A stretch of 19,845 nucleotides of DNA, from the IMG/VR virus record IMGVR_UViG_3300031998_000043; one strand, written 5' to 3'. The stretch is from a virus (taxonomy: Duplodnaviria > Heunggongvirae > Uroviricota > Caudoviricetes). This document shows, piece after piece, positions 1 to 19,845 of the stretch. The translations under genes were made by a program, and so were the position numbers. The notes under the pieces were generated by a model that was not told where the DNA came from, searched no databases, and saw only the letters and a program-made list of their open reading frames with translations. How positions within the stretch are numbered: the stretch's first letter is position 1; each line of letters opens with the position of its first letter.

Positions 1-100
1 ACCGCTTAATAGCAGCCGCAGCAAGGACATCGAATTTTGCTTCTTTGAGTGCCTTGAGGAGGCAATCCCTCGTAATTTCGGCCTGTTCTACCTGATCCAT
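1..100 (-). CDS. Hypothetical protein, N-terminal part only (runs off the window edge)
   Basis: Manual translation MDQVEQAEITRDCLLKALKEAKFDVLAAAAIKR..., ATG at 100-98 preceded by RBS AAAGGAG on the minus strand. Not in the ORF track because it is truncated. Confidence 0.7.
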   Translation of the reverse strand, partial: MDQVEQAEITRDCLLKALKEAKFDVLAAAAIKR

Positions 101-161
101 TTTTGCTCCTTTGATAAGTTTGACTACCTATTATTAAATAGCTAAGACACAAAATTTTACG

Positions 162-197
162 AAAAATCTCTCATTACACCATTTAGATGTAATGAGA
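162..197 (-). terminator. Intrinsic terminator of the tail-fibre-like gene
   Basis: 10-bp stem TCTCATTACA (169-178) / TGTAATGAGA (188-197), followed by a T-run on the minus strand, 8 nt past the stop at 206. Confidence 0.7.
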
Positions 198-205
198 AAT
201 CTTTA

Positions 206-3200
206 TTAGAATTGTACTCTGTCTAGATCCTTTCCGACATAATATTGTTCGTGAATGATTCCTACCGAGCCATATTTATCATTTACTATGCGCTTATAGT
301 TAGTCGAATTTTGTGAGTAATTACTTACTTCCTTCCTTCTTGCATATAACCATGTACTTTCCAATGGGCTAAGATATTCAAAGTCTCTACAACCTGCAGT
401 TGGTATCAAAGCTGAAAGGGCTATAGTATCTCTATCTCCTTGACCTGCCCAGATGTTAATTTGAATCTTCATCGGTGTTTGTAATTCTAGATAGGTTCGT
501 AGTTGCTCTTGAAGAGAAGAGTCACTTACCCATGCACCGTCTTTACCAGTTGCAGCATACTGCTCAAAAATGGCTAGATTCGATATATTCACACTAAAAC
601 CGCCATTTATTCTTGCCATATAAGTATTCTTATAACGATTATCAACGAAACCAGTTACATTTTTTATTCTGCTTGGGTCATCAAAAACTGGAACAGACAT
701 AAATGTTCGACTGGAATTATTCGTACTTACAACTTGTACACCATTTATATGAATAGTCATATATGCTAAAACACCAACAAGAGAACCGAAATCTGGATTT
801 TGTGCTGCACAATCTGTTTGCCATCCTATTCTTCCATTTGCGGATTCTCGAGAAGATGTAGGCATATTAATGTTTAAAGTCAGAACAAGTGGCAAAATAC
901 CTATACACGGTTTCATCTCGCCATTCTGTAGGAACATTGGCCAGTATTTTGTTCCTACAGAACCACTACTGGCGGATAGCTCTCCAGATCCGTTGATGTA
1001 GATATGTTTAGTACTACTACCAAGACTGCCAGTGCGTGCTTTGAATTCGCCATTCTGCATGTAGATAAATTTTGAATTACTACCTGCAGAACCAGAAACA
1101 CCAGAAGATCCCTGAATAATCTGTTTCCATGTAGCAGACATAAGACTGCTATTTGGTGTAGTAACACTAAAGTCATTTTCACCAAAGTTAAGCATGGTAA
1201 TGTTATCATTGTATACGGTTACTTTTTCAGAATTTATGCATATACAACCTACAGTGCCGCCGCCATTTCTGGTAAGAAGATAGATGTCATCATTAGCGAC
1301 ATATATTTCAGAAGTAGAACCAGAGCCTACAAATTGCATACCAAAACGGTTTGCTTTCATACCGGCATAAGCCTCTATATGAGGATGTGTAGCATCCTCA
1401 GAAGATTTATGATGCCACATGAATGTCATGTACTCACTATCTTTGGCTTTACTACCCGGAGCTATTGTAAAGGTATTAGTGGGAATACCGCCTGTACTTC
1501 CGTAGCTTACTTTACTATCAATAGAGATAAGAGGCGTATAGTAATTATTGGTATTATAAGATTCTATTGTATTGAGATTAATTTCATTGTAGCGTCCGGT
1601 ACCAGTTTGTCTGAAAAGGCCGAGTCGAGAATTGTCTATGAATCCTGTAGCACTAAGAGTACCACTAGTTAAACTAGTCCTAAACTGGCTAGCATTAATA
1701 AATGTCTGAGAACCCTGGTTGGAATCTATGATCGTAGAATAAGCATTAATAGTCGTTGTAGAAACAGATCCGAAGTAAGTTCTATTAAGAGTAATAGAAG
1801 ACTCAGAGTGAGGGTTCGGAGAACCAACAGTAGCATATGTATACAAATCTATTGTGCCAAAAAGGGTATCCGAAGCTTTAGACTTAAGATGCATTACAGC
1901 AGTCCGATCATTATCTGTGACCTTAGAGATGATTGAATATTCTTGATTAGAATTAGGTCTATTAGCAGATATGTCAATCCCTGCTTCTCTATAGGCTGTA
2001 GTACCAACATGGGTAGTCCTTATAGTAACATTACCAAATCCGGAATTTGTTGTAATGGTAGCAAAATTATCACTGACAGATGAAAGTATCTTATGATCAT
2101 TTCTAATATCTTGAACACTAAGATCTGCAGAAGAAGAACTTGCAATAGACTGGATATAAAATCCATCGTATCTAATCTGTTCAAGTGAATACTTATTGCT
2201 ACTAGAACTAACATCATTTATATACGAAACTACATACCTGCTATCATCATCAGTACTAATAATAGAACGTGCTTCTCTATTATCTTTAGCGTACATAGCA
2301 GCACGTGTAAAGTTTCCATTGTCTTCACTTACCAAGTCAAATGAAGACGTATCTCCATTTTTCACTTTTATTATGCCAACATTATCGCCAGAAATAATAG
2401 AAAATTCAGACTGTATAGCAGACTCTATAGTTCCAGAAACACCACTATTTTCAGTAGTCTTTAATTCAATATATCCATTAGGGCCATTAGAAATCTTGGA
2501 GTATGCCTGTGTTGCACTCACAGAAGACTTAATGGATCCACTAGTGGAAGTACTACCATTTCTAATCTCAGTATCAACAGATGTTCCATTGATGTTAGTT
2601 AATGCAGAAGTTTGGCCAAAAACCATTGTCTCCTTAACACCGTTGTTAAGGCTAGTTTCAAGATTGATATATTTGCCATCTCCATTAGACAATTTTGTAG
2701 AAGACGAACTATCACTCACAGAAGATTCAATAGTGCCGCCATTATTACTACTATTACTTTTTGCAAGTTCAGTTGTTGCTATTGCTCCATTAAGCGTAGT
2801 AATAGAAGAGGTTTCTTCAAATCTCATTATCTCGCTGGTAGCATTAGTAGTCACACCGGCAGTATAAGATTTAGTAGGCGCGTTGTCTATCTTTAGGGTT
2901 TCAAATGCAGAATTAGTTCCTTTAGCTTCGATAGAAGAAGCTCCAGATTCGGACTTTAATTCAATACTATTATTATCTGTTTTCTTAATATTGATCTTAG
3001 CTTCAGAAGAGTTAACTTCTTCTAGAATCTGTCTATCATAATTCTTTTTATAGTCATGCGTCGGAGTGATTTCTGTGAAGAGAGCAGAGTCATTCCCAGT
3101 AACTTCAATCTTAGAAGAGGAGAAGTTTCCAGATGTTGCATCAGCAGAATCCTCAATGAATGGAAGATTATAGAAGTAAATAGTACCGGAATTAGTGCTA

Positions 3201-4465
3201 GCAAAGTATCCCATTCCAAGATAATAAATCTTGGAACTATCAGGAACATGTGCTGGAATGATACTGTCTCTTCTCAGCTTAGAAACTTCAGTTACATTGC
3301 TTATATCATGCACAGTAACCAGAGTAAGTGTGGAACCTACTATAATAGAGAAAGATACATTCTCGAAAAGCTCATCGCTGAATTTCCTTGTAGCTTGATA
3401 ATCAGTATCATCAATAACAACAAAGGGATTTCCACTTTCATCATCCGCACCAATAGCCTTTCTATTCACACAGATACCGCCATCTTCATAAATGGTTGCA
3501 ATCGTCTTTCTGTTTATATAAGAATTACATCCAATAGCAAAGAATTCTGCAGCATCAGAACTAGAAATACTAAAATCGTAAATACTGTATCCATCATTTC
3601 CAGTAGAGATCTTTCTAACAGAAATACTACCGCCATTTTGTCTATAAGCATAGTAAGCAGTCTTCTTACTGATAGATGGACTGTTATTAACGTTATAACA
3701 ATATCTCTGTACAGCTTTAGAAATAGCATTCTGGAAAGTAAATCCACTAAATCCGCTAGCAATACTAGAGGTTACATCTCTGTCAAAAGACTTTCCAAGA
3801 TTAAGAAGCTTAAGATCATTTCCAGAAATAACCAAGAATACACCTTCTTCAGAGATCTGAAGAAGACTATCTGCACTAGGAAGCGTTACATTCGTATTCT
3901 CGATAAAATCAGGCCTGTCCGAAGACTGTTCAGCATCCAGATTTATTGTAAACAGCTTCAAGGACTTATCATTATATCTGACAAGGAATCCAACGCCTTC
4001 AGCCGTTCTACACATAAAGACACGGTTAGCAGTCGTTGTAGTGGAGAATCCGATTCTCCAACCAATCTCGCCTTCCTTAGTAAACACGTTACTAAAATTA
4101 GTATAGACAACATCACCATTATTTTTAAGGGCAGCAACATATTGTCTATCAAGAGACGTTACATCTACAGCGCCAGTAATACCTGCTTCCTTAAGCTCTC
4201 TCAAAGACGTTCTAGACTTAAGAAGATCACCGACTTCACTTTCAATCGTATAATCTTCACCTGAACCAATCTTTACATAACGATGCGTACCATTCTTGAT
4301 AATGTGTGTATACACATTACCAACTTTATCAATAAAGATTTCACCAACTCTAGGAAGGTCAGGATCGGCAATTCTAGGAACAGGTGCATGAACAGGAGCG
4401 TCATATGGAGTTCCAACATCCTGAGTCCATGTCCATCTCAAAGGCTTAATAATAAAGCGACTCAT
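206..4465 (-). CDS. Large virion protein, probable tail fibre / receptor-binding protein (1419 aa)
   Basis: Long ORF rich in S/T/N/G with a beta-strand-like pattern. Internal repeats (GTIESSVSDSSSSTKLSNGDGKYINLET vs GSIKSSVSATQAYSKISNGPNGYIELKT) and three C-terminal GSxGS..K.IY..NGE-type repeats. Start moved from 4531 to ATG 4465 because RBS AAGGAG precedes it and a terminator hairpin covers 4511-4538. Confidence 0.6.
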   Translation of the reverse strand: MSRFIIKPLRWTWTQDVGTPYDAPVHAPVPRIADPDLPRVGEIFIDKVGNVYTHIIKNGTHRYVKIGSGEDYTIESEVGDLLKSRTSLRELKEAGITGAVDVTSLDRQYVAALKNNGDVVYTNFSNVFTKEGEIGWRIGFSTTTTANRVFMCRTAEGVGFLVRYNDKSLKLFTINLDAEQSSDRPDFIENTNVTLPSADSLLQISEEGVFLVISGNDLKLLNLGKSFDRDVTSSIASGFSGFTFQNAISKAVQRYCYNVNNSPSISKKTAYYAYRQNGGSISVRKISTGNDGYSIYDFSISSSDAAEFFAIGCNSYINRKTIATIYEDGGICVNRKAIGADDESGNPFVVIDDTDYQATRKFSDELFENVSFSIIVGSTLTLVTVHDISNVTEVSKLRRDSIIPAHVPDSSKIYYLGMGYFASTNSGTIYFYNLPFIEDSADATSGNFSSSKIEVTGNDSALFTEITPTHDYKKNYDRQILEEVNSSEAKINIKKTDNNSIELKSESGASSIEAKGTNSAFETLKIDNAPTKSYTAGVTTNATSEIMRFEETSSITTLNGAIATTELAKSNSSNNGGTIESSVSDSSSSTKLSNGDGKYINLETSLNNGVKETMVFGQTSALTNINGTSVDTEIRNGSTSTSGSIKSSVSATQAYSKISNGPNGYIELKTTENSGVSGTIESAIQSEFSIISGDNVGIIKVKNGDTSSFDLVSEDNGNFTRAAMYAKDNREARSIISTDDDSRYVVSYINDVSSSSNKYSLEQIRYDGFYIQSIASSSSADLSVQDIRNDHKILSSVSDNFATITTNSGFGNVTIRTTHVGTTAYREAGIDISANRPNSNQEYSIISKVTDNDRTAVMHLKSKASDTLFGTIDLYTYATVGSPNPHSESSITLNRTYFGSVSTTTINAYSTIIDSNQGSQTFINASQFRTSLTSGTLSATGFIDNSRLGLFRQTGTGRYNEINLNTIESYNTNNYYTPLISIDSKVSYGSTGGIPTNTFTIAPGSKAKDSEYMTFMWHHKSSEDATHPHIEAYAGMKANRFGMQFVGSGSTSEIYVANDDIYLLTRNGGGTVGCICINSEKVTVYNDNITMLNFGENDFSVTTPNSSLMSATWKQIIQGSSGVSGSAGSNSKFIYMQNGEFKARTGSLGSSTKHIYINGSGELSASSGSVGTKYWPMFLQNGEMKPCIGILPLVLTLNINMPTSSRESANGRIGWQTDCAAQNPDFGSLVGVLAYMTIHINGVQVVSTNNSSRTFMSVPVFDDPSRIKNVTGFVDNRYKNTYMARINGGFSVNISNLAIFEQYAATGKDGAWVSDSSLQEQLRTYLELQTPMKIQINIWAGQGDRDTIALSALIPTAGCRDFEYLSPLESTWLYARRKEVSNYSQNSTNYKRIVNDKYGSVGIIHEQYYVGKDLDRVQF

Positions 4466-4505
4466 AAAGTCTCCTTGTCTGTTTATCAATGATAAAGTTT
4501 TTGAT

Positions 4506-4538
4506 AAAAATTCTAGTATGGTATAGACCATACTAGAA
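4506..4538 (-). terminator. Intrinsic terminator after the 212-aa gene
   Basis: Perfect 12-bp stem TTCTAGTATGGT-atag-ACCATACTAGAA flanked by A-runs, giving a T-tract on the minus strand. Confidence 0.8.
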
Positions 4539-4543
4539 AAATT

Positions 4544-5182
4544 TTATTCTGCAATCTCAATTACCTTCTTTTCAATAAGCTCAGGATAGATATCTACAAG
4601 CTTACACTCAGCAATAAAGAAAGCCAAATAGTGACCATAAGGTACTACAATTCTATCGACCACAGAAGGTTCAAGAGATGCATCGGCGATAGGGGAGTAT
4701 GCTCTGGCAGTATAAGAATCATTCTGATATTCTTCCAAAAGTTCAAGCATACCCATCTGGTTTACCTTGAATTTCTGTTTATCATTCTCGTCAACAATTC
4801 TAATAACTTTGCACCTATAATCAAAACCCATTGTGCATTCAGCCATAATTCTAACTTCAGATCCACAATTTTCAAGAATTGCATTAATCTTGTTTACAAA
4901 CTTAGGCACATAGAACTTGTTAAGTTTCTTTCTATCATTGGCAATACATTTGATTCCATAGAAGTCAGGAATAACTACTGGAGTATCTCCAGAGGAATCG
5001 TCAGAAGAAGCATCACCAATTTCTACATTGTACGGAAGCTGTCCATAAAAGAACATCTCTTTTACAGCTTTTTGAGGAAGTCTTTCATACGGAAATACAT
5101 CTTTCTGTTTGGTGTATTGAATTCTTCTATCGGTATCAACAAGACCGGCTGATCTACGTTCTCCAAGCATAAGAATCTCCAT
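4544..5182 (-). CDS. Hypothetical protein (212 aa)
   Basis: ORF with typical composition, bounded by a divergent promoter region and a terminator. No motif recognised. Confidence 0.75.
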   Translation of the reverse strand: MEILMLGERRSAGLVDTDRRIQYTKQKDVFPYERLPQKAVKEMFFYGQLPYNVEIGDASSDDSSGDTPVVIPDFYGIKCIANDRKKLNKFYVPKFVNKINAILENCGSEVRIMAECTMGFDYRCKVIRIVDENDKQKFKVNQMGMLELLEEYQNDSYTARAYSPIADASLEPSVVDRIVVPYGHYLAFFIAECKLVDIYPELIEKKVIEIAE

Positions 5183-5199
5183 TAGTTAATTTCACAATG

Positions 5200-5255
5200 T
5201 CGAGTTTTATTTTTTTTTTGAGGTAAATAATAAAGAAAAAAATATAAAAACTCGA
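5200..5255. promoter_or_regulatory. Divergent promoter region built as an imperfect inverted repeat
   Basis: TCGAGTTTTATTTTTTTTTT (5200-5219) mirrors AAAAAAATATAAAAACTCGA (5236-5255), between genes that start at 5182 (-) and 5277 (+). Confidence 0.5.
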
Positions 5256-5276
5256 AAATGAATCAATGGAGGATAT

Positions 5277-6140
5277 ATGAACGCAGGTTTGTGTTTATCT
5301 GTTTCTGGTGGTGGAATTTTGGGTGTTGGCCCTGCTCACTATCTTGCTCGTCTTGAAGGAGACCTTGGGTGTCCGCTTGGTAATAGACTTATTGCTCAGG
5401 CTGGAACGTCTACTGGCTCTATCCTTGCGGCTGGTATGGCTGAAGGAATTAAGGCTATCGATATGGAAGAACTATATCGTAAGAAAGGTTCTACTATCTT
5501 TACAAAGTATCCTTGGTATAAGAGAGCCTTGCCCACTTGCCCTACTTATGATAATACCAACCTTAAGAAAATCCTTAAGGAAAAATTCAAGGGTAAAGTC
5601 AATGAGTGGAAAGAGCCTACATTCATTACATCTACATACATGAATGGAAAATCCGTAGAGAAGATTTGGGATGAAAAAGATGTTGTAGAAAAGTGGTTTG
5701 CAATTCTTACATCTTGCGCAGCTCCAACTTACTTTGATGTTATTGTTGACTCTATGTCTAGAAGCTTCTGTGATGGTGGTATGTGGGCCAACTCTTGTCC
5801 TCAGATCCTGATGGCAGGTATGTATCGTAGAGGTAATAGGAATATTCGCATTCTTAACCTTGAGACTGGTATGGATACTCCCAATACTGAAAGTGGAAAT
5901 AAGACTTTAGCTGGTTGGGCTACCTATATCTTTAAGAAATGGGTTGCCAGAGCTTCTAAGGCTAATGCTTATATTTGCTCTTCCGTACTGGGCGATGAGA
6001 ATTTCTTTAATGTTATGCCGGAATCTCATAAGACACATGAGATGGATGACATGAAGGAAATTGATATTGTCACTGATATTTGGGATAAGCAATACGATAA
6101 GGATCGTGAAAAACTTCTGAAATTCGTTAATCCGAGGTAG
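5277..6140 (+). CDS. Patatin-like phospholipase (287 aa)
   Basis: Gly-rich SGGGILG loop, nucleophile elbow GTSTG and DGG motif (FCDGGMWAN). RBS GGAGG. Confidence 0.92.
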   Translation: MNAGLCLSVSGGGILGVGPAHYLARLEGDLGCPLGNRLIAQAGTSTGSILAAGMAEGIKAIDMEELYRKKGSTIFTKYPWYKRALPTCPTYDNTNLKKILKEKFKGKVNEWKEPTFITSTYMNGKSVEKIWDEKDVVEKWFAILTSCAAPTYFDVIVDSMSRSFCDGGMWANSCPQILMAGMYRRGNRNIRILNLETGMDTPNTESGNKTLAGWATYIFKKWVARASKANAYICSSVLGDENFFNVMPESHKTHEMDDMKEIDIVTDIWDKQYDKDREKLLKFVNPR

Positions 6141-6142
6141 TT

Positions 6143-6580
6143 ATGCTGTATCACTCTCGAATGATAAATGTTAGGCGAGGCCCATTCGATAAGGTTGATG
6201 CCGAGCTATATAACTTTTTCAAACAGGGTGATACTCTTGCTATTAGATACACCGACAAGAACTTTGCCTTGTTTGTAAATGACAAGCAGTATAGTTCTAG
6301 AATAGATATCACCACTGAAGAGAATACTTACCATTTGGTAGATACGATCAAGGGTAGGTACTTCATTGAAAGAGATGGTGATGACTATTTTATAATGCCA
6401 GCTAGAACATACACTGATGAAAATGGTGAAACTCAGTTCTGTCCTGATGACTCCAATAAGCTAAAACTTAAGAAGGTCAGAAAGGCTTTCATTGGTGGTG
6501 TTAACTGTAAATGTTCTATACCCTACGGCAAAAGGTGTAATCGGAAAATGGGTCAGCGTCCTCTCAATGCTGGCTTATAG
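6143..6580 (+). CDS. Hypothetical protein (145 aa)
   Basis: Starts 2 nt after the patatin stop, in the same operon. No motif recognised. Confidence 0.7.
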   Translation: MLYHSRMINVRRGPFDKVDAELYNFFKQGDTLAIRYTDKNFALFVNDKQYSSRIDITTEENTYHLVDTIKGRYFIERDGDDYFIMPARTYTDENGETQFCPDDSNKLKLKKVRKAFIGGVNCKCSIPYGKRCNRKMGQRPLNAGL

Positions 6581-6612
6581 CGGAACTTTAGAATGAAACA
6601 AAAGGATCTTTT

Positions 6613-8583
6613 ATGAACAAAGAATCTATGTCGAAGTATGATGAGCTAATGGCTGCCGCCGAAAGCATCAAGAAAGAATTGCTTGATTGTGATAAGCAGG
6701 TTGACCAGTTTGCTCAACTGATTGCTCCGTGGTATTGCGCCCCGGAAATCATTACTAAGCCTCTGGTCATTAACCTTGTTGGTATGACTGGAATTGGTAA
6801 GACTCAGATGTTCCGTCTGTTCTGTGATAGACTTAAGCTGAACAGCCTTGCCGAAACACTCACTTGCGCTAACAATACCTCTATCAATCCTTCTACTGTT
6901 GCCTTCCGCATGAAAGAAGAACAAGGTCTTGAAAAAGGTATCATCTTCATTGATGAATTCCAGAATTTCTCCTGTAAGGGAATGATGGGTGTTAGAACGA
7001 ATAATCCTAGCACTCAAGAATTCTGGAACCTGCTCTCCGATGGTAAAGTCAAGATCAATATGTCCAAGGAAGAACTTGAACGATTGATGTACAGAGCTCA
7101 GGGCGAAATGCAGACAGAAGAAGAAGAACTGTCTAACGGAAAGAAGAGACAGTCATTCCCGACGTTCTTTGGAAGTACTGCGTACCGTCTTTACATTCTT
7201 TGTAAGAAGAAAGTTCCTCTTGAGAAAATCAAGGTCATGCACGGTAAGGAAGCTTTCAAGTTTGTTAGTGAGCTTTACGAACACTATGATAATAAGCCGA
7301 TTTACGCAGACTTTTCTAAGTTCCTGTTCGTGACTGCCTGTAACCTTGACTGTGTTTTTGCAGATGCCACTGATGTAGCTTCTTGTGAGATCGATGCTGA
7401 TGAAGTGTATGAATCTACCAAGGATGTAAATATCTTTGATGTTAAGGAAGGATTATCCTACTTTTTCTTTCCTGAACAGGTTGCAAGACTTGGTAACAAC
7501 TTTATCATCTTCCATTCTCTTTCCAAAGACAGCTTCGAAAAGATCATTGATGGTTGTCTTAATGAAATCTCTGAAAATACTAAGGCAGCCATTGGTACTG
7601 AAATTACTTTCGACAAATCTGTCAAGGACATGGTCTACCGCAATGGCGTTTTCCCGACACAGGGTGCTAGACCTTTGATGTCTACTATTAATGGTACTAT
7701 TGCTTCAGCTATTCCTCTGATTGTATTCAAACAGAAGGAAGCTGACAAGAAGATTACCGTTAAGTATAATGATGAAAAAATGGAACTAGAAGCTAATGGC
7801 GTAAGCGTAAGCTGCATTGGCCCTTATGACGAAAGTGCTAGACGCATTAAGACTAAGGTTAATGAACGCCGTTGTACTTCGGTTCATGAATCTGGTCATG
7901 CTATAGTCTATGCCGAATCCTTTGGAGCTATTCCTAAGAAGATGGTCAGCATTGTAGCAGACTCTAGAGTTGCTGCCGGATTCATTTCTACTCACATAAT
8001 TCGTCATACTGCCATTACAATGAAGGCTTTCATTTGTGTAGCCCTTGCTGGAATGGTTGCTGAAGAGATTGTATTCGGTAAGGACTTCCGCACGGTTGGA
8101 TGCTCTTCTGACTTGGCCAAGGCTACTGCAATGGCTGCCGCCTATGTTAGAAAGTTTGCATTCACCGATAAGATAAAGGCTGTGGTCGGAACCAAGGAAA
8201 ATGAGTACAATAAGCTCTCTGAAACTTCCGAAGTGATCAACGATATCATCAAGGATTGTATCAAGACTACTAAGGAAATTATCACTAAGAATATTGAAAT
8301 TCTTAAGGAAATCTCTGAAGTAATGTTTGAAAAGACTAGATGTACTCCGGAAGAGTTCAAGGCTATTGCCGATAAGCATGGAAAGAAGTATGTCATTGTC
8401 AGTCCTTCCAAGAAGATTACTCCTAACTTTGAAGAACGCTATAAGATGTTCGATGAGTCCAAGGTTAAGTCTATCGAAGAAGTATCTAATGCTGAAGAAT
8501 GTGTATCCTTCTTTGAAGGTGCTTACAGAGAATCCGATTCCGGTATGACTCCGGCAGTTGACGATCTTTTCTTGGACTTCTAA
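6613..8583 (+). CDS. AAA+ ATPase (ClpA/B D2-like) fused to an M41 (FtsH-type) zinc metallopeptidase domain, no transmembrane segment (656 aa)
   Basis: Walker A GMTGIGKT and Walker B IIFIDE. ClpB-D2-like FFFPEQVARLG..IIFHSL and GARPL. M41 motifs HESGH, AGMVAEEIVFG and GCSSDL. RBS AAGGA. Confidence 0.85.
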   Translation: MNKESMSKYDELMAAAESIKKELLDCDKQVDQFAQLIAPWYCAPEIITKPLVINLVGMTGIGKTQMFRLFCDRLKLNSLAETLTCANNTSINPSTVAFRMKEEQGLEKGIIFIDEFQNFSCKGMMGVRTNNPSTQEFWNLLSDGKVKINMSKEELERLMYRAQGEMQTEEEELSNGKKRQSFPTFFGSTAYRLYILCKKKVPLEKIKVMHGKEAFKFVSELYEHYDNKPIYADFSKFLFVTACNLDCVFADATDVASCEIDADEVYESTKDVNIFDVKEGLSYFFFPEQVARLGNNFIIFHSLSKDSFEKIIDGCLNEISENTKAAIGTEITFDKSVKDMVYRNGVFPTQGARPLMSTINGTIASAIPLIVFKQKEADKKITVKYNDEKMELEANGVSVSCIGPYDESARRIKTKVNERRCTSVHESGHAIVYAESFGAIPKKMVSIVADSRVAAGFISTHIIRHTAITMKAFICVALAGMVAEEIVFGKDFRTVGCSSDLAKATAMAAAYVRKFAFTDKIKAVVGTKENEYNKLSETSEVINDIIKDCIKTTKEIITKNIEILKEISEVMFEKTRCTPEEFKAIADKHGKKYVIVSPSKKITPNFEERYKMFDESKVKSIEEVSNAEECVSFFEGAYRESDSGMTPAVDDLFLDF

Positions 8584-8584
8584 T

Positions 8585-8863
8585 ATGACAATAGAGTTAT
8601 TTGCACTGTTTAAATTTAAGACTGTTGAGGGTGTTGATATCCACTGGAAAGCAGTGGACTTCTTACACTCAAGATATAGTCATAATGGAAAGAGTGCAGA
8701 TATTGAGTATGATCCGTCTAAAGAGCAAGCTATGCTAACATTCAGAAATCAGTCATCTCTCATAGCTTTCAAAGACCTTCAAGATCATCTAAAAATTTTA
8801 GGTATCTTTAATGAAAGTCCTGCTTCTGAAAGACATTCATCCTCATTTGCACCTCTACCATAA
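8585..8863 (+). CDS. Hypothetical protein (92 aa)
   Basis: ATG at 8585 lies 1 nt after the protease stop (TAA-T-ATG), suggesting translational coupling. It ends at a terminator. Confidence 0.65.
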   Translation: MTIELFALFKFKTVEGVDIHWKAVDFLHSRYSHNGKSADIEYDPSKEQAMLTFRNQSSLIAFKDLQDHLKILGIFNESPASERHSSSFAPLP

Positions 8864-8905
8864 AAAAGAATAATATTCTCACGGAAACCCGTGAGAATAT
8901 TTTTG
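8864..8905. terminator. Bidirectional intrinsic terminator
   Basis: 13-bp perfect stem AATATTCTCACGG-aaac-CCGTGAGAATATT (8872-8901), with an A-run before and a T-run after, between convergent genes. Confidence 0.85.
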
Positions 8906-8956
8906 ACGCACCAATCAGAGTGATCAATGCATCCTACTAGCTAAACGCTGCAGGTA

Positions 8957-9496
8957 TCAAACGACTGCTGGTGCCCTGCTAGCGATGTCACGTATTCTGG
9001 CCCAACTCTTCGGATCGATAATGTCATTGACATTAGTGGTCTTTCCGATATTAGTTGCACCTGAACCGCCGAACAATATATAAAGATCATCCTTGCTGTA
9101 TTCACACGGTACGGCATACTTAGTCAGCTCAAGAGGAGTTTCAGCCTCTGCGATAGCTTTCTGCATACCAGAGTTTCCAATAGAGAACCGAAGTTCAGTA
9201 TCAGCAATGGTAGTTCTCCCAAAGTGGTTTTTGAAGAGAAGACCGTCTTTAAAAGTATTCCGGTATTCTCTCATAACGGTATCAACAAGCTTCTTCACGG
9301 AAGGTTCCATGACATAGGCATTCTTATAGGCTCTTATGCCGACATTGTTGATATAGTAATTTCCACGCTTTCTAAGATAGAACGTTCGAGTAAGCGTGTT
9401 AATAGAGAACGTCCAGTCACCGTCCTCTCCGTAAATTTCTTCAATAGCATTACCATTCAGTGTCTTAGCGACTTGGATCTTAGATTTTGCTGTCAT
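8957..9496 (-). CDS. Hypothetical protein (179 aa)
   Basis: ORF with RBS AAGGA upstream of ATG 9496, converging on the terminator at 8872-8901. Confidence 0.8.
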   Translation of the reverse strand: MTAKSKIQVAKTLNGNAIEEIYGEDGDWTFSINTLTRTFYLRKRGNYYINNVGIRAYKNAYVMEPSVKKLVDTVMREYRNTFKDGLLFKNHFGRTTIADTELRFSIGNSGMQKAIAEAETPLELTKYAVPCEYSKDDLYILFGGSGATNIGKTTNVNDIIDPKSWARIRDIASRAPAVV

Positions 9497-9526
9497 AATG
9501 TATCCTTATAAAGAAATGTCAAGACT

Positions 9527-9566
9527 TTATATGTAATCTAAAAAGATATAAAACGACTATATATAA
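9527..9566. promoter_or_regulatory. Divergent TATATAA-type promoter elements
   Basis: TATATAA at 9560-9566 (+) upstream of the 9614 gene, and CATATAA at 9527-9533 (-) upstream of the 9496 gene. Confidence 0.5.
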
Positions 9567-9613
9567 AGATTAGCGTTTTGAATAAGTTGTTCAAACGCAA
9601 AGGAAAAATACAT

Positions 9614-10399
9614 ATGAAAATCGTTCGTAAGTTGTCTACCGTAAACTCTGAAACCGCAGAAGAAGCTAAAGTGGCTCCTGAGGCAGCAGCTAAGGTAGAA
9701 GAAGAAGTAGCTATTGAAGTACATAGTGGCACGGAAGAAACTGCGCCCGCCGAAGAAGAGAAGAAAGAGGCCAAGGCAGAAGCCAAGGAAGCTGTGAAGG
9801 TAGCTGAAGCTCCTAAGCCGCTTACTGAAGCTGAAGCCAAGGCAGAAGCTGCTCCTAAGAAAAAGAAAGCAAAAGCAGTTGTGGCGGAAGCCCTTGCTGC
9901 AAAGGCTAATAAGCCTGTTATTAAGAAAGTCTGGGATGAAGAAGAAACCAGTGCTGATCTTGCAAAGAAACTTTCTGCTGACATCGAGGATGGTGCAGCT
10001 GATGTTGTCGAATTGTTCAAGAAGGCATTTGAAGCTCGTCTCAGCGAATTGAAGAACGATGAATCTATTGTGTTCTGCGGAATCAAGTTTACTAAGACTC
10101 GTGTGAACGCCAAGTTTAATAGCTTCAACAGACCGAACCAGCTGGTCTACTATACGACTGCATACGAAATGATCGATGCAAAGCGTAATGGCGATCGTAC
10201 TACGATCTCTGCAGTTGGCGATAAGGCTAGCAAGACGTTGAAGCCGCCGTTCTGCATTAAGAACGACAAGGACGAATGGGTTGACTACAAGGGTGATCTC
10301 ATCAAGGAAGCTACGGATGCATATCCGGAATTCTGCGATCGTTCCGAAGCAGTTAACCAGAAGAATCTCGCTGATGCTCAGAGGAGAATCGGCAAGTAA
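9614..10399 (+). CDS. Protein with an Ala/Glu/Lys-rich N-terminal tail and a possible HU/IHF-like DNA-binding domain (261 aa)
   Basis: Start moved to ATG 9614 (RBS AAGGA). The segment DLAKKLSADIEDGAADVVELFKKAFEARLSELKNDESIVFCGIKFTKTRVNAKFNSFNRP follows the HU pattern (helix-helix, L.xGE.V.L.G...F....R.AR..NP) but is divergent. The CDS itself is solid; the HU call is tentative. Confidence 0.5.
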   Translation: MKIVRKLSTVNSETAEEAKVAPEAAAKVEEEVAIEVHSGTEETAPAEEEKKEAKAEAKEAVKVAEAPKPLTEAEAKAEAAPKKKKAKAVVAEALAAKANKPVIKKVWDEEETSADLAKKLSADIEDGAADVVELFKKAFEARLSELKNDESIVFCGIKFTKTRVNAKFNSFNRPNQLVYYTTAYEMIDAKRNGDRTTISAVGDKASKTLKPPFCIKNDKDEWVDYKGDLIKEATDAYPEFCDRSEAVNQKNLADAQRRIGK

Positions 10400-10427
10400 G
10401 GCAGACTGTCGAAGTTAGGAGTTAGAG

Positions 10428-10469
10428 AAAAAGATATCCCAAGACCCTATGTCTTGGGATATTCTTTTT
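10428..10469. terminator. Bidirectional intrinsic terminator
   Basis: 12-bp stem ATATCCCAAGAC-cctat-GTCTTGGGATAT (10434-10462) with A- and T-runs on either side, between convergent genes. Confidence 0.85.
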
Positions 10470-10914
10470 ATTCTTGCACCTTGTCGGGATGATGTTTGAC
10501 CTCGGCGGCCACCAAAGAAGCTTCTTTGATCCTCTGATGCGGTCTGGATGTAAATCCAGAAGCAACACGTTCCTCGACCACACGCTTTTCGTAGTCTTTA
10601 CGGTATTTGGTCTTGCCAAGAGCAAAGAACTGCATATTATTTATGTCAGCCAAAGAGACATATGTGTGAAGCCAATAACGTTGCGTGTAGGTATCGTCAG
10701 CAGGTTCAAAAGCTAAAGTTTCAGAGCCTTCATCATAGTCGAAACAATGAAGGACGTGACCAACAGAATGGTCTTCCTGATAGTTGAAATCGGTATTGAT
10801 TTCCAACTGGTTTGTCTTATTAAGGAACGAGACACCGTACTTATTGATAAACTCAGGAACGGAACCCGAAAATCCATACTTCGACATTATAAATTTCAGA
10901 GCAGCATCTGTCAT
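10468..10914 (-). CDS. Hypothetical protein (148 aa)
   Basis: ORF with RBS GAGG and TATATAA(T) at 10931-10937 upstream. Confidence 0.8.
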   Translation of the reverse strand: MTDAALKFIMSKYGFSGSVPEFINKYGVSFLNKTNQLEINTDFNYQEDHSVGHVLHCFDYDEGSETLAFEPADDTYTQRYWLHTYVSLADINNMQFFALGKTKYRKDYEKRVVEERVASGFTSRPHQRIKEASLVAAEVKHHPDKVQE

Positions 10915-10930
10915 ATCTTACCTCTTTTCA

Positions 10931-10937
10931 TTATATA
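10931..10937 (-). promoter_or_regulatory. TATATAA promoter element
   Basis: AACTATATAATG on the minus strand, 17 nt upstream of ATG 10914. Confidence 0.5.
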
Positions 10938-10955
10938 GTTACGCAGAGGAATAGA

Positions 10956-11423
10956 GTGATTAATCTTCTTAAAAGAATTCGCATAGCATCAGAGAAGGGT
11001 CATTGTATATCTGTAAAGATAGATCCCAAGAATACAACACAAGAATTTTTAGATGCTATTGATGATGAAGCCATTGACACGATTCTGTTCAGAGATTGGT
11101 ATTTTACCCTCATCAAAGGAAATGAACGAAGAGAGGGTAATCTGTCGTACCTAAAGCTCTGGCATCATGGAATATCTAGAGAAAAGGCGGAACGCTTCCT
11201 AGATTTATATGGAATGATCCATTGCCTAGATGCCATAAAAGCTTTAAGAGAAGACGCTAAAATTTCATTAAGCGTTATACGGAAACTTAATCCTCCCAAG
11301 CTATTCAACCCAATTAAAGACTGGATGGGAATTGCTAGTGATTATGGAGAGGATTTCAGCGTGACGACTTTTAGAAATAAAATTTCTGACGAAGTCGAAA
11401 TAGTTGTATCGCACAACAAATAA
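10956..11423 (+). CDS. Hypothetical protein (155 aa, GTG start)
   Basis: RBS GAGGA upstream; followed directly by a terminator. Confidence 0.7.
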   Translation: MINLLKRIRIASEKGHCISVKIDPKNTTQEFLDAIDDEAIDTILFRDWYFTLIKGNERREGNLSYLKLWHHGISREKAERFLDLYGMIHCLDAIKALREDAKISLSVIRKLNPPKLFNPIKDWMGIASDYGEDFSVTTFRNKISDEVEIVVSHNK

Positions 11424-11453
11424 GGGGAATGGGCTATTCCCCTTTTATTTTTT
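11422..11453 (+). terminator. Intrinsic terminator
   Basis: AAGGGGAAT-gggct-ATTCCCCTT followed by TTATTTTTT. Confidence 0.85.
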
Positions 11454-11495
11454 CATTGGTGGAACTTATGATTGAAGTTTTCAAAAGGGCTATTT

Positions 11496-14060
11496 ATGAA
11501 TGATACAAACTTAGAAACATCGCTAAAGAAGGCGAATGATAAGATTGAACGAAACTTGTACGGGTTCAATCTGTCCGACTTCTCTGCGAACCTAGATTCT
11601 ATTAATGAACTTGCCCAAAAGTCTCTTAAGACGATCAACAGTCTTAAGGTTACTGGAGACCAGCCCGATCTCATTGAGTTCATTGATAGAGAATTCTACA
11701 ACAGCAAGGCTGGACGTATAGGTAAGGGTTGGGGCATTAATGTTCCCAACAATGGATCTGTTAGAGCTAAGAATTACGAAAATACTCTATTATCCGATCT
11801 TGAATCTGGTAAGATTGATCTTGCCGGAGAAGATGCTAATTCTGTATCTAGACAAGCTAGATATAGATCGATTGATAGCGTGTGTTCCTTGATTCCTCAG
11901 TTGATGAGAATCCTGCATATCTATCGTGACTCTATCATGTCTCCGAATGCTTTTTCTGAACTTTCAGAAACTGATGGTCTCACCTTTGACGTTAAGCAGA
12001 CTGGTGAACATGAAGCAACCAACTTCCAAGTTCTTGATACCTTGTTAAATCTAAATAAGGAATATAAGGTTTCTGACGAAGTTGCTCCTAAGGCTTGTTC
12101 TGACCTTTTGAAATATGGTGACGGTTACGTTTGTGTTCTTGATTATGAGAAAGAAGTAAACAGACTTCTGCACATGGCAGATGATACTCCTCATGGACTG
12201 GCTCATGAAGCCTTCCTTGATAGAAGTAGTGAGGGAATGCTTGCTGCCAATGAAGCAAAGTCCTTGAACAACATTGTTAAGTCTTTGATTGATGAAGAGT
12301 ATGATGCATTTAAGTCTTTGAACCCTTCTTCTAAAGAAAAGAAACCTGAGTTTAAGGATCTATCTGCTCTCGAATGGTCTAATGAGATTGATAAGTTCCT
12401 TAATGTAGAATATACTACAAGTCTAATGAGTCTCTTCCCTGAAGAGAAGATGCTTCTTGATGACCTCATTGATTCGGGTTCTCTCAAGAGTGGCAAGGAT
12501 ATTATGCTTGCTGCCAGAGAAGCATTTAATTCTGAAGAAAACACCGGTCTTGTAATTGATGGATCTATTGTAAAGGTTCTGGATCCTAAGAAGGTCGTGA
12601 TTGTTGAGATCGCAGGTAAGGAACTTGGATATTATTTCCTGTCTGCTGAATTTGATGATGCTCGAATTGATGCTCTTGACTACAATCCTCAAGGATGTCC
12701 GGCATGTGATCTGACTTATACTAGTGATCGTATGTATTCCTTTATCACCCATATGGGTAATAGCCCGGTGAATAAGGAAACTAGAGCTAGCATTATTGCT
12801 GATCTTTGTCTTAAGAGACTTTCCAAGAAGATTGACAGAAAGTTTATCGCAAAGAACAAAGAGTTCAAGGACTTCATTTTTTCTATCCTTAGAGCAAAAA
12901 AGAGACTGAATAAGGTTACAGTGACCTTTATTCCGGCATCCAATCTTGTTCACTTCAAGAGAGGAAACGGAACCTACGGTGAATCTGTTCTTGACAGTGT
13001 TCTTTACTTTGCCAAACTCTACGTACTTTCTATGCTCTCCGCCCTGATGCAGCAAATCATCATGGGTAAGGATAAACAGATCTTCTACGTTGACACTGGT
13101 CTTGATGAAGATTCTGAAGGAGCGATCCAGAAGTTCATTATGGACTTCAGATCTAAGGAAGTGACCGTAGATGACTTCTCAGATGTCACTAATATTATGA
13201 ACCGTGTTACGAAGAGTAACTCTATGTTCATTCCTATGGTGGACGGAAAGAAGGCTGTAGAATTTGACAATTATGCTGGACAGCAAGCTGAATTTAATAA
13301 TGACTTCTTGCAAGACTTGCTTAAGTCTATTATTAGCGGTACAGGCATTCCTACTGCATGGCTTGATAGTGGTATGAGCGATATTGAATTCGCCACGCAG
13401 CTTGTACAGCAGAATGGTAACGTTCTTAGAACTGTGACAATGTACCAGAGAGTCATGAACAATGGTATTACCAGATTGTTCCAGCTTCTCTATAAACATC
13501 AGAAGATTGGTAAGGATACAGAGAATCAAGATAATATTCCTGAATTCTTCATTCATTATCCTGAACCTGTGACCCTTGATAGCAAGGTTGCTGAAGAGTC
13601 TATTTCTAAAGCTCAGTCTATTGCTGATTTCATTATCAATACCCTTATTGGTGAGAATCCGAATGATCGTGATAATCTTGCCAAGGAAGTTCTTAAGAGA
13701 GAACTTACTAAGAAATACTCTGCCGGTATTGACTGGGAAGAAGCAGAAGAACTGCTTAAGAAAGCCAGAGAAGAGACTCAGGAAACTGCTCTCCGTGATG
13801 AAGCCATTGACAAGAAGGCTGAAGAGACTCACGATGAAGAAGCAGAAAAGCATCCTGAAGAGGCCAAGAAACAGGAAGAAGAAAAGCAGGAAGAGGAAGG
13901 TGGAAACCAAGCCAATCCTGAAAACCCTGAAGAGGAAGAAGAAACTTCAGAAGAAAATGAAAAGTCTTCTGCTGCAGAGAAACCTAAGAAGGGAGAAGAA
14001 AATGAGGAAGAGGAAGAATCTGAAGGTGGTTCACCTGAAGAGGATTTCTTTAACTCCTAA
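11496..14060 (+). CDS. Portal protein, T4 gp20-like, in an enlarged jumbo-phage form (854 aa) with an acidic C-terminal tail
   Basis: KDKQIFYVDTGLDED...FIPMVDGKKAVEFDNYAGQ...LQDLLKSIISGTGIPTAWL parallels the T4 gp20 core as I recall it (RRVWYVDTG...WLQRRDGKAVTEVDTLPG...LYMALRVP). The N-terminal IPQLMRILHIYRDSIMSP segment is typical of large-phage portals. Start moved from TTG 11472 to ATG 11496. Confidence 0.85.
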   Translation: MNDTNLETSLKKANDKIERNLYGFNLSDFSANLDSINELAQKSLKTINSLKVTGDQPDLIEFIDREFYNSKAGRIGKGWGINVPNNGSVRAKNYENTLLSDLESGKIDLAGEDANSVSRQARYRSIDSVCSLIPQLMRILHIYRDSIMSPNAFSELSETDGLTFDVKQTGEHEATNFQVLDTLLNLNKEYKVSDEVAPKACSDLLKYGDGYVCVLDYEKEVNRLLHMADDTPHGLAHEAFLDRSSEGMLAANEAKSLNNIVKSLIDEEYDAFKSLNPSSKEKKPEFKDLSALEWSNEIDKFLNVEYTTSLMSLFPEEKMLLDDLIDSGSLKSGKDIMLAAREAFNSEENTGLVIDGSIVKVLDPKKVVIVEIAGKELGYYFLSAEFDDARIDALDYNPQGCPACDLTYTSDRMYSFITHMGNSPVNKETRASIIADLCLKRLSKKIDRKFIAKNKEFKDFIFSILRAKKRLNKVTVTFIPASNLVHFKRGNGTYGESVLDSVLYFAKLYVLSMLSALMQQIIMGKDKQIFYVDTGLDEDSEGAIQKFIMDFRSKEVTVDDFSDVTNIMNRVTKSNSMFIPMVDGKKAVEFDNYAGQQAEFNNDFLQDLLKSIISGTGIPTAWLDSGMSDIEFATQLVQQNGNVLRTVTMYQRVMNNGITRLFQLLYKHQKIGKDTENQDNIPEFFIHYPEPVTLDSKVAEESISKAQSIADFIINTLIGENPNDRDNLAKEVLKRELTKKYSAGIDWEEAEELLKKAREETQETALRDEAIDKKAEETHDEEAEKHPEEAKKQEEEKQEEEGGNQANPENPEEEEETSEENEKSSAAEKPKKGEENEEEEESEGGSPEEDFFNS

Positions 14061-14067
14061 AACCAAG

Positions 14068-14097
14068 TGTGGAAAGCTTCGGCTTTCCACATTTTTT
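14068..14097 (+). terminator. Intrinsic terminator of the portal gene
   Basis: TGTGGAAAGC-TTCG-GCTTTCCACA followed by TTTTTT. Confidence 0.92.
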
Positions 14098-14100
14098 AAG

Positions 14101-14133
14101 AAAAAAAGACGGGAACACTCCTGTACCCGTCTT
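14101..14133 (-). terminator. Intrinsic terminator closing ncRNA 1
   Basis: AAGACGGG...CCCGTCTT stem with 7 A on the plus side, giving a U-tract on the minus strand. It sits back-to-back with the portal terminator, and no credible minus-strand gene ends here. Confidence 0.8.
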
Positions 14134-14640
14134 ATAACCCCGTTACCGGAGTTTTGCTAATCCCTATGGGTAGGATCCCTATTGTCTGGAGCTATTCTAC
14201 GATGTGGGTATCGCACATTAGTAGTGAACAGGGCAAGTTAATGCCTTGTTATGCCCGTGCTTTGTCGTACCGGCATCCGAGGACATTTGAGTGTCCAGTC
14301 TCCAGATCCACGGAGAGGATCCATTTTTTGCGGTGGCGTGTCTCATCCACTGGCCCCACGTCGCGGGATTCTTCTAGACAGTACCATTTCAGCTTGCGCA
14401 TCGGCTTACTTAGATACAAACCAGCCTCTTCGCCTCGTCCATAGTTTGCAAGACCACGGCGGCTCTTCTGGTTCCGTTGAGTGCTCACCACTGAGGATAG
14501 CTTCTCCTCAAAGGCTTCTCGCTCCATTTTACGGCTTTGTCCCAACGGCGACTCAGCACAACCCCTACGCTACGAGTATGTATACGTAGAGGACACCTCC
14601 TAAGATATTTGATCTTAACATCGAGGAGATTAGGTCAAAA
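14101..14640 (-). ncRNA. Putative large structured ncRNA 1 (~540 nt), family unassigned
   Basis: Locally GC-enriched (a sampled 60-nt line is 53% GC in an AT-rich genome). Bounded by TATATAA and a terminator. The 5' end TTTTG-ac-CTAATCTC (14640-14626) pairs with GGGATTAG-CAAAA (14164-14152). Many hairpins (TGAGGA/TCCTCA, GGACA/TGTCC, ATGTG/CACAT, AACTCCG-GTAA-CGGGGTT with a GNRA loop). Shares motifs with ncRNA 2. Confidence 0.75.
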
Positions 14641-14642
14641 AG

Positions 14643-14649
14643 TTATATA
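14643..14649 (-). promoter_or_regulatory. TATATAA promoter element for ncRNA 1
   Basis: GATTGTATATAACT on the minus strand, immediately before the 5' strand of the closing helix. Confidence 0.55.
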
Positions 14650-14701
14650 CAATCATCATATCACTTTTTACATAAACTCAATAATGAACTTGAGAGGAAA
14701 T

Positions 14702-15160
14702 ATGAAGAAAGTGGATGAAATTGTAGCACTAGAGGATCGTTGCAACGAGCTATTTTCTATGCTCCCGGCAGATGAAGTTGCTAGCGCTAATGGTGTTATT
14801 GATAGACTTCTTTATATGGACTATGGAAAGATGGTTAAGCATTTTAAGAGCCGTATAGAAGTTACCGATGATAAGAAGGCTCTGCAGAATCTTAAAGACG
14901 ATATCCAAGATGTGCTTACTAATATGCAGGATATAGTCAAGGGTAAGACTAATAAGGCTACTGCAATTAGAAGTATCATTACAGCATTAGTAAGTGCAGG
15001 TCTATTTGCTATTCCGTTTGTTGGTATTGCTTCTATGACTGCCTTTATTGTAAAACGCACTAAAGATATGGATGAAATTAGAAAGAAGCTGAGTGCCCAG
15101 ATTCCGGGAATGCAGCAAATTCTAACAACTGTTAAACAAAAAATCGAGAGGATCAAATGA
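14702..15160 (+). CDS. Hypothetical helical protein with one long hydrophobic segment (152 aa)
   Basis: Start moved from 14537 to ATG 14702 (RBS GAGAGG). Hydrophobic stretch IITALVSAGLFAIPFVGIASMTAFIV lies between coiled-coil-like helices. Confidence 0.75.
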   Translation: MKKVDEIVALEDRCNELFSMLPADEVASANGVIDRLLYMDYGKMVKHFKSRIEVTDDKKALQNLKDDIQDVLTNMQDIVKGKTNKATAIRSIITALVSAGLFAIPFVGIASMTAFIVKRTKDMDEIRKKLSAQIPGMQQILTTVKQKIERIK

Positions 15161-15702
15161 TTAAAGATTACTATGCCGGAAAAGATTTCTATAGTGGAAT
15201 TTTTAATACGGATGAAGAACCGCCCAAAGGAAAGGAAACAGAGCTTCAATCTGAAGATCCTGAAGGTGTTGTGAAAGAAAATGATGGTACTACAAAGAAA
15301 GCAGTGCCGAAGCTCGATGTTCGTTATAGAATTGAGAATTACGAAAAGATGATCAAGGAAGCTACTTCCGAAAGTACTCTTAAGAAGATCATTTATAGTC
15401 TTGAAAAGGATATCCAGAGTCTTGAAAAGACTTCTGACGAGATGGGTACCGATCCTAGCGATGATGACAATGATAACTGGAAGAAGAATGAGGAAGAACA
15501 AGCTAAGAGCTTCTGGCCTAAGACTTCTGATTCTAATAAAATTAAGACTCTTATGCCTAAGACCGATAAGGAAGGGCATACTATTGAGAAAGATGATAGC
15601 GAGACTAAGGACGAGAAGTCTTTTAAGACGTTTGATTATCTTCCCGAATACCAAGCCTTGCTCGTAAAGGCCAAAGAAAAGCTCAAAAAGATGACTTCGT
15701 AA
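15157..15702 (+). CDS. Hypothetical highly charged (D/E/K-rich) protein (181 aa)
   Basis: ATGA overlap with the upstream gene; followed by a terminator. Confidence 0.8.
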   Translation: MIKDYYAGKDFYSGIFNTDEEPPKGKETELQSEDPEGVVKENDGTTKKAVPKLDVRYRIENYEKMIKEATSESTLKKIIYSLEKDIQSLEKTSDEMGTDPSDDDNDNWKKNEEEQAKSFWPKTSDSNKIKTLMPKTDKEGHTIEKDDSETKDEKSFKTFDYLPEYQALLVKAKEKLKKMTS

Positions 15703-15709
15703 ATCAACA

Positions 15710-15738
15710 TTCCGTACCTTCGGGTACGGAAAATTTTT
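15710..15738 (+). terminator. Intrinsic terminator
   Basis: TTCCGTACC-TTCG-GGTACGGAA followed by AATTTTT. Confidence 0.85.
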
Positions 15739-15942
15739 AAAACTTTCTATTGTGGAGAATTTCACACATGAATCTTCTAATATTAAAGCCGTTATTACGC
15801 TAATACGAAAATTCAGTTTGAATTATTCAGACGAGTTTAGGTATTAGCATATACTTTCTCGTTTGATTCCACAATCGTTCTAACTTTACTTTGGAAACAG
15901 GCTCCACAAGCCGCATAGTAAAAATTGAAATGGAGACAAATG

Positions 15943-18216
15943 ATGATCACAGAGATCGAAAAAAGAGATGGTAGAGTTGTACCGTTTACTGAACAGAAGG
16001 TGTTCAATGCGGTATATAAGTCATTCGCAGAAGTTGCAGCTAAGAATGGCACTACGGTAGATGAGAACAACGTCAAGATCGTTGTTGACGAAGTCGTGAA
16101 GGATATCCAAGATCTTCAAGCAGACCGTCTTCAAATTGACGAAATGCAGTCTATTGTAATTTGTGCTATTAAGGACAAGGGCTTCACGGAAGAATTCGAA
16201 GCATATCGTAACTTCCGTAACCGCCGTAACAGAGCAAGAAATCGTAAGATGCCTCTGTACTCCAAGTTGGCTGATATTACTTTCAGCGACCTCGAAGACT
16301 CTAACATCAAGCGTGAAAATGGTAACATTGATGGAAATTCCGCAATGGGTAAAATGCTTCGGTATGGTTCTGAAGCTGCCAAGGAATTCTTCCTTGATCG
16401 TGTTATTAGCGAAAAGTATTCCAATGCTCATAGAGAAGGGTTTATCCATATTCATGATATGGACTTCTATGGCATTACGACGACATGTACCCAGATTGAC
16501 CTTGTTCAGATGCTCGAAACAGGCTTCAACACTGGTCATGGGTTTGTCCGTCCTCCTAATTCTATTCGTACCGCTGCTGCTCAGACTGCTATTCTTATTC
16601 AGTCTAACCAGAATGACCAGCATGGCGGTCAGTCTATCCCTAACTTTGACTTGGGATTGGCTAAGTATGTAAAGCTTTCTTTCAACAAGATCCTTCGTCA
16701 TGAATTCGAAGATGCCTTGTTTTTGGCTGATGTCAAGGAAGAAGATGTTAAGGCTATGGAGAAGGACTTGTTTGCTGACAAGTATAAATATTCCATGCAG
16801 GATTGCGAAGCTTTCTGTAATGATATTGCCAGTTGTGGTATTGAAAAGTCTGAAGGCGAAAAGCTGTTTAAGCTCTCATTGAAGCGTATCTATGGAAAGA
16901 CTTATCAGGCTATGGAAGCATTGTTGTTCAACCTGAATACGATGCATAGTAGAGCAGGTGCTCAGGTTCCGTTCTCTTCTATTAACTACGGTACGGAAAC
17001 TTCTGAAGAAGCTCGTCTGGTTATCAGGTGTATGCTTGAAGTGACTGACAAGGGTCTTGGTCATGGTGAAACACCGATCTTCCCCATTCAGATTTTCCGT
17101 GTAATGGAAGGTGTGAACTACAATCCGGGCGATCCTAACTATGACTTGTTCAAGCTTGCCATGAAGGTATCTGCTCACAGGTTCTTCCCGAACTGGGAAT
17201 TCCAAGATTCTCCGTTCAATATGCAATACTATGTGCCGGGTAAGCCTGAAACACTTGTTTCCACGATGGGTTGCCGTACCAGAGTTGTTGCAGATGTTAA
17301 TGCTGAAGTTCCGCAGGTGTGGCGTAGAGGTAATCTCTCTTTCACCACTATTAACCTCCCTCGTCTTGCTATCGTTAACAGAGGCAACTGGGCTGGATTC
17401 TATGCGGATCTTGACAAGTATCTGAATCTCTGTAAAGATCAGTTGCTTGAACGCTATGCTCTTCAGTGTAAGCAGAAAGTAAAGAACTTCAAGTTCCTGA
17501 TGGGTCAGCATGTATGGCTTGATTCTGAGAAGCTTGGAATGAATGACACTCTTGAGTCTGTCCTGAAACATGGATCTTTGTCTATTGGTTTCATCGGTCT
17601 GGCTGAAGCTCTGATTCTCATGACTGGTCATCATCATGGCGAGTCTGAAGAAGCTCAGAAAGAAGGTCTTGCCATTGTTAAGCACATGAGAGACTTCTGT
17701 GATAAGTGGACTGAAGAACTGAAGCTGAACTTTACCCTCTTAGCTACTCCGGCTGAAGGATTGTCTGGACGCTTTACTAGGATTGATAAGGCTAAGTTTG
17801 GCGATATTCCGGGAATTACTGATAAGGACTTCTATACAAATTCCTGTCATATTCCTGTAGACTATAAGTGCTCTGCTTTCCATAAGATTCAGGTAGAAGC
17901 TCCGTATCACGCTCTTTGCAATGCAGGTCATATACTCTATGTAAAGATGGATGGTGATGCTACTCAAAATCTCGAAGCCTATGAGAAGATTGTCCGTTGT
18001 ATGCATGATAATCATGTAGGCTACGGAGCAGTCAATATTGATGTAGACTATTGTACTAAGTGCCATAAGAGTGGTATCTTCAATGAAGATAAATGTCCGT
18101 TCTGTGGAAGTACTGAGATTGATCGTATCAGACGTATTACTGGTTATCTTGTTGGCTCTTTGGCTAATTGGAATAATGGTAAGAAGGCTGAATACAAGAT
18201 CAGAGGAAACGTGTAA
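15943..18216 (+). CDS. nrdD: Anaerobic (class III) ribonucleoside-triphosphate reductase, large subunit, with an N-terminal ATP cone
   Basis: ATP-cone start IEKRDGRVVPF, then FIHIHDMDFY, TMGCRT, ATPAEG, Zn-site CTKC...CPFC and glycyl-radical loop RRITGYL. RBS GGAGA favours ATG 15943 (alternative 15940). Confidence 0.97.
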   Translation: MITEIEKRDGRVVPFTEQKVFNAVYKSFAEVAAKNGTTVDENNVKIVVDEVVKDIQDLQADRLQIDEMQSIVICAIKDKGFTEEFEAYRNFRNRRNRARNRKMPLYSKLADITFSDLEDSNIKRENGNIDGNSAMGKMLRYGSEAAKEFFLDRVISEKYSNAHREGFIHIHDMDFYGITTTCTQIDLVQMLETGFNTGHGFVRPPNSIRTAAAQTAILIQSNQNDQHGGQSIPNFDLGLAKYVKLSFNKILRHEFEDALFLADVKEEDVKAMEKDLFADKYKYSMQDCEAFCNDIASCGIEKSEGEKLFKLSLKRIYGKTYQAMEALLFNLNTMHSRAGAQVPFSSINYGTETSEEARLVIRCMLEVTDKGLGHGETPIFPIQIFRVMEGVNYNPGDPNYDLFKLAMKVSAHRFFPNWEFQDSPFNMQYYVPGKPETLVSTMGCRTRVVADVNAEVPQVWRRGNLSFTTINLPRLAIVNRGNWAGFYADLDKYLNLCKDQLLERYALQCKQKVKNFKFLMGQHVWLDSEKLGMNDTLESVLKHGSLSIGFIGLAEALILMTGHHHGESEEAQKEGLAIVKHMRDFCDKWTEELKLNFTLLATPAEGLSGRFTRIDKAKFGDIPGITDKDFYTNSCHIPVDYKCSAFHKIQVEAPYHALCNAGHILYVKMDGDATQNLEAYEKIVRCMHDNHVGYGAVNIDVDYCTKCHKSGIFNEDKCPFCGSTEIDRIRRITGYLVGSLANWNNGKKAEYKIRGNV

Positions 18217-18257
18217 AAAAAGAACAACGACCGGGTGATGAGTCCGGTCGTTGTTCT
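18215..18257. terminator. Terminator hairpin shared by nrdD (+) and ncRNA 2 (-)
   Basis: 14-bp perfect stem AGAACAACGACCGG (18221-18234) / CCGGTCGTTGTTCT (18244-18257). The better U-tract (A6 on plus) is on the minus strand. Confidence 0.85.
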
Positions 18258-18774
18258 GTTTCTCCTCAGCAACCAATGGTGGCTGTTTAGGAGTTAGAAG
18301 CATTGTGCACTTGCTTCTAGCCTTCTACAGAGACCTATAGCTTTCCTGCCCAAGACAAGACTTACAGGTATTGCGATGGTCTTAACCCTTCCTCCAGTTC
18401 ATATAGCAGGGCGCCCCCTGTGGCACTATGAAGAACCAGATTCCAAGCTATCCTACAATGGCCATTGTAGTGACATGGAGAGTATTTAGTTAATCCTAAC
18501 TACGGATATTTAACTCTTCTCCGTCAGATGCTGTCGGCATCCTTATCCATCCCCTTCCGGCATTGGAAGATGGACTACAGCGATTCGCCACTTCGGGAGA
18601 GCTACTCCTTTAGGCTGTCGTGGAACGCTGCCAATTTCACCGTACTCTTTCAGACGAACACCTGATCCCCAAGAATGCGAACCTGGGTCAGATGCATAGT
18701 ACGGCTATCAATCTACTACATCAGTCTTTCGTGATTAGATCGATTGAGCATAGTCTTTCAACATACGCTATAAG
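18215..18774 (-). ncRNA. Putative large structured ncRNA 2 (~555 nt), paralogue of ncRNA 1, family unassigned
   Basis: No credible ORF and partly GC-enriched. Bounded by TATATAAT and a terminator. 5' CTTATAGC (18774-18767) pairs with GCTATAGG (18341-18334). Nested helices include CCGTACT/AGTACGG, GCATCTGA/TCAGGTGT, CCATC/GATGG, GGATGC/GCATCT, TAGAAGCA/TGCTTCTA and CTCCT..CAGC/GCTG-AGGAG. Shares motifs with ncRNA 1. Confidence 0.75.
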
Positions 18775-18775
18775 A

Positions 18776-18782
18776 TTATATA
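18776..18782 (-). promoter_or_regulatory. TATATAA(T) promoter element for ncRNA 2
   Basis: ATAGTATATAATC on the minus strand, just downstream of the upstream gene's terminator and overlapped by a small inverted repeat TACTATT-aac-AATAGTA (18781-18797). Confidence 0.55.
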
Positions 18783-18806
18783 CTATTAACAATAGTAAAA
18801 ATACAC

Positions 18807-18836
18807 AAAAAAGAACAGGATCCGAAGATCCTGTTC
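18807..18836 (-). terminator. Intrinsic terminator of the 158-aa gene
   Basis: GAACAGGATC / GATCCTGTTC stem with a UUCG loop on the minus strand and a T6 tract. Confidence 0.9.
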
Positions 18837-18868
18837 CTTTTGACCACTTCGCCTTTTTGTGGAAAATC

Positions 18869-19345
18869 CTAGAAACGCTTACCTTCAAGATGAGCAAACT
18901 TCTTAAAGAACTTTGCGTTGGCATCCTTATGCTGTTCAATGACAGCATAGTCACGAAGCTGATTGAACAACTTCTTGGGCTGACGAAGCATCCACTTCTT
19001 GAGATTGTTGATGACATCTTCGGTCTTACCAATACGCTTGATGTTGAACTTGGCATAGTTCTGTTCCTGCTGTTCTTCAGTCTTCTTAGTCCAGACTTCC
19101 ACATAGTAATAGTCGAACTTCTTCTTCGTATCAAAATCCTCGTCAGTGTTATGGACGAAATTGAATTCGACGGTGGAATGCAAGAATGGATGAGTAGCCT
19201 GAAGCTTCATGGCTTCCTCGACTGCCTTCATGTCAACCATAGGCAGAGCCTTCTTCTTAAAAGGCTTCTTGGCAGTCTTCTTTTCAGCTTCAGGACGCTT
19301 ATAAGTGTTAAGTTTCTTGGTCGGTTCCTTAATCTGTTCGGGCAT
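18869..19345 (-). CDS. Hypothetical basic, Lys-rich protein (158 aa)
   Basis: RBS AGGAG, TATATAA upstream (19380-19386) and a terminator downstream. Confidence 0.85.
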   Translation of the reverse strand: MPEQIKEPTKKLNTYKRPEAEKKTAKKPFKKKALPMVDMKAVEEAMKLQATHPFLHSTVEFNFVHNTDEDFDTKKKFDYYYVEVWTKKTEEQQEQNYAKFNIKRIGKTEDVINNLKKWMLRQPKKLFNQLRDYAVIEQHKDANAKFFKKFAHLEGKRF

Positions 19346-19379
19346 TTTTATCTCCTAATAATTGTGAAAAGCCACTAAT

Positions 19380-19414
19380 TTATATATAGTTCTGGTGGTA
19401 ACAACTGTATATAA
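19380..19414. promoter_or_regulatory. Divergent TATATAA promoter elements
   Basis: TATATAA at 19380-19386 (-) and 19408-19414 (+), between divergent genes. Confidence 0.55.
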
Positions 19415-19452
19415 AAATCTATGATCCGTGTTTAATTTTATAAGGAATAACT

Positions 19453-19845
19453 ATGGCTATAACCTATCCATTATTTTCACATGAAGTTAATGCAGATATT
19501 AGGCATCCATCTAGGATGTTTCATCGTAAAGCTAGGCCTATAAAGCTTACTATTGTTAGAGGAATACCCGGAAGCGGTAAGTCTACTTTTGCCAAGAAGT
19601 ATGCTGCTGCTAATGGGCATATTAAAGTCATCGAGCCGGATGACTTTTGGACTGATCGTAAGAGAAAGTATGAATATCATGCAGAACTGCGTGAAGTATA
19701 TGAAATGTACGGAAAGGCTGCCGTTACCCATGAGCTTATTATAGAGAAACGCCCATGCGTGATTGCAGACGTATTTGCGACTAGAAAAGATCTTCAGTTC
19801 TTCAAAGATCTTTGTGAAATGTATGAAATTCCTTTGGAAGTCTTT
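19453..19845 (+). CDS. P-loop kinase (AAA_33 / polynucleotide-kinase-like), truncated by the window edge
   Basis: Manual translation MAITYPLFSHEVNADIRHPSRMFHRKARPIKLTIVRGIPGSGKSTFAKKY...VIEPDDFW...CVIADVF..., with Walker A GIPGSGKST and RBS AAGGA. Missing from the ORF track. Confidence 0.85.
   Translation, partial: MAITYPLFSHEVNADIRHPSRMFHRKARPIKLTIVRGIPGSGKSTFAKKYAAANGHIKVIEPDDFWTDRKRKYEYHAELREVYEMYGKAAVTHELIIEKRPCVIADVFATRKDLQFFKDLCEMYEIPLEVF

Follow-up and report, generated by a model that had tools for sequence, protein, structure and literature searches.

ROOL, GOLLD, and OLE assemble from RNA only into an octamer, a 14-mer, and a dimer, respectively, through kissing loops and A-minor contacts. 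ROOL was first seen in the cow rumen, and we know of no protein partner or function for it. Its usual site, like that of GOLLD, is in or beside phage tRNA islands. OLE is the RNA of a membrane-associated ribonucleoprotein in bacteria (extremophilic Firmicutes). Another phage RNA, the phi29 pRNA, is transcribed early and oligomerizes via intermolecular loop-loop pairing. The quaternary structure of ROOL relies on conserved kissing loops, and OLE and GOLLD have symmetric kissing loops that carry palindromic tetranucleotides, including GGCC, GAUC, and AGCU (PMC12286853).

Here, we analyzed two units, RNA1 and RNA2, in a 19,845-nt stretch of DNA (the window) from an uncultured giant (jumbo) phage of the cow rumen, which carries both. 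We think it likely that they are separate, stand-alone, abundant, and folded noncoding RNA (ncRNA) genes of ~0.54 kb that form accessory cassettes and probably encode trans-acting, possibly self-associating RNAs. The first-pass annotation had suggested either a divergent ROOL-like class or an undescribed one. Covariance-model searches against Rfam 15 agree with the latter and gave no support to ROOL, GOLLD, or OLE. ROOL (RF03087) was absent at the gathering score and at an E value of ≤10 in the window, in positions 14000 to 19000, and in each RNA alone. There was likewise no covariance-model match to GOLLD, OLE, HEARO, raiA, group I/II introns, RNase P, tmRNA, 6S, or pRNA, and the subthreshold matches were terminator hairpins only (SdsR, psRNA14, ctRNA, and miRNA models). 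A search of bacterial genomes for the two RNAs found nothing.

RNA1 and RNA2 are like ROOL in being about 0.5 to 0.6 kb long, multihelix, phage encoded, and from the rumen. They differ from it in lacking a covariance-model match and adjoining tRNA genes and in being carried by a jumbo phage that encodes RNA polymerases of its own. With GOLLD and OLE they share the large, ornate type of RNA and AGCU and GAUC palindromes conserved in hairpin loops, but they are smaller than GOLLD, and the roles of their loops are presumptive. The phi29 pRNA is also a phage-encoded structured RNA, and RNA1 lies back-to-back with a structural gene of the head/packaging category (phrog_3004). pRNA, however, measures about 120 to 174 nt and is confined to phi29-like phages, and an essential packaging role for RNA1 is argued against because a sister phage without RNA1 retains the structural gene.

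ARAGORN found neither tmRNA nor tRNA in the window. The nearest tRNAs in genome G000 are >30 kb away, and genomes G002 and G003 have scattered single tRNAs only. The absence of adjoining tRNA genes, unlike at typical ROOL and GOLLD loci, counts against an ornate-RNA mechanism.

Two stand-alone structured RNA genes

RNA1 and RNA2 are genuine stand-alone structured ncRNA genes, since each has its own promoter and terminator, no conserved open reading frame (ORF), conserved pairing, and detectable RNA. Their parts are listed in Table 1. We infer the strand and exact ends of both RNAs, RNA1 presumably starting 6 to 7 nt downstream of its promoter box, at about 14635-14636.

Table 1. Positions of RNA1, RNA2, and their parts in the window (L007 and L009 are the orthologues of RNA1 and RNA2, respectively, in two sister phages)
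Feature	Position	Strand	Description
RNA1 gene	14101-14636 (ends approximate)	minus	structured ncRNA, about 536 nt
RNA1 promoter box GTATATAA	14643..14650	minus	resembling AR9 type, AT-rich
RNA1 hairpin P1 (P1a 7 bp, P1b 5 bp)	14595..14630	minus	
RNA1 hairpin P2, 8-bp base	14562..14592	minus	8/8 pairs form in L007
RNA1 A module: P3 (8 bp) around Pa (GCC/GGU) and hairpin hpA	14474..14548	minus	
Helix of RNA1-specific middle domain	14403..14455	minus	strain variants mapped on fold
RNA1 intrinsic terminator	14101..14131	minus	GACGGG...CCCGUC, then U7
RNA2 gene	18215-18768 (ends approximate)	minus	structured ncRNA, about 554 nt
RNA2 promoter box GTATATAA	18776..18783	minus	6-nt spacer, then G at 18768
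RNA2 A module: P3 (GCAGCG/CGCUGU) around Pa (GCC/GGC) and hairpin hpA	18577..18631	minus	
RNA2 hairpin H4	18547..18573	minus	window + L009 alignment fold
RNA2 hairpin B, GGAUGC/GCAUCU, loop CGACA (motif B)	18526..18542	minus	6 bp
RNA2 terminator	18215..18257	minus	16-bp hairpin and minus-strand U-run

The minimum free energy (MFE) is −187.5 kcal/mol for RNA1 (z = −3.29 versus shuffles) and −191.3 kcal/mol for RNA2 (z = −3.84), and it is 15 to 25 kcal/mol lower for the minus than for the plus strand. RNA1 is the GC-richest 540-nt segment of the region (50.2% versus 39.7%); RNA2 has a GC content of 47.1%, versus about 40% for the window. All manually matched helices form in both orthologues, many with two-sided changes, and RNAalifold pair tables concur, although covariation has little statistical depth with each RNA type represented by two distinct sequences and some strain variants. 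The 16 G-U pairs in these helices, like the lower MFE, favor the minus strand.

In RNA1, every pair of P1 forms in both the window and L007 (both sides are altered in 5 of the 7 P1a pairs), and both orthologues have the palindrome GAUC in the P1 loop. Four P2 pairs have both sides altered in L007, and a strain variant, C>U at 14589, retains its pair as G-U. The A module, which contains motif A of the first-pass annotation, has its hpA loop (GAAGCUA) at 14498-14504; in L007, a C-G pair of P3 is replaced by U-A and the hpA stem AGGA/UCCU by CAGA/UCUG. Across strains, the middle-domain pair 14455/14403 passes from G-C through G-U to A-U, which favors the minus strand because the G-U intermediate pairs only there. 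Pairs in the single-sequence MFE fold are disrupted by several of the strain variants, which makes the model of the middle domain unreliable. The hpA loop of RNA2 (UAGCU) spans 18600-18604, and the A module of L009 reads GCGACG/CGUCGU, CCC/GGG, and UUUC/GGAA with the loop UAGCUA. H4 has 11 pairs, 3 of them altered on both sides, and hairpin B has a C-G to U-A change in L009.

These data leave next to no room for reading the units as decaying or unannotated protein genes or as functionless transcribed spacers. RNA1 does contain ORFs, the sole long one on the RNA strand being of 92 to 98 amino acids (aa) and those on the opposite strand of 96 to 112 aa, but they are not kept in L007, where the former is reduced to 14 codons, and one strain has a 1-nt insertion within it. 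There was no match in Pfam. Compensatory changes preserve base pairing, and stable GC-rich folding is kept though the sequence itself diverges faster than the flanking genes (83 to 91% protein identity).

Transcription and distribution of the two genes

Early units of AR9/phiKZ-type phages, which have two multisubunit RNA polymerases, carry a conserved, AT-rich box ~6 nt before the start. In the window, as in the two orthologues, promoter boxes and terminators point along the minus strand. The robust 5'/3' closing helix that the first-pass annotation had included in the shared architecture was not seen for RNA2. The box upstream of L007 is identical to that of RNA1, and the L009 box is GTATATTA. 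RNA2's box lies directly behind the terminator (18808-18841) of the 158-aa gene, and its terminator hairpin also terminates the convergent nrdD gene. The noncoding DNA of three genomes contains far more than its share of GTATAT[AT]A boxes (21 of 36 within the 8.6% noncoding DNA of G003 and 28 of 40 within the 11.3% of G002), and G002 and G003 have two RNA polymerase beta-like genes each. Judged by sequence, the RNA1 and RNA2 boxes resemble the early promoters of the AR9 virion polymerase, whose consensus is AAATATATATTAT-6N-G (PMC5312081). Promoter likeness is the one basis for the suggested early timing of both RNAs.

Three independent rumen metatranscriptome studies contained RNA contigs of 446 to 498 nt matching just these two units. 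The RNA1 contigs, one set of positions per study, cover 14125-14573, 14184-14625, and 14127-14624, with stops inside the terminator at 14125-14127; those of RNA2 cover 18283-18758, 18283-18463, and 18283-18715, the last extended by 21 nt of variant sequence. Contig ends fall within about 10 to 25 nt of the predicted RNA1 ends and the RNA2 5' end. Between 33 and 74% of RNA1 words were present in each of 20 RNA runs from 12 studies, some of the positive runs being tiny (5 to 16 million letters). One run labeled RNA (X3) had even depth over the whole region, which may reflect DNA carryover. The transcription expected from the first-pass annotation is thus seen as discrete contigs over both intervals, contigs being a type of data that carries no strand.

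One sister phage has the RNA1 type only, with protein genes at the RNA2 site, and in another, which has the RNA2 type only, a spacer of 130 nt takes the place of RNA1. Close relatives hold one RNA or the other, and the two genes therefore behave as accessory cassettes that are gained and lost. The flanking 153-, 181-, and 158-aa genes persist where an RNA is missing, and among the protein genes compared, none covaried in presence with either RNA.

The segments might instead act as DNA or in priming, for example as a replication origin whose transcript is an RNA II-like primer or as a packaging site, with the RNA as a by-product. A size of about 550 nt with an own promoter recalls ColE1 RNA II, GATAGC words are repeated, and RNA1 adjoins phrog_3004. 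We nevertheless find this very improbable: strong intrinsic terminators end both units, G-U-compatible changes that preserve helices are meaningful only in RNA, sister phages can dispense with the units, and the units accumulate as discrete RNAs.

Relationship between RNA1 and RNA2

The first-pass annotation had described RNA1 and RNA2 as two paralogues of one class, joined by the collinear motifs A, B, and C. All three motifs are where it had put them on the minus strand, and the peripheral domains differ as it had described (a long stretch from A to B in RNA1 and a long extension past C in RNA2). Elements B and C amount to short words. When RNA1 and RNA2 were aligned locally, the best score was 20, no higher than in shuffles (mean, 20.0 ± 2.2). 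The proposed compensatory swap in a 5- to 6-bp helix joining A to C is within chance, since 16 to 25% of the other segments of these RNAs equaled or beat it, and the helix was not in register in either orthologue.

Diverged paralogy, with a common A/B/C core and different peripheral domains, is in our view a tentative reading that falls somewhat short of even chances. Chained RNA1-RNA2 alignments were not above shuffles (z = −1.3 to 2.5, versus 5 to 15 for true orthologue pairs), and lineage-conserved 5- to 7-mers common to both lineages were at the control level (31 versus 27.9 ± 4.2 in permutations). RNA2 received 3.1 bits from a covariance model built on the A domain of RNA1, and the model did not find the L009 orthologue. 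MAFFT was unable to align the two types, and in L007 the C element and the CAUUAA hairpin come in a different order than in RNA1. What the four RNAs have in common is a nested module in which P3 (6 to 8 bp) encloses Pa (NCC/GGN) and, within that, a hairpin with a stem of 4 bp and AGCU in its loop; its stems covary, its loop is conserved, and its spacer is 4 nt. The module was found in 0 to 2 of 3,000 shuffles of each RNA and at five other sites in 2.48 Mb, and it is followed in all four RNAs by a composite, GGAU..CGACA..RAUAGC, that has four other occurrences in the same 2.48 Mb; these and the other descriptors were designed post hoc, with the sequences already seen. The two RNAs are also alike in promoter type, length, strand, and neighborhood, and their distribution is complementary, with exactly one type per near-complete sister genome. 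The claim of a single class thus failed the sequence and covariance-model tests and kept one shared module. This one short module speaks for shared descent or for a functional element that both RNAs have; beyond it, homology between RNA1 and RNA2 cannot be shown.

Possible functions and significance

Both RNAs would act in trans as folded RNA, after early synthesis and accumulation far above phage mRNAs. By analogy with OLE and GOLLD, they would most likely be ornate RNAs that self-associate or dock partners via conserved palindromic loops. Candidate contact loops are AGCU, found in both RNAs, and GAUC and UUAA in others. Palindromes make up about 5 of 12 conserved loops, versus roughly 2.6 expected, which is not a clear excess, and the AGCU loop could instead pair intramolecularly with the RAUAGC element. 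The most specific version, a new self-assembling ornate class that is early and very abundant, forms RNA-only dimers or cages by the invariant AGCU loop of the shared module aided by GAUC and UUAA, and is needed in at least one copy per phage of the lineage, seems improbable to us.

We rate somewhat higher, though still as unlikely, the possibility that the RNAs are protein sponges or scaffolds and not RNA-only assemblies. They would then be decoys that capture a host nuclease, defense sensor, or RNA-binding protein, or they would form the RNA subunit of a phage ribonucleoprotein. Very high abundance fits such a role, as does the gain and loss seen among close relatives, a pattern typical of accessory and counterdefense loci. 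Short words are mildly overrepresented (UAGC, z = 3.5; GGAU, z = 3.4; AUAGC, z = 4.5), and RAUAGC occurs four times in the L009 RNA, but the enrichments are borderline given the 256 to 1,024 words tested. We recognized no known binding motif in the RNAs, and the lack of a covarying protein gene, with the flanking genes staying where the RNA is gone, also speaks against this role.

Neither RNA1 nor RNA2 falls into a described family. Structured RNAs of >500 nt are rare in bacteria and phages, and two more are found here in a jumbo phage that supplies RNA polymerases of its own. ROOL, GOLLD, OLE, and raiA have striking architectures, and their functions are still unknown. The abundance of the new RNAs lets very small rumen RNA data sets, from a dozen studies, yield assemblies, which brings the RNAs within direct reach of in vitro transcription, chemical probing, and cryo-electron microscopy. 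Public rumen data contain many strain variants with which covariation could be analyzed in depth, and the presence and absence of these genes among near-identical phages constitute a natural experiment on their function.

Two RNA genes of a rumen jumbo phage

The window was taken from the minus strand of a 48.8-kb IMG/VR contig estimated to be 19% complete. Through its flanking virion structural protein and NrdD, we reached three related contigs from bovine rumen or gut samples: G001 (136 kb), G002 (235 kb, 91% complete), and G003 (242 kb, 94% complete). A pair of RNA-polymerase beta-like genes in each of G002 and G003 fits an AR9/phiKZ-like jumbo phage lineage. No tRNA or tmRNA was found in the window.

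Features of the window and of related loci
Feature	Position	Strand	Remarks
1441-aa ORF	206-4531		No Pfam or PHROG match
Patatin-like phospholipase gene	5277-6140		PF01734, E 9e-13
FtsH-like protein gene	6613-8583		Peptidase_M41 (E 3e-20), ClpB D2-small domain, weak AAA match
Virion structural protein	11472-14060	+	862 aa, phrog_3004
RNA1	~14636-14101	-
Gene	14699-15160	+	No assigned function
Gene	15157-15702	+	No assigned function
Spacer 5' of nrdD	15703-15924		222 nt; could be a leader or promoter region
Bidirectional hairpin in this spacer	15710-15731		No Rfam match
nrdD	15925-18216	+	PF13597, E 1e-193; closest sequences from Oscillospiraceae and other Clostridia
RNA2	~18768-18215	-
158-aa gene	18869-19345	-
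G001/G002 slot content	L010:6360-7320	-	~255-aa gene and small Cys-rich ORF
Extra ORF beside RNA2 orthologue (G003)	L009:12240-12740		164 aa, own TATATTA box
RNA2 orthologue (G003)	L009:12783-13322		Four RAUAGC words vs ~0.3 expected
300-nt unit in L118 (G002)	G002:C1:100208-100507		TATATTA box to terminator; longest ORF 26 codons; possibly a further small ncRNA of this sister phage

The motifs listed in the first-pass annotation lie at the positions it gave, and the promoter and terminator layout that it described is shared: both units begin behind a GTATATAA box and finish at a hairpin with a minus-strand U-run. Compared with dinucleotide shuffles, RNA1 and RNA2 folded with z scores of -3.29 and -3.84, and in both units the minus strand exceeded the plus strand in stability by 15 to 25 kcal/mol. 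The GC content of RNA1 (50.2%) makes it the richest 540-nt window within the 19.8 kb (39.7%); that of RNA2 is 47.1%.

An RNA1 orthologue occupies the same position in G001 and G002 (loci L007 and L008) and has the same box as well as a terminator, and G003 carries an RNA2 orthologue (locus L009). The RNAs diverge far more than the flanking proteins, which are 83 to 91% identical to their sister-phage counterparts: blastn alignments spanned no more than 228 nt for RNA1 (69%) and 47 nt for RNA2. Helices were retained despite this divergence. With compensatory changes scored within each lineage, RNA1 helix P2 kept 8 of 8 pairs (both sides changed in 4) and P1a kept 7 of 7 (both sides changed in 5), while P3 had replaced C-G by U-A. 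The RNA2 lineage exchanged A-U/G-C for G-C/A-U in P3, and both sides had changed in three pairs of H4 and in one pair of hairpin B. Over the four RNAs (RNA1, RNA2, and the L007 and L009 orthologues), AUAGC was the most over-represented 5-mer (z 4.5).

The compared helices contain 16 G-U pairs. Among strains, pair 14455/14403 passed from G-C through G-U to A-U, a path permitted on the minus strand only and thus evidence for that strand. An ORF of 92 to 98 aa does run through RNA1; it ends after 14 codons in L007 and has a 1-nt insertion in one strain, and no ORF of either unit matched Pfam. A coding role is unlikely for these segments, as is one in priming or as an origin. Fold and composition, orthologues, compensatory changes, strand, and the lack of coding signal agree that RNA1 and RNA2 are RNA genes.

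Expression in metatranscriptomes and promoter type

Sequence for 5 to 37% of a 4.9-kb stretch occurred in 17 RNA runs, and we mapped contigs from four rumen or gut metatranscriptomes (X3, X4, X8, and X12), the last three from separate studies. Statements on habitat do not draw on the unmapped runs with small shares. In X4, X8, and X12, contigs of 446 to 498 nt covered RNA1 (14125-14573, 14184-14625, and 14127-14624), and contigs of up to 476 nt covered RNA2 (18283-18758, 18283-18715 plus 21 diverged nt, and 18283-18463). The RNA1 contigs stop 10 to 25 nt short of the predicted start and terminator. This is a weak hint only that the contig ends mark the RNA ends, because the contigs are strandless and uncovered flanks prove nothing. 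On the flanking phage genes, only short fragments of foreign nrdD mapped in these three runs, and contigs cannot prove absence; the pattern is a hint against DNA carry-over as the source. Run X3, labeled "metatranscriptomic," yielded a 7.9-kb contig (depth, ~540) that evenly covers both RNAs and every intervening gene; its strain is ~96% identical, with 190 differences and 17 gaps in 4.8 kb. Either DNA carry-over or a very active infection in a different gut sample may explain X3. When RNA1 was queried alone, 33 to 74% of its words occurred in 20 RNA runs from 12 studies, some of only 5 to 16 million letters, so RNA1 must be highly abundant in the RNA of rumen communities.

GTATAT[AT]A boxes lie mostly in noncoding DNA (28 of 40 in G002 and 21 of 36 in G003), although the noncoding share is just 9 to 11%. 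They resemble the early consensus of phage AR9, AAATATATATTAT-6N-G(+1), which is used by the virion polymerase (PMC5312081), and in RNA2 a G follows TATATAAT at a distance of exactly 6 nt. Because of this resemblance, we infer that both RNAs are expressed early.

Relationship between RNA1 and RNA2

The first-pass annotation regarded the two units as diverged paralogues of one RNA class. Sequence kinship was not borne out: plain and chained local alignments stayed within shuffles (z -1.3 to 2.5, compared with 5 to 15 for orthologue pairs), and sharing of lineage-conserved words between lineages was no higher than in permuted controls. The RNA1 and RNA2 types resisted alignment in MAFFT, which left no basis for a covariance model of all four sequences. 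A model built on the A domain of RNA1 scored its own members at 105 to 107 bits and RNA2 at 3.1 bits, and it missed the L009 RNA even when the search was confined to 371 nt. The proposed compensatory swap in the helix joining motifs A and C also failed, as 16 to 25% of the other windows within these RNAs equalled its 5 to 6 bp, and its register was lost in both orthologues.

What the four RNAs do have in common is a nested module in which P3 (6 to 8 bp) encloses Pa (3 bp, NCC/GGN), a 4-nt spacer, and a 4-bp hairpin. The hairpin stem is distinct in each RNA (AGGA, CAGA, GGAG, and UUUC) and the loop contains AGCU in all. The module descriptor matched five other sites in a 2.48-Mb set of related and unrelated DNA and 0 to 2 of 3,000 shuffles per RNA, but it was written post hoc on sequences already seen, and the true significance is lower. 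Downstream, the order GGAU..CGACA..RAUAGC is present in all four RNAs and rare elsewhere. The distribution is complementary, with the RNA1 type only in G002 and the RNA2 type only in G003, and a promoter-to-terminator scan of both genomes revealed no other ~0.5-kb unit. The AGCU module argues for one class; the sequence and covariance tests do not. We consider paralogy of the whole RNAs a tentative reading, somewhat against the odds, and a common functional module an even call.

Both loci are gain-and-loss cassettes. At the swap site between the 158-aa gene and nrdD, two protein genes stand in place of RNA2 in G001 and G002; the RNA1 site of G003 is a 130-nt spacer. None of the neighboring protein genes tracks the presence of either RNA.

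Known families and possible function

The Rfam search proposed in the first-pass annotation (4,227 families; gathering score and E <= 10; run on the window, the 5-kb region, and each RNA alone) returned only weak terminator-hairpin noise, which places both RNAs outside described families. Among INPHARED phages, the sole blastn matches were to distant nrdD genes. Conserved-block patterns recovered only the three known relatives in IMG/VR and nothing in 185,579 GTDB species genomes. An NrdD-anchored metagenome scan returned mostly bacterial genes at 50% identity, and two loci with closer homologues (L129 and L130; 64% and 57% identity) had no RNA-sized gap. Neither nhmmer nor R1, a covariance model from RNA1, found extra copies in the window's whole contig, G002, G003, and 17 other loci. 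Rejected candidates were five chance matches to motif A in IMG/VR coding sequence and a tight-descriptor match within a coding ORF (G002:124764); a loose helix descriptor was uninformative (94 matches versus ~55 in shuffles). RNA1 and RNA2 are described by no Rfam 15 family and no publication that we found. Large ornate RNAs without known function have been described from phages before.

Palindromes occur in conserved hairpin loops of both RNAs: the shared module has AGCU, RNA1 P1 has GAUC, and one hairpin per RNA has UUAA. In cryo-EM structures of OLE, ROOL, and GOLLD, symmetric intermolecular kissing loops are reported to form on GGCC, GAUC, or AGCU (PMC12286853), two of which recur here. 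Palindromic loops do not clearly outnumber expectation, and the AGCU loop could alternatively form an intramolecular pairing with the RAUAGC element. The main alternative is a role as a sponge or RNP scaffold; word enrichment for a CsrA-like or other sponge was borderline. Because conserved loops here carry two of the kissing-loop palindromes of OLE, ROOL, and GOLLD, we favor the reading that RNA1 and RNA2 would work in trans as self-associating ornate RNAs.

Follow-up and report, generated by a model that had tools for sequence, protein, structure and literature searches.

A predicted structured non-coding RNA gene in an accessory promoter-to-terminator cassette next to the portal gene of an uncultivated phage

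The region downstream of the portal gene in the 19,845-nt stretch of phage DNA analyzed here (the window) probably contains a real gene for a structured non-coding RNA of ~535 nt, designated RNA1, which is located on the minus strand at 14099-14636 within an accessory cassette that comprises a promoter, the RNA, and a terminator. We assign this reading a probability of about 0.7, which refers to the gene-level claim and not to mechanism; that the region holds no RNA gene at all is improbable. Judged by sequence and model searches, RNA1 looks like a new large phage RNA unmatched by known families.

The window is part of a 48.8-kb virus-record fragment that is ~19% complete, and the contigs of its relatives are 135, 235, and 242 kb in length. 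The gene that the initial annotation labeled as portal is indeed homologous to the portal vertex proteins of the Bacillus phages AR9, PBS1, and Internexus (~30% identity to the annotated portals over 75% of the length by tblastn), and its product also matches phrog_3004. Based on this homology, we consider the source to be an uncultivated jumbo phage distantly related to AR9 and PBS1. Approximately 640 bases without a credible gene separate the portal stop codon from the ATG at 14702, and the neighboring genes decode normally with table 11; the AR9 genome has no gap after the portal gene. The 152-aa gene that starts at this ATG is kept in all relatives. The features of the region are the following.

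11472..14060, plus strand: gene for the 862-aa portal vertex protein, convergent with the RNA1 gene
14068..14097, plus strand: portal gene terminator, a 10-bp hairpin (14068-14091) and a T-run, from a terminator scan
14099..14133, minus strand: RNA1 intrinsic terminator, a hairpin (14106-14133) and a U-run (14099-14105), from the minimum free energy (MFE) fold
14099..14636, minus strand: predicted RNA1 transcript, ~535 nt, from the putative start G14636 to the terminator U-run
14249..14545, minus strand: 98-codon open reading frame (ORF) inside RNA1, judged not to be a gene
14643..14654, minus strand: promoter-like motif (an extended TATATAA) with G(+1) at 14636 after N6, assigned from the intergenic N6-G association, the AR9-early layout, and conservation in the sister contig L003
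14702..15160, plus strand: gene for a 152-aa protein of unassigned function, from the ORF list, divergent from the RNA1 gene

A counterpart of RNA1 (~525 nt) was found at the same site in the contigs L002 and L003, whose portal protein is 90-91% identical to that of the window. This sister copy keeps the extended TATATAA motif, a core of ~100 nt, and the same hairpins. BLAST aligns only ~90 nt between RNA1 and its L002/L003 counterpart, at 75% identity, and the full-length alignment of the two copies has a local score of 63 compared to 20±2.3 for shuffled sequences (592 compared to 360±26 under lax scoring). The contigs L004 and L008 (portal 76% identical) and L009 (68%) are without the cassette and have a ~130-nt spacer between the portal gene and the next gene. 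Comparison with these spacers delimits the unit that is present or absent to ~14098 to ~14672, so that promoter, RNA, and terminator come and go together. The model of the RNA1 core, R1, found no match in the 94%-complete genome G002, the source of L004. Since the cassette is missing in three more distant relatives, it is accessory. It is also narrowly distributed, with two sequence lineages known: portal-guided searches of IMG/VR and the JGI metagenomes yielded only five related loci, blastn of RNA1 against 50,697 GenBank phages gave no match, and the extra matches from motif scans of IMG/VR and 185,579 prokaryote genomes were all attributable to chance, either by reading or by R1 score. Thus, no further member was found in IMG/VR, the JGI metagenomes, the GenBank phages, or these prokaryote genomes.

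RNA1 was proposed in the initial annotation to be transcribed independently, and the arrangement of the cassette agrees with this proposal, as it carries a promoter-like motif and a terminator of its own, and the sister lineage retains the two despite the unrelated terminator sequence. The two back-to-back terminators described there are present, with that of RNA1 facing that of the portal gene on the opposite strand. The portal terminator is 92% conserved in L003, whereas the RNA1 terminator is represented at the matching place in L003 by an 11-bp hairpin plus U6 that is unrelated in sequence to the one in the window. At the other end, the TATATAA noted on the 5' side of RNA1 was located at 14649-14643 of the minus strand. 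This heptamer occurs 17 times in the 48.8-kb record (9 intergenic and 8 coding copies), and a G stands exactly after N6 in 6 of the 9 intergenic copies compared to none of the 8 coding ones. The intergenic copies that precede genes are positioned 17-48 nt upstream of the start codon in the correct orientation, and the N6-G pattern recurs at the five intergenic copies of L003 and L004. As a separate observation, an (A/T)-rich TATATAA-N6-G sequence is a candidate promoter of this phage more generally, with copies at 9560, 10937, 14649, 18782, 19386, and 19408 of the window and elsewhere in the 48.8-kb record.

The early promoters of AR9, which are used by its virion RNA polymerase, have the form AAATATATATTAT-N6-G(+1) (PMC5312081). 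The early transcription units of AR9 and the RNA1 cassette thus share an AT-rich motif, N6, and then G(+1) (PMC5312081), but differ in the motif itself, which is AAATATATATTAT in AR9 and is centered on TATATAA in RNA1. From this AR9-early-like layout we infer that RNA1 transcription starts at G14636, and the same layout suggests that RNA1 is an early transcript read from a promoter of the virion RNA polymerase type. The word 'noncoding' is absent from the AR9 transcriptome paper (PMC5312081). Probing for transcript-derived contigs with the ORF translations of the region returned either only two long, near-identical DNA contigs or no match.

The RNA1 region differs from its surroundings in composition (GC content of 0.488 compared to ~0.39 in the rest of the window) and folds more stably than expected. 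The minus strand has a predicted folding energy of -187.5 kcal/mol compared to -163.7±6.0 kcal/mol for dinucleotide shuffles (RNAfold; z = -3.98, 0 of 100 shuffles), and the z-score of the plus strand is -2.52. The RNA1 body, taken from the putative start and with the terminator left out, also remains more stable than its shuffles (z = -3.11). For the whole L003 counterpart the z-score is -3.16, and its body without the terminator is only marginally more stable than shuffles (z = -1.76, 4 of 100). The stable fold envisaged in the initial annotation is thus corroborated by the comparison with shuffled sequences, as well as by hairpins that are kept through base changes in the sister copy. The predicted helices of RNA1 are listed below from the 5' end.

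14595..14630, minus strand: hairpin H1 (a+b), loop 14610-14617 containing a conserved GAUC
14562..14592, minus strand: hairpin H2, 11 pairs, in both independent MFE structures
14474..14548, minus strand: conserved core, an 8-bp outer helix around an invariant internal loop (14525-14535) and H3
14541-14548 / 14474-14481, minus strand: core outer helix, curated
within 14474..14548, minus strand: two short inner helices of the core, curated
14491..14511, minus strand: hairpin H3, loop 14498-14504 conserved and containing AGCU, in both MFE structures
14419..14473, minus strand: helix P5 (arms 14468-14473 / 14419-14424), enclosing a variable insert
14330..14359, minus strand: hairpin H7, 3' of a conserved block, curated and not from the blind test
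14281-14296, minus strand: helix H8, from the curated set
14228..14249, minus strand: hairpin H9, loop 14236-14241 conserved and containing UUAA, in both independent MFE structures
14136..14153, minus strand: hairpin H10 (14137-14152 in the curated set), capped by a GNRA tetraloop, directly upstream of the terminator

The independently folded copies from the window and L003 have 34 MFE pairs in common, compared to 7.5±6.5 in controls in which the non-anchor segments of L003 were shuffled (maximum of 31; none of 150 controls reached 34). In addition, alifold on plain MAFFT alignments gave z-scores of -2.1 and -2.4 against column shuffles. A blind count of the stacks that both copies can form did not exceed that of a parallel-strand control and also had no power against a fake-pairing control; for this reason, the MFE-overlap test was relied on instead. 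The overlap and the alifold scores argue that structure is conserved beyond sequence, a statement that refers to two lineages in which the blind stack count did not exceed its control. The latter fact also makes hand-picking a real risk with two sequences. The 12 curated helices comprise 73 pairs: 43 are identical in the two copies, 2 differ on one side, 28 differ on both sides, and no pair is broken; this tally was hand-picked from two sequence lineages and is not a significance test. With two lineages, standard covariation statistics are not applicable to the RNA1 helices.

Transcribed from the putative start, the 5' domain would fold into H1 followed by H2 in both MFE structures. H1 is predicted independently in the two copies, with two double and one single compensatory changes and no broken pair, and H2 has four double changes, one single change, and likewise no broken pair. 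The core that follows is the sole BLAST-detectable stretch between the lineages (75% identity), and the R1 scores of the two copies are 119 and 123.5 bits, with no match elsewhere. Within the core, H3 retains its loop sequence, whereas 4 of its 7 stem pairs differ on both sides, with no pair broken. Four of the six P5 pairs are also changed on both sides; this helix is part of the MFE structure of L003 and is formable but non-MFE in the window. Toward the 3' end, three of the seven H7 pairs differ on both sides without any being broken, and the stem of H9 has four double changes. The H10 loop, GUAA in RNA1, is GCGA in the L003 copy, and 3 of the 6 H10 stem pairs are changed on both sides without a broken pair. 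The parts conserved in sequence are the core internal loop (14525-14535 and its neighbors) and three hairpin loops on covarying stems.

All the complementary segments listed in the initial annotation exist where it placed them, and the comparison with L003 separates those that are conserved from those that are not. CCGTTG/CAACGG corresponds to the core outer helix and CCAG/CTGG to P5, and both are kept in the sister copy via compensatory changes. TCTGGAG/CTCCAGA is part of the MFE structure of the window but has no L003 counterpart, and the alternative or pseudoknot pairings GTGCT/AGCAC and TGAGT/ACTCA are not conserved, in each case by sequence inspection. Similarly, we considered an intramolecular pseudoknot of the AGCU loop and rejected it, as the partner is not at the homologous position in L003. 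The 13-bp helix that was suggested to close the molecule by joining its 5' and 3' ends is real as a complementarity; it has no positional counterpart in L003, whose 5' end pairs with a different, non-homologous place, and it overlaps the covarying H1b. Moreover, 5 of the 13 pairs involve bases that precede the putative start G14636, so with this start most of its TTTTG arm would not be transcribed. The idea that such a helix protects the RNA ends is therefore disfavored, since the helix is not conserved and competes with H1b, which both copies are predicted to fold from the putative start.

The region could be a decaying or orphan protein-coding gene represented by the minus-strand ORF of 92-98 codons, in which case the apparent structure would be incidental, and this reading draws on the facts that the ORF is on the transcribed strand, that two gene callers called it, and that its first nine codons are alike in both lineages with several synonymous differences, the similarity going on in a shifted frame. 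However, the ORF begins within the conserved core, a 1-nt indel in L003 shifts its frame so that a stop follows after 14 codons, and the other indels between the copies (1, 4, 6, 7, 11, 19, and 35 nt) are not all multiples of three. The AUG has no visible Shine-Dalgarno sequence, whereas the neighboring genes have strong ones. A search of 5.8 billion clustered proteins and another of 1.84 billion representative ones returned only near-identical copies of the ORF, which has no Pfam or PHROG match, and the plus-strand ORFs of the region gave no protein matches. The GC content exceeds that of the phage's genes by 10 points, the stems vary through paired substitutions around constant loops, and the terminator function persists with a new sequence. 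We consider the coding explanation very unlikely; the shifted and truncated sister frame, the non-triplet indels, and the orphan status of the ORFs indicate that no open reading frame is conserved and that RNA1 is most simply read as non-coding. A recoded genetic code was also considered and rejected, as each frame of the region contains all three stop codons and the neighboring genes are read normally. The cassette could also be a cis-acting DNA element (a packaging or replication site or a recombination hotspot) or a mobile-element remnant, not an RNA gene, in line with its position next to the portal gene, its richness in short palindromes, and its presence/absence polymorphism. This explanation is remote, given that the fold stability is strand-asymmetric, that the conserved helices hold G-U pairs, which on the opposite strand would become A-C mismatches, and that the promoter and terminator point the same way in the two lineages. 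Furthermore, terminal inverted or direct repeats were not seen at the cassette borders, intron, ribozyme, and transposon-associated RNA searches gave no match, and the four phage genomes hold no other copy. We retain the structured non-coding RNA gene as the preferred reading.

RNA1 was compared with known RNA families as the initial annotation had suggested, and no family matched. A cmscan search of the whole window with Rfam 15 (4227 families, including ROOL, GOLLD, OLE, pRNA, and introns) found nothing at the gathering threshold, and searches at E up to 10 on 13900-14900, on 14095-14645, and on the L003 copy gave terminator-driven noise only, such as SdsR with 23 bits against a cut-off of 38. 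Group I and II introns, RNase P, tmRNA, 6S, pRNA, OLE, HEARO, and raiA thus had no Rfam 15 match above threshold, and the ROOL (RF03087) and GOLLD (RF01998) covariance models had none even at E up to 10. ROOL and GOLLD, recently shown to build RNA-only cages, are to our knowledge among the few big natural RNAs still without a known function. Like RNA1, they are phage-encoded, stand-alone, highly structured RNAs of ~500-800 nt with no assigned function, in which a conserved part lies beside poorly conserved regions. In contrast to them, RNA1 is not found beside tRNA genes (ARAGORN detected neither tRNA nor tmRNA in the 19.8-kb window) and is represented by two lineages only; its three conserved loops with palindromic tetramers hint at possible multimerization. 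OLE is a bacterial RNA of extremophilic Firmicutes that has dedicated protein partners and dimerizes via a palindromic kissing loop. It is similar in size to RNA1, and palindromic loop tetramers (GGCC, GAUC, or AGCU in OLE) are the proposed self-contacts in RNA1 as well, but RNA1 is from a phage and has neither partner genes nor an Rfam match. The pRNA of phi29-type phages (RF00044) is an essential RNA of ~120-174 nt. It resembles RNA1 in being a phage RNA, it self-associates by loop-loop contacts as RNA1 might, and the RNA1 gene adjoins the portal gene; it differs from RNA1 in that the latter is ~535 nt long, has no Rfam match, and is missing in close relatives with the same portal. A core packaging role for RNA1 is therefore unlikely.

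The conserved loops of H1, H3, and H9 each hold a self-complementary tetramer (GAUC, AGCU, and UUAA, respectively). The chance of a palindromic tetramer in all three conserved loop segments of 4-6 nt is roughly 0.001, although the argument was made post hoc. By hand count, the conserved sequence as a whole shows no enrichment of such tetramers, and the genome does not avoid them. The symmetric intermolecular kissing loops of OLE and GOLLD carry GGCC, GAUC, or AGCU (PMC12286853), and GOLLD shares with RNA1 the self-complementary loop tetramers, which in GOLLD form symmetric kissing loops (PMC12286853). By analogy with OLE and GOLLD, RNA1 might work as a folded particle whose copies would contact one another symmetrically, loop to loop, via the three conserved loops, and whose invariant internal core loop would hold a binding partner. 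Self-association via kissing loops at GAUC, AGCU, and UUAA is a speculative possibility, and a 4-bp UUAA contact would be weak. The broader proposal that RNA1 founds a new class of self-assembling phage RNAs, independent of ROOL and GOLLD, expressed from an early virion-polymerase promoter and forming a dimer or cage via three kissing loops, is doubtful on present odds. If it were true, RNA-only quaternary assemblies would be a recurrent phage invention. A jumbo-phage RNA of ~535 nt unrelated to ROOL and GOLLD would suggest that phages have evolved large structured RNAs repeatedly, RNA1 being a case carried as a swappable cassette with an apparent early promoter. With its core of ~100 nt and three mutable palindromic loops, RNA1 offers a small and concrete test object.

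A different use of the same molecule would be as a protein-binding decoy or sponge for host takeover or counter-defense, an early, accessory, and fast-evolving RNA that would offer its invariant unpaired internal loop and its hairpin loops to a host or phage protein, so as to titrate or activate it, and whose remaining parts would serve as a scaffold. The moron-like cassette, present or absent among close relatives, is consistent with such a role, as are the early-type layout of its promoter and the fact that the most conserved bases (14525-14535 and their neighbors) are predicted to be unpaired inside a covarying frame. Nevertheless, RNA1 has no likeness to any protein-binding RNA in Rfam, and no partner gene is co-inherited with it, the flanking genes being found also in the relatives that lack the cassette. 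We regard the decoy as possible, though we would not favor it. Some other RNA function takes the remainder of the odds beside self-association, the decoy, and the lack of an RNA gene. Two more specific roles were tried and rejected. An antisense regulator would require complementary targets, and no complementarity of at least 14 nt was found elsewhere in the four phage genomes, the promoter motif excepted. As for a CsrA-type sponge, the GGA counts of 15 and 10 are not striking, and the sites are not conserved.

Another cassette of similar kind is located in the same window.

18215-18774, minus strand: ncRNA 2, a promoter-to-terminator non-coding cassette with a TATATAA motif, similar in size to RNA1

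RNA1 could be a diverged paralogue of ncRNA 2, such that the two would form one RNA class. They have a common architecture (a TATATAA promoter, a length of 540-560 nt, their own terminator, and convergence on the upstream gene), and both contain an irregular stem with an AGCU-containing loop followed by a similar short purine-rich stretch. In contrast, local alignment detected no relationship, since the score was reached by 158 of 300 shuffles for one RNA1 lineage and by 275 of 300 for the other (z ~1 under lax scoring). R1 had no match in ncRNA 2 at E up to 10 with filters off, and the 8-mer they have in common is the chance expectation for two 550-nt sequences. Homology between RNA1 and ncRNA 2 was thus recovered neither by alignment nor by R1. 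The two cassettes also vary independently: in L003, RNA1 is present and protein genes occupy the ncRNA 2 site, and L004 is without RNA1, yet carries a 47-nt patch similar to ncRNA 2 (L004 13033-13079). Common descent of RNA1 and ncRNA 2 is accordingly unlikely.

Several minor features of the window and its relatives were recorded. The 130-nt spacer of the relatives without RNA1 contains a hairpin of ~65 nt before a 154-aa gene (L004 8600-8690; L008 5235-5310; L009 5815-5885), whose 10-bp stem differs between the contigs and stays complementary, and whose loop is C/A-rich; this hairpin may be a leader element that was replaced by the RNA1 cassette. A conserved leader was also observed upstream of the anaerobic ribonucleotide reductase gene nrdD (window 15790-15900; L008 6380-6500; L009 7110-7215), with a stem GCTAATAC / GTATTAGC around a variable insert, followed by a conserved AACTTTACTTTGGAAA-like box; it had no Rfam match. 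The 1441-aa ORF at 206-4531 on the minus strand of the window matched nothing in Pfam at E up to 0.001. The window also contains a patatin-like phospholipase at 5277-6140 (PF01734, E = 9e-13) and, at 6613-8583, an FtsH-like protein that combines Peptidase_M41 and ClpB D2-small domains.

Follow-up and report, generated by a model that had tools for sequence, protein, structure and literature searches.

The minus strand of the window (the whole 19,845-nucleotide stretch analysed, from an uncultured rumen jumbo phage) almost certainly encodes a real, discrete and structured RNA next to nrdD. Taken together, the cassette-like anatomy of the locus, the preservation of base-pairing among homologous copies and the recovery of separate contigs from RNA libraries suggest that this is probably an independent gene for a multi-domain non-coding RNA of ~550 nt that falls into no known family. 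The first-pass annotation had read the locus as a discrete structured transcript rather than an untranslated region, and the helices kept in homologues and the separate library contigs support that reading; the assignment to the minus strand comes not from the contigs but from 22 G-U pairs and one-sided changes that maintain pairing on this strand only, together with the direction of the promoter and the U-tract.

Anatomy of the locus

The region 18215-18774 contains no credible open reading frame: all ORFs with a start codon are at most 45 aa long, stop-to-stop frames do not exceed 63 aa, and the 63-aa frame (18474-18662), used as a query, retrieved no matches among RNA-library contigs. On the side of the predicted 5' end, a gene for a 158-aa protein (18869-19345) ends at a terminator hairpin with a UUCG loop, which insulates the RNA gene against read-through. 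This terminator, the TATATAAT element (18775-18782, with a G six bases downstream) and the 3'-terminal 14-bp hairpin with its U-tract on the RNA strand, all proposed in the first-pass annotation, were each located on the minus strand, the hairpin with 14 to 16 bp and a U7 tract (Table 1). The likening of the slot that follows nrdD to that of nrdG concerns position only.

The 3' hairpin begins 5 nt past the stop codon of nrdD (15925-18216, plus strand), and because it sits just past that stop on the plus strand, it is bidirectional. The claim that nrdD and the RNA have a terminator in common thus holds for the window phage, but not as a general trait: in the contig that carries the distant homologue (G001), a gene for a 193-aa protein separates nrdD from the RNA, which ends at a terminator of its own. 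That homologous copy (L004) otherwise displays the same cassette anatomy, with its own promoter-like element and terminator. The unit is a self-contained cassette, made up of an AT-rich TATATAAT-6N-G promoter behind the preceding terminator, the RNA and, at its end, a strong intrinsic terminator.

Table 1 Features of the RNA locus.
Feature	Position	Strand	Basis
Intrinsic terminator of the upstream 158-aa gene (UUCG loop and T-run)	18808..18841	-	Terminator scan and sequence; 100% conserved in L022
Predicted promoter element TAATAGTATATAAT, followed by 6 nt (CTTATA) and G at 18768 (predicted +1)	18775..18788	-	Sequence
Non-coding RNA proper, ~554 nt, from predicted +1 to end of U-tract	18215..18768	-	No ORF; MFE z -4.8; covariation; library contigs 18244-18758
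5' domain: H1 (GAAA-capped hairpin), H2 (long hairpin), H3 (multi-stem, closed by CCGUACU/AGUACGG)	18639..18768	-	Consensus fold
Conserved core: H4 (closing helix and inner hairpin, loop UAGCU), H5 (loop AAUGCC), H6 (GGAUGC-CGACA-GCAUCU)	18519..18638	-	Models R1 and R3
H7, hypervariable hairpin	18478..18518	-	Identity comparison; own folds
3' domain: H8, H9, H10, H11, H12	18258..18477	-	Consensus fold
Terminator hairpin, 14-16 bp (18221-18257), and U7 tract	18215..18257	-	Sequence; terminator scan; consensus fold

The putative promoter resembles the early promoters that are recognized by the virion RNA polymerase of phage AR9, with the consensus AAATATATATTAT-(6N)-G(+1), a polymerase reportedly sensitive to single deviations from this consensus (PMC5312081). 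It shares with the early units of AR9/phiKZ-like jumbo phages (Lavysh et al. 2017, PMC5312081) an AT-rich TATAT core and the spacing of 6 nt to G(+1), and the element here sits directly behind a terminator. However, TAATAGTATATAAT-CTTATA-G agrees with the AR9 consensus at only 9 of 13 positions, the element is equally a perfect sigma-70 -10 hexamer, and the product is an RNA rather than an mRNA. The L004 copy is preceded by GATAGTATATTAT in the same arrangement (element, 6 nt, G), and intergenic TATATWAW sites number only a handful in the 48.8-kb record.

Detection in RNA libraries

Four rumen RNA libraries, belonging to four studies, contain contigs of 476, 499, 510 and 528 nt that lie at 18244-18758 (contig depth 8-85), with their ends within the predicted transcript, and three RNA-library contigs end at 18244-18249, that is, within or beside the loop of the terminator hairpin. 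At least part of the region was present in 15 RNA runs, and the search as a whole gave 20 rows, drawn from 11 studies; the run labels are bovine or sheep gut metagenome. Contigs of this kind attest to presence and do not bear on strand, exact ends or level, and the four runs had been picked for holding this region. In these four, the flanking phage genes had almost no contig cover, gaps that are uninformative on relative expression; the exceptions were a piece at 10684-11038 that is 93% identical and short, low-identity nrdD pieces that stem from other organisms.

Predicted fold

The minimum free energy (MFE) of the minus strand is -191.9 kcal/mol, with z = -4.8 relative to sequences shuffled by dinucleotide, compared with -166.7 kcal/mol (z = -2.9) for the plus strand, and the L004 copy also folds with a low z-score (-5.3). 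The consensus fold of the window and L022, the closer homologue, comprises ~20 helices and 161 pairs. Both helices singled out by name in the first-pass annotation are part of this fold, but only CCGUACU/AGUACGG shows covariation, with one A-U pair changed to G-U and double compensation at two pairs within its domain, whereas GUUC..CAUAG/CUAU..GAAC, which belongs to the multi-stem H9, is invariant.

The domains differ in their conservation. The core is 99% identical between the window and L022 and shows two differences among the listed variants of four RNA libraries (a partial table). Within the core, the inner-hairpin loop of H4 contains a self-complementary AGCU that is conserved in both lineages. 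By contrast, H7 retains 39% identity, against 93% for the remainder of the RNA; its sequence is replaced both in L022, which folds a different hairpin of its own there, and in the X13 variant, in which differences and insertions cluster at 18480-18510, and a hairpin is kept. In the 5' domain, L022 lacks an 11-nt tip of H2, and in its H3 two C-G pairs have become U-A and three other changes are one-sided. L004 has recognisable counterparts of H1 and H2, but conservation is not demonstrable there for much of the domain, the 5'-domain model R2 matching weakly (E = 0.9), at the collinear place. In the 3' domain, H8 forms a perfect palindromic hairpin of 18 nt whose loop is GGCC, the loop of H11 includes GUGCAC, and H12 differs in L022 by a double change and two changes on one side only; this third of the RNA is barely alignable with L004 except for GGAUAGC and UUAAGA. 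The folded RNA would presumably act in trans, and a trans-acting molecule fits the combination of a conserved H4-H6 core, a hypervariable H7 and a lineage-specific 3' third.

Selection on base-pairing

Conservation of the fold was assessed with three DNA copies from two lineages, namely, the window, L022 (89% identical) and the distant L004/G001. Between the window and L022, none of the 161 consensus pairs is broken, while 10 pairs differ on one side and 6 on both; with three sequences from two lineages the covariation statistics are thin, and this alignment also served in part to derive the consensus structure. None of the 15 substitutions that fall in paired columns outside H7 breaks a pair, compared with a mean of 7.75 and a minimum of 2 under random placement (20,000 trials, P < 5 × 10−5). 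With the MFE structure of the window, which is independent of L022, 5 pairs are broken under 21 substitutions versus a null mean of 12.1 (P < 5 × 10−5). On the plus-strand MFE structure, 14 pairs are lost under 26 paired-column substitutions.

In the core of the distant L004 copy, 97.9% of the cells are paired, with 9 double-compensated pairs versus 3.0 ± 1.4 in shuffles (0 of 500 reaching this number) and 0-1 in slid controls. This copy is found by models R1 (45.9 bits, E = 1.7 × 10−11) and R3 (92.4 bits, E = 6 × 10−22), and all seven of the listed library-contig variant positions that fall in paired columns retain their pairing when read on the minus strand. The loss of the helices from homologous loci, which the first-pass annotation had named as the outcome that would speak against a structured RNA, is thus not what these copies display. 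Selection maintains the fold on the minus strand, and only on this strand is pairing kept by compensatory change.

Distribution and accessory nature

Conservation of the locus next to nrdD, suggested as a check in the first-pass annotation, proved to be partial. The RNA is present in L022, which was found through searches with the 158-aa protein and NrdD, and in G001; it is missing from G002/G003, from L023 and, as gene spacing indicates, from one ENA contig, and neither L023 nor L024, retrieved by the same protein-based searches, has a gap large enough to hold it. In the closest near-complete relative (G002), the slot is occupied by an ORF of 255 aa. Neither this ORF nor the 193-aa ORF of G001 contains a Pfam domain, and the possibility that the RNA is a degenerate copy of such slot ORFs was rejected, given that tblastn with both found no similarity. 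The related contigs are phage records of 135-242 kb; the nearest cellular NrdD proteins are those of Oscillospiraceae and other Clostridia, at ~53% identity, too weak for naming a host.

Wider searches added little. Phage GenBank records yielded no match with blastn in distant mode, and a pattern for the H5-H6 core was found in IMG/VR in the G001 contig only, in JGI metagenomes in G001's own contig and 9 stretches alike in pattern only, and in GTDB genomes 3 times, in unrelated bacteria, which by our estimate is about the chance expectation. The RNA gene is accessory and moron-like, its slot being filled by protein genes in close relatives, and the existence of a near-complete close relative without it implies that the RNA is dispensable for the core programme of the phage.

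Such patchiness is also what one would expect of a non-functional structured spacer or the remnant of a decayed gene, transcribed and stable solely on account of its higher GC content and many hairpins and, for example, insulating the convergent nrdD and 158-aa units. Beyond the absence from G002, this explanation could draw on the lack of conservation of the 3' third in G001 and on an overall conservation outside H7 that is only slightly higher (0.933) than that at the 4-fold sites of the flanking genes (0.87-0.91). We nevertheless regard it as highly improbable: substitutions preserve pairing systematically and on one strand only, the core is kept between lineages whose flanking 158-aa proteins are only ~31% identical, promoter and terminator accompany the RNA in both lineages, no similarity links it to the ORFs found in this slot in other genomes, and it recurs in the RNA libraries of several studies.

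A functional alternative that the same data make conceivable, although we do not consider it likely, is a protein-binding decoy or scaffold in place of an RNA-only assembly. The RNA might serve as a sponge that takes up a host factor, for example a polymerase, an RNA chaperone, an RNase or a defence nuclease, or it might be the RNA component of a phage RNP. What speaks for an abundant, stable and structured RNA acting in trans speaks equally for this possibility, counter-defence cargo typically shows such a moron-like distribution in a slot of variable content, the promoter resembles those of the early virion RNA polymerase, and a gene for a polynucleotide-kinase-like ATPase lies nearby (19453+). 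However, the RNA has no co-varying partner gene, the genes that flank it being present also in relatives without it, and no known protein-binding RNA motif (6S, CsrB, pRNA, ToxI) was found.

For the independent RNA gene that we favour, the sister phages with and without it provide a natural test of the role of large RNAs in phages. The morons of jumbo phages can, then, be RNA genes, and protein-centred annotation misses such genes.

Relationship to ncRNA 1

A second RNA of the window, ncRNA 1 (14095-14640, minus strand), is of the same size class, has the same cassette layout (TATATAA element and terminator) and is likewise represented by library contigs; the two have in common a few short collinear motifs, namely, an AGCU-looped hairpin, GGAUGCCG and GUAGRAUAGCU. 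Paralogy was not established, with no match by nhmmer and a Smith-Waterman z relative to shuffles of ~0, versus 13 for the window and L004, and core models R1 and R3 gave no match to ncRNA 1 at E ≤ 10.

Comparison with known RNA families

A scan of the window with Rfam 15 produced 0 matches at the gathering score, and at E ≤ 10 the only matches on 18100-18900 were short and confined to the two terminator hairpins, with none to GOLLD, OLE, HEARO, raiA, RNase P, tmRNA, 6S, pRNA, group I/II introns or riboswitches. The ROOL model (RF03087, gathering score 99.1 bits) found nothing in the window, G000, G001 or G002; the genome search adds little to the scan of the window, since the control genomes are also free of ROOL. 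Tandem repeats of the kind found in ToxI-like type III toxin-antitoxin or CRISPR-like loci were not detected at a minimum score of 30, and ARAGORN identified no tRNA within the 19.8-kb window. By these comparisons, the RNA belongs to no described family.

Large multi-junction bacterial RNAs of such size are often catalytic, and the size and form of the present RNA could on these grounds indicate a ribozyme of large size or an RNA derived from a degenerate mobile element (such as a group I/II intron remnant, an RNase P-like or a self-processing RNA). A catalytic role has been argued for ROOL (PMC5737381). The locus is a hot spot of cassette exchange, and nrdD of other phages is annotated with introns or homing endonucleases. 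We nonetheless consider this origin very unlikely, given that even at E ≤ 10 there is no match to the Rfam models for introns, RNase P or small ribozymes, that the RNA lies outside any gene and so has nothing to splice, that no ORF for an endonuclease or a reverse transcriptase accompanies it, and that the library contigs span nearly the whole RNA unbroken and hence bear no sign of cleavage or joints.

To our knowledge, few large structured RNAs of bacteria and phages have been described, the main ones being ROOL, GOLLD, OLE, HEARO and raiA. Each of these has revealed unexpected biology, most recently RNA-only nanocages. Present in cattle and sheep rumen RNA libraries from several independent studies, the RNA described here is a concrete candidate for structure determination.

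ROOL, which averages 581 nt, was first seen in cow rumen data and occurs in phages and prophages (Weinberg et al. 2017, PMC5737381); its cryo-EM structure is a nanocage (Kretsch et al. 2025, PMC12286853). The RNA of the window is similar in size (~554 nt), in its rumen and phage setting, in having many multistem junctions and a poorly conserved internal region (the linker in ROOL, H7 here) and in standing alone. It differs in the absence of a match to RF03087, in its restriction, so far, to one small jumbo-phage clade, and in that its fold is a prediction, whereas the pseudoknots and quaternary contacts of ROOL have no known counterpart here. GOLLD, encoded by phages and prophages, exceeds 800 nt, forms a nanocage and is expressed in connection with lytic growth of the phage (PMC12286853). 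It resembles the present RNA as a large ornate phage-borne molecule with a conserved and a variable part, but the latter is shorter and has no match to the GOLLD model in Rfam; tRNA genes, frequent neighbours of both ROOL and GOLLD, are absent around it.

The symmetric kissing loops L9.3 of OLE and L21a of GOLLD contain palindromic tetranucleotides, among which GGCC, GAUC and AGCU interchange (PMC12286853). Comparable loops occur here, with AGCU in H4 (also in L004), GGCC in H8 and GUGCAC in H11, and the AGCU loop would be a candidate contact; these loops are a lead only, because no palindrome-to-palindrome covariation is seen and self-complementary hairpin-loop content is not enriched over shuffles (P = 0.05-0.35).

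An architectural RNA of the ROOL/GOLLD kind, forming a compact tertiary structure or possibly a homo-oligomeric particle in the infected cell, is the mechanism that we prefer, as a tentative proposal and by an analogy that draws only on size, the phage and rumen setting and anatomy. It is likewise possible, if speculative, that the RNA, perhaps together with ncRNA 1, represents a new class of ornate jumbo-phage RNAs, products of an early promoter that act in infected rumen bacteria as an RNA-only higher-order particle or a ribozyme and are so abundant that even small rumen metatranscriptomes allow their assembly. If so, phages would carry a third giant RNA architecture in addition to those of ROOL and GOLLD.

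Layout of the ncRNA 2 locus

The window corresponds to G000:C1:7718-27562 read on the reverse strand; G000 is a 48.8-kb fragment of an IMG/VR virus record with a completeness estimate of 19%. Its NrdD is 83-89% identical to NrdD of three related phage contigs of 135-242 kb, G001, G002 and G003 (loci L003-L005), and no nrdG activase gene adjoins nrdD in the window or in relatives. The listed TTG start of nrdD is probably too far upstream; the protein of L022, a Logan contig with a close copy of ncRNA 2, starts with MITEIEK, i.e. at the second of two ATGs, ~15943.

The 652 nt between the nrdD stop and the 158-aa gene lack a credible ORF, with a maximum of 45 aa for ORFs that have a start codon and of 63 aa from stop to stop; tandem repeats are absent, and the window has no tRNA. 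The candidate promoter matches the AR9 early-promoter consensus, AAATATATATTAT-(6N)-G(+1) (PMC5312081), at 9 of 13 positions and in spacing, and doubles as a perfect −10 hexamer; because these two features coincide, it is assignable to either polymerase type. The 158-aa gene has a divergent neighbour whose P-loop product matches, among PHROGs, an ATPase family (3.6 × 10−15) and polynucleotide kinase (4.5 × 10−8); it might serve in RNA repair or as a nucleotide kinase near ncRNA 2.

Features of the window and RNA-library contigs aligned with it
Feature	Coordinates	Strand	Remarks
Patatin-like phospholipase gene	5277-6140	+	
FtsH-like protein gene	6613-8583	+	ClpB_D2-small and Peptidase_M41 domains
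148-aa ORF	10468-10914	−	
155-aa ORF	10956-11423		
ncRNA 1	14095-14640	−	
nrdD	15925-18216	+	NRDD, ATP-cone and Gly_radical domains
ncRNA 2 3' terminator hairpin	18221-18257	−	14-16 bp, then U7
ncRNA 2 stem-loops		−	~550 nt, between predicted +1 and 3' hairpin
H7	18478-18518	−	
Predicted +1	18768	−	G, six bases past the AT-rich element
AT-rich element, candidate promoter	18775-18788	−	TAATAGTATATAAT
Terminator of 158-aa gene	18808-18841	−	UUCG-loop hairpin and T-run
158-aa gene	18869-19345	−	Upstream neighbour of ncRNA 2
AAA_33 P-loop protein gene	19453-19845	+	
X3 contig	18283-18758		476 nt, 100% identical
X4 contig	18247-18724		499 nt, ~22 additional nt
X6 contig	18249-18724		510 nt, ~33 nt more, diverged H2 sequence
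X13 contig	18244-18729		528 nt, ~33 nt more, diverged H2 sequence

Selection on the minus-strand fold

ncRNA 2 is a non-coding cassette with a fold under selection on the minus strand. The minimum free energy (MFE) of the single sequence is −191.9 kcal/mol on the minus strand (z −4.8) vs. −166.7 on the plus strand (z −2.9). L022, with a 158-aa protein and NrdD that are 95% and 99.7% identical to those of the window, carries a copy of ncRNA 2 at the same place (89% identical), and the RNAalifold structure of the two sequences comprises 161 pairs, with 10 one-sided changes, 6 two-sided changes and none broken. Outside helix H7, the 15 L022 substitutions in paired columns break no pairs, compared to a mean of 7.75 and a minimum of 2 in 20,000 trials in which substitutions were moved among paired positions with the same base. 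To avoid circularity, as the alignment had itself supplied this structure, the test was repeated with the window-only MFE structures. On the minus strand, 21 substitutions break 5 pairs (null mean 12.1, p < 5 × 10−5), whereas on the plus strand, 26 substitutions break 14 pairs, near the null level obtained for the minus strand. The strand-specific retention of pairs, together with 22 G-U pairs, indicates that the minus strand is the functional one. The notion that ncRNA 2 is a non-functional spacer appears very improbable.

The indels between the window and L022 are of the RNA type: an 11-nt hairpin tip of H2 is deleted, and the interior of H7 gives way to an unrelated sequence, likewise folding into a hairpin. 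Identity is 39% in H7 compared to 93% in the remainder of ncRNA 2. At least three unrelated versions of H7 were observed (the window, L022 and the X13 variant) between flanks more than 93% identical; H7 is a localised hypervariable insert.

A distant copy and the distribution of the locus

G001 is far more diverged, with NrdD 83% identical to that of the window and the 158-aa homologue only 31%. Its nrdD-adjacent slot contains a 193-aa ORF (L004 5335-5916, minus strand) followed by ~540 nt of non-coding DNA laid out as in the window, i.e. terminator, GATAGTATATTAT, RNA and the RNA's own terminator. The RNA of this locus, L004 (MFE z −5.3), is significantly similar to that of the window (Smith-Waterman z 13, global z 5.8, nhmmer E = 1.6 × 10−4). 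R1, a covariance model of the core helices H4-H6 trained on the window and L022 only, with L004 excluded, matches the L004 copy with 45.9 bits (E = 1.7 × 10−11). On the R1 alignment, 97.9% of the L004 cells are paired, and there are 9 two-sided pair changes, compared to 3.0 ± 1.4 in shuffles (0 of 500 reach 9) and 0-1 with slid partners. H1, with its GAAA loop, and H2 are recognisable by eye, R2, the 5'-domain model, matches weakly at the collinear position (E = 0.9), and the 3' third is mostly lineage-specific. Both homologous loci retain helices, in L004 those of the core.

The content of this slot, bounded by nrdD and the 158-aa gene, varies: the window and L022 have ncRNA 2 alone, G001 has ncRNA 2 plus the 193-aa ORF, G002 and G003 have a Cys-rich 255-aa ORF (L003/L005 5536-6303, minus strand), one ENA contig has a 70-aa ORF and the locus L023 a 142-aa ORF. 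The first-pass annotation proposed to check for conservation next to nrdD in related phages: ncRNA 2 is present there in L022 and G001, and other ORFs occupy the place in G002, G003, L023 and the ENA contig. The 255-aa and 193-aa ORFs contain no Pfam domain and show no similarity to ncRNA 2; its origin as a decayed copy of the relatives' slot ORFs was rejected for this lack of similarity. The slot is a cassette hot spot. The core models R1 and R3 detect no second copy anywhere in G001-G004 and no copy at all in G002 (235 kb, 91% complete); given this absence and the variable slot, the ncRNA 2 gene is accessory cargo. Such a moron-like distribution would fit a protein-binding decoy or RNP scaffold, a possible but doubtful role, to which we give the same weight as to the architectural role considered below.

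Presence in RNA libraries

According to a 31-mer index, at least part of the ncRNA 2 stretch occurs in 20 runs of 11 studies, and the labels of these runs read bovine or sheep gut metagenome; 15 of the 20 are RNA libraries, and two DNA runs may represent the source sample. For four RNA runs (X3, X4, X6 and X13), one from each of four studies and selected because they contain this stretch, contigs were mapped across the entire window, and each run yielded one ncRNA 2 contig. Taking into account the extra nucleotides, all four end ~25 nt or less inside the predicted +1 (~18746-18762); at the opposite end, three stop in or beside the terminator loop. The contigs demonstrate presence and give a weak hint of the ends, but not strand, precise ends or level. 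Seven of the variant positions listed lie in paired columns, and at each of them pairing is retained on the minus strand, in several cases via G-U, which would be mismatched if read from the plus strand.

Three of these runs (X13, X4 and X6) also have contigs, ~89-93% identical, at 10684-11038. This region, which takes in the 5' part of the 148-aa ORF and where the 155-aa ORF starts, may be another well-expressed unit.

Comparison with other RNAs

ncRNA 1, ORF-poor and ~545 nt long, is a cassette of the same style, containing a terminator of its own and a TATATAAC element; its MFE z is −3.5, and it has no match in Rfam. G002/G003 contain a syntenic homologue (L003/L005 ~1163-1779), and ncRNA 1 itself is covered by RNA-library contigs of X3 (14184-14625) and X13 (14164-14536). 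The idea that ncRNA 1 and ncRNA 2 are paralogues is not supported: nhmmer, R1 and R3 give no match, and the Smith-Waterman z is ~0. The two RNAs have only short collinear motifs in common.

For ncRNA 2, no Rfam 15 family reaches the gathering score, and matches at E ≤ 10 are short and confined to the two terminator hairpins. The ROOL model (RF03087) does not match G000, G001 or G002, blastn against phage GenBank records gives no match to ncRNA 2, and no additional lineage emerged when IMG/VR, JGI metagenomes and GTDB genomes were scanned with sequence patterns. ncRNA 2 belongs to no known family and is present in RNA libraries of several studies; the observation is real, and the earlier view of a discrete, highly structured transcript is supported.

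We infer that ncRNA 2 is a stable, folded RNA acting in trans. A ribozyme is a distinctly unlikely explanation. Our preferred guess, itself tentative, is an architectural RNA akin to ROOL and GOLLD, suggested by the shared size class, rumen and phage setting and many junctions, as well as by the conserved core, the hypervariable internal element and self-complementary loops (AGCU in the H4 inner hairpin of both lineages; GGCC and GUGCAC in other loops). The symmetric kissing bridges of OLE and GOLLD are built from loop sequences of such kinds (PMC12286853); those of ncRNA 2 are not enriched over shuffles, so that kissing loops are a lead rather than evidence. ncRNA 2 is a new class among the large structured phage-borne ncRNAs, a kind already known.
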